Origin: Octopus vulgaris
Taxonomy: Eukaryota
Direction: 5' to 3'
Assembly: GCA_951406725.2 (NCBI GenBank)
Contig: OX597823.1
Span: 25,854,001 to 25,918,000 of the forward strand
Length of the DNA stretch: 64,000 nt
The notes below the pieces were generated by a model. The model had not been told where the DNA came from and did no database searches. It saw only the letters and a list, made by a program, of their open reading frames with translations. Positions 1 through 64,000 of the stretch are shown here, one piece after another. The position numbers were made by a program, and so were the translations under genes. Each line of letters begins with the position of its first letter. Position 1 is the stretch's first letter.

Positions 1-19
1 TCATTCTAGTGATATTTTT

Positions 20-260
20 TGCCAAACTGCTAAGTTAGGGGAATGTAAGCAAACCAGCCTTAGTTATGCAGTGGGGGAAGAACAACATGGACACAAAGAC
101 ACACATACAACAGGCTTCCACACAGTTTCTGCTTATCTTACAAGGCATTGATTAGCCCAGAGCAATAGTGGAAGACACTATTCCAAGGTGCTGCACAGTG
201 GGACTGAACCCAAAACCACATGATTGCAAAGTGAGCTTCTAAACCACACAGTCATGCTTA
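20..260 (-). mobile_element. tRNA-derived SINE (family A), diverged copy
   Basis: Reverse-strand match to the better copy at 25484-25894 (cagtgggactgaaccc B-box region, caaggcattgattagccc central part, ctgctaagttagggga tail part). Confidence 0.7.
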
Positions 261-719
261 CTTCATTTAATTTGTTTTGCTTTGACTCATTTCCATTTAG
301 TGACAGCTATAGATAGAGCTCATTAAAAGTCACAATATCACTAAATATAGCCTTTCTCCAACTGATTATTATCATGAAAGATATGAAACTTAAGCTTAGA
401 TATGGGTAATATACATTCACTTTGATATATACTTTGTGATTTGTTTTTCAGTTTCATTATTTACATTAAATGCATTCTATTTCTAATACAAATTACTGAC
501 TAGTCTTACAACAATTACAATATACTGATACGTTTTGTGAAACATATATATATAGAGAGAGGTTAGTTGAGTTAGAGGTTATAATAACCATCTAAGGGAT
601 AAAAGTATCCAAAATACTACTGGTATATTACCTATATTTAAACATGAGTAAAAGTATTATGCTCATAAATTATAGGTAAAAACAAGGTTAAAAAAGAGTT
701 TATCAAGATTCAAAATTTT

Positions 720-830
720 CTGTTTTCTACCAAATCTACTCGAAGTTTTGACCAGCCTGAGACTATAGAAGAAGATACTTGCCCAAGATGTCACACAATC
801 AAACTGAACTTGAAACTATATGGTTGAGAA
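720..830 (-). mobile_element. SINE family A fragment
   Basis: ctaccaaatctactc...tatagaagaagatacttgcccaag matches family A body. Confidence 0.55.
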
Positions 831-864
831 TATATAAATATATATATATATATTATATTATATA

Positions 865-1205
865 ACTAAAAGGGTAAAGACCTCCTTTGGTCATGAATGA
901 CCATAAGATTGCACCTAGGAATTTCCCCTCCAAGGCATAAGTCCAGGCAAGGTTGTTTGTAGAAGACCAGCAGTCACCCATGCACACCGGCCTCCCCTCT
1001 TTGCATCTCCAATGTTGTCCAAGGGAAAGGCAAAGGCCGGTACACCTTTGCATTAGTGACATAACTAATTTCTACAGTTGAGTGAACTGAAGCAATGTGA
1101 AATAAAGTATCTTGCTCAAGAACAAAACACACAGCCTAGTCTGGAAATCAAAGTCACAACCTCATCAGGATTGTAAACCCAATGCCCTAATCACTGAGCT
1201 ATGTG
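865..1205 (-). mobile_element. tRNA-derived SINE with CORE-like central domain (family C)
   Basis: Minus strand starts with an A-box-like tagctcagtgattagg, then cttgagcaagatactttatttcacattgcttcagttcactcaactgtagaaa (CORE/MIR-like), and ends in a ctttaccctttt tail. Confidence 0.5.
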
Positions 1206-1209
1206 CTGT

Positions 1210-1310
1210 CATTCATTCATTCATACATACATACATGCATGCATACATACATACATACATGAATGCATGCATACTTACATACATACATACATACATGCAT
1301 ACATACATGT
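1210..1310. repeat. (CATT)n/(CATA)n microsatellite
   Basis: Direct reading. Confidence 0.9.
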
Positions 1311-1437
1311 ACTCACAGGTTATCCATATCTAATGGATACCAGTTGCATCTATAGAGTGACATCGTGTGTTGCTGAATACTGAAACATATGTAACAATTG
1401 GAATAAAGGAGTAGCAAGTTATGCCCATCTTCTCTTA

Positions 1438-2472
1438 TATCATCATCATTTAAGGTCCATTTTCCATGCTGGTACGGGTTGGATGATTAGACCAGGGCTG
1501 GCCAGCTGAAGAGCTACTCAGGCACCATATCTGTTTTGGCATAGTTTCTATGTGGCAGGTGCTTTTTATGTGGCACTGGCACCAATAAGCCTGCAAGATT
1601 AGGAACACTCAACTGAAGAGGGATGCAGGGGACATGTCTGTATGCATAGATGACCATGTATTTACTTAACTTGATGTGTCTTCTGAAGCACACCAGGAGT
1701 CTCAGTCCCCTGTCATCCCCTCCGTGAGGCCCAACATCTGAAGATCATTTCTCACCACTTCATCCCACAACTTCCTAGGTTTACCCCTTCCACATGTTCC
1801 CTCCACAATTAGAACTTGGAACTTCTTGATGAAACTGTCTTCATTCATATGCATTACATGACCATACCAGCGCAGCCTTCTCTCTTACACACTACATCTG
1901 ATGCCCCATATACCCAGATTTTCTCTCAAACCACTTACACTCTGTTGTATATGTACACTGACATTACTCATCCAGTGAAGCATACTGAAGCCTTTGCATG
2001 TCCTCAGTAGTCACAGCCCATGTTTCAATGCTATGTAGCATAGCTCTTTGTACACAGGCATCACAGAATCTGCGTTTCACTCTGAGGGAGAGGCCCTTCA
2101 TTACTAACAGAGGTAGTAGTTCTCTAAACTTTGCCCAGCTTATTCCCATTCTAGTGGCTATGCTTTTGGAACAACTGCCACCACTGCTAACTTGGTCACC
2201 TAAGTAACGGAAACTGTCAACTACTTCTAAGGATCTCCAATGACATTTGAGGGAGTCAATTTTTTGTACATTCTTTGTGTTTAATGTACCTGTACATCTT
2301 CCACATGTAAAAACTATTTTCTCTGTTAGTCTTCTAGCAATACCACTGCCCCTCTTATGTGTCCATAGCTTGCACTGAGTACACCATATGGAGTTTCTCC
2401 CAATGCCTTCTCTACATAGAGAGCAAGGCCATCTCCCAAATGGGATCTGTGACTTGTCCATTTTCCTAATTA
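1438..2472 (-). mobile_element. RTE-clade LINE, 5'-truncated copy (RT C-terminus with PHD finger and 3' tail)
   Basis: ORF 1964-2461 (GRWPCSLC...CTQCKLWTHKR...CGRC...LEVVDSFRYLG...AMLHSIETW); (ATC)n tail at ~1440. Confidence 0.9.
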
Positions 2473-3501
2473 GATATAAATATAACTATACCTGTGCTTT
2501 GCTTACAATTAGTCTTCATGATTGAAGAAACTATGGAAGTGATTGTATTTCTATGTTGCAGATGAACATATCTTGACTACCACAATGACAACAACCACCC
2601 AACATCCTTAGTCTACACTGCAGCAAGAGATAACTAAGCAAAGGAATTTTATAGTGGGAATGGGAATGTACAATTCTCTGAATCACTATCTTTACTATGA
2701 AGAAGATCCAGTGACAAGAGTCACCTAAAATAGTTGGTGTGTCCTCTCGACTTCAAGGGCCTGTCAGAAACCACCTTTTAGCTGTCTGCCACGGCTTGTT
2801 TTTCTTTCAGGGTATACTCTTCTCATCGTTGTTTTTTGGGGTTTTTCTGAACCCAGACATGAAATGGTAGGTCAATGCAGAGGTCCCTTCCACTATCTCC
2901 AAGGATCTCTATTTATCCCTTTCTTAGACACATGCTTTGACAAGAGCAGAAGGTCCAATCACTTGCAAGTGGCCTTATAATACTCATTCATGATCTGAAG
3001 TATTTATTTGTCTTGTATATTATTGGTAGATAGTCACTGACCCTAGCTGGGTTTCTCCATCCTTGCATTTGTCCTACTGAATTTGTCAGCTATTCTCATC
3101 ACCAGATTAACCTGGTAAGATGGGAGTACTGGTTTGGTCACCTGTGACCAATTGTATTGTAGTAGATTACAAAACACTGGTAATACTTGGAGTGACCTGA
3201 GGCGTACATTACATACACACAGTCAATAACTCACAAAGAATCCTTATAAAACTCATTCATCCTTTTATAAACATACAAACAATGGGTATTAAAGATACAA
3301 TCACTGTTCTATGAAGATACAGAGAATGCTTTTTTTTTTTAAATACTTACTCTCTCTCTCATACAGATACACATACCACATAAGATGAGAATCAAAACTA
3401 ATAGATGAAAACATTGCACTAAAATTCAAAAGCCTAGTGTACATTACAAGCATTTGACACGGTATTTGAAAATGAAAAATGACCAACAATAATAACATTA
3501 T

Positions 3502-3533
<32 letters not shown>

Positions 3534-4074
3534 TACTATTAACAATGCTAAGGTTTTGTTATATATCAAATACAAACTTAACAAAAACGTATTCTACCTG
3601 AACAAAAGAAAAAGAAAATAATTGAAATAAATGGTTATAAATAAAACTGCATAGTCATCCTGTGTTACATTACCTCAGCTGTTAAATTGGAACTGCATCA
3701 CAAGAGATGACAAACACAACAAACAATTATGTGGAAGGGACAAAAGTAAAAAAAGAAAATGGAATATAATGATATAAAGTATTAATTATTATATTTTAGA
3801 TAAAACAAATTCAAGAACTTCCGTTGTTTGTTTCATTGATGACAGGAAGAGAAGTAGAGTCCATGACCTTCACATATAAGCGCCACCACCCACCTCTGAG
3901 AGGTGAGAATGGTGTGAAATGAGTAACACTCAGTTTGAGCATCTGTAAGTCAATATATCTTTTTTTCCCAAAATTAAGTGGATGTTAAATCAAATAAATT
4001 ATAAATATGATACAGAATCCAAAAGCAGGCATCTCATCTTTAATTGAACAGCAGTTAAGTCATTTGAGTTTGAA

Positions 4075-4212
4075 AGGGCATCCAGCTGTAGAAACCATGC
4101 CAGAACAGACATAGCGCCTGAACAGCCCTTCAGTTGGCCAGTTCCTGTCAAATCGTACAACCCATGCCAGCATGGAAAGTGGATGTTAAATGATGACGAT
4201 GATAACGATGAT
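4075..4212 (+). mobile_element. RTE 3'-tail fragment
   Basis: gaagggcatccagctgtagaaaccatgcc...aacccatgccagcatggaaagtggatgttaaatgatgacgatgat. Confidence 0.8.
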
Positions 4213-4269
4213 GTAATATTAATATATTTTATATATTATTATGATGAATTAATGATAGCTTTTAATTTT

Positions 4270-5600
4270 GGTACATGGAAGCAATGTCTAGAACTGAAGG
4301 GCCTTAGAGTTAACCAAGCAAAAACCAAAGTCTTAGTAAGTAGGAAAGCAGACAAATCACAAATTTCTTCAGGTAGATGGCCCAGCTCAACCTATAGAAA
4401 AAGCAGAGGTACAAACTCCATAAGACATACCCAGTGTAAGCTATGGACACATGAGAGGTGCAGCAATATCAGAGGAAGGTAAACAAGGAAAATAGCTTTT
4501 CTGTGTAGAAGAAGGACAAGTACAATAAACACTGAAAATGTACAGAAAATAGACTCCATCAACTGCCAGTGAGGTAAATAGAGGTAGTATATAGCTTCCA
4601 TTATCTAGGTGACCAAGTTAGTAGTGGAGGTGGATGCTCCAAGAGAGTAGCCATGAGAATAAGAATAGGTTAGGCAAAGTTCAGATAGCTCCTACCTCTG
4701 CTGGCAACAAAGGGCCTCTCCCTCAGAGTGAAAGGCAGATTGTATGATGCACATGTGCAAACAGCTATGCTACACGGCAGTGAAACATGAGCTGTGACAG
4801 ACAAGGACATACGTAGGCTTGAAAGAAATGAAGCAAGTAGGTTTCACTGGATGTGCAATGTCAGTGTGCATGTTCGACAGAGTGTAAGCATCTTGAGAAA
4901 AATGTTGGGCATAAGAGGCATCAGATATGGTGTGCAAGAGAGTTGACTGTGCTGGTATCATCATGTGATGTGTATAGACAAGGACAGCTATGTAAAGAAG
5001 TGCCTATCTCTAATTGTGGAGGGATTCTGTGGTAGAGGTAGACCCAAGAAGTCATAGGACAAGGTGGTGGTCTTCAAACTTTGGGCCTCATAGAGGTAAT
5101 GACTAGTGACTGAGACCTCTGGCAATATGCTGTGCTTGAGAAGACCCATCAAGCAAAGTGAAATCATAATTGTGACTAATGCTGGTGTCATGTAACTGGC
5201 ACCCATGCCAATGGCACATAAAAAGCACCTTTTGAGCATTAAGCCTCACAGAGGCAAGGTGGCCAATGCCGGTGGCACATGAAAAGCACCTTTCATGTGT
5301 TGGGCCTCAGAGAGGCAATGATGAATGACTTTGGCATTATGTTGTGCTTGTGAAAAAGACCCATCAAGCCAAATAAAACCACAGTTGTGGTAGATACTGG
5401 TGTAATGCAAATGGCACCAGTGCTGGTCGCACATAAAAACACCCATTACACTTTCAGAATGGTTGGCGTTAGGAAGGGCATCCAGCCATAGAAACCATGC
5501 CAAATCAGACAGGAGCCTGGTACAGCTTCCAGTTTGCTAGCCCTGGTCAAATCGTCCAACCCATGCCAATATGAACAATGGATGTTAAGTGATGATGATT
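4270..5600 (+). mobile_element. RTE-clade LINE, 5'-truncated copy
   Basis: WKQCLELKGLRVNQAKTKVL in ORF 4183-4482, degenerate PHD, family 3' UTR and (TGA)n tail. Confidence 0.9.
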
Positions 5601-6984
5601 AATGCTTATTAAATTGACCTTACAATGTAACTGGTACTTGTTTTTATCACACTCAAACGGGGGAAAATTTTAAATTGATCCTTAATTATTAAAAAAAATT
5701 TTTTTTATTCTACAGCTAATGAACAAAAGCACCATTGATTACAAGTTTCCAACAGGCAAACCATTCATTGACTGTTTTTCTAGTGATTAGAGTAACCAGG
5801 CTGCATCTAACTTGATGTAAAACAACCAAGTTAATAAAATAGGGGTTGCCAATACACATTGCATGTACACACACATCATATATGCATGTATGTACATATA
5901 TATGTATGTATGTATATATATATTGAATAATACAGTTATGGAGACTCACATACACTGATCGCCACACTTCTGTTGTAAGTCTAGTGCCCACAGCACCATC
6001 AATTTGTGATCGATGGTGCTATGAGTACCAAACTTATGACATATACAGACAGACATATAGATTGATAGATAGATAGATGTAAAGATATATGATGGACTTC
6101 TGTACAGTTTTTGTCAAACAAAAGCCAATCACAAAGTATTGGCCAACCCAAGTCTATGATAGAAGATGGTTATTCAAATGGTACACAGTGAAATAGAACC
6201 TAGAACCATGTAAATGAAAGTAAGCAGCTAGAATAAAGTAGTGTATTCCAAGTCCTACTGGTTCTGATGTCTGACATTTTTGATACAAGTTGGAAGTATG
6301 ATTTTTTTTTATATTTAAATAATTAGTTATCCCATAATAATATTTCAATAAAACAAAAGAGAAAAACGATATTTAAAAGTTAATATATGTAACATTTCTA
6401 CAATTTCTATCATAGTTTTTTTTTATTCTTTCTGTAACACTGTCCATTCGTAAAACATTCATCAATGTACTGGAGGACAGCATCAAAGTGACATATGGGC
6501 ATCGGGGACAAAACAGCCACCATCAAATGAAAAAGAAGGTCCTCACAAAAAATATACTAAAATGATGAAAACAAGAATAACTTCAATTCTAAGTTTGTAA
6601 AACAACTATGCAAAACAAACAAAAACTGATGACTATACAAGGTCTTAACAATATGATTATGCAAAACTGAAGTGTACTTCACTGAATATTTATGGATATA
6701 AATGTCATGAATCATGCATGTACACACAAACATGCATGTGCAAGCATTTATGCAAAATTGAATAATTTAAATATCCAATTATGTGTATTAATAAATACAT
6801 TAATCATCATTGCTGTATACATATGAATAATTTTAAATACACTGATATATGCAATGATGAAGATGTAGACATATCATCACTGCTGCATCTAAATAACTGT
6901 TATTTCAAAAAAAAAAAAAAAACACCTGATGGTTTATAAACATTTAAATTTTGATTTCAATAATGTTGTGGGTAAAGTCAGGGA

Positions 6985-7145
6985 TAAGTTGATTACATTG
7001 ACGCCCAGTGCTCAACTGGTATTGTTTTTATCAATACCAAAAGGATGAAAGACAAAGTCAACCTCAGCAGAATTTGAACTCAGAATGTAAAGATGGATGA
7101 ATGCTACTCAGCATTTTTGCCTGCCGTGCTAATGTTTCTGGCATG
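6985..7145 (-). mobile_element. SINE family B (Meta-domain-like), diverged
   Basis: aaaggatgaaagacaaagtcaacctcagcagaatttgaactcagaa matches copy 34409-34637. Confidence 0.65.
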
Positions 7146-7213
7146 CTATGATAAACATATATAATATATATGAATATGATATAATATAATATACACATAT
7201 ATGATATATATGC

Positions 7214-7245
<32 letters not shown>

Positions 7246-7337
7246 CATACATATATGATAAATATATGTGTGTGTGTGTGCTATATAGGATATGTATTAT
7301 ATATATATATATATTCTCTAGTTTCAGCTCAGAGCTA

Positions 7338-7804
7338 TGAGAATTAAAATAGTAAAAAAAGGGGGAAATTACGGTTTCTCAGACCTTTAAACAATCTTCC
7401 ATCCAGGTTTCGAAACCGCAGCTCCAAATCACCACACAAACACAAGATGCTGACATCACCCACATCCAGTCCAACGAAATTCCACAAACACCAGTTGCTG
7501 ACGTCACATAATTCCAAACCAATCAAAATCGAACTTCAACGAATACAACGAAAAGACCCTTTAAGAGAACCAACCAGCCAGAATGACCTATAACCATATC
7601 TTGCAAGGAAACCAACCAATCAGAACAAACTTGACCACGGAAGAAAAATGTCATCAATTTTTTAACAAATCAAAATCAGATCCACTTGCAGAAAAAAATT
7701 TATAAATACATCTTTCCCTAAAACATACCATTGCAAGGGGAAGCGACTGTTTAAAGATCTGAGAAACCGTAATTTCCCCCTTTTTTTTACTATTTTAATT
7801 CTCA
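7338..7804. mobile_element. Element bounded by ~63-bp inverted repeats (MITE or Penelope-like inverted pLTR)
   Basis: 7338-7400 tgagaattaaaatagtaaaaaaagggggaaattacggtttctcagacctttaaaca is the near-perfect reverse complement of 7739-7804; two internal ~48-bp imperfect direct repeats. Confidence 0.65.
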
Positions 7805-8825
7805 CACTAGTTTTTTTCAGTATGACTTGTTGACCACCACTGAAATTAATGAACCTTGTACATTCTAAGAAATTAATATACAGTTTTAATTTCAAACTTA
7901 CATCTTCTGTTTTGAACATGATAATTTATCAACATTGAAACATTTCAGTTTGTCAAGATTGAAACATTTTGATTTATCAACATTGAAACTTATAACGATG
8001 TTTTTCTAATTTTGCACTTTTACCATTGATAAACAAAAAATATTGTTGAAACTAGTTTAGTATATATGTAAATAAATGTATTTTAAACATTTATGAGCTT
8101 TTGAAATTTAAGTACATTATCAACAACACATTTTCCTATATTTTTTTCCTGCATGGAAACACCACTCCCTCTTTTGCTATATATATAAACCCATACACAC
8201 ATCATCATCAGCAGCAGCATTATCCTCATAATCAATTTAATTTCACTTTTCTTCAACACTGACATAGCTTTGGCAAGTTTGCAATAAAGTATATCTGCAA
8301 TACTTTCTAGATTGGTTTTCCTCGCTTTTATGCCCAGATCTGACCTCATTATTTCTTCTTCATAAAAATGTCTCAGATCTGATACCTACACTTTTCCCAA
8401 TATAACTGTATCAGAGCTTCTTCTTTACATTTTTGTGTGTGTGCATATGTACGTGTGCATGAGAAAGATGAAGAGAGAGAGAGAGAGAGAGAAGAGCTAG
8501 GGAGAGACAGACAGGCAGAGCATATATGTATAGATAGATAGAATGTTATGTACACTATCTGAATTTGAAATTAGATACAACAAAAACATTGTCGACAAAT
8601 GACTACATGAAACTTGCAATTTCTATAACTATTTTATTGCGCATGTGTGTGTGTGTGAGTGCATATTTAGCACAGGTGTGGTTGTGTCATTAGTTCATGC
8701 CACAACCACCTGGTTTCAGGTTTAGTTCCACTATGCAAGTCACCTTAACCTTAACATTTATGTTATGATTTTACCAAGATTAAGTGCAGGGAAAGCAGTA
8801 GAATCATCACTGATCAAATTAATTT

Positions 8826-11800
8826 ACATCATCATCATCATTGTTTAACATCTACTTTCCATGCTAGCATGGGTTAGATGATTTGACTGATGACTGGCAA
8901 CTCACATGGCTGCACCAGGCTCCAATCTGATCTGGCAGAGTTTCTACAGCTGGATGCCCTTCCCAATGCCAACAGCTCCAAGAGTGTAGTGGGTGCTTTT
9001 ACGTGCCACTGGCACAAGGGCCAGTCAGGTGGTACTGGCAATGGCCACATTCAAATGGTGCTTTTTACATGCCACCTGCACAGGAGCCAGTCCAGCTGCA
9101 CTGGCAACGACCTCACTCAAATGTTTTTTAATGTGCCAGCAGCATTTTTACATGCCACTGGCATAGAAGCCAGTCAGCTGCTCTGGCAACGATCATGCTC
9201 AGATGGTGCCCTTAGTGCTCCACTGGCACAGGTGCCACTCATCAAAGTTGATTCGATTTTGATTTCACTTGCCTCAACAGGTCTTTGTAAACAGAGTTTA
9301 GTGTCCAATGAAGGAAAGGTACACATAAGTGGGCTGGTTACACCCCTGGCATAGGCCACTTGGCTTGCCAGGTCCTCTCACACACTGCATATTTCCAAAG
9401 GTCTCGGTCACTAGTCATTGCCTCAGTGAGGCCTAATGTTTGAAGGTTGTGCTTCACTGCCTCATCCCAGGTCTTCCTGAGTCTACCTCTTCCACAGATT
9501 CCCTCAACCGCTAGGGTGTGGCACTTTTTCACACAGCTATCCTCATCCATTCTCGCCACATGACCATTCCAGTGCAGTCGTCTCTCTTGCACACCACATC
9601 TGATGCTTCTCGGGCCCAACTTTTCTCTCAAGGTACTTACACTCTGTCGAGTATGCACACTGACATTACACATCCATCGGAGCATACTGGCTTCATTTCT
9701 TGCGAGCTTACGCATGTCCTCAGCAGTCATGGCCCATGTTTGACTGCTATGTAGCATGGCTGTTCATACACATGCGTCATACAGTCTACCTTTTACTCTG
9801 AGCGAGAGGCCCTTTGTCACCAGCAGAGGTAAGAGCTCTCTGAACTTTGCCCAGGCTTTTCTTATTCTAGCAGCTATACTTTCAGTGCACCCTGCCCAGC
9901 TATTGACTTGGTCACCTAGGTAACAGAAGCTATCAACTACTTCTAGTTTTTCTCCCTGGAATGTGGCGGAAGTTGTTCTCTGCACATTTTCAGTGTTTAT
10001 TGCTCCTGAGCATCTGCCACATACAAAAACTATCTTCCCAGTTAGCCTTCCTTTGATATTGCTGCACCACTTATGTGTCCATAGCTTACACCAGGTACAT
10101 CTTATATAGTTTCTATCTATGCCTTTTCTACAGATGAAACAGGGCCATCTACCTGAAGGGATTTATAGTTTGTCTGCCTTCCTACTTATTAGGACTTTGG
10201 TTTTAGCTAGGTTGACTCTAAGGCCCTTCAATTCTAATCCTTGTTTCCACACTTGAAACTTCTCCTCTAGTTCTGATAGTGACTCAGCAATTATAGCAAG
10301 GTCATCAGCATAGAGGAGCTTCCAGGGGCATCCTGTCTTGAATTCCTCTGTTATTGCCTGGAGGACTATGATAAATAGAAGGGGGCTGAGGACTGAACCT
10401 TGGTGGACCCCTACCTCTACCCTGAATTCTTCAGTGTACTTCTTGCCAACTCTCACCTTACTTACAGTGTGCCTGTACATGGCTTGCACAGCTCTCACTA
10501 ACTATTCATCTATCCCTAGTTTCCTCATTGACCACCAGATAAGGGATCAGGGGACTCTGTCAAAGGCTTTTTTCATGTCAACAAAAGCCAGGTAAAGAGG
10601 TTTATCTTTGGCTAAGTATTTCTCCTGCAGCTGTCTTACTAGAAATATAGCATCAGTGGTGCTTTTCCCTGGCACAAACCCAAACTGCATCTCATCTAAA
10701 CTGACTCTCTCCCTAATTAGTTGGGCTATGACCCTCTCTGTGACCTTCATTACCTGATCCAACAACTTGATACCTCTGTAATTATTTGTATCTAAAGCAT
10801 CACCTTTACCTTTGTAGCAATTGACTATAGTGCTGCTACACCAATCATTCAGTATGACTCCTTTGTGTATCACCTGGTTAACTATACGAGTGACTAGGCT
10901 AATGCCAACACTGCCAGATATTTTGAGCATCTCTGCAGTGAATCCTGATGGGTTGGGGGCTTTCCCTGTCTTCATACTCTTAATTGCTTTATCTACCAAG
11001 GCACTGTCAATTTGGATAGCTGGTCCCTCTGTTGGGTTAACATTCGGCAGACTCTCTTTCTGCCATTCACTATATCCTCTTCTATTTCGTCAAAGCTTCG
11101 AGTAATATGTCTCTAAATCTTTGTCCATTTGTAGGATCTTTAAGCTTCTAGACCCTTCTCCTCCATGCTGGTCGTCTTCTGGGCATCCACTTAGCCCTGA
11201 TCCTACCAGTCACTAACTACCAGTCTATGTTGTGGGGTACATCCTTTGCCTGGGAAGGTTTTGGCATTTATAAGCAGCCATCTTTCCCTTTTTCTGACAA
11301 GGATGTAGTCAATTTGGCTAGTGTGTCTGTCAGAATGGTAGGTGACTAGGTGACTGGCAAGTTTCCTGATGTTAGCATTGCAAACCATAAGATTGTTTGC
11401 ATTGCAGAACTCCAGCAGCCTGGTTCCCTCCTCATTGTGGGAACCAAAACCATAGCCTCCATGTACACCATGGAAGCCCCCTGTATGTCGTCCATGTCCA
11501 TTGAAGTCACCAGCCACAAAGAGAAGGTCCGTGTCATTCGTCAACAAGGTAGTCTGCAAGAGGATGTCATAAAATTGGTTTTTCTGTCCATCGTGCAGCC
11601 CCAGCTGAGGAGCATAGTCTGAGATAATGGTTGCTAACCCATGATGAAGCACTAATCTAATCTTAAGTATTCTGTCGCATACTCTGACTACCTTGATTAC
11701 CTTATCAACCCATTTCCCCGCATGAAGTATACCCACGCCCCCGACCTCATCAGCATTCCCTGCCCAGAAAATCTGGTACCTGTGTTCTTTGCCGTGAGGA

Positions 11801-11990
11801 ACCTAGCGGAACCGCCTCTCCACCTTACTTCTTGGAGGCAGCACAAATCGACACATCTCCGTTCAAGCATCTCAACAGTCTCACTGGACCTACCTTTCAG
11901 TGTGCCAACGTTGAGAGTGCCAACCCTGAGGGTTTGGAAGGTGTAGGCCCTTGAGACCCTGGGACGGGGGACAGCAGCTTAATGTACTTG
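8826..11990 (-). mobile_element. RTE-clade LINE, near full-length but disrupted (APE endonuclease, RT, PHD finger, 3' UTR)
   Basis: APE: LRVGTLNVGTLKG...CCLQEVRW, AGDFNGH, SQIDYILV, QHRLVV (11203-11950). RT: GKAP, NYRGIKLL, QFGF, AFVDMKKAFDRVP, GVHQGSVLSPLLF, LLYADD (10163-10999). C-terminal RLHWNGHVARM. (ATC)n tail at 8826. Frameshifts, stops and an internal deletion near 11070-11100. Confidence 0.95.
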
Positions 11991-12559
11991 AAAAGAAAGC
12001 TCGCATTTGGCAGAATTCATAAACAAACAATAGCTTTCAATTCAACCTGCATACACTTCACCATCATATTTATGCACTATATGATCACTACCTTACATAG
12101 GAGATAAACCGTAAATAGGGGTGGGGATGGCGTAAAGCCTTTAGAAGTGTTTATGAGAGACAACCAAAGGATGATAGACTATAGGAACTTCCGGTACAAG
12201 TGGAGGGGGCAGACATACCGTGAACTATCAAATTTACACAAGAGCATCTTCTGGATATGTATTCTTTCGGCGGAGGTATTTAAAAAAATCGAGTAGGGGG
12301 AATCCAAGTTCATGCACTAGTTTATATAGCGTGGGGATGGAAGAGGAAGTCTTGGCAAAGCAAGCGGTAATCGAGAGAGAGAGAAACAGACAGACAGTCA
12401 GTGAGGCCAAGAGAGAGAGATGGAGTACCAGAGTTAAGATGGTCAGAACATGAGGGAGAAAAATATTCTTTTGGGATTTGGGTAGCATAAATTAACGAAA
12501 CAGCAAATGTTGATAATAGTAAAATAGAATTTTACATAATGATACAAAAGAATTAGACT

Positions 12560-13250
12560 TGTTCAGGCTTCGGGTAAAGTTAGAAATGTAGCTTTCAGTT
12601 CAATTATTTTCCATATAAATTCAGTTAGGATTATTTGTTGATTTTGAAAATTGTGTGGTTGAAAGAAATTAACCTTTCAGAATGTCTGTTAAGAAAAGTA
12701 ACCTTAGTAAAGATTTCATATGCTTTCATAGTACAAAGGTAACAGGGTTTTCTATTGTCAGAGTAAGATTTGGCCATGGTAAAGATTCTCCAATTTAGGT
12801 TAGAGGGTGTATTTTTATTCTTCAATCCCCAGATGCAGTTTGAAAGAAATGTGGTATTGCAACCAGTAGCATTTATAAGAGGTGAGTTAACCATTTTGGG
12901 ATTACATTGGTACACAATATCCTTATTGAACCAGTAAGAGTTCAGAACATACAGAAGAGTCAGTACATTTGCAATTATTAGGATGAGTGGAGAAAGGACT
13001 GACTTAGTTAATAATGCTATTTTCGTATTACTCTATAATAAAATTTTGATACATTACTATGGGAAGTGATTTTGTTTTTTTTAAGTACAAAGAAGAAACT
13101 TTTAGCTGTGAGTGTAGCTTCTTCTAGAACATAAGCTAGATTGAACAAGCCTATGTTCCTTTTCTTGTTTCTATGGTGAGCTATCTTCAGTATGAGTTCA
13201 GTATATGTAATTTTCTTCTTGAAACCATGTCTTTAAAAAGTTCATTATAA
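12560..13250 (-). mobile_element. Penelope-like element remnant (GIY-YIG endonuclease C-terminal region)
   Basis: ORF 12631-12915 TFLSNCIWGLKNK...NWRI...AKSYSDNRKPCYLCTMKAYEI...LNRHSE resembles the PLE endonuclease tail pattern LSxxIWxLK...W.I...C.LC..EK..I...LN.RSE; boundaries approximate. Confidence 0.65.
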
Positions 13251-13829
13251 TACCGAGAATGACTATAAAATTTTGCATGTTTACAAAAAGATTAATCTAA
13301 ATGGAGCACTGCCTGTGTAATAAAGGATGATATCACACTTTTTACTGCTAGCCATCATTCTTTCTTTCACTCTCACATCACTCTTTAATGACATCTACAG
13401 TTCTCACTCACCATCACCCATTTATATCGCTATTTATCATTTGTTCTCTCTTACCATCACTTATCCTTTAATCCTTCACTCTCTCCCAGACACATTGCTC
13501 TATTACTCCCTGCTCCATTACCCCTCCTTTCAACACCTTGCTTTTCTCTAACATTTCTTTATCTCTCTCCATGCAGCATCAGCAGCCAATCTATAACTGC
13601 CCATCATTGTGTCTCTTCACATACTCCTTCCCATAATACCCTCTTTGTACTCTTTTTATGCATATAATGTCTCCAGCATTATACTCATACCCTATCTTTT
13701 TTCACCCTCTTGGTCATCACTCACTCTTATATTCATCCTCTGAGTCATGTTTGCTTTGAACAAACAGAATCAATGTTGAGCAGAGAGGACTTTTTGGTCT
13801 TTCAGGTGCTATAATAAAACGCCTCTAGT

Positions 13830-14050
13830 ATAAAGTTACTGGTATAAGAAAACACATCCAGCTATTGAAACCATGTCAATATTAAACATTCAAGCAAGAA
13901 ATGGTACTCCAACTCATTTAAGAGGTCAAAAATCCAAATTGGAACCTATTTGATTAGTGATACCCTATTCCAATTATGCCAGTATGGAAAACTGATGATA
14001 ATGATGATGATTATAATGGGATCATGATGATGATAATGATGATCATGATA
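13830..14050 (+). mobile_element. Old RTE 3'-tail fragment
   Basis: catccagctattgaaaccatg...tatgccagtatggaaaactgatgataatgatgat. Confidence 0.5.
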
Positions 14051-15067
14051 TCTATATAGTATATTATATAGAAATGGATTCATTTTTAAAACTCCCCCTC
14101 TAACTTTTTTATATCATTCCTTTTCTTAAAAATGAAAACGGTCTCAGGATTTTTGATAATATCCTATTCAGGAATTGCAATCAAGATGTTTTCTTTATTT
14201 TTTTTTTAATATGATACTTTTTAATAAAATTAAATAGAAATTTATTAACGATAGAGGAATTAATAACCGCAAAATTTTTTTTTACATTTTATATATATTG
14301 CACTTGAAGCATATGAAATATATTTTATTTATATTTAAAAGCTTTAGTTTCACTTTCTATACTTTTGAATGTATTAAGGACGAAAGTGTAATTATAAATG
14401 CAAACCAAACATATTCATACACTTCAAACATAATCACGATATAGTTTATATAGCCATAAATCCCCTAATTTTCATTTTTTTAAATATTCTAAATTTTAAA
14501 AAATTTAATCTCTGAGTTTTTGATGCTGAAAATATAAAAATCTGATCACAGTTTTTTGAGAAAAGGGCATGATAAAAAAATGTAGTATGCTTTCGGTTCT
14601 TGATCACAAAACGAAAGTGAAAATATACATACAGTTGTCGAATTCGATGCGAAACCATAGGCATGTCTACATCAAGTAAACAAACAACTGTGAAATAATA
14701 TCGGCACGAGAGAAGATAATCGCCTTTACCCAACAAATCGATACTAACTAGGCTTAAAAAATATAAAGAGCACCATTTCATTTGATGTAATTAAACAGAC
14801 GAGTGAAGGCACGAGACAATCCCGTGTCCCTCCCTCAGTTAAAATCAGGTCTGTTGCACTTGCAAGCTTTCTTAGAACAAATCCTGTTTAGGCGGACTTA
14901 GCCTTTCATCACACTCACACCGTGCACAAATACAAACATACACACACGCACACATATGTATGTTTTCAGCAGTATGTGAGTGTGTATACGTATGTGTATG
15001 AATATTTAAATATATAAACAATTACAGACGCGCACGTGCAAACACACACGCACGCACGCACACAAAG

Positions 15068-15069
<2 letters not shown>

Positions 15070-15113
<44 letters not shown>
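15070..15113. repeat. (GA)n microsatellite
   Basis: Direct reading. Confidence 0.95.
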
Positions 15114-15118
<5 letters not shown>

Positions 15119-15228
15119 TAAATAATTTATTCCCTATTTCCGGACTTAAATTTTTGTTTCATGAAGAATGTATTCATTAAGTACTTTTTATTTTCTAATT
15201 AAATATTTATAAGAGCAATGATATGTAA

Positions 15229-15270
<42 letters not shown>

Positions 15271-15349
15271 GCTGGTGTATACACATCTAGATTGAGTAGA
15301 TCACTAATGTGTCTAGAATTTTTCACAAGCAGGAAGTAGGCGGCACCTT

Positions 15350-17140
15350 GAAAATTGATCAGATTGATCAAGGAGGGAGTCGAAAGTGACACTTGAGCGC
15401 ATACTCTCTGCTTCTATCTATCCTCAACTGTAACAGGGACTGACAAACCCAGCTCTCTCCACTGTAACAGAACTTCATCCATCTCCTTGTTGGAACTAGT
15501 CCTTGTTGGAGAGCAGGCAAAACGGAAAGAAAACAGGGAAGAGATAGAGACAAGCACTTACGCAAACCTCGGCCCTCAAACCGTTTGGGCAAAGCAGCCT
15601 TGTCGTGGGATTCTGGAGAGAATCTGACAATGACCAAGCTTTCGAGTTTCCTGAAGATTGGGTCGTCAAAGTATTGAAGAGACGACAAGAATCTATAAGG
15701 ACTAACTCTAAGAAAATACAACTTAGGAATCGACAAGTAATTCCTAAGTATCAAAAATCCTGGTTGGCCTCAATTACCTCAAAGTTTTTTAGAAGTTGCT
15801 CAAGGTTAACCATATTGGGTCGAAAGATGGACTCGAGAGCTCGGTCGGTAATTGGGGATCCAACGGAGCACCATGCTGGTGAAGGAGGAACCGCAATAGA
15901 AGGGAAGGAGTGTGTAAACAAGTTTACAGTCTGCTGATGTGAAACTGGATGACTGAGGAGCCAGAGCACGCATTTGAAACTATTACGGCTAAGCTCCCTA
16001 CGACCAAGTTCCTCAATCATCGTCCTCGCAGTTGCAAGGACTTTGTCAGGGGAGCTCCTACCCCACCAAAACAAGCATCGTAGAGATACCAGACATTCAA
16101 GTCTAGGTCAGCTCCCATCGTTGTAACATCATCATTACCCAGTGCAAACAGAGCAGGCCCAAGTGTGTCACCTTGTTGGACTCCAGGGGCAGATAGGATG
16201 AGGTAGTCACCAAAAGAGCGGTAAGGGGGCTTCCGATAAGCTTGCCAAACAAAGTAATAGAGCTGTGGAGCATTCTCCCTTACTGCCCGGAGGGGTGACA
16301 TCCCGGCTGATGGAACTGAAGGCATTCCTGAAGTCTAGTTTGAGGATGACCTTTTAGGACTGTGAGAGTAAATTGGTGAAAGCTTTAGTGGCATAAGCAG
16401 CAGCCTCACAACCTAGCTTAGTACTCACTAAGTAGGGGAAAATTCGGTGGACAAGCCGAAGACAGACACACTTTTGCTGTGAACCGTCGCAGAGCACAAC
16501 CAACTATTATAGGGCGGAGATCACCACTGAGTTTGGTGAGACCAAATATTTTAGCCCCAAAGAACAAGGGACAAGGACAAATTTATGAACTGCGTTAGGT
16601 TCTCTAAGAGCTCAAGACCAGCATCGGCAGTTGACAAGGAAATACCGTCTTTGAGATGCTAAGGTCGTAAGCCATCAATCCCAGTGCCAGAATCCGCCGA
16701 AAATTATGCAATGGCCTTCCTGACATTGTCGGAGTGAAAACAGGTTGTAGAAAGCCTGGTAGGTCGTGCCAGTGTAGGGAGTCATCTGAAGGGGCAAGAA
16801 GATGTTTCTCTTTCAGTCGATTGAAGGAATCTGTGGTACACTGGGCGAGGGAGAACAGAGAGTAGGAGGAGGAGTCAATTTCTTTAAGTTAGGTAGTCAA
16901 CCATTGTTCGGAGTTGTGTTGATCACCGACCTGAGATGAACAGTGGTTGGGGTGGACTCTAACAGACCGAACTGCCGTTTAAGGGAAAGGGTGAGGGATC
17001 CAGTACTCACGTTCGTCACATGGAGAGAGACCAGAGAGAACAGGGACAGTTTCTCGAGTTGTTGGATAGGCAGACGTCCTTCAAGTTTCGAGAGAACAGA
17101 GGTGAAACAAGTCCGAGCTCCCTTACGGATCGATGAACTT
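15350..17140 (-). mobile_element. CRE-like (RLE-type) non-LTR retrotransposon RT remnant
   Basis: ORF 16017-16325 ILSAPGVQQGDTLGPALFAL...LNVWYLYDA (QQGDPLGP / WYLDD motifs); ORF 15368-15754 AALPKRFEGRGLR (LPxRxGGLG motif); frameshifted. Confidence 0.7.
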
Positions 17141-19436
17141 CAAAACAAAAACCAGAAATTTGATTCCACTAAACCGGTATAACTATTGTTATTTCTACAT
17201 AACTTATGGAAAAATGTATAGATTTTAATGAAACTTCGCTTTTTTCCCCCGTAATGTTTCGACAAAATATCATTTAAAGATATGCATGTTAAAGAGATTT
17301 ATGAGGAAACAAATTTGGGAAGAGGAAGAATGATCTGAAACTCCTCCAATTTTTTTTCTACATTTTAGCAACATAATTGTAATCTTCAATATCGAAAAGT
17401 ATCTCTGCAAATTTCACTAATAAATTAGGCCTATACAGTTTTTCAGAAAGTTACGAGAGAACAGGTGGGAGGCACTGAACTGTAGCTATGCCATTAAATC
17501 ACACTATTTTCCACAAATCAACAAAAGCACCAACTTTATGCAAGAAGACAAAAGAAAATTCTTCAACAGACGAAAGAAAACAGAAATTTTCCTTTAACGT
17601 AGTCCAAAATTTAAGTTAAAATATTTCCCGCAAAAACAGTATTTTTCAAAAATTTTGTTGTGTTCAAGAACGCCTCATACGAACCAACGAGAGAGCCCCT
17701 ATGTGATAATTCTAAGTGTTAGAAATAGAGGCCAAGATTGTCTTTAATCACATCCAACCGACTTTTAAAACAGGGATTCATTGAACAAAAATTATCTGTT
17801 TCTTCTTTAACGGATTTATTTTTTATATTTATTTACAATATTGACCTATGAAAAGGTTTTGAACGTTGACATTTCACAGTGAAATACTTTCTTGGGGGCT
17901 CTGACTTTAAAAACAAAAATAAGAGGTTAAGTGGGGGAAAGTTCTAAAAAATGATAACCGGTCTCTCACATTTGTTAAAACTGAAAATAAAACGTGCGCG
18001 AAGATAAGTTAACAAACTGGTGACTGCTTTTGTCCTGTTGAAATTATCGCACCGAAGATCAACTTAACCTTTCACCCTTCAGGGGTCGATAAAATGAAAT
18101 ATTAATCACTGTTCCCCTTGCACTAAATGACTGGCTTTGGAATTATTTTTAAAATTATTGACTACTCTCACCCAGAAATGGGCCGAGAGGAAGCTATCCA
18201 TGAAAGGTCGGATGGGCTAACACGTAGGGACAGTTTCTCGAGTTGTTGGATAGGCAGACGTTCTTCAAGTTTCGAGAGAATAGAGGTGAAACAAGTCCGA
18301 CCTCCCTTACGGATCGATGAACTTCAAAACAAAAACCAGAAATTTGATTCCACTAAACCGGTATAACTATTGTTATTTCTACATAACTTATGGAAAAATG
18401 TATAGTTTTTAATGAAACTTCGCTTTTTTCCCCCGTAGATTTATAGCTCGAAACATCAACATTTCGTAATGTTTCGACAAAATATCATTTAAAGATATGC
18501 ATGTTAAAGAGATTTATGAGGAAACAAATTTGGGAAGAGGAAGAATGATCTGAAACTCCTCCAATTTTTTTTCTACATTTTAGCAACATAATTGTAATCT
18601 TCAATATCGAAAAGTATCTCTGCAAATTTCACTAATAAATTAGGCCTATACAGTTTTTCAGAATGTTACGAGAGAACCGGTGGGAGGCACTGAACTGTAG
18701 CTATGCCATTAAATCACACTATTTTCCACAAATCCACAAAAGCACCAACTTTATGCAAGAAGACAAAAGAAAATTCTTCAACAGACGAAAGAAAACAGAA
18801 ATTTTCCTTTAACGTAGTCCAAAATTTAAGTTAAAATATTTCCCGCAAAAACAGTATTTTTCAAAAAATTTGTTGTGTTCAAGAACGCCTCATACGAACC
18901 AACGAGAGAGCCCTTATGTGATAATTCCAAGTGTTAGAAATATAGGCCAAGATTGTCTTTAATCACATCCAACCGACTTTTAAAACGGATTCATTGAACA
19001 AAAATTATCTGTTTCTTCTTTAACGGAATTATTTTTTATATTTATTTACAATATTGACCTATGAAAAGGTTTTGAACGTTGACATTTCACAGTGAAATAC
19101 TTTCTTGGGGGCTCTGACTTTAAAAACAAAAATAAGAGGTTAAGTGGGGGAAAGTTCTAAAAAATGATAACCGGTCTCTCACATTTGTTAAAACTGAAAA
19201 TAAAACGTGCGCGAAGATAAGTTAACAAACTGGTGACTGCTTTTGTCCTGTTGAAATTATCGCACCGAAGATCAACTTTACCTTTCACCCTTCAGGGGTC
19301 GATAAAATGAAATATTAATCACTGTTCCCCTTGCACTAAAACTGGCTTTGGAATTATTTTTAAAATTATTGACTACTCTCACCCAGAAATGGGCCGAGAG
19401 GAAGCTATCCATGAAAGGTCGGGTGGGCTAACACGT
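17042..19436 (+). repeat. ~1.2-kb near-identical tandem direct duplication (17042-18225 and 18226-19436)
   Basis: Both copies start agggacagtttctcgagttgttgg and end gggctaacacgt; few substitutions; copy 2 has ~30 extra nt near 18437. Confidence 0.95.
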
Positions 19437-19819
19437 ACGTCCCGTCCATCATCTATTACTGCTTGACTGTCGTGCCTTGTCCCGGTCCCGAATTTTTTTT
19501 TCCCCCACGAGAGTTCCTGACCCCAGTTAAGAACTCATTTGCATACAGTCAATCAGAGCTCGACTATCAAACTAATTTTAAAAAATCCTTAACTCTGCGG
19601 CCATATACACATGTAACAAAAAAAAAAATGAATCACATCAACATACATGGTGACTACATCACACCAACAGATAGCATATCGACACATAAAAATCATCATA
19701 ACAACTTTTTAAGAACCAAATATCCCTATGAAAAAAGAGATCTTCGAGGAAAAGACCTGGAAATACTCATAACTAATAGTGCGGCTGCAACGCCAGTCCT
19801 TCCACAGAAATAAGGTAAA

Positions 19820-20850
19820 CAATCCTTCTCACTTTTATTAGCGAAGCCTTTCTCAGAACAGAAAGTGAATGCACGTAGTCCGAATGTTGCCTTGGAAGCA
19901 AGGCCTTCTGCTCAACGAACTCAGGTCACTAGATCTAGATGTGGTGGCCATCAGCAAGACCAGAATTTCCGAAGCACAAGCAACGGCTACGAGGCCTACG
20001 CATTTTGGGATCGAACGGGATTGGAAGATGGAATCGCTGTATTGTTTCGGAAGGAACTATATCTCACGAGGTAGAGTATCTTCCTGAAGCCTGAAGGTAT
20101 GTCGTGGTATTGGACGTGACTAGTAGGAAAGGTTATATAGTGGCGACCATATTTCTTCATGCATCTGGAGGTCTTCCTAGACATGCCCCGTTCATTAGTG
20201 GCAGAACATCATCTTAGATACCCGCTTAGATATGTGGGGTTAGCTGAAAGAGGTGAGAATGCAAATGCCCTCCGAAGATGCTCAGACGTTTTTGCCTGAC
20301 ATGTACCGACTAGATGTCCCAAATGTGTTAATGCGGACATTGATAAACCGTAATGAGTTATCCATATCGTATTTACAAAGAGTATTCTGTATCCTGTAGA
20401 TAAGGATGGCATAGGTTGTCCACAATTGAAAGTGGCCGGCTACATAGACAACAAATTTGTGGCATGTACAATCGACCCAGATAGACTTTGTAAACAGGAC
20501 CCGGCTACTGGAAGCTGGACAGGATTAGTGGATTAGTTAACTATGTGTTGACGGGAGCAATAGTCAACAACAAATAATGACCCGCCTTGAAAAACAAAAT
20601 TAGAGCAGAATCGACAGAGTTTAGTAAGGAATTAACTATAGAAAAAACAAAACTAGAGAAGATGAAGTTAGAAACCTAGAAGAGGCGCTCAGTAAAAGCA
20701 TCACGACTGACGTGCTTGCGTTAAGTTTGGCACTCGACAATTTCTTTAATGTGAAGTACCGAAGGCTGCTTTCTCAGGGCTAATGCACGTGCTCTAAGAC
20801 ATGGAGGAACGAAAGCCGTTCGATGGGCCTGGGTTGAGGAAGACAGTGGG
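19820..20850 (+). mobile_element. Tx1/L1-like LINE remnant (APE endonuclease region)
   Basis: LLNELRSLDLDVVAISKTRI (ORF 19869-20087) and GPGYWKL at ~20497-20517, typical of the end of L1/Tx1 endonucleases. Confidence 0.65.
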
Positions 20851-21022
20851 TATGTTATCCGATGTGTACAGTATTATATATTCATTACAGCCGATCTCAC
20901 CATCAGTTTCGCGCTAGGGATTCAACGGAATGTTAGGTAACAAGCGATAGCTGTGGTGAAATGAAATATGGCAGATTGGTAAGATTGGCCGCATTGGATC
21001 TATAATACTGTACACTCCTGAT

Positions 21023-21023
21023 A

Positions 21024-21082
<59 letters not shown>

Positions 21083-21098
21083 CACATATATATATATG

Positions 21099-21134
<36 letters not shown>

Positions 21135-21186
21135 CATATAGGTGTTATACAGGTGTACATACACACACAAACACACACACACATAT
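21023..21186. repeat. (TA)n/(CA)n compound microsatellite
   Basis: Direct reading. Confidence 0.9.
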
Positions 21187-21642
21187 GTTAGCGATATAAA
21201 TAAATACCTTGGCTAGTACTATATTTTATCAACGCTGAAAGGATGACAGGCAAAGTTGAGATCAGCAGGATTTGAACTAAGAACATAAGGAGCCAGAAAA
21301 AAAAATATCGGGAAAAAAAAACATTTCTTCTGATACTCCGACGATTCTTCCAAGCCACCACACTTCATCTGGTTTCTGATTTAGACACAAAGCCACCAGT
21401 AGGGTGACAAACCTAATTGATACAATGGCCCAATAGGCAGAAGTTGGTTCATAATTTATACATAATCATATCTATATAAGTACAGCGACTGTGGGTCGCA
21501 TATATATATATAAAAATTGAATTAGAGATTGTGTTAACCCCATGAAGGAATGGTTTCATCCAAGGAAATACTGGTTCAATACCTAGTAGTTTGGAGGAAT
21601 GAATTTCCTTAAAATAATAGATATATGTAAAAACATATAGTT

Positions 21643-21986
21643 TATATTCATTTAAAAGAAGAAAATAGAGATTGAGAAGTTAATAATTGTTTATTATTAA
21701 CAGCAAATTGGTCATCTCTACTTACAGCCGTTTCTATTAATACTCAATAAACATTAAATTTAGCATTTTAGAAGTCTGCTAAAATGAATTCACAAACATA
21801 CAAATCGCATCCAAAGGTATATCTTTTTTCCTCTGATGATATTATGCTCATGTCACATAAATGTAAATGTAATGTCTATTGAGTACTAATAGAAAAGGCT
21901 GTAAGTGAAGATGACCAATTTGCTGTTAATAATAAACAATTATTAACTTCCCAATCTCTATTTTCTTCTTCTTTTAAATGTATATA
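21643..21986. mobile_element. Penelope-like pLTR fragment in inverted arrangement with degenerate hammerhead motif
   Basis: ~115-bp inverted arms (21643-21761 and 21862-21986); CTGATGA at 21833-21839; GAAAAGGCTGTA at 21892 (+) and GAAACGGCTGTA on the minus arm. Confidence 0.6.
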
Positions 21987-22587
21987 TAATTAGAAATTAG
22001 AAAAAAACACCTTTTATCAATTCAAAATGAAAAATTAAATTACACCATCTAGAAAATTACATATAATAGAAATATTAAATATAAGATAAAAATAATATAC
22101 CGATGATTAAGTAATGTGCAAAATAATAAATAAGAGACGTATATATTTGGTAGAATAACGATACGTGTTTCGTGGCTATATTTAAGAAATTAATTTTGTT
22201 AGACAATAGATTATTTAATCATTAGGTGGTATATCTATTAAGTAGTATTACATTTAAGTAAATTAGGTTTTATATTAATTGATATTTTGGTCAACATTAT
22301 TATTGAGTGATATATTAAATCTATAGATACTACATATATATTAATTATATAGTTAGTTTATTTAATAAGTGTGCCTATATTTGAACCATTTCTTATTTTG
22401 ATTCCAGTATTTGTGGCTTGTACTAGCATAGTGTATATTAATTAATTTTAAGGTTTTAGTATTAATTGCTTAATGGATATTAGACTGTATTTGGATGTTT
22501 ATTAAATAAATATATTAATTAATAATCTGATTTAATGTATATAGTTTAAAGTGTTGTATTTAGTTTTCACTTAATGTATATTTAGTA

Positions 22588-23515
22588 TCATATCTATAAA
22601 AGGCATGATATGTGTGTGCGTGCGTGTGTGTGTACGTGATTGCAATTTATGCACGTCCACAAATTAGCACGCATGTCGCTCAAATTTTAGGAGAACATTC
22701 GTCAACATCCTACCAGGGTTTTGTCAACTTATTTTTTTCCCGAGGCACCCGCGGATAGCGGTAAAATTTTATTTTCAGCCATAGCGTTTAGCCATAAAAA
22801 ATATCAGCGTCTAACAAAAAAAAATAAGATAAAGAAAAGTGGAAGAAGGAGGCAGAGAGTTTCACGGGAAAGACAAAGTGAGAGAGAGGGAGAGAGAGTA
22901 ACGACGTTCATAAAAAATAAAATGTTTTGTTTTTTCTTAAACACGAGATATAGTGTTCAAATTCAGGATGTTTTTGAAAGACACTATATTTTATAATCAT
23001 AGTATATATACTTTCTCACACAACAATTACAATATATTTATTTTAAATCATTTATTTATTTTAAATCGTTCATCTTTCTCCCCACCCCTCTCTCTCACGC
23101 ATTACTCTGGGTGCGAAAGAGTTTTGTTTTTATTTTACGCCAAGTAAAAAAGTGTTTTGTTGAGAATCCATGTATTTAACAACAAAGAAACAGATAGGTG
23201 AGTAACAATTTGTCAGTGAATTACACAATATAAATGGGTACAATTTCCGAGGCTTCCACCACACCCTCACTCCGTTTCACGGACCACAAAAAGGGTTTTG
23301 TAACATATTAGGATGCCAGAGTAGTTGATTCCACGCAAAAAAAAACGCTTTTTTTTCTTAGTGAAAATCGTGCGAGTGTTAATCAACAAATTTAACAACA
23401 TTTTTTCCACTCATTTCTGTTTATGAACATGTATGCATGCACAAAACATGCAAAAGGTGTACGTACATACGTGTGTGTATGTGTGTTCGTGTCTGTTGCC
23501 CATATATATTTATAT

Positions 23516-23565
<50 letters not shown>

Positions 23566-23693
23566 ATATAACCAATTTCAACGGATTTCGCCCAAATTTG
23601 ACGTCCATATTACTTAGTTTGGTTTGAAATAAAGAACTTGATTAACTTAATAATCGTAACTTAATCCCGAACAAGGCCGGGTTGTACTGCTAG
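22588..23693 (+). mobile_element. Non-autonomous Helitron
   Basis: Starts A|TCATATCTATAAAAG; subterminal hairpin cccgaacaaggccggg at 23666-23681; ends CTAG|T at 23690-23694; inserted between A and T without TSD. Confidence 0.7.
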
Positions 23694-24155
23694 TCTTACA
23701 TATTGTAGTTATTTTTAACCTGATGAGTGGCTATATTTATATCGAAGTGATTTTACTACAACTACTAATATTTTTACTATAATCATTTCTTAAATATAAT
23801 CACAAAACACAACCCGTCTGATTAGGGTACACTAGGCACATGCATCACAACCATATTTATATTATTATTATTATTATTATTATTATGAGTCAATGCGCAG
23901 TAGAATTTTCTTGTTTACACAAAACGTTATGCAAATTTTAGATGTCAATGTTTTATTTTTACCCACGAACTTAAACAGGAGGCAGAAAACACGGTAGGAA
24001 CAAGCAAAAAGGAGCGGAATTCGAATATATAAACCAAAGTGTATTCTCTCCAACAGATGTGAAAGTTTCTGGATAAAGAAACAGTATTAATGTCATTTAC
24101 CTGTTAATACATTATACTGCGTAGAATGAAAAACTGGTATTTATTTTTCCTTCAC

Positions 24156-24292
<137 letters not shown>

Positions 24293-24369
24293 AACACTAG
24301 TGTTTTGAACATATAAACATCTAATATTCATATTATTATTTATAAGTACACTCCCAAATGTGGTCACTG

Positions 24370-24915
24370 CAGAGCGTCAAACTGGTGGTGAAGATTGAGG
24401 CAAACCAGACCCTCTACACAAAGAAGATTGACTACGATGGAACAGCTACCGGGAGAGGCTACAAGAATTGAAGCTCTGCTGTCCAGAGAAATAACGAGAA
24501 AGATATGCAGTGATATACATACAGAAGATCGTGAAAGGTCTAGCTTCCAACTTTAGAATTAAAAGCTATACCAGCCACCGAACTGGATGACACTGCATAA
24601 CACCAACGATCCCGTCTTCTTCGTCTCGAATAAGGACCCTGTACTGCAACAGCTTAGCTTTCAGGGAACCACAACTGTTTAGCATCCTGCCAAACAACCT
24701 CAGAGATTTACGAGGTGTAGATGTGGAGACCTTCAAAAAACACCTGGACAAATTTGTCTGAAATCACAGATGAACCCATATCGCGGCAAGATGTAGAAAG
24801 AAGAGCAGCTCCGTCCAGCTCGCTTCTTCACCAAAAACAATACAGAAGGAAAACCCGAAACTACTAAAAGGGGGTGCTTCAGTATGGCGCCAGCCTTTGG
24901 CTGAAACGATGTTAT
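24370..24915 (+). mobile_element. CR1/L2-group LINE 3'-end remnant
   Basis: Degenerate translation YCNSLAFREPQLFSILPNNLRDLRGVDVETFKKHLDKF..DEP resembles the CR1-group ORF2 C-terminus (N.LP...FK..LD). Confidence 0.6.
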
Positions 24916-25483
24916 TTTGTGTGTGTGTATTTATATATATACGCACACACTTATATGTGGGGGAGATTGGGTAGGTGGTTGGGTGTGTGCCTATTTTTGA
25001 ACCAAAAATTCCATGAACTAACAGAAGTAAACACACATATAGGCCACTAAAAGAAAGCTGATATCATATTTGTTTACAAAATTACACTTTATGCGTAACA
25101 ACGATAGCAAAATTATTCTAAGGCGAAAAGCTGCACCATTAAAACTTTTCTTTACATAAGAACATATTTAAGAATAAATAAATAAATAAATAAATAATAT
25201 GCAAACGGAATATTACGATTGTACCAGAAAATAATTTTGCTACTGATAAACAATAGATATAATCGTTGTAAATCGTATCGTGTACAACAAACTTTCTTGA
25301 AGTTAATCAAAATAATCTTTCTTCTGCAAAACACGCTTTCACGCATATAGTGCACGACTGTTTGTTTGTTTATATGTATGTGTGTGTAGACAGACAGACA
25401 GACAGATAGATAGATCATCATCATTTTATATATATATATATATATAAGCATAGTTGTGTGTATTATATATATATATATATATA

Positions 25484-25894
25484 GGCGCAGGAGTGGCTGT
25501 GTGGTAAGTAGCTTGCTTACCAACCACATGGTTCCGGGTTCAGTCCCACTGCGTGGTACATTGGGCATGTATCTTCTACTATAGCCTCGGGCCGACCAAT
25601 GCCTTGTGAGTGGATTTGGTAGACGGAAATTGAAAGAAGCCTGTCGTATATATGTATATATATGTGTGTGTGTGTGTGTGTGCGCGTATGTTTGTGTGTC
25701 TGTGTTTGTCCCCCTAGCATTGCTTGACAACCAATGCTGGTGTGTTTATGTACCCGTAACTTAGCGGTTCGGCAAAAAGAGACCGATAGAATAAGTACTG
25801 GGCTTACAAAGAATAAGTCCTGGGGCCGAGTTGCTCGACCAAAGGCGGTGCTCCAGCATGGCCGCAGTGAAATGACTGAAGCAAGTAAAAGAGT
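25484..25894 (+). mobile_element. tRNA-derived SINE (family A), full-length
   Basis: A box TGGCTGTGTGG, B box GGTTCAGTCC, central domain, internal (TA)/(TG) tract, tail ending gactgaagcaagtaaaagag. Confidence 0.85.
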
Positions 25895-25906
25895 AATATA
25901 TATATA

Positions 25907-26091
25907 TTCTTTTTTGTTTCAGTCAGTTGACTGCGGCCATGCGGCAGCACCGCCTTGAAGGGTTTTAGTTGAAGAAATCGACCCCAGGAGTTATTCTTTG
26001 TAAGCCTGGTACTTATTCTATTGGTCTCTTTGCCGAACTACTAAGTTACGGGAATGTTAACACACCAACATCGGTGGGGTGACAGACACAC

Positions 26092-26147
<56 letters not shown>

Positions 26148-26310
26148 GACGGGCTTCCTTCAGTTTCCATCTACCAAATCCACTCACAAAAGCTTTCATT
26201 GGCCTGAGGCTATAGTAAAAGACATTTGCCCAAGGTGCCATGCAGTGGGACTGAACCAGGAGCCATGTGATTGCAAAGCAAGCTTCTTAACACACAGCCA
26301 ATCCTGCACC
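25907..26310 (-). mobile_element. tRNA-derived SINE (family A), full-length, inverted relative to its neighbour
   Basis: Reverse complement of 25484-25894 along its length. Confidence 0.85.
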
Positions 26311-26317
26311 TATATTA

Positions 26318-26500
26318 TCATCATCATCATCCTCATCATTTATCGTCCATTGTCCATACTGGCATGGGTTGGACAGTTTGACCAGGCTGGCACGCTGGAA
26401 GGCTACACCAGACTTCAGTCTGATTTGTTATGGTTTTCTACAGATAGAGGTGCTTCCTAGCACCAATCACTCTGAGAGTGTAATGAGTGCTTTTACATGA
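26318..26500 (-). mobile_element. RTE 3'-tail fragment
   Basis: (ATC)n then tccatactggcatgggttggacagtttgacc. Confidence 0.7.
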
Positions 26501-27369
26501 CATGAAGGCCACCCTATAAATTTTTGAAGCCATGATATTAACAACAAACAAAAGGAAAAGATGATCAGAGCCTACAAACACTGCAGATGTCAAGTAAGAG
26601 TGTCTTACTTTCATTTTCATACAAAGTAAACACATATATTCACAAGCTTATATACATATTATTGGATGGCCATTTACTCTCTTGAATTCGTCTGCCAACA
26701 AATTTTCTTTTTCATCAAACAGGATATTTAAAAATCACCCTCCTCACCAAGTAGGTTTCATTGAGTTGTAAGTTTAGTTGACAGCAATTTAACCAAAGAA
26801 AAGGTTGCATGAGTTAAATGTTAGCTCATTAGTGTGTGAGCTCAAGAATGACCTCACACACATACACATGTTGGTCCATGCACACACAAACAAACACACA
26901 AAATACAATTCCACAGAGTTTTCAAAGTGAACCTCTAAAAGAATCACTAAGCCAGCTCCCTGGAACTTGAAACAGCATCTTCAATGTACAATGAAATTCA
27001 AACTCAGGTAGAACAGGCAAATGTGGATCACATATCTTCAATTGCTGTGATGGTAGATGATGTCTACAAAAGTCTACAACTTCCAATCAACCTGGACTCT
27101 TTACTGTTGGGTCAAGATATCTCCCTGTCAAGATTTTGTGGGAACAACACTTGTAGCTGTGTCTGAGCAGTCCTTTCTAGAATTGGGAAGAGGTTAGAAA
27201 ATGTGCTTCAGTATAACTTATCTCAGCTCCTTCAACTGGCGCTTCACATCCACCTTTGTGAACAAAAGGAACAATCACCATCATCAGTATTGAATCTTGA
27301 AATATACTGAACTAGACAAATAAAACAGCCTTTAGTTGGAATGGTAGACATCATTCATCTCTTGGAAAC

Positions 27370-29420
27370 TGGTGTGCTTCAATACTGATATTGTGAAACA
27401 AGACTAGCTACTGAGGTTCGGCTGAAGAAAAACAATGCAAATCCATCAGAAGTGTTACACTTACATGGAGTAGGTTTTGCAGTCTGTAATGACCTCGTCA
27501 ATGGGCTACATAAATTATTTAAAGGTATTGCTGAAAGATTGATAACTCTCTGCTGACTGACAGATACAAGAGGCATCTGTATGTATGTGCCTGTACTTGA
27601 CACACACACAAAAGTTATGGAGGAATTTTATGCTACTTTACACTATATCCTATCCACAATACCAAAACAAGATAAAATAATCAAATTTCTGCAATGGCAT
27701 TAAAAGAGGGTTTGGAAAATGACATTCTGCTTCTAAGTGAATATGAGTATTATAACTTAGTAATCATCAATACACTATTTTGACAAGCAAACTGATACAG
27801 ATGCATAGCAACATTAATGACTAGTCCTTCAGCATTCAAATTACTCTGTCAAAACAAAGCTTATTTATTCACATTGTTTCGAATTGATCATGCATTATCT
27901 TGTACCCTTGAAGTTTATTTTTAAAATGACACTGTGTGGTAGGTGTAAGGGGCTAGATGTTGCCAGTTTGAACATAAAACAATATTTTTACCACACACGG
28001 CCAGTTTAAATGCTAAACGATTAAAGCACTGCATTATGATTGATTATCTTAAATGCTTGCATGGAGTAGGCTTTGAGGTCTTCAATGACTTGGTCAATGG
28101 GCTACAATATCTATGTACAAAGATGTGTGCCTAACACATCATGACAAGAGTTGATCATACCACCTCCTTGACAATGGCAATTCAGCTCATTTCAAAGCAT
28201 CATTGGCTGAAGAAATAATTTCAGTGAAAAATCAACACTGAGTCTCTCTGAAATCTAACAAAGGCAGGCAGAACAACATTAGCATTGCTTAAATGGTAAC
28301 CTGGCATCCTTCAACCCAGAACACTATGGAAAGTGTATGATGCAATTTCATAGACATCTCTGCAAAGTCCTTGGATTTACAATAAGGAAATACCAAAAAA
28401 TGGTTTGAGAAGAACAACATCTAATCAAGAAGCTGATAGAAAACAAAAGAACATTTTTCATTCCTACAAAAATGACAAGAATAACGAAGGCAAAAGAAAA
28501 CTTTCTAGCAAGCAAAGGCTGCAGTCTAGAATCAAACATATGCAATGAAGAACAATTGGTGGCAAGCCAAAACACTTGAAATCCAGGAACTGACTGACAT
28601 GCATGAAATCCAGAAACTGATTGACATTCCTTCAGCACAACTTATGCAATCTATGGTTCCAGGGCAATAGGAGCAACATTTGATAAACAGAAACTATATG
28701 CAAGCCTCTGTGTGTGTGTGTGTATGTGTGTGTTTACATTTAAGTCTTGTAACTTAGCACTTTGACAAGCATTACACTCGATGTGGATAACAAGACCCTT
28801 CAAGGTGGTGCCCCAGCATGGACCACAGTCCAATGAATGAAGCCAGCAAGAGTAAAAAAGAAAATTGTCATAACGGTTTCATCGGTTTTGCTTCAATAAA
28901 CAAGAAGTTGTTCCATCTAATCCACTATGAAGACAGATTATGGAAAATGTAGAGCACATACATTATCAGGGTAATCAAGTATCACAGAATGCGGACACTA
29001 ACGAGGAGATCCAACACCATATAAAATGTGTTAAAATAAACTTTGATCATCAGAAAAGAGAGGTGTAGTGACGATCATGAACTGAAACAAACAACAAAAG
29101 TTATGTTGTAGTAGTTGATGTTGTACAGTCTCCTCCGTGATTCATCTCCATAACCTGGAAATGTATCACAAGAGATATCTGAGGAAAAGCATGCACATCC
29201 AGGTACAGAAAGCACAGAAGAATGTCTGCTTGGTCTAATAAGCCAGTGTCTCCTACACTGAGCGTATGATTATGTAGCCTCGCCTTTGTTAGTTTGGCCA
29301 TGTTGTGCAAATGCCGGTCTGTCGGTTGCCCAAACGACTACTTCGTTAGCAGCTGAATAAACAAAGTGCATTCGGGGGTGGACAAAGGAAGACGTTCAAA
29401 GACATATTGAAAGGAAATCT
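27370..29420 (+). mobile_element. Older BovB-like RTE LINE remnant, heavily degenerate and interrupted
   Basis: ETRL, HGVGFAV, GIAERLITL, EEFY..L...L.TIPKQDKII endonuclease motifs near 27390-27690; GHVVQMP..RLPK..L...GGQRK.FKDILK C-terminus near 29290-29420. Confidence 0.6.
27825..28023 (-). mobile_element. Diverged copy of the piggyBac-like MITE
   Basis: ggccagtttaaatgctaaa, gccagtttgaacataaaaca and gcattatcttgta are reverse-complementary to segments of 37263-37482. Confidence 0.55.
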
Positions 29421-30236
29421 TCGTTGTCATTAGTTTAGCCTCTGATGCAATCTTGATCCAACAAACCTCCACAATCAAACGCGACGCAGTAATGATTTGG
29501 CTGCTATTTCAAGCAGATCAAGTAATAATGTAGAGTATCGTCTTTAGCTAGGATGAGTAGTTATTTTAGCTTAACCTCAGGTCAGTATTAATCCAATAGA
29601 CTTATAAATGTGAGTAGTAACGAAAGAATGCCGACTTATCAAAGGCACACCACCTTTGACCATCCTATCTTTATTTTTCAGGTCTTATTTAAATAAATGA
29701 CTGTTTTAAAATATTTCTGTAGATTTTAACAATGAAATCGATGTAGTGAAGGAAAACAAGCGGCTAGTTGAACGGCAGCAATGTATACACGTGCATCCAC
29801 ACTCACACACATGGCCAGAAGACTTCAAATCATACGGACTGGTCACGGTAGCAATACTTTTAAAACATGGGATGGTCACAGTTGGAACGCTTTTAAAGAA
29901 GGAGGAGCATTTAGAAAAGTGCATGCATTCGCGCGTCCGCATAACCCCATATGACCAAATGAATCGGACGTGTTACTTTCCATTTTGAATTTTTTTTTAA
30001 TCCTCATACGCTAAATTACTGTGATGACAAGCGTCCAGGTGTTCGGGCACCTGAATTTACTCCTAATTGAATTAACATGCGAAGTGATTGAAATATTCCC
30101 CAGACACGTGTAATTCTCTTAGAATCAGCGTCACAATGTGACGAGCACGATCTTTGAATTCATTTACACAAAAGTATATATATATTATCTCACACACACA
30201 TAAACAATTGCAAACATTATATTAATAATTATTTAC

Positions 30237-30312
30237 CTTGATTGTTCTTTAGGTCTCTTTGTTTCTTTCCAAAGTCTGATTTTAGCTTTATATAACTTAC
30301 GATCCAATTCAT
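30237..30312 (-). other. Possible first (coding or UTR) exon of a minus-strand gene
   Basis: Non-repetitive; ATG at 30312 opens MNWIVSYIKLKSDFGKKQRDLKNNQ and ends at a strong donor AAG|GTAAAT; CpG-enriched sequence upstream. No homology recognised. Confidence 0.25.
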
Positions 30313-30401
30313 TTATCACACAGTGTAAAGCAAGGAACGTTGGTTGCGATTGTTGCTATTATACTAATATTAATGCTATTACCAAAACTACTGCTACTAC
30401 T

Positions 30402-30468
<67 letters not shown>
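30402..30468. repeat. (GATA)n microsatellite
   Basis: Direct reading. Confidence 0.95.
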
Positions 30469-30469
<1 letters not shown>

Positions 30470-30849
30470 CACACTCACGCGCTTAAAAACCAAAACTATA
30501 TTTGGCGAGATCTACTGTTAAGCCTATATTTTATTATATATATACGTATACATATACATGTATATGTATATATACCACGAGATGTTTTTCTCGTGCAGTA
30601 ATAGTTTTGTTTGTCAAACTCTAACGATAACAAATGTGTTTACATGTGAATTACTAAACCAACGTGCTTCCCTTTCGCTTCTCTGTTTGTGTTTAGTTTC
30701 TCTTATTTCATATTTGTCCTCGTCGCGCGAGTTGCTTTTGATATTAATATTTTATAGAGTTGCGGGAGCGGGGGAGGTAGCTGATGAGGAGAATCACTTG
30801 GAGAGAGAGATATGGGTCGGAGGGGTGTGTTACGTCAAAGAATTGCGTG

Positions 30850-31615
30850 AGACAATGAGGAGGAGAAGGAGGAGGCTTAGTCAGAGATGATGGAAGGACG
30901 AGAGGATGATAACGGGAGAAAGAGAGAGAGGTCGAATAGGGGGAGTACTGAATGTCAGAAAAGAAGAAGACGAAGGGAAGGAGGAGGAGGAGCGGGCGAT
31001 AAGAAGAGGGGCGTTAGATAAACAGGAATGTATATGATAGAGTGAGAGGATATTGTCAAAAAGAGGAGGAAGATTTAACGAGGGGCAAGAGCTAATAAAG
31101 AGAGGGAGAATTGAAAGAATTATATAATAAAAAAAGGAAGGAAGGAAGGAAATAAATATACGATAGCTATTAAGGAGGGGCGGTAAGAAGAAGTGTTAAT
31201 AGATAAAGTAGAAGATTAATACGAGGAGATGAAAAGTAAAAGAGATTAAAGGTGATGGGGCAAGCTTGAAAAAAGAGATAATAGAACAAGAAAGAGTAGT
31301 AGGTGGATACTAGAGGAAAAAAAAAAAGAATGATGAATAGAAAGAGGGGGAGTCGAGGAAAGATAACTGAAAATACATTGAGAGAAAGACAGGCGAGAGG
31401 AGGGGGGATGAAAAGGAAGAGAGTAATTAGTAACTGAATGGATAACTCTTTGGGGGGGGGATAACTAGAAATAGGAGGAGGGAGAGGAAGAGAAGGAATT
31501 AGAGAGAAGAAGAATAAAAGAAGCAGGTGTGAGAAGAAAAGAAGTGGAGAATAATAAGAGAAAAGGTGTAACACATGGGAAGTGATAGAGGTGTGGCAAG
31601 ACTAGAAAAAAAATG
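30850..31615 (+). repeat. Long purine-rich (GA) low-complexity tract
   Basis: Strong A/G strand bias over ~760 nt. Confidence 0.85.
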
Positions 31616-31789
31616 AGGTCTCCAGTTTTGTAGTTTAATTCCATTCACATCTAAGGTGCGTCACAGGAATATAAATTACACAGATGACCTCGGTGGAATT
31701 TTAACTGAGAACATGAAGGGCCGTAATGTATTTTGTCCCATGCTCTGTAATTAAACTGTTTCTAATTAGACCTGAAATTTGAGTGAATG

Positions 31790-32950
31790 GGTTAGTCGTG
31801 ATAAATCGACTCCAAGTACTTAACAGGCACACAACAGGGAAAGGCAATGTTGACCTCAGTAGGATTTGAACTCAGAACGCAAAGAACCAGAAGAAAAACT
31901 GCGAGGCATTTTATCAGACGTCCTAATGGTTCTGCCAAACCACCACTCTTGTAAATAAATTATTAAGGAGGACAGTAGTGTTCCGATTTAGAAGAGATAG
32001 AACAATATCAATGTGAAAGAGAGAAAAAGGGTAAAAAAAAGAACAATGTAAACACTGAAGAGATTGCTCAACAAAAAATGACGGGGAAAGAAAAGGGAAA
32101 CGTGTAACTCCAAAGAGACCTGTGTCATGTAGTCAGAGCCAAATTAAGACCAACAATAGTTTTGCTCTTCATACTTCCGTTGTCTAAAAGACCCACTAAG
32201 ATATAATAAAGTCATTCTGATTGCTGTGTATGTCACCTACCAGATTCCAATTGTGTTATATTCCCTATTTTAAAGTATATCATAAACTTCTTCAGTGCTA
32301 TTATTAACGTTAGTTTTGGCAAAATCGTTGGAGCATCAGAAAAAATGCTGTGTAGTATTTTTCTGGCTCTACATTTTGAGGTTAGCTTTGCTTTTCATTA
32401 TTAGATGTTTTGATAAATCAAAACACCAGTGAAGTACTGGTATTTTATACCAATTTCCTGTTCCTCACTCCTCAAGAAACTTCATATCTTTTGCTTCTTA
32501 CTGTTACTATTGGTCTTGTGCCAAAATTAGGAAGAATTATTATTATTGTTGTTGGGGCAGTAAGCTGGCAGAATTGTTAGAGCATCGGACAAAATGTCAA
32601 GCAGTATTTCGTTCAGCTCTTTACATTGAGATCAAATCCTGCCAACCTTGTCTTTTCTCCTTTTGGCAGGGTCAATAGAATAAGTACCAATCAAGTATTG
32701 GTGTCAGTATAATCAGCATACCCATCATCTTTGAAATGACTGGCCTTGTGCCAAAATTTGAGAGAATTATCATTATTATTGTTAAGGAGACAAGCCAGCA
32801 GAATCATCAGCATGGTGAATGAAATGCTTGTCAGTGTTTCTTCTAGTTCTTTGTTTTGAGCTAAAATTTCACCAAGATGAACTTTGCTTTTCATTCTTTC
32901 GGGGTCACTAAAATAAATACTAGTTAAGTACTAAGGTTGATGTAATTAAT
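31790..32950. mobile_element. Cluster of diverged SINE family B copies in both orientations
   Basis: Repeated ggcagaattgttagagcatc / ctttgcttttcattctttcggggtc / aagtaccag motifs at ~31800-31950 (-), 32310-32460, 32555-32770 and 32790-32950 (+). Confidence 0.6.
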
Positions 32951-33025
32951 CTGCCAAAAGCATAGATTACCCATTTTATTATAACTAAACATACAAACAT
33001 TGATATATATATTATATATATACAT

Positions 33026-33260
33026 TGGGTCATCCCATAAATAATGCAGTTTTTTTAATTGCAAGAACTAAAAATTGGAGGGGGACAGGATTAACTACCT
33101 GCATCAACTTGCTATAAAAACAGGTAATAATTTTACCTTGTACTTATTCTTAGTTCAAGTTTTGAAGAATGCAGTTCAATTTTAACAGTTATTTTTTCAA
33201 AGCTATAATGGAAGTGACAAAGGAAGTTATTCCACATATTTTGTTTTATGAGTTCAACAG
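33026..33260 (+). mobile_element. Mariner transposon 5' fragment
   Basis: TIR-like ttgggtcatcccataaataatgc after a TA run; atggaagtgacaaaggaagttattccacatattttgttttatgagttcaac = MEVTKEVIPHILFYEFN, like mariner transposase N-termini. Confidence 0.6.
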
Positions 33261-34181
33261 TGTAACAGTCTGGCTGTGTTGCAATTCTCTACTGACCAGT
33301 CTGTTGCTTTATACCTGCTTCTGCTGATGATGATGAGGATAGTCATTTCAGAAAATATGTCAACACTCAATTATTCCACACCATTTTTTACTGGTTCACT
33401 AGACCAAAGAACGTGAAGTGCCTTTGCCTAGTTGTGCACTAGATTTTTTAACAGAACTTAAAAGCTAAGACTTCAGCCAGAACAAGGATTTGATGGAGGG
33501 TTCAGCAGCTGCCCTCAGCCATACATTGTCTATATAAATGGAATTCAAATTTATTCTCTTTCTCTCTACAGCAGAGCTCAGCTAGAGCAAGAAATTGGTA
33601 GGGAGATCAGAATTACCTCTCAGAGAAAAATTCAAAACTTTAATCTCTCTCTTTCTCCCTCTCTCTCTCTATCTCTCTCTCTATCTATCTATCTATCTAT
33701 CTCTATCTCTCTCTCTATCTATCTATCTACTTACCTTTCTACCTATCTGTGTACCTGTCTATATTCTCTTCCTCTCTCTTTCTTCAACTATATTCCATGC
33801 CTTTCTTTTATCTTAGCAACATTTTCCATAAACTCTACGTGTGTCGCACAAGACAACATTAATTTCCATAAACACGTGAATTACACACTACTGACCTTCC
33901 AAACATTCACATGCTCAACGTTATCACTAGAGCACATGTTAATTGAAACCTTGTTTTAATCATCATCATCGTTGTTGTTGTTGTCATCATTATTGTTTTA
34001 ACATTTACTTCCCTTATATTTGCATAGCTTAGATAAGGATATGTTGGGGACCAAGTTTTCTGCAGCCAGATGCCCTTTTTGTCATCACCCCCACTTCTTC
34101 CCAGATGAGGTAATAACCTCTCAGTCTACCAAATAACAAAAAACCAGAACCTGTTTTATGCGAACAATGGGAACAGATGAC

Positions 34182-34281
34182 ACCGTGTGAATGGACCTTT
34201 CCTTTACAAAGATTGTGCAACATATCAAGAAACCGTGTGAATGGACCTTTCCTTTACAAAGATTGTGCAACATATCAAGAA
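34182..34281 (+). repeat. Perfect 50-bp tandem duplication
   Basis: accgtgtgaatggacctttcctttacaaagattgtgcaacatatcaagaa twice. Confidence 0.95.
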
Positions 34282-34408
34282 GTTTGACAATCCTTTTTCA
34301 CAGTGGACTGCAAGCAAAAATCATCATCAGGAAGTCATTACTTACAAACCATCATTTACAAACTCACACACACACACATACACAAAAGATGGGCTCCTTT
34401 CAGTTTCT

Positions 34409-34637
34409 TATTTCTTTACTGCCCACAAGAGGCTACACACAGAAGAGACAAACAAGGACAGACAAACGAATTAAGTCAATTATATCGACCCCAATGCGTA
34501 ACTGATACTTATTTAATCGACCCCGAAAGGATGAAAGGCAAGGTCAACCTTGGCAGTATTTGAACTCAAAAAGTAGCAGCAGACGAAATACTGCTAAGCA
34601 TTTCGCCCGGCGTGCTAACATTTCTGCCAACTCATCG
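34409..34637 (-). mobile_element. SINE family B (tRNA-like head, Meta-domain-like core), nested in a family A SINE with TSD
   Basis: Minus strand gagttggcagaaatgttagcacgccgggcgaaatgcttag...gagttcaaatactgcc...gcctttcatcctttcggggtcgattaaataagt; 13-bp direct repeat cctttcagtttct at 34396-34408 and 34638-34650. Confidence 0.85.
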
Positions 34638-34921
34638 CCTTTCAGTTTCTATCTACCAAATCCACTCACAAGAGAAACTGTTAGGTTACATGGTCCCTCT
34701 AATCCTGTCTCACTGAAGATTATCCAACCTCTCTAAGAAAATGCATCCAGTATATGCTATAAAGTGGTTGGCATCCACTTATAGAAACCAAGCCAAATGA
34801 CACATATGAACACCTAGACTTTGAAGGCAGTAACCCCCTATGAGGAGTGATTTGGGCCATAACAATTCGTCTAACCCATACCAGCATGAAAAGTAAGCAT
34901 AAAATGATAATGATGCATATA

Positions 34922-35095
34922 TAGGTGCAAGCATGGCTGCATTTAAAAAGTTTGCTTCAGAACCACAAGGTCAGACATTCAGTCCTGCTGCATGGAAGCT
35001 GTCAGCTGGTACCCTCTACTGTATTGAAGGGCTGACCAATACTTTGTAAGTGAAATTGGTAGATGGAAACTGGAAGAAGCCCATCTTAGAAAGAT
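34922..35095 (+). mobile_element. SINE family A, diverged 5' half
   Basis: aggtgcaagcatggctg...gaccaatactttgtaagtgaaattggtagatggaaactggaagaagccc. Confidence 0.6.
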
Positions 35096-35544
35096 AGACA
35101 GACAGACAGACAGACAGACTGATTGACTGACTAATTGAGCAATTGGTTGATTGATTGACAAACAGGTGTGCAGATAGACAGGCAAATAACTATGTATGTG
35201 TCTGTGTATAGTTAAGGTATGAGTGTGTATTACTCCTCATCTAGACATTTGAGCACTAATTGTAAACAAAGTCCTCACTGTTCAGACAAAGGAAATCATT
35301 TGTTTGCAGCCCACTGCAAAAGCATATCTGGATATTTGTTGTTCAATAAACTGGGTATTGTCACCTTACATGGAGAAAATTCAGTCATAGTAAATTTTAC
35401 CCTAGCAAAGCCTCATCTGACCCTAACAAGCATGGAAGATTGAATGTTGAAACAATGAAGATGATAATGATGACAATGGTGACAGAAGTGTCAACATAGA
35501 CATTAATTTATTATTTTTGTCTCTCACCTTCCCTTTATTGAACA

Positions 35545-36002
35545 CTGCTTGCGGAGACCTGTTGAGGCAAGTGAAATCGAAATCAAATTCGATGACTGGC
35601 ATCCGTGCTAGTGGAGCACTAAGAGCACCATCCAAGCGTGATCGTTGCTAGAGCGGCTAACTGGCATCCATGCCGGCAGCACATAAAAAGCACCATTTGA
35701 GCGTGATTGTTACCAGTGTTGCCTTATTGGCACTTGTGCCAGTGTGCAGGTGGCACATAAAGAAAAAACACCATTTGGGCGTGGGCGTGGCCATTGCCAG
35801 TACCGCCTGACTGGCCCTCGTGCCGGTGGCACATAAAAGCACCCACTACACTCTCAGAGTGGTTGGCGTTACAAAGGGCATCCAGCTGTAGAAACTCTGC
35901 CAGATCAAGATTGAAGCCTGGTGCAGCCATCTGGTTCACCAGTCCTCAGTCAAATCGTCCAGTTCATGCTAGCATGGAAAGCAGATGTTAAACGATGATG
36001 AC
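35545..36002 (+). mobile_element. RTE 3' UTR and tail fragment
   Basis: Matches the reverse complement of 8826-9290; ends aaacgatgatga. Confidence 0.9.
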
Positions 36003-37148
36003 ATTTATATTCTCTACACAAGTTATAGCTGTTTTTTTCATATCAAATTGTTTTGTCTTTGTTATATTCTTGTATGTGGGGTGTCTCAGAATCCAAGATC
36101 AGCAGGTAGAATGTCACACAGTCACACATGGAGATATAAAGCAGGTAAGCCTTTTTAATTTCTTATGTGCACATATTCTGGTCATTGTACTATTCAGAAT
36201 GCAATGGTTATTCACAACACATTTTTCTAATGAGCTTCTCATCAAATAATCATTTAAATAGGCATAGTCATTATATAGCAGTCTTTCAGCTGTTGATGCA
36301 TAAAATAATGACTTTATTTAGATTAAAACAAATGATATATAATAATCAGTCAAGTGTAATCTAGGAGTAGGATGTGCAAGATAATTTGCAATGATTACCA
36401 GCAGTATTAATGTGCAATCCAACACAGTGATTACTGAATGTCTACTTGACTATGTGAATCAAATATTTGGCTCCTGTTCATTTTGAGGCAGTTTTCAAAC
36501 ACAAGAATATGTGATGAGAAATCCTTGTCAAATTAGGTTAATATCTAATAATAGGTTGAACTAATTGATTTCACTAAATAAATAAAAAAGACTGTCTCTC
36601 AGAGACTGAACGAATTGGAAATTGTGATAAGCTCCAGCATGCTACACAGAATAGTTACATTTGAAGAGCCTATGTGGAGCCAGTATGTGGTCATTCCTTT
36701 TGTTAGACATAGCAAGGTAAATCTCCCTCAAATCACTCTTTAACATTTCAAACTAAGAACACATAGTTCCTGATACACATGAAAAGATGGTTACAGCTGA
36801 AATGTCTTCAGTGATAGGTTTGCTCAATGAGGCTGACCTATGGTCTAAGATGTGAACAACAGCAACGTAGGCTAAAGAACAACATAACATTGTAGTGGAA
36901 TATCTTGCTCAGACACAATTCCTGGTCAGTTTAAGATGGTTTACACTTCACACTTGGAGCGTCTTTTCCTTATTCTGATACAGAATAAGGCATAGTGGTT
37001 AAGAGCGTGGGCTACTAACCCCAAGAATCCAAGTTCGATTCCAGGCAGTGACCTGAATAATAATAATAACAATAATAATAATAATAATAATAACAACAAC
37101 ATCGAAAAATACCTTAGGAATGAGAACCCAGGTTCAAAATTTTCCCAA

Positions 37149-37194
37149 GACACCTGATGAAGGCTGGAGGGTATATCAGTCGAAACGTTGTGTT
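37149..37194 (+). ncRNA. Minimal type I hammerhead ribozyme motif
   Basis: Stem I GACAC/GTGTT; core CTGATGA (37154-37160); one extra A; stem II GGCTG/CAGTC; GAAA (37182-37185); palindromic stem III AACGTT; predicted GUU cleavage after 37189. Confidence 0.75.
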
Positions 37195-37262
37195 AACAAT
37201 AAACAAGATGAGGATAAATATCCATCAAATGTAAATAATGTAAATAATTCCTCGTCTCTTAA

Positions 37263-37482
37263 CCCTTTAGCATTTAAACCGGCCATATCCGGCCAAAAGT
37301 ATTCTGCCTGTTTTATGGTCAAACTGGCCAGATCTGGTCTCTCACACCAACCCTACAATATCGTTTTAAAAATTAACAGCAACCTCATCAAAATCTCATC
37401 GCTACAAGATAATGCCTGATTAGTTCAAAACAGTTGGGTTAAAAAGGATTAATTTTGGTAGAATAATGCGAACACTAAAGGG
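37263..37482. mobile_element. piggyBac-like MITE
   Basis: TIRs CCCTTTAG...CTAAAGGG; flanked by TTAA (37259-37262) and CTAA (37483-37486); the empty site tctcTTAAatatagaa is seen in the copy at 59951-59966. Confidence 0.8.
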
Positions 37483-37527
37483 CTAAATATAGAACAGAAT
37501 AAAACTTTTGTTTTCTAACTACCTGAA

Positions 37528-39050
37528 CTAGAGAAGTTTCAGATATGGAAGCAAGGTCTAGAATCGAAAGGCCTTTGAGTTAACCTAGCAAAAACCAAAG
37601 TCTTAGGAAGTGGGAAGGCAAACAAATCACAAATCCCTTCAGGTAGATGGCCCTGCACAATCTGTAGTAAAGGTGTAGGTAGAAACTCCATAAGATGCAC
37701 CCAGTGTAAGCTTTGGACACATAAAAGGTACAACTATGTCAGAGGAAGGTTAACAGGAAAACTAGCTTTTGTACATGGAAGGTGCACAGGTACAATAAAC
37801 ACTAAGAAGGTGCAGAAAATAGACTCCATCAACTGACAGGATAGCAAGCTAGAGGTAGTAGATAGCTTCCATTATTTAGGTGACCAAGTTAGTAGTGGAA
37901 GTGGATGCTCCGAGAGTGTAGCTATGAGAATAAGATTAGGCTGGGCAAAGTTCAGAGAGCTCCTACCTCTGCTGGTAACAAAGGGCTTCTCCCTCAGATT
38001 GTATGATTCCTGTGTGTGAACAGTTATGCTACATGGCAGTGAAACATGGGCTGTAACAGCTTAGGATATGCATAGGCTTGAAAGAAATGAAGCTAATATG
38101 TGCAATGTCAGTGTGCATGTTCAACAGAGTGTAAACATCTTGAGAGAAAAGTTAGGCATAAGAGGAATCAGATGTGGTGTGCAAGAGAGACAACTGTGCT
38201 TGTATGGTCATGTGATGCATATGGGCAAAGACAGCTGTATAAAGAAGTGCTAATCTCAAACTGTGGAGAGAACCTGTGATAGAGGTAGACCCAGGAAGAC
38301 ATGGAATGGGGTGGGGAAGCATGATCTTCAGACTTTGAGCCTGATAGAGGCAATGACTGGTGACCAAGACCTTTGGCGATGTGCTGTGCTTGAGAGGATC
38401 CGTCAAGCCAAGTGTACCCATGCTGGTGGCACATAAAGAACATCTTTTGAATGTCAGGCTTCACAGAGGCAAAGTGCCTGAGTTCCTTCTAAGTATTGGG
38501 CAAAGTGGCTGAGTTCCTTTCGAGTTTTGGGCCTCACAGAGGCAAAGTGGCTAAGTTCCTTCTAAGCATTGGGCCTCATGGAAGCAAAGTTACTTTCAAG
38601 TTACTTTCAAGTGTTGGGCCTCACAGAGGTAAGGTGGCTGAGTTCCTTCCAAGCACTGGGCCTCACAGAGCAAAGTGGCTGAGTTTTTTCGAGTGTTGGG
38701 CCTCATGGAGGCAATAACCAAGACCTTTGGCACTATGTCATGCTTGAGAAGACGACCCATCAAGCCGAGCAAAATCACAGTCATGAGATACCAGTGTCAC
38801 ACAAATTGGTGCCTGTGCCAGTGGCATGTAATCCCCCCACCCATGTCACACAAATGGCACCCATGCTAGTGACACATAAAAGCACCCATTGCACTCTTGG
38901 AGTGGTTGGCATTAGGAAGGGCATCCAGAGTAGAAAACCATGCCAAATCAGACTGGAGTCTGGTGCAGCCTTCCAGCGTGCCAGCCCAGTCAAACCATCT
39001 AACCCATGCCAGCATGGACAACAGATATTAAATGATGAGGATGGTGATGA
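37528..39050 (+). mobile_element. RTE-clade LINE, 5'-truncated copy with expanded 3'-UTR repeats
   Basis: EKFQIWKQGLESKG..VNLAKTKVL, GRWPCTICSKGVGRNSIRCTQCKLWTHKR, family 3' tail. Confidence 0.9.
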
Positions 39051-39814
39051 GATCCTAACTTCAGTACAATGATGGTTTTGAACTGAAATTGAAGGGAATT
39101 AGCATCAGGTGTATGGTACAGATGAAAATGAAGAACATGCATTTTTCAAAGACATAAAAATTCATGTTTCTTTTCTTTATTATTCAATAATTCATTATAG
39201 TTGTTGGAGGGCCACTAAATAGTTCTTCATTATGTAATGTATAGGGTTTCTGTTTCAAATGTACCTACAAGGGACCTGGAAGTTAGCACTACAAACCAAC
39301 AAAGCAATTTTCTCATGCTTCACTGCTTACAACTAACTAGACAATATAGGAGACAAGTCATGTCTTGGTTATTTATTTGTTACCTTATTTCCTGCAGGTA
39401 ACTTTCCTTACACAATTTGGTACCTGTTCCAATAACAACTTGCTTAACAAACCAGCAAATGTGGAAAACTATCACTGGAAACAAAATATTGGGCCACCTT
39501 TTATTTATTTACATGGATAGAATTGACAGCCCTCAATAACAACATAAGCTATGGGGTTCGTATTATCTTATCTATAACCAAATTCAACATACTGAAATAA
39601 CTATTTCCTGGCTATCGGCTGTCCTGGTTGTATAAATTGTTCAAATAATAGATATGAAGCTAGAATACAATAGTAATTCTAAGACTTTGCACTGTAATGG
39701 TAACAAATTCAACATTCTTTCTTTTCTGGCTCAGTGACATGCTCCTTTTGAATAGCATCGAGTTTAAAATAAATTTATACTCTCTCTCTCTCTCTCTCTA
39801 TCTCTATCTCTCTC

Positions 39815-39845
<31 letters not shown>

Positions 39846-40253
39846 CTCTTTCTATCTATCTATCTATTTATCTATCTACCTCTATATCTATATATTTATC
39901 TGTTGTTTTGGTCAGCATCACCTGGAGTCATTTTCTAAAATTTTGGTTAAGATTCTTGTGATTAAGATTTCTAGTTTTTACTCATCTGCATAAGAACAGT
40001 TATTTTTCCAGTCTTAAAAGACCTGATAAGATCAAATCACTACCTTTTCTCCTTTTACTCCTGACTAAACCAAAAAAAAAAAGAAGAAAAATTAAAATAA
40101 TTAATGTGGCAAATTGGCAGAGTTGTTACGGCCTCAGATAAAATGTCTCAGTATTTGTTCATCTATTCAACAGAGTTCAAATCCCACCAAGGTCAACTTT
40201 ACTTTTCATCCTTTCAGGAACTGGTAGAATTGTATTAATGTTTGACTAGATAC

Positions 40254-43200
40254 TGTTGTAGTGAAAATGCTACACCCTTTCCCACATGACAAAGTGGTAT
40301 GAACCAGCCACTATAAAGTTAGACAGTCAGTCATTGTAGGATGTCAGTAGTAGTAGAGTCATTGTATGACTTCTCCGTTGGAGTTAAGTGTCAGTTATGT
40401 GTTATAGTCAAGTTCAAGTTACTGTCAAGTAGATGTTTCGAAGTTGTTGTCTTGCGGTGCACAATGAGTGAGTCAAAGATAATAAGATGCAGAATACTGC
40501 CATAACATAATAGTGGCAACAAAAATATTACAGTGCCAACAATTACATACAAGTGGACAAGGATCCACATTATAACAGTGGTACCAAGGATATAAACAAT
40601 TCATGTGGACAAAATTGAAAATAAAAAAGTTTTTTCACAAGAAATTAAACAATGCACGCAGATGATGTTGAAAATTATTTCATGTGGAGAGATTAAAAAT
40701 TTGACAGAGGAGTAACAAACATTTTTGTTGTATATATTTTACAAAAAATTTGTAAAATTATGAAAAGCTTGTTAGAGGGTTTAGCTGAGTTGCAAATATA
40801 GCAACAACTCAAAGAACAACAACAAATGTTACAGCAACAAATGCTACAACTAATGAAGTTGGTAACAAAACTAGAAAATACATTTTTGCCTAATCCTGTA
40901 ACAAATTCAGTAAATGAATTTAAATATGACCTAGAAGAAGGAATCACTTTTGAGCTATATTACCAAAGATTTGAACAAATATTTGAAAAAGGCTGCCAAG
41001 ACTGGACAGACAAAATGAAAACGTGTCTAATTCTGAGGAAACTGGTGATAATAGAGCATGGAAAATATTGTAACTTTATATTGCCTAAAAAGGTTTCTGA
41101 CATAAATTTCACAGTCACAATTGACATTTTATGTAGGATGTTTAATGAAAAAAACATTGTCATTCAGCACACACTGGAAGTATTTGAACACTGAGAAAAG
41201 CAAAGACTTTACCACATACGCAGGCAGAGTGAACAGAGAGTGTGAGAGATTTAAACTGGATAAACTAACTCCAGAAGTCAGAATGAAAGTTCTCGAAAAG
41301 CTGGAAATGAACCAGGATATAACTCTCCAGAAACTGTCAGAAGAGTGTGATGTGATATTAAAAGCAAGGCACAACACAGAAGAAATCCAACACAGATTGT
41401 TTACAGCTGAAACCAGTGTGGAAGAGTTGGAAGATAGATAAAGTGCTTCACAAAAAACACAATATACATCAGGAGATAAAGCTATGTATGACATGTGATG
41501 GTAGGCACCTGAGAAAAGAGTATCCATTCACAAAAGTGAAGTGTTTTTGTTGTGGAAACTAAGATGACGAAAAATTTGACCAACAAGAAAAAATTAATAT
41601 TTTGTCATCAGAGAAAAAAGTTTGTTCAGTGAACAGAAAATTCATCAAGGTGAGAATCAAAACCACTAGTGTCTAAATGCAATTAGACATGGGTAGTGAC
41701 CTAACTATCATAAATGAAGAAACATGGATACGAATCAGTAAGCCGAAATTATTTAAATCAAATAAAGTAGCATATGGTGTTACAGGAAAGAAATTATATT
41801 TCAGCAGCAAATGTATCTACAATGTAACTTTTTGAAGTGAAACAAAAAGAACGATCACTTACGTATTAAGAAATTGCTAAACCTATTTGGCATAGAATGC
41901 ATAGAATTATTTAAAATGTGGGATATTCCCATTAGTGTTCTCTGTGAAAATGTAGTCAGCATGGTTAAAAGTTCGAACAAAGCTGAACAACTGAGACAAA
42001 AAATTTTTTAAATTGTTTCCAAATGTTTTTTGGAAGGATTAGGCTGTTGCACTAAAACAAAAGAGAGAATCACGGTAAAAGAAAAGGCAACATCTGTTTT
42101 TAAGCACAAATGGGGCGTGCCATTTGTGGTGTTAGATCAGGTCAATAAAGAGCTAGAAAGACGAGAAAGTCTAGCTATAATTGAAAAAATTGACCATTCA
42201 GAGTGGGCAGCTCCAATAGTTTATGTAAAAAAACATTATAAACTAAGCGTATGTGTGAACTTTTCAACTGTTTACTCAAACACAACTATCCATTACCAAG
42301 GCCAGAAAAAGTGTACTCAAAAACTAAATCATTATCATCGTTTAACGTCCGTTTTCCATGCTAGCATGGGTTGGACGGTTCGACTGTGGTCTTGGAAGCC
42401 AGGAGGCTGCACCAGGCCCAGTCTGATCTGGCAGTGTTTCTACAGCTGGATGCCCTTCCTAATGCCAACCACTCTGTGAGTGTAGTGGGTGCTTTTTATG
42501 TGTCACTGGTACGGTGCCAGGTGAGGCTGGCAAACGGCCACGATCAGTTAGTGCCTTTTATGTGCCAGCGGCACGGAGGCCGGTCAGGGCGGTGCTGGCA
42601 ATGGCCATGTTCAGATGGTTCTTTTACGTGCCACAAGCACTGGTATCACAACTACAATTTCCATTGACTTTTGAGCAATTTCGATTCCGATTTCACTTGC
42701 CTCAACAGGTCTTCACAAGCAGAGTTTTGTGTCCCAAGAAGTAAAGGTATGCATAAGTGGGCTGGCTACATCCCAGGTAGAGGCCACGGGTTATGGCCTC
42801 ACTTGTCCTGCCGGGTCTTCTCACGCACAGCATACTTCCAAAGGTCTCGGTCACTAGTCACCATCTCGGTGAGACCTAATGTTCGAAGGTTGTACTTCAC
42901 CACCTCGTCCCAGGTTTTCCTGGGTCTACCTCTTTCACAGGTTCCCTCAACCGCTATGGTGTGGCACTTTTTCACACAACTATCTTCATCCATTCTCGTC
43001 ACATGACCATACCAGCGCAATCGTCTCTCTTGCACACTACAACTGATGCTTCTTAGGTCCAACTTTTCTCTCAAGGTACTTACACTCTGTCGAGTATGAA
43101 CACTGACATTACACATCCATCGGAGCATACTGGCTTCATTTCTTGTGAGCTTACGCATATCCTTAGCAGTCACAGCCCATGTTTCACTGCCATGTAGCAT

Positions 43201-44000
43201 GGCTGTTTGTACACTTGCGTCATACAGTCTACCTTTTACTTTGAGCGAGAGGCCTTTTGTCACCAGCAGAGGTAAGAGCTCTCTGTACTTTGCCCAGGAA
43301 ATTCTTACTCTAGCAGTTACACTTTCAGCACACCCGCTACTGACTTGGTCACCTAGGTAACGGAAGCTATCAACTACTTCTAGTTTTTCTCCCTGGAATG
43401 TGACGGAAGTTGTTCTCTGGACATTTTCAGTGTTTATTGCTCCTGAGCATCTGCTACAAACAAAAACTATCTTCCTAGTTAGCCTTCCTTTGACATTGCT
43501 GCACCTCTTATGTGTGCATAGCTTACACTTGGAGTAAAAATTTTCTCAAAGTTAGACCTCACAGAGGCCTATTAACAAGTAGAGGAAGATTGCACACACC
43601 TTTTAACAATTAACACGCCATGAATTGTATAAATTCATGCAGCATCTTTTTGGAGAGAATGTGACCCCTGCTATATTCCAACACGTGATGGATGCAATAT
43701 TAAATGATTGCAACTTCACTTTTGTTTATCTCAATGATATTTTGATAAAGAGTAAGTCAGTGGAGCAAGACTTCAAACATATTAAAAAAGTATTCGAAAA
43801 AGTAAATAAATATGGGTTTAGACTAAAAGCGGAAAAGTGAATTTTTGATGGAAAAAATCAAATATTTGGGTCAAGTAATTGACAAAAGGGAATAATGACC
43901 AAACCCATCAAGGGTGACAGCAATATGGAATATGCCTCCCCTAATGGACATCAAATTGTTACAAGCGTTAGGCTTGGTAAACTACTATCAAGTTAGATAA
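40254..44000 (+). mobile_element. Ty3/Gypsy LTR retrotransposon remnant (5' LTR, gag, protease, RT)
   Basis: TGTTG...TAACA LTR at 40254-40507 followed by TGG PBS-like sites; gag-like ORFs 40826-41441 (FKYDLEEGITFELYYQRFE); QLDMGSDLTII protease ~41680; RT HSEWAAPIVYVKK, FSKLDLTEAY, TPAIFQHVMD, VYLNDILI; no 3' LTR seen. Confidence 0.85.
42328..43530 (-). mobile_element. RTE-clade LINE, 5'-truncated, inserted in the Gypsy RT
   Basis: ORF 42799-43263 (AMLHGSETW...RRLRWYGHVTRM...RGRPRKTW); flanking Gypsy RT reading joins across the insertion. Confidence 0.95.
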
Positions 44001-46109
44001 AATGTATAGTGAGAAGATTAATAGGTTATGCATGATGATGGCAACATCAAATGAGCAGATCAAACTAAATGCTATTAAAATCTCCTGACATGATAATGAG
44101 GTCACAATCATTTATTATCAAGCTAGTCTACAAGAGCACCACACAGAAATGGTTCTTTTGCTCATCTGTCAACCTTGATTGTGATGCAGATGCAGAGGTC
44201 ACTGATGATGTTGTGTTACTTGTTACTAGTCTAGCATAAATATTCTGATTATTTCAGTTACTTTATCTCTCTATTTCTCTGCCAGCGATATGTCCTCTTC
44301 ATCCATCATAACAAATTGTAAGAGGTTATTAAAAGGCAGAGCATCCAAGCCTATCTTTCATCCTGTCAACGTTAACAGTGGAAGCCCTCACAGGAAGAGG
44401 AGGAGAGTTCCAGATGATTGATTGGTTGTTTGACATCTATTTTCTGCATCTGAAAGGAAGATAGTTGGTGATATGATCTTTTAATCTTACACCCAACCAT
44501 CCCATTGCCTGCACAGCACTATCATGTTAAATGTTAGTCATATACACCAATCATGATTTTTAATTGTGTCTGTGACTGTCATGATTTTGACATATTTTTT
44601 AGAGGGCTTTATGCTCTTCTTATCACCAACAATTTTCCAGCACAGGCTGGTACATTTTATCATGCTCCCAGCACTAGAGAAATTGTCTTCCAGGTTTAAA
44701 ATGTACCCTCTGTCTGGTATCAGGTTTTATTTGGAGGAGTATAATTGTGCACAACTTTTGCCAATTGGTGAAGGATACAGACTTTAGCAAAATAAATTTT
44801 CAAACCTGATGTTCTTTGAATAAAATCCTTTGTAATATTTGTTCTACACTGAGTTATAGATACTCCCTTGTCACTATCTGCCATTAGAAATGCTGAAAAC
44901 CAGTGATGTCATTCTGTAACCAATGACAGTGATGTCATTCTGTTATTCTTCATTGATTGCAAAAAAAAAAATCAAGAAGAAAATAAATGAGTTTGGAGAA
45001 GTGAAAAAAACAACAAAAGCTTATTTTGTTTTTTATTTTGTTTCTTGTGAATTTTTTTTGTTTAGTCACCAGACAACAAAGGTATCAACATAGCTTAGAT
45101 CAATTGTATTCCAGCAGCGACCATTCCAACTTTCTACAGGTGTCTAAGACTATATTATCCAATATATCCTTGTTTATATAGGACTGTGGTTTAATTTAAA
45201 AGAGGATTAGCTGCTATTTCTAACACGTCATACAACCACATAGAGGTTACCTTGTTAACTCATAGGATTTTTTTAAAGAGTTAGTTGACATCATTCACCC
45301 ACCACCACCACCACCACCACTCAAGAACTCCTAAACACCTTGAATCTGTTGTCACCTGCTTCCATGGATTCTGCTAAAAGTAGGCCCAGTCCAATAAAAG
45401 CAGGTTTTTTTGGTAGATAAAATAAGCTAAAGATTAACAGCACTTTTCTGCAAACTGGAAGCTGATTCACAGGAAAAAAAACACTGAAGAAACAAAGTAT
45501 TGACCCACTGCTTGACTGATACTTTTATGTATTTATCCCAGATGGATGAAAGATAAAATTGACCTTGATGGAATTTGAACACAGAGTACAGAGAACTGGA
45601 ATGAAATGCTGTAAAATATTCTGTTCAACACTTAGTTCTACCAATTAAATTTTAAAAAATTGTTTTTAGTTTATCTAAGAAAAGTTAAGCAAAAAACTTG
45701 ATGGAAAAAAATTAACAGGCATTATTGTTAGAAATGTAGCACAAGGGAACCCAAAGACCCAGTCTTCAATGACAAAGCATTGCTTATAATTTTGATATTT
45801 CTGTAAAATTTTGCAAACTGTCTTCTTACCCATCTTTTCTTTGTTAATCTTAAATTGTAAACAAGCTCTTATCTTCCTTATCTTATCTTATGACATTGCA
45901 GTATATAAGTAAATTTTCATGTCATTGAAGTAAATAACAATTTGCACCTTACCTACTTTCAGTTATAGTATTTCTCTGAGAAGTTCATAAATATGAATAA
46001 ACTTGAGTTAAGAGGTTTCTTTACATACCTTTGTTGATCAAGACTCAGCAAGATTTTTCTTTTTTGTTTTCTTATTTGTTGTTTTACTTTATTTGTTAAT
46101 GTTTTAGCT

Positions 46110-47086
46110 TATAAACAACCGTGCGAGGAGAGGTGACGAGAATGGCTCCTTTAGTACACCACACGGTCGATACAATAAATACGAAAAGGATAAATGAGTA
46201 TAAGTGCCAGAAGGAAAAATAGACACACAACCGGGTGAAATGTTTAAGAGAAAATTTTATTGATAGGTTAACATGTGTGTGTGTGTGCGTCATATATGCA
46301 TAAAAATAGACAGGCGATCATGTATACAAAGTTTATGTGTGTGCATTAAGTACAGACCATTAAAAGAGTCTATACTATGACATTAGAAGAATGTTCAAAC
46401 ACAAGGATGATAAATGCCAGTTCATAGTCAAGGTACATGATAGTTGAAGTGCAATAACAAGAAGTTGTGGCAGTAATGCAGAGCCGGTTGAGGCACATGT
46501 CGTATAAGAAGTTGTGGCTACTATGCTGTTGCCAGTCACTTGATACAGGAAGTTCTCAGGTTGTATTTGCTGTTAACCATGGTGAAGTAATTCACAAACA
46601 GCGTTGAGATAGAACCTGTGCGACGGTTGCGGGTTACTGTGTATGTAGAGAGATGTTGTTGACGACATTAAGAAGACGGTGTCGACAGAGATGGAAGCCC
46701 TGAATGCTGCTGGACAAAGTCTCCATGTGGCTGCTGTTGTGTTGCCATTGGAACTGGCTATGTCCTGTGTGGTCAGTGGCTAGACCTTAAAAGGTCTGGA
46801 ACCGAAAGACATCGAGACGGTGTGTCACTAGAGTTTTATAGCATGCTATTGGCTCACCAGAAGTTTGGAAGAGACTGTCGCACGTGACCTTATCAGAAGG
46901 CTGTGATTGGTTGGGTTGCATATTGGCACGCAATAGAGCAAGAGATAAATTGCGCCAATACCAACCAATCAGAGTAGTGGACACAACAGGGTTCAAAAGG
47001 GCGGCCGAAGGCTAGCTGTTATCTAATACGTCCATATTCATGTATATATAACAGAGAGAGATGAATTTCCCTAAGCGTACGCTACA
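46110..47086 (-). mobile_element. Probable solo LTR
   Basis: Minus strand begins TGTAGCG; flanked by a direct repeat (agcttata at 46106-46113 and 47087-47094); CCAAT boxes ~46905-46970, TATAAAA ~46835 and AATAAA ~46257 in promoter order on minus; CpG-rich versus background. Confidence 0.5.
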
Positions 47087-48699
47087 AGCTTATACCTAAC
47101 CTCAAACTGAAAATACTTGTCTGATTGTCCACAAAATATAAAAAGAATAAACATAAATATCATAAAAAGAGAAGAAACAGACAATCAAAATTAATAACAG
47201 TATATCTATCTTTGTTTACCAGAGATATTTGTTACGAAAGTGTTAAATGAATCAGTGATAATGAATACATGGGGAAAAAAGATTTCTTTCCAAGACCTCA
47301 AGTTGTTTTGAGTATTGCAGATGGTTACCAGAGCATGCTTTTGTGGTCCGAGCAGAATCTTTGACTGATCACTGACCCATACTATCACAGATCAATTTGT
47401 AATAAACACAATGCGCATACCATGTTATCCTGAGTCAGAGATGAACAAATCAGTGATAACCAAGGATAGATGTATCAAAAATTTAATAAAGAATAGAGAA
47501 ATGAAAAACAGCAATGTTTGTTGAAATTGTAGCAAACAACTATGGCAAATTCTTTTGGATGACAATTCAGAAAGCTTAAAATATGGCTTGTGATACAATT
47601 AATGATACTTGAGCACACAAATTGTAAACAATATTGAAGCTGAGTTCTGAAAGAAAATATAGAGAACGAGGATTCTAATCTTTTTATCTCTTGACTGAAA
47701 TTTTTCCTCTTGAATGTAGATTCAAGAGGACAAACTTTATAAGCGTCAACAATGGTGCTTATGTGTTATGCTAATCAATAATAACTGCCAGAGTTTTAGA
47801 TAGATCTGGTGCTCCCAGGTCCAATGTTTTCTCTTATAATTATGATAAATAAACAAGTAAAGTTTTACTGATAGAAACTCAATAAGGAATAGCTAATAAT
47901 AATTGTCACCATGAATAGGCATTGAGCACACAAATAAACCTGGAAATTGCAAATTAGGTATATGCCATACACCGGCATACCCCAAACCCTTTTTCCATCA
48001 CTGTTCCGTATCATTGTAGTTAATAAAGCTGGAACTTCTAAAAAATTTTCCACCAAATTTGACTACTGCAAGTAAAGTGCTTTAGAAAATATACAAATCT
48101 GTAACCCATCAAATAACAGGGATGTATTATGGTTGAGTTTATATGTATTATAACATCTTTACATAGAACATGGTGAATAAACAAACAGAGACAATGTAGC
48201 ATAGGCAGAATTTTTTTGTCTAATTGGAAACAAGATCTCAATGATCAAATTCCTTTAGGATATCCATCCACAGAAACCATGACAAAAAAAGTGAAATGTA
48301 TGAATGAGACATGGTCCCCAAAGTGTCTAGGAGGGTAGTAACTCCAAATAACAACTGACATGGAGTATGACAATCCACCCAGACCATATCAACCTGGAAA
48401 AGCATGGAGAATGATGAGGAGAAAAATATTAATCTTCGAATGTGCTGAAAAAGACCAATAAATAATTTGCTTTCTGCTTAATTTCAGTTTTGCAATGTTA
48501 AGACCAGAATGTTTGATGAAGTGATTATTCACAAATACAATAGCTAGAGATCTAATTAATTTGTAGATGTTTTTTTTTTTATGATCAATACAGAGAATGT
48601 ACTAGCTATAAACAAACTATTTACAAGCTAGATTGTCTAAAGTACTGTAGGTGCAAGCTATTTTAGGTTAATCCTGTCAGCGGTAGTGACAGCAATGGC

Positions 48700-49055
48700 A
48701 TTGTGAGCTGGCAGAAATGTTAGCATATCAAACAAAAAGTTTTGCAGCATTACTTCCAGCTCTTTTATGTTCTAAGTTCATATACCACCAAGGTCAACTT
48801 TGCCTTTCATCCTTTCAAGATTGATGAAATAAAGTACCAGTAAAGTACTGTAATCGACTAATCTCCTCCTCTTAAAATTGCTGGGCTTGTGCTAAAATTT
48901 GAAACCATTATGTAATCCTCAATAGGGAGGAGGTGTTTTTCCATGAGCAGCCCTCAAACGTTTCCTCCCTACTGTGGATTACACATTGCTGATTTGAAAA
49001 AAAATTTTTCTTCGTCTTGTTTACATGCAAAACCCTCACAACACACACTCACGCG

Positions 49056-49107
<52 letters not shown>

Positions 49108-49800
49108 CTTTGTTTTGTCCTGTGCTGCCCATAATGTTTTTCTTAATGTAAACCCTGTTGAGCCCTGAGATTATTGTAATCAACTAGCCCAACCCCTGTT
49201 GCTGGTCTTGTACCAAAATTTGGAACATTAGTGTTGGAAATAATTACAATAGTAATAGCTATAATTTTTTTAGAAAGACCATGATTTGACAGAACTTGTT
49301 AACGCATGAGACAAAATGCCTGGTGATATTTCTTCCAACACATTACATTGTACATTAAAATCCCACCAAGGTTGACTTTGCCTTTCACCTTTTTGAAGTC
49401 GATAAAATAAGTACCAGTTGAGCATTGGAGTCAATGTGATCAACAAGTACACCATCCCACTCAAACATACTGGCCTTGAACCAAAATTTGAAGCCATTAT
49501 TATTGGTAGAGTGGAAGACTGTAATAGTGCTGTATACATTTGTCATCCTTAGAATAATGGTTCAAATCTACCTCCTGAGATGATACTAGACTGACAGCTT
49601 CATTAGAATACTGGATAAAATGCTTTGCACTATTTGTTTCAGTTCTTCACATTCTGAGTTCAAACGCCACCCAGGTCATCTTTACCTTTCATCCTCTAAG
49701 ATTGATAAAGTACCAGGCAAGTACTTGGGTCCATGGTATCAACTAATTCTCCCTCCTCAGATTTACTGGCCTTGTGCCTAAATCAGAAATTATTATTACC
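48700..49800 (+). mobile_element. Three diverged SINE family B copies
   Basis: aaggtcaactttgcctttcatcctttc / aagtaccag motif at ~48790, ~49370 and ~49675. Confidence 0.6.
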
Positions 49801-50256
49801 ATTCCAAGCTATATTACATGTTTCTAGACCATTCTTGGACAGTTTCAGTCATATATTGGTTCTTCTATGAGAAGAAGTTATTAGCTACTTGTTTAGTATA
49901 GTTTCTGATGTAAAAACAGGCAACAATGTCATGGCTGGAATAGCTTTTATCATAAATTTATCCAAGCTTGAAGTAACCAGCTAAATTTCCTTCCATCACA
50001 CATCATGCATCATCAACATCATCATCATTTTACATCCTTTTTTCTGTGCTCACGTGGGTTGGATGGAATTTGTTGAGGTGGATTTTCTTTGGCTGGATGC
50101 TGTCTCAGTTGCCAACCCTTACCTGTTTCTAAGTAAAATCATATTTCTCTATGTCCAGATGTGTTTTCATGAAAAATTAGAAACAAAGGATATTGCTTAC
50201 ATGGTAGTGACACTCATTTACAAATATCACACAGAGTCAAAACAAGGAGACAGTAA

Positions 50257-50299
<43 letters not shown>

Positions 50300-50801
50300 A
50301 CACACTATTTATATCTATGTGTTTTGTGTTACTATAGTTATACTAGAATATTATCAAAGATCTTTTTCATTTATTAAGACTTCATGATATGAATATAACA
50401 TTTAGCTTATTTCATGATCATATATTAGCAATGTCATAGTGACTTGTCACTTCAAGGACTTGAGTTTTATCATTACTGACCATATCTACCATGAGCTGTA
50501 AGGTTGGAATGATAACAACAACAACAACAATAATAACAATAATTTCTGATTAAGACTTAAATTATTCTAATGCTCTAATTATTCTGCTAGCTTGTTTCCT
50601 CACTGGTTTCAAATTCAGGAACATGATCAGCAATTTTGAGATGAGTGCATTAGTTGTTAGCATCTACTTCACTAATTCTTTGGAACTTTATTTTATCAAC
50701 CCCGAAAGAATGAAGGCAAAATTGACCTTGGCAGGTTTTGAATGCAGAATGCAAAGAACTGGAACAGATAGGGCACAGCATTTTGTCCCATATTCTAACA
50801 A

Positions 50802-52640
50802 TTCATCATCATCATTTAATATCCCTTGTCCATGCTGGCATGAGTTGGATGGTTTGACTGGGGCTGGCAAGCTGGGAGGCTACTGCACCTAACTCAAGTC
50901 TGATTTGGCATGGTTTCTATGGCTGGATGCCCTTCCTAATGCCAACCACTCTGAGAGTGTAATGCTTTTATATACCACCAGCACATGTGCCATTTGCATG
51001 ACACTAGTATATACCATGACTGTGATTTTGCTTGTCTTGATGGATCTTCTCAAGCACAATATGATGCCAAAGATCTCAGTCATTGGTTCCGTGAGGCTCA
51101 ACACTCGAAAGGAGCTCAGCCACTTTGCTTCCATGAGGCCCAATCCTCAAAAGGTGCTTTTTACTTGTCAGTGGTATGGGTGCCAACTAGGTGACACCAG
51201 CATCATCCACGACTATGATTTCATTTGGCTTGATGGGTCTTCTCAAGCACAACATATCGCTAAAGGTCTCAGTCACCAGTCATTACCTCTGTCAGGCCCA
51301 AACTTTGAAGATTTTGCTTCCCCATCTCATCCCATGTCTTCTGGGTCTACCTCTACCACAGGTTCCCTCCACAGTTAGAGATCGGCACTTCTTTATACAG
51401 CTGTCTACATCCATATGCATTGCATGAGCATACCAGAACTGTTGTCTTTCTTGCACACTATATCTGATGCCTCTTATGCCCAACTTTTCTCTCAAGATGC
51501 TTACACTCTGTCAAACATGCATACTGATATTGTACATCCAGTGAAGCATACTAGCTTCATTTCTTTCAAGCATGTTCTCAGCTGTTACAGCCCATGTTTC
51601 ACTGCCATGTAACATAACTGTTCACACACAGGCATCATACAATCTGCCTTTCACTCTGAGGGAGAAGCCCTTTGTTACCAGCAGAGGTAGGAACTCTCTG
51701 AACTTTGCCCAGCCTAATCTTATTCTCACAGCTATGCTCTCGGAGCATCCACTTACACTACTAACTTGGTCACCAAGATAACAGAAGTTATTTACTAATT
51801 CTAGCTTACCCCGTTGGCAGTTGATGAAGTATATTTTCTGTATATTTTCAGTGTTTATTGTACATGTGCCTCTTCCACATACAAAAGCTATTTTCCCTGT
51901 TGACCTTCCTCTAATATTGCTGCACCTTTTATGTGTCCAAAGCTTACACCAGGTGCATCTTATGGAGTCTCTACCTATGCCTTTTCTACATATTGAGTAG
52001 GGCCATCTACCTGAAGGGATTTGTGATTTGTCTGCTTTCCTACTTTCTAAGACTTTGGTCTTCGTTACTCTGTTATTGCCTGGAGGACTCTGATGAATGA
52101 GAGGGGGCTGAGGACCATCCTTGGTGAACCCCTACTTGTACCCTGAATTCCTCGCTGTACTCCTTGTCAGCCCTCACCTTATTGGTAGTGTCCCTGTGCA
52201 AGCCTTGTAAAGCTCTCACCAACCACTCATCTATCCCTAGTTTCTGCATTGACCACCAGATAAGGGATTGGTGGACCCTGTCAAAGGCTTTCTCCAAGTC
52301 AACAAAAGTCAAGTACAGAGGTTTATCTTTGACCAGGTATTTTTCCTGCAGCTGCCTTACCAGAAATATAGCATCAGTGGTGCTTCTCTGTAGCACAACA
52401 CCAAACTGCATCTCATACAGACTAACTCTCTCCCTAATTAATTGGGCAATGACTCTTTCTGTAACTCTGATCACCTGATCCAACAATTTGTTACCTCTGT
52501 AATTGTTTCTATTTCAGGCACCACATTTACCTTTGTAGAAGTTGACTATGGTGCTGCTACACCAGTCATTGGATATGACTCCTTCATGAACAATATGATT
52601 TACAATATGGATGACTAGACCATAACCCACACTACCAGAT
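50802..52640 (-). mobile_element. RTE-clade LINE, 5'-truncated, with internal deletion of the YADD region
   Basis: ORF 52073-52486 (QFG, TTDAIF, FVDLEKAFDRV, GVHQG); junction near 52060 skips YADD; PHD, C-terminus and tail present. Confidence 0.9.
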
Positions 52641-53072
52641 AGGGTAGGGTAGCTGACTGCTTATTGTGATCATTCGTCTTTTGGTTTCCTGTAGCTTTGC
52701 TCTTTTACAAACCCAGTGAACATATATTTCCTATTTCAAAGAAATTCAAACAATAGATATAAGACCCAAGTTAAAAAGATTCTTAACAATTCAACTTCTC
52801 TGCTTTACATTAAGACACCCACCCCCAACAGGGGCCTTAACTCTCACATTTTAGAGCTCCATGACCTTCATTTTTGAGGTGCAAAATCCTTTTAACAGGT
52901 TCAGTAAGACTGGAATTTTGGAATATGCGCATAAAAATCAGTAGTATGGGATACATGTGACACAATTACAATTTTTTTAGGGTGTGTAAAGAGAGAAATA
53001 ACCCTCATCTGCAATTTTGATGAAATTCGAAACATAGATATTCCAGTTCATTACAGAAAATATCTCTGCTAG

Positions 53073-53135
<63 letters not shown>

Positions 53136-53364
53136 ATACTAAATTAGCAATGGTGGAGGATGTTCTGAAATATTGTTTCTCTTCTTCCTCTCCACCACCC
53201 TCTCTCTGTCTGTCTGTCTGCCTGTCTCTCTCTCTCCCCTGCCAAGTAACCTTGTACCTCCTCTACAGCAAGACACCTGTTTCTCTCTGCCTCACTATAA
53301 CCTTTCATCATTCAACACAAGATCACTTCCTCCAATGCCCCCCTCCCTCTCAAAAGAGTCTTTT

Positions 53365-53630
53365 TTGTCTTGCAAGTACTTGGTGACCCTGTCAGTGCAG
53401 GTTCCACTTAAAATCCCCCAGTCCACAATGTAAAGTCATTGGCATTTAGAAGGGCATCCAACTGTAAAAACCTTGCTAAGTCCACTCTACTGAGTGGTTG
53501 GTGTTAGGAAGGGCATCCAGCTGTAAAAATCCTGCCAAAACAGTCTAGTCCAGGCTTCTGCTTGGTCAGCTCTTGTCAAACCATCCCACCCATGCCAGCA
53601 TGTAAGATGGACATTAAATGATAATGATGA
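53365..53630 (+). mobile_element. RTE 3'-tail fragment with duplicated conserved motif
   Basis: ttggcatttagaagggcatccaactgtaaaa and tggttggtgttaggaagggcatccagctgtaaaa; tail atgataatgatga. Confidence 0.7.
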
Positions 53631-53632
53631 TA

Positions 53633-54291
53633 TATGAGGGGAAGTCAAAAATTATCCACGCTTTCACCATGACATATCTTTATTATTGTCACACTGCCTT
53701 CTGCACATGCGTACTTATAGTTGGTACTATTGTGGTCACGTGATCGAAGGTTGAGCCTGATTGCGCCATTTTTCTTTTTGACTTTACAATGTAAGCATGG
53801 CTGCTCCACTAGCAATATGCATCAAGGAAGAACAAGAGTAGTGATCTGAGAGATGGTAATGGTGAACCAATTCACCATTACCATCTCTCAAGCTTACTGA
53901 ATCTTCTTATCAGTGATGGAGGTTGATTGATGTCCTGCCCCTCTTCGTGTGTCATGCTTGTCTGGCCACTTTTAAACTTCTCGATCTACTCATACACACT
54001 TCTACACAGTAGTGCACTGTCCCAGAATTATGCTAAAAGCTTCTGATGAATTTCAGCACCTGACACATCTTCCTACCAATCACTGCTCAATGTTATCTTT
54101 GGTGCACATTGCTAGTGGAGCAGCCATGCTTACTCTGTAAAGCCACAAAGTAAAATGGCATGATCAAGCTCAAATTTCGATCACGTGACTGCAATAGTCC
54201 CAACTATAAGCATGCATACACAGAAGGCAGTGTGACAATAATAAAGATATGCCATGGCAAAAGTGTGAATAAATTTTGACTTCCCTTCATA
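53633..54291. mobile_element. Mariner-derived MITE with ~200-bp TIRs
   Basis: TATGAGGGGAAGTCAAAA...TTTTGACTTCCCTTCATA in TA context; arms 53633-53835 and ~54090-54291; minus strand carries a degenerate transposase N-terminus (MAAPLAMCTK...SGAEIHQKL...SVYE.IEKFKSGQTS). Confidence 0.85.
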
Positions 54292-55084
54292 TATATATAT
54301 TCAATATACAGTCCTGCTCAAGTCTGAATACACAGTTAAAAATAAGATTGTAAGATTTAATACTGCAATTGATTTAGCATAAGAACAAAAAATTATCAAC
54401 ATCCTATGCAGACTTTTCATGCTGGGATGGAGTTGGAAGATAATATCTTGCTCCAAAGTCTTAATTTTAGCATGGTGTCTTTGGTTGGATGCCCTTCCTA
54501 ACACTCAGCTACTTTATTGAGTAAACTGGGTACATTTTTTTCATTCGTTAGTCCTGTAGAAGTTGTTTTGCTCTTGGTAAGCCTAAAGATTCCTCTCAAT
54601 TCTGCATTATCTCAGCTAAATCTTCAAACTACTTTACAAAGTACACTGGATGATTTTTTCCATAGTGTCATGTTTTGTCATTAAACATGACTTTAAGCTT
54701 GTTTTCATTTGACCAATAAGACAAAAGTGGAAATTTTACCGGTGAGTGTGTTAAATAATAAGGTACTAAAAGATAATGACTCTCCCCAGACACAGCAGAA
54801 TATGCTTCAACACATGAACTCATATAAAGAATCTTGCAACCCAAATCCAAAAACGAAATATGGTAGTTAAACTAAACATATTCAGAACAAACGCTTCCAA
54901 GCATAGACATTTGGGGAAGATACAGTTGATGTAATCAAATTTATTTTTTTATTAGTACAATATTTCGCCGACCCGAAAAGATGAAATTCAGAGTTGGCTT
55001 CGGCGAGGTTTGAACCCAGATTCTAAAGGGACATAATTCAGGAGATTTGGCATGTCAGGAGAGTTAGAGAATGAAAAATAACAC

Positions 55085-55156
55085 AGCTGTACGTCACGTG
55101 GGACAGTCAGTTCAAGGGAGGCAACTGCAGTTTGCTTTATCCTCTGTGTGTGTCAG
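55085..55156 (+). promoter_or_regulatory. Putative POP7 promoter and non-coding exon 1
   Basis: Overlapping CRE/E-box-like gtACGTCACGTGgg at ~55089-55102; donor CAG|GTACGT at 55157; matching branch site TACTAAT ~56760 and acceptor ttctttttcAG at 56806-56807. Confidence 0.5.
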
Positions 55157-56834
55157 GTACGTGAAATTTGTAAACGAATTTTTAGTTTTACCCAAAATAA
55201 TATACTAATCTTTTATTTCTTGTAAAATTATTTTTATCTTTTCAGTTTATTGAATTTTCATTTAATCTTCTATTTAATTTCTTCTGTAATTAAAACTTAC
55301 CACTATTTATATCAGTCTATGATAGTAGAAACAGAGAGCGGAAATTTTGAAGGTATTAACTTTTTCTGAACTATAGTTCGAAGTTCTTTATTATTTCTTA
55401 TAGTTTACTACCTCTAAATCTATCTTATATAGTAAAACACTGCCAAGATAAAGAGATGTTTACGACTTAAGTTTTGCGAACTGTTTATGAAAGCAGCAAC
55501 ATGAAATTTATCAAATTTAGCTTTCATTAACTTAATTTTCTGATACTTTTTATGAACAATTTCCGAATGTCTTTAAGTACTATATTTTGAGTAATAATTT
55601 CCAAAACCAAAAGACATAACGGTGCTGTTTAGAATTTTAAAATATGTTAGTACTTAATAGTGAAAAGCACAATTTCTGGTTCAAATGACCACCAAATTTC
55701 CTCCCAATTACATCCTACCATCTTGGTTAACTATTAATGCTAAATCCCCATGCTCTACTGCTACAAATAAATTCGCTCTTCTCTGCAGCCTGCCAGTGAC
55801 TCCACATGTATCTTTTGAGTACACAATAGAGAGTCACTACTTTCTTGTCTCTGCATATTAAGCATGGTCACTTCCTAGATAATAGGTTTCTGTATTACTC
55901 CTATTTTAACTCATGTCCATTGTCCAGTAATCTTTCGTCACACATCTGTGACCTCTTCAGCTACACTTTCTGTCTTCGTGTGTGCTCTGCTTAGTCCATT
56001 TTGAATTTCTGTATTGCTAAAAACTTCTCACTCTAGAGGAAGGCAGTAGTGGTTTCCCTATCAGGTGCAAAGGTACAAATATTAACTGCAACCCATCTGA
56101 GCTGATTCTCTCTTTAGCTGCATTGTAACTCTTTCTGCCAATTTCATAATTTCGTCTTTCAATTTGATGCTCCTCTAGGCACACTTTTCTAAGCTTTTAT
56201 TTTTTTGCATTTGTATCAGTTGATGACGATAGTGCTATGCAAGTCATTGACACCTTATGTTACTTGATTAACTGTGTAAAGTAACTATTATGTGTCCTAC
56301 TTCACTAGATATTTTCAGCACCTTGACCACTATCCCTTATGGACCTGCAGCTTTACTTGCCATCATATGCATTACAGCTCTTTCAATCTTCTAACTGCCA
56401 ACTTCAATAGTTAATAGCTCTACTTGTGTTAGTTTCTCTCTTTCTCTCACACACACTTTTCTTTATTCAACTGCATTTCTATACTTGTTTCTTCTTGGTG
56501 TCTGTAAGTGTGTGTGCATCACTGTCATTCCACATACACTTTTCCCTGGGCTCCATCCAGTAGAATAAAGACATTATGCTATGTATTCTTTTTTTTTTTT
56601 TTTACTCTAAAGTGTAGTTTGAGAGATGTGACTGCTATTTCTAGCTGGTCAAATGAGGCTCAACTCAAAAAGTCTCTTTTTTCCAATTGAAGCAACAACA
56701 TGATGGTAACAATCTTATTTACACTCTACTAATGTATTGTGTGTCTTTGATGTTGATCTTACTAATCCTCTTGACACTATAATTTCCAAGATGAACTTCT
56801 TTTTCAGCCAAGACATATTGTCCAAATTTCAAAA

Positions 56835-57275
56835 ATGGCTGATGCAAGAAAAGGTGCCAGGTCTACAGAGGCAAAGGGAAAAGAGAAACAGAAAAAACTA
56901 CGTGAACTAGTTGATCAAGAAGAATATATTCTGAGGAAACGGCTCCCACGGACATTTCCAAAGAGACCTAATGATGTATATATTAGCAAAAAGACTAATT
57001 TCAAAGCACAAATGATTCGTTGTCAAACATTTCTAGACAATGGCAACAAAGTCTATATCCATGCTTTAGGAGCTGCTATTAACAGAGCAGTTAATTTAGC
57101 ATTGCAACTGAAGGCTAATGGTTGTGGTTCTGTGGAAATATCCACTAACACATCAACAGTTTACCTCACTGATGACTTGGAACCAGCAAACGATAAACTA
57201 GAATATGAGACATTAACAAGAACCAATTCAGCAATTCACATAAAAGTGTATCGACCTCAAAAATTAAAAGATTGA
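56835..57275 (+). CDS. POP7: Ribonuclease P/MRP protein subunit p20 (Rpp20, Alba family)
   Basis: 146-aa intact ORF with EYILRKRLP..PKRPNDVYISKKTNFKAQMIRC..LD...IHALGAAINRAVNLALQL...NTSTVYLTDDLEP...RTNSAIHIKV, matching metazoan POP7; AAAATGG start context. Confidence 0.95.
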   Translation: MADARKGARSTEAKGKEKQKKLRELVDQEEYILRKRLPRTFPKRPNDVYISKKTNFKAQMIRCQTFLDNGNKVYIHALGAAINRAVNLALQLKANGCGSVEISTNTSTVYLTDDLEPANDKLEYETLTRTNSAIHIKVYRPQKLKD

Positions 57276-57285
57276 ATCAAAACAG

Positions 57286-57315
57286 AATAAATACCACACC
57301 TTTTTTTTTTTTTTT
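57286..57315 (+). terminator. Putative POP7 polyadenylation signal with downstream U-rich element
   Basis: AATAAA at 57286-57291, 10 nt after the stop codon, and T-tract at 57301-57315. Confidence 0.55.
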
Positions 57316-58244
57316 ATAAATGTCTGCAAGTCTAATGAATGTCTTTGTCATCTTTCATCTGAATCAGTAAAATATCAGACTCTTTACACTTGACAGGTAA
57401 CCTCTCTAATGCCAGTAGCATGATTAAACTTTAACATAAACAGCAATGAAGATTGGCAATTTTCTCTTGTCTGTATCAAATGACAAAGGACAATAGCAAA
57501 CAGTGAGACGCTGTTCAGGAGCAGGCCTGTCCAACCCATACCACCATGGAAGAACAGACATAAAACAATGATGACAATACTGATAGGACATGGACAGTCA
57601 ACTCTAGTAATATTTGGACTCGGGTCCTAATAATAATAATTTCTTAATTAATCATAAAGCCATGTAGATCTGTAGGTAGATAGCCACAACAGACTGAAAT
57701 GATAAAATTACTGCTTGATTGAGGATTTATTCTTGTCAATCTTTCCTCACAGTAGATATGTGAGAGCATTCAGGGTTGATGAAATCAACTAAGTACTTGG
57801 GTTAACGGTATCAACTAATCCCCCTTCCCCTCAAAATTGCTGGCCTTGTGCCCTAAATCAAAAACCATTTTGTCTCTACCACCCTTTTTTTTTTGTAGAT
57901 CCAAGCAAGGCTAGAATATTTAGAGTGTATCACCCCAGTATATTACTGGTACTTGTCAAAGTCACTAGCTGATTTTGAGAACACCATTTTAATGTCCACT
58001 TTTCCAAGCTTGCATGGATCTTATGCAATTCAATGAAATAGATTTTCTAAGGATGGATGGCCTTCCTGTTGCCACTCTTCATCTGTTTCTGTGCAAGGTA
58101 ATTATTCCTCATGGCCAGACATGTTTTCCATGAAGATTGGAAATGGACAATACCTGTTTACACCATCAAGCAACGTCAGGACAAAGACGCATATGCAAGC
58201 AAGGTATGCACACATGCTCGTGTGTATATACAAATATATATTTA

Positions 58245-59045
58245 TTGTGGTTTGGACATGTGATGCGTGTGGAAGAAGCTAACTGTATAAAGTGCTGGTT
58301 GCTTAAAGTGGTTGAAATCTGCAGAAGAGGGAAACCGAGGAAGATATGGGATGAAGTAGTGAGGGTTGATCTCAAGATGTTGAGCCTCACAGAGATGTCT
58401 GGTGATATGAATTTCTTAAGAAAACCCACTCATTTCAGTGAAACTGAGTTCTAGAAGCACTGTATTCCACCCACATATAACAATTCACTCCCCACCCCCA
58501 CCCCAGTGAACCAAACTACATCTCTTCACACACTATGATTATTTCCCTACCAACTGTATCATTGCTATCCTGTTGCTCCTGTGGACCCATGTCTGACACT
58601 GACTATATTCCCCTTCTCCTCCCCCATTTGCACTCATGAAATCCCAGCTCACTCACCATCCAATCCTCTGTACAATTTAGTCTCCTCCTTGTACGTATGA
58701 CCTGGCATGGCAGCATCATCTCCTTTCTCCCCAACTGGGATAACCATGTATCTTCTCTACAGCAAGACATTTTAATCCTCATCATCACCTGGCACAAAGC
58801 CACCTCACTCAATACTACTCTCAGTTTAGGGTCTTTGTCTTGCAAGTTACTGGGTGCCTACCGGCGTTGATGCCATGTAAAAAGCACCCAGTGCACTCTG
58901 TGAAGTGTTCGGTATCAGGAAGAGCTTCCAAATGTAGAAACCATGCCAAGGCAGACAGTTAAAGCTAGGTGCAGTTTTCTAGCTTGTCAGTCATATCAAA
59001 CTGTCCAACCTATTGCCAGCATGGAAGATGGATATCAAATGATTA
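58245..59045 (+). mobile_element. Older RTE subfamily 3' fragment
   Basis: WFGHVMRVEE...RRGKPRKIWDEVVR.DL in ORF 58137-58454; diverged tail gccagcatggaagatggatatcaaatgat. Confidence 0.7.
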
Positions 59046-59054
59046 TAATATGTA

Positions 59055-59086
<32 letters not shown>

Positions 59087-59454
59087 CATACACACACAGG
59101 AGTTAAGGAATGGAGTAGATAAAATCTGAGCTACATATTTCATAACAAGTGGAACCTCAGAAGTGGTAGATATCCAAACGAGGTGTATACCACAAGCTAC
59201 TCTTCAGGCCAAGGGTATCTTGATTAAATGAAGCTTTAGATTGTCGTAAGGAAATATATGTCAACACACGGACAATTCTGATCGAATTGTCCATGTGTAG
59301 TTTTTTAATATTTTCTACGGTTTGCTTGAAGCTCACCTTCCTACACCTTGATCCTTGGATCTTACATTTATACATATATATATAAAAGCAAATTAGCTTA
59401 AGAAAATCTCTGTAAGAGATGAAAGCAGTATCTATACTGAGAAGTAATGTTTAT

Positions 59455-59663
59455 CACCAGAGCTGGAGGCAAGTAAAAAGCACCATTCAAACGTGAATAA
59501 AATTCAAGCAAGGTTGTTGCCAGTGCCGCTGAACTGGCTCCTCTGCAGGTGGCATGTAAAAGACACCACTTGAGAGGGGCTGGTGGCATGTAATAGCACC
59601 CACTACACTCTCGGAGTGGTTGGCATTAGGAAGGGCATCCAGCTGTAGAAACTCTGCCAGATC
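59455..59663 (+). mobile_element. RTE 3'-UTR fragment
   Basis: cacccactacactctcggagtggttggcattaggaagggcatccagctgtagaaactctgccagatc. Confidence 0.85.
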
Positions 59664-59699
59664 ACACACACACATGATGGACTAAACAACAGTAGTTCT

Positions 59700-59969
59700 T
59701 TATTTACTTTTGACAGATATTTGTCATCTTGTTTGTTGTTAACACAACGTTTCAGCTGATATATGCTCCAGCCATCATCAGGTGTCTTGGAGAAATTTCA
59801 AACCTGGATTCTCATTTTTCGATGTTATTATTCGAAATTTCCCCTAAGACACTTGATGAAGGCTGGAGGGTATATCAGCCGAAACATGTTAACAACAAAC
59901 AAGATGAGGACAAATATCTGTCAAATGTAAATAATGTACATAATTCCTCATCTCTTAAATATAGAACTG
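59700..59969. mobile_element. Second family D insertion: inverted duplication of the hammerhead segment with 12-bp TSD
   Basis: 59700-59830 is a reverse-complement copy of 37090-37238; 59831-59969 is a forward copy; aacagtagttct at 59688-59699 and 59970-59981. Confidence 0.85.
59741..59786 (-). ncRNA. Minimal type I hammerhead ribozyme motif
   Basis: Minus strand GACAC CTGATGA T GGCTG gagcatatat CAGCT GAAA CGTT GTGTT; core intact. Confidence 0.7.
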
Positions 59970-60627
59970 AACAGTAGTTCTGTTCCAAACAGTTTTCATG
60001 CACCATGCCAGAATGGATTTCATGTAACTATTTGATGAGAGTGGAAAAAAGACTAAGATAAGTTTAATTTCTCCTACTTTTTTTTTAATAAATATTTTAT
60101 TTAAATTCAAAATCTTTTATTTAGGTATTAATATATCAGTCTCGTATATTTTCTTCCATAAAGACTTTACTCTAGTTGTCTCTTCTTTATCTGAATGAAG
60201 AGGCAGAAAGGAGACCAGTCCGTTATATAATATACTGTCATCAGATTGGCTTTCTAGATGTTTAACCTACAAAACGAGATAAACAAACAAAAATTAAAAT
60301 ATAATTGTTGAATTATTTCAAATATGATAAAGAGAAAACTTACAATAAAATTTGTCAAAAGCTTCAAAATGTGGATAGTAGAATTAGGCCAACCAAAATG
60401 TTTTGCAATACAGTAATACCTCACTTTACAAGATCCTGGGTTTACGAGTTTTATTTTACAGCTCATTTTTGAACAAAGTGCAAAAGTTTCTACTACAATA
60501 ACAAATGCTTCTTCATGTTAGCGAGAAATTTATAGAGCAAAAGAAAAAAAGTTTCTTCTAAGCAAACAACTCTAGATTTGTTTTTTTATGTTAAAAAGAA
60601 ATCTACAAGTCTGTCTATGAGTGTTCG

Positions 60628-60745
60628 AAAGGATAAAAGGCAAAGTTGACCTCGGTGGAATTTGAATTCAGAATATAACAATAGATGAAATACCTCTAAG
60701 CATTTTGCCCAGCATGCTAACAACTCTGCCAGCTTGCCACCTTAA
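60628..60745 (-). mobile_element. SINE family B fragment
   Basis: gaaaggataaaaggcaaagttgacctcggtggaatttgaattcag...ctgccagcttgccacc. Confidence 0.75.
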
Positions 60746-61194
60746 CGATTATAATAATATTTTTTATTATAAGTGATCTTGACATTCTTTTTTACATAAA
60801 GTATTCTTTACATTCTACTGTTGTTTTATTGCCATTTATTTACTAGTATTATAAATTTTATAGGTTAAAATATTTCTCTTGAAACAAATTACACTTTATA
60901 ACATTGCTACTATGGGAAATTATTGCTCTGCTTTATGAATGGTCTCAGGGAATGAATTAACTCGTATATCAAGGCATTACTGTATTTAGTTACATCCCTT
61001 TATTATTTGACTTCAAATTCTGCTGGGTTCAACTTTGCCTTTCCTGCTTCTAGGGATGAATAAAACAAGTAGTTTGGGGTTGATTTAATCAACTATATCC
61101 AACATTTGTGGCATTGGGTTGTAAAGTTAAAGTAACTAGGCTAAATTCTTTGTGGTATTTAGTCAAAAAATTATATATTCTAGGAATCGAAATT

Positions 61195-61512
61195 GAACCT
61201 GGCACGTAAAAAGCGCTATCCGAATTGTGGCCGATGCCAACACCGCCTTGACTGGCTTCCATGCCGGTGGCACGTAAAATGCACCAATCCGATCGTGGCC
61301 GTTGCCAGCCTCGCCTGGCACCTGTGCAGGTGGCACGTAAAAAGCACCCACTACACTCACGGAGTGGTTGGCGTTAGGAAGGGCATCCAGCTGTAGAAAC
61401 ACTGCCAGATCAGACTGGAGCCTGGTGCAGCCTCTGGCTTCCCAGATCTCCGGTCAAACCGTCCAACCCATGCTAGCATGGAGAACGGACGTTAAACGAT
61501 GATGATGATGAC
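61195..61512 (+). mobile_element. RTE 3' UTR and tail fragment, little diverged
   Basis: Repeated ggtggcacgtaaaa units, conserved motif and (GAT)n tail; CpGs retained. Confidence 0.9.
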
Positions 61513-63364
61513 ATTCAAATCCAGTAGCAGCTTGTAAATAAAATTATTTGGGGTGCTACTTCAGAAAACTTTCAGCTGTTTTAATATTGTGTAAAAGGAA
61601 ACAAACATATAAAAAGAAAATTTAAGCATAAACTTGATCAGTTTGTGTTTTAGCCACTGCCAGGTAGTGTGTTTAATTTGTTCACTGAACACTGCTGTGA
61701 ATTCTCCTTTGTTTTTCAAATGTGCCCTATTTTCCAAATCCTAGCAGCAACACTGAAGCTGGAAGCAGGATAATAATCTAATTCTACATTTTATCACATT
61801 CAAGAATATAAGCATGATTTTAAGCACAACACATGCAGAGGGTAAAAGAAACACTACCTTTCACTCGGCACTGTCGTTCACACAGTGCTCTCTCTCCCTA
61901 GTGTGAAACTTCCTATTTCAGACATGTGAGTATGCACACAACAGTCAAACATTGTGAAGCGCGCAGTTCTATATAAGGATTTTTGTATATTTTTCGTAAA
62001 CTAGGGGGTGGCTACTGACATTAAGCTTAAGGATTATACAATATACAAGTATAAAGAAAGAATTAAAGACAAAAGGACTCATTATATTGAATGTTATCGA
62101 TAATATCAAGTGGAAATACTGCAGTTCCTATACACGAGCCATCACGGTTCAAATCCCACAAAGATCAAAATTTAAGAACTGAGAGTAAATATAACACCCA
62201 TAACAAAAAAAAAAAACAAATGCCAGAAGACACCACCGGTTGTAATTTTCTGCTATGAGCAACAAATGCATTGTAAAAATGAATAAGTGCATTCTTGTTT
62301 TCTTGTATTGAGTTTTAATTTCTACCACAAGAAAAGTCAATAGGCATACATTCTAACCAAGGGAAAATGTGTTACTCTTCCAAGTTGTGCCACAGAAACC
62401 AGAAATAACTCGCTTAACCTTTGGAAATAGGTTAAATCTGTTTAAATTGAGCATTTACATTAACTCCAAGATAACAATTGCTATCTTTTAATGTTAAATT
62501 GTTTAAAAATACAACTGCAGTCACTGTCCTTTCTCAAACTGAGTAATGTGGAGATAGAGGATGACTTATTTCCCAATTAGGTAAACCAAAACTGGTAGGG
62601 GTGTCCTGATCAACCATCCATAGAATTCACTAAACTACACTATACAGCAGAGTGATGATGGTTTCAATTATGTGTTACCTGTTTTCTGACATACTGCACT
62701 GCAAGTTCAAGGTTCTGAGGCTCAGTATACTTTGATGCAAACAGGTTTCTCCAGAGAGCACTGGCAAGGACTCTGTCATTTGACATCAAACCCTGAAATC
62801 AAGAACATAATCATTTAATAATATGTGAACTTAAAATAATAGAGGTATAATGTGTAAAAAAAAAACTATTTCAATGACACACCAAGGGATATTAAATGAT
62901 TGTGAAATGTTTAGGACAGAGCTTTTTGATTTGATAGAGTGTATGAATAAAAACCAAAAGGTTGCTTGTTTATATCCCAGCAGTAGCAATATTAAGTCTA
63001 TGGACAAACAATTCTTGCTTATACTATCAAGAACAATGCTTCAAGTAAGCCATATATAAACTCAGTCCACCTATCTACAACCAGCTATCACTGTTTAAAT
63101 GCAAAGTGTTTCGTTAGCTTAAAGAACTGACTTCAAATATATTTACATATATATTGTATAAAGGACCGTGGGTAAGGCCAGAACAATGCAAAGTAAATTG
63201 AAGGCAAAACAAAAAAAATAAATAAATAAATGTAGAAAATGGGGTCATAACCTTGAAATATTGAATACAAGGTAAGTCTACATTAATTCATATTGTTTTC
63301 TTGTGATTTATACAATATATTCTACACAATGTTTCATAGTAATTATTCCATAGCCATTAGAACA

Positions 63365-64000
63365 AAGAAACAGGCCTGGAAGGGTGGGGATAGCAGGGAA
63401 CTGTACCAGGTAACCAAAAAGGAGGCTGGGCAGCAGGTATACATAGCCAAGAGCGAAGCAGAAAAGAAGTTTGCCAATGTCCAGCGACGTGAGGACCAAA
63501 GAACTGAGGTATTTTGGACTGCAAGACAGTGTGTAAGAGAAAATTGTGATGTCATAGGAGAGAAATGTGTCCGCATGGATGATGGTGCACTCGCTTTTAA
63601 TGTTTCTGAAAAGAAAGAGGCTTGGAGAAGCCATTATGAAAGACTGCTGAATGGAAGGAGGAGAGCCTGCCAAATGTTGACCCAGTAGAAGGACCAGCTA
63701 TTCAGATAGACAGCTCCCTAGTAGATAAAGCAATTAAGGGTATGAAGCCAGGAAAAGCCCCCAGCCCATCAGGAATCACTGCTGAGATGTTTAAAACATC
63801 TGGTGGTGTGGGCTATGGCCTAGTCACCCGCATTGTAAACCAGGTAGTTCATGATGGAGTCATACCCAACAACTGGCGTAGCAGCACCATAGTCAACTGC
63901 TACAAGGGTAAAGGTGATGCTCTAGATAGAAATAATTACAGGGGTATCAAACTGCTGGATCAGGTGATGAAGGTCAAGGAGAGGGTCATAACCCATCTCA
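63365..64000 (+). mobile_element. RTE-clade LINE (linker and RT N-terminus), runs off the window
   Basis: ORF 63293-63688 (ENCDVIGEKCVRMDDGAL...WRSHYERLLN), then GKAPSPSGITAEM, YKGKGDAL, NYRGIKLLDQVMKV. Confidence 0.9.

What the first reader, a model, noticed from the sequence alone, without database searches (positions are those of the whole stretch)
59700..59969. Inverted-duplicated hammerhead insertion with TSD and ~35-nt 3' extension, a Penelope integration signature
Seen in sequence: a minus-strand copy (59700-59830, reaching back into the taataacatcgaaaaat linker of family D) is fused to a plus-strand copy (59831-59969). The arms overlap by roughly 100 nt, so this is an inverted duplication rather than a simple inversion. 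The plus arm extends about 35 nt beyond the minus arm, and a perfect 12-bp TSD (aacagtagttct) flanks the unit. The minus hammerhead is intact; the plus one has C3>T and a stem III deletion. Established knowledge: PLE insertions often have an inverted truncated pLTR and a short 3' tail on one repeat. Inference: family D is mobilised by PLE RT/GIY-YIG machinery.
Basis: partly seen in the sequence, partly recalled or inferred. Interest (0 to 1): 0.7.

Follow-up and report, generated by a model that had tools for sequence, protein, structure and literature searches.

The report
Two-armed Penelope insertion, tRNA-headed repeat
This is an old, broken insertion of two back-to-back copies of the end repeat of a protein-coding Penelope-type jumping gene, the known footprint of that class; the unusual part is that the repeat opens with a tRNA-like block that likely served as an RNA polymerase III promoter, and the many copies suggest each arm was likely copied separately from sense RNA.

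Summary
Observation confirmed. Head-to-head arms (59700-59832 minus, 59831-59969 plus) carry a 35-nt tail and a 12-bp duplication; a paralogous site elsewhere in the genome holds that 12-mer once (11/12), so it is a true TSD. The pattern is the family rule: 63 of 90 copies picked by tail alone are inverted, long arm ending at consensus 275, short arm mostly at 240-251, TSD mode 12. 'Family D' is not a passenger but the pseudo-LTR of an autonomous ~2.6-kb PLE (RT plus C-terminal GIY-YIG-like domain); its ORF begins inside the repeat. That anatomy is published. Added here: the repeat opens with a tRNA-like A/B-box head where 44 of 61 arms stop (1.7 expected), and the unit lacks sense TTTT (P about 0.01-0.03; 3 of 33 relatives also have none), suggesting Pol III transcription. 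Paired arms share a lineage marker (63 of 66) but often differ in deletions at the hammerhead cut site (18 of 25), favouring two separate priming events over one fold-back. Both hammerheads here are likely dead. The scan reached the tRNA-promoter reading before on other copies; I found no paper stating it.

The parts
59679..59687 (+). left flank shared with the paralogous empty site (9 nt)
59688..59699 (+). left target-site duplication, 12 bp
   Evidence: single copy (11/12) at the paralog
59700..59832 (-). short arm: pLTR positions 94-240, with an 11-nt and a 3-nt deletion and 9 substitutions against consensus
59741..59786 (-). minimal type I hammerhead; core and helix I intact, G10.1-C11.1 decayed to G-U; predicted cut between 59746 and 59745
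   Evidence: descriptor from PMC4209133
59831..59832 (.). head-to-head junction, 2-nt microhomology
59831..59969 (+). long arm: pLTR positions 135-275
59848..59890 (+). broken hammerhead: C3>T and 3-nt deletion at the cut-site triplet
59935..59969 (+). 35-nt tail present on the long arm only; codes for part of the parent ORF N-terminus
59970..59981 (+). right target-site duplication, 12 bp
36985..37262 (+). second family copy in the window, with the tRNA-like head (pLTR 5-264), single arm, tail interrupted by another insertion

Best explanation
The locus is a decayed insertion of two 5'-truncated, head-to-head copies of the pseudo-LTR of an autonomous Penelope-type retrotransposon, likely made when its RT/endonuclease cut both target strands 12 bp apart and primed one cDNA from each end. 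Shown: the anatomy, the true TSD, the parent element, two preferred 3' ends about 32 nt apart, and a sharp 5' stop at a tRNA-like head. Inferred: (1) the two 3' ends are the two internal RT start sites shown in vitro for the anole PLE; (2) both cDNAs copy sense RNA of one source lineage (one RNA twice or two RNAs) and are joined by microhomology; (3) the RNA 5' end lies at the head because its A/B boxes act as a Pol III promoter, so RT starting at the 5' pLTR/ORF junction has only about 275 nt to copy and yields thousands of SINE-sized copies; (4) deletions and 5' ends clustered at the hammerhead cut site may record RT crossing a self-cleaved RNA. The short copies lack the downstream sequence and are likely dead on arrival.
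For: Inverted structure in 63 of 90 tail-picked loci and 4 of 4 complete loci in 600 kb of random sequence. Long end 273-275 in 47 of 51 pair rows, short end 240-251 in 45 of 51. TSD found in 32 of 53 unbiased pairs, mode 12. Parent: upstream RT/EN ORF and read-through past 275 into a PLE N-terminus in tandem copies. 44 of 61 arms reaching the head stop at positions 1-8 against 1.7 expected; in 15 of 53 pairs one arm ends at 1-4 while the other is cut at 40 or later. The head has A and B boxes (recalled consensus; 3 hits in 600 kb) and best matches a genomic tRNA-Arg(TCG), z 8.4, among 20 tRNAs. Position-160 marker concordant in 63 of 66 pairs, P 2e-10; the 3-nt deletion is discordant in 18 of 25 pairs carrying it. 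Deletions start at 186-192 in 18 of 114 arms against 0-7 in other windows; 5' ends at 192-199 are 8 against 2.9 expected, P 0.01. PAc cleaves and extends both strands from two start sites bounding the tail (PMC11167929).
Against: No RNA data: only assembled contigs were available. No intact parent copy seen; best copies are 95-96% identical to the majority, mean mismatch 0.056. The TTTT test is weak: P 0.027 by synonymous shuffle, and 3 of 33 related PLE ORFs of 1.5 kb or more also have none. The 3-nt deletion is partly concordant within pairs (7 of 25, P 0.014), keeps the reading frame and sits in short GT/GTT repeats, so inheritance or slippage can explain it. Shared markers also fit a single-template model. 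ARAGORN and Rfam do not call the head a tRNA. Pfam GIY-YIG did not hit two parent ORF fragments. PMC11167929 found no reads ending at the HHR site and HHR dispensable in vitro. 21 of 53 unbiased pairs gave no TSD.
Confidence: 0.65

Rival explanations
1. The inversion comes from self-priming or fold-back on one (antisense) template, as proposed for rotifer PLEs, with later deletions in the palindrome centre.
For: A native palindrome lies at the head start and recurs at junctions; 10 of 53 pairs have both arms ending at 1-8. Arms share lineage markers. Proposed in PMC3846280.
Against: 15 of 53 pairs have one arm ending at 1-4 and the other cut at 40 or later; only 14 of 53 junctions are symmetric within 10 nt. 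Arms often differ in cut-site deletions. PAc extends both DNA strands from sense RNA.
Confidence: 0.2
2. The head is a captured SINE or tRNA relic without a Pol III role; the PLE is read by Pol II, and 5' ends pile up there because Pol II starts there or RT stalls or anneals at the palindrome.
For: D. virilis Penelope has a LINE-like internal promoter (PMC2377424). Head stems are decayed and not called as tRNA. A translated mRNA from Pol III is hard to explain. TTTT-free ORFs occur in 3 of 33 relatives.
Against: Both boxes match consensus at tRNA spacing and the stop falls at the tRNA-equivalent first base. The 2,628-nt unit has 0 sense TTTT against 30 AAAA; two other PLE ORFs of this genome have 9 and 8.
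Confidence: 0.3
3. Family D is an independent non-autonomous SINE or retrozyme with its own short masters that borrows PLE enzymes in trans (first reader; note e1-9981537).
For: Most copies are short: only 3 of 30 head-picked loci continue upstream into the PLE. Sm-alpha is a precedent for Pol III plus hammerhead.
Against: The sequence is colinear with the parent's terminal repeat on both sides. PAc needs RNA beyond the RT start site, which short copies lack. Tandem short arrays are rare: 1 of 90.
Confidence: 0.12
4. Two unrelated insertions or a chance direct repeat.
For: The two arms here are only 85% identical.
Against: One TSD brackets both arms, the paralog has a single 12-mer, and the structure recurs family-wide.
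Confidence: 0.02

Closest known systems
Pen2a/Pen2 Penelope elements of Adineta vaga (PMC3846280; passages and Discussion read)
   Same: Inverted head-to-head pLTR, 31-bp one-sided tail, pLTR containing the ORF start, palindrome at the pLTR 5' end, TSD verified by an empty site.
   Different: TSD 8-10 bp there, about 12 here; TATA/Inr promoter proposed there, tRNA-like A/B-box head here; few copies there, thousands of pLTR-only pairs here.
Poseidon PAc of Anolis carolinensis (PMC11167929; parts 1-2 of 4 read)
   Same: ORF starts in the pLTR near the hammerhead; two RT start sites bound the tail; both strands extended. An 836-aa Anolis protein is 38% identical to the parent fragment (its identity with PAc is inferred).
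   Different: No tRNA-like head or TSD length in the parts read; joining of two arms was not shown.
Minimal hammerheads of metazoan PLEs (PMC4209133; parts 1-2 of 4 read)
   Same: No loop 3, unpaired base before helix II, 5-bp helix I; the paper notes dual motifs 100-700 bp apart on opposite strands.
   Different: Helix II is 5 bp here; both copies at this locus are damaged or sequestered.
Sm-alpha/Sj-alpha SINE-like elements of Schistosoma (second-hand passages in PMC6765202, PMC2770079)
   Same: Pol III-type promoter followed by a type I hammerhead, high copy number.
   Different: Non-coding and tandem; here the unit is part of a protein-coding element and lands as inverted pairs.
TRIMp3 elements Helenus, Ajax, Cassandra (PMC10886601; passages read)
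   Same: Small-RNA-derived Pol III promoter inside a terminal repeat.
   Different: Non-autonomous LTR elements with 4-5-bp TSDs; here an autonomous PLE.

Membership tests
EN+ Penelope-like element | single ORF with RT | tested here: met
   PF00078 at 29.5 bits, just under the 29.6 cut-off; GLAMG and YVDD motifs over 810 stop-free aligned codons; 270 homologs at E<=1e-20
EN+ Penelope-like element | C-terminal GIY-YIG endonuclease | tested here: inconclusive
   Conserved Y/C/Y/T/R/E/H columns downstream of RT and 5 of 120 listed homologs carry PF01541, but PF01541 did not hit two parent fragments
EN+ Penelope-like element | pLTR formed by partial tandem and containing the ORF start | tested here: met
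   (ATG at 122; frame open past 275 in individual copies)
EN+ Penelope-like element | inverted 5'-truncated copy with 30-40-bp one-sided tail | tested here: met
EN+ Penelope-like element | TSD created on insertion | tested here: met
EN+ Penelope-like element | type I (minimal) hammerhead in the pLTR | tested here: met
   motif and consensus fold; cleavage not tested
Penelope/Poseidon clade | RT phylogeny; no Neptune/Nematis linker motif | not tested
   no tree with named references; assignment rests on domain order and the Anolis homolog
tRNA-derived SINE | A and B boxes in a tRNA-derived head at the 5' end | tested here: met
   box consensus recalled; only 7 tRNA isotypes compared
tRNA-derived SINE | independent non-coding element with its own source copies | tested here: not met
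   colinear with the coding parent on both sides
tRNA-derived SINE | Pol III transcription | not testable with these tools
   only contigs available
Non-LTR retrozyme | head-to-tail tandem units, each with a hammerhead | tested here: not met
   1 of 90 tandem, 63 of 90 inverted; definition from bioRxiv 2026.07.22.740005

The most novel reading that the evidence does not exclude
An autonomous, protein-coding retrotransposon read end to end by RNA polymerase III: it captured a tRNA-Arg-like promoter in its pseudo-LTR, purged TTTT terminators from its 2.6-kb unit, and its tens of thousands of two-armed inserts record double-ended priming and hammerhead self-cleavage in vivo.
Probability: 0.28. 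Interest if true: 0.8.

Novelty: new variant of a known kind. Interest (0 to 1): 0.5.

Why it matters
How PLEs form head-to-head inverted ends with a one-sided tail is called unresolved in the papers read (PMC8557442, PMC3846280). This family offers thousands of short, TSD-bounded products whose two arms can be compared, so two-ended priming versus antisense self-priming becomes a counting exercise. A Pol III-type promoter in the terminal repeat of an autonomous element would blur the SINE/autonomous boundary and raise the question of how such an RNA is translated. Practically, these copies look like a tRNA SINE and would be misfiled. The single locus alone is ordinary.

Tried and rejected
Telomerase-like repeat addition at the short arm: rejected, because long arms carry 2 or 3 copies of the 9-mer too (22 and 27 of 62). 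The young 781-aa PLE family and others found through PF01541 as partner: rejected, no shared 3' sequence. The empty form as a polymorphic allele: rejected, it maps to a paralog on another contig of the own genome. The 3-nt deletion as a subfamily marker: it occurs on three marker backgrounds, only partly heritable. Rfam for hammerhead or tRNA head: no match. ARAGORN on 10 family loci and 35 of 80 metagenome loci: none. Phage search with the head: nothing useful. A/B-box heads in 80 related metagenome PLE loci: 2 loci with regex hits, none tied to a hammerhead; many contigs are too short to show the pLTR. First read-laying was swamped by repeats. The filled junction was seen in 3 of 4 runs, two species labels; its lack in the fourth is no evidence. 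My majority sequence of the parent changes frame twice against a homolog, so codon tests were done on aligned segments; ORF statistics (wrong or partial frame) were set aside. Sequence and nearby look-ups of earlier notes gave nothing.

Full report
Observation. The 12-mer AACAGTAGTTCT is exact at 59688-59699 and 59970-59981. Against a 275-nt family consensus from 65 long copies, the minus arm covers positions 94-240 and the plus arm 135-275, with a 2-nt overlap at the junction. The arms are 85% identical over 107 columns and the tail is 35 nt. The hammerhead is the minimal type I form of PMC4209133 (parts 1-2 of 4 read): no loop 3, an unpaired base before helix II. The plus copy has C3>T and has lost the cut-site triplet. 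The minus copy keeps core and helix I but its G10.1-C11.1 pair is G-U. The two lie on opposite strands and the unit is predicted to fold as one long hairpin, so neither is likely active.

The TSD is real. Contigs in 4 of 4 laid runs show the right flank preceded by the 9 left-flank bases with no element. The own genome (2.8 Gb; probably an octopus, from recalled repeats and earlier notes) has this form on another contig, with one 12-mer (11/12 identical) and about 300 nt of shared right flank. It is a paralog rather than an allele; left homology is only 9 nt. The filled junction is seen in 3 of 4 runs under two species labels.

The structure is the family rule. An exact 24-nt tail pattern has 4,478 matches. 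Five clear loci and two weak fragments in 600 kb of random sequence suggest roughly 20-30 thousand loci, with wide error; 4 of 4 complete ones are inverted. Of the first 90 tail matches on contig 1, 53 have an inverted tailless arm, 5 an inverted head only, 31 looked single and 1 tandem; 5 singles have long inverted arms of upstream sequence, giving 63 of 90. Among similarity-picked and random loci, long arms end at 273-275 in 47 of 51 rows and short arms at 240-251 in 45 of 51; TSDs of 10 bp or more occur in 24 of 51 against 2 of 2000 controls (one locus counted twice). In the unbiased pairs a TSD was found in 32 of 53, mode 12, and short arms end mostly 31-33 nt before the long end once 2- and 3-unit 9-mer variants are aligned.

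The parent. Several single copies share hundreds of bases upstream of the head. [quoted passage not shown] In tandem copies the repeat continues past 275 in frame into the N-terminus; the ATG is at 122 and the unit is about 2,628 nt. Copies differ from the majority at 0.056 per site and the best are 95-96% identical, so the family is old. Other PLE families of the genome, including a young 781-aa one, share no end sequence with it. Family D is thus the pseudo-LTR of its own autonomous element.

The head. Positions 1-75 hold A and B boxes (recalled consensus; 3 regex hits in 600 kb). Among 20 genomic tRNAs of 7 isotypes the best match is tRNA-Arg(TCG), z 8.4; ARAGORN and Rfam do not call it. 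Of 61 arms reaching position 8, 44 stop at 1-8 against 1.7 expected (hits extending only into the palindrome were counted as stops), and in 15 of 53 pairs one arm ends at 1-4 while the other is cut at 40 or later. That fits an RNA 5' end. The unit has no sense TTTT and 30 AAAA runs: P 0.0065 by base shuffle, 0.027 by synonymous shuffle, 0.018 with other PLEs' codon usage. Two other PLE ORFs here have 9 and 8. But 3 of 33 related ORFs of 1.5 kb or more from metagenome contigs also have none (1 of 21 at similar T content), so this is suggestive only.

Mechanism. PMC11167929 (parts 1-2 of 4) shows a Poseidon protein cleaving and extending both target strands from two internal start sites that bound the tail, and needing RNA beyond the start site. 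Applied here (inferred): a 12-bp staggered cut, one cDNA from 275 and one from about 243, joined by microhomology. Because the start sites lie about 275 nt from the RNA 5' end, short products dominate. Arms of a pair come from one lineage: the position-160 marker agrees in 63 of 66 pairs. Yet the 3-nt deletion differs between arms in 18 of 25 pairs that carry it (selection favoured it in long arms of one subset; 7 of 25 agree, P 0.014), as at this locus. Deletions start at 186-192 in 18 of 114 arms against 0-7 in other 7-nt windows and 5' ends at 192-199 number 8 against 2.9 (P 0.01). This may record RT jumping across a self-cleaved RNA, but slippage in GT/GTT repeats or in-frame inheritance is not excluded. 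The rival of PMC3846280 (passages and Discussion), self-priming on an antisense template, explains shared markers and palindromic junctions (10 of 53 pairs) but less well the asymmetric ones.

Comparison with print. Inverted pLTR, 30-40-bp tail and TSD are described in PMC8557442 (passages) and PMC3846280. D. virilis Penelope has a LINE-like internal promoter (PMC2377424 passages). Pol III plus hammerhead is known from Sm-alpha (passages) and Pol III promoters in terminal repeats from non-autonomous TRIMs (PMC10886601 passages). Passages of PMC13282606, PMC8967140 and bioRxiv 596502 and parts 1-2 of 5 of bioRxiv 2026.07.22.740005 did not mention this family. Eight searches listed no paper on a tRNA-headed autonomous PLE; most subscription journals, Repbase, Dfam and all supplements were not seen and may hold it. 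Earlier notes of this scan, read after my reading was formed, reach the same tRNA-promoter conclusion on other copies; they are not independent support.

Verdict. The family is a new variant of a known kind through its tRNA-like head, and its copies make an open mechanistic question testable. Interest 0.5.

Noticed in passing
window 56775-57275 (+): Intact 166-codon frame matching Rpp20/Alba (RNase P/MRP subunit); the insertion lies about 2.4 kb downstream of it.
   Followed up: partly
window 37263-37485: An insertion with short terminal inverted repeats splits the tail of the second family copy at a TTAA-like site, possibly a piggyBac-type MITE (class recalled).
   Followed up: no
L202 815-1572 versus window 59679-60268: A low-copy duplication of about 300 nt between two chromosomes; each copy took a different later insertion.
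   Followed up: partly
L181-L185, L158-L177: A young, abundant PLE family with a 781-codon RT/GIY-YIG frame, a second upstream frame of up to 479 codons, a U3-A8 hammerhead variant, CCAAT/CRE-like repeats and (TA)n targets.
   Followed up: partly
L186 2821-3586 and 5218-5983: Another autonomous PLE with 100% identical inverted arms and a roughly 27-nt one-sided tail, a very young comparator.
   Followed up: partly
family consensus 276-280: Bases after the long end resemble the parent's continuation (T65, A80, T50, T44, A59 of 90): either the start site drifts or primers pair with the RNA.
   Followed up: no
window 1964-2485, 10547-11802, 42799-43545, 51622-52131 (-): Fragments of non-LTR (RTE-like, recalled) RT and endonuclease frames, used only as TTTT controls.
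   Followed up: no
L415, L428, L437: Related PLE ORFs from metagenome contigs with no sense TTTT over 1.7-2.3 kb and no A/B-box hit; worth checking for another promoter type.
   Followed up: no
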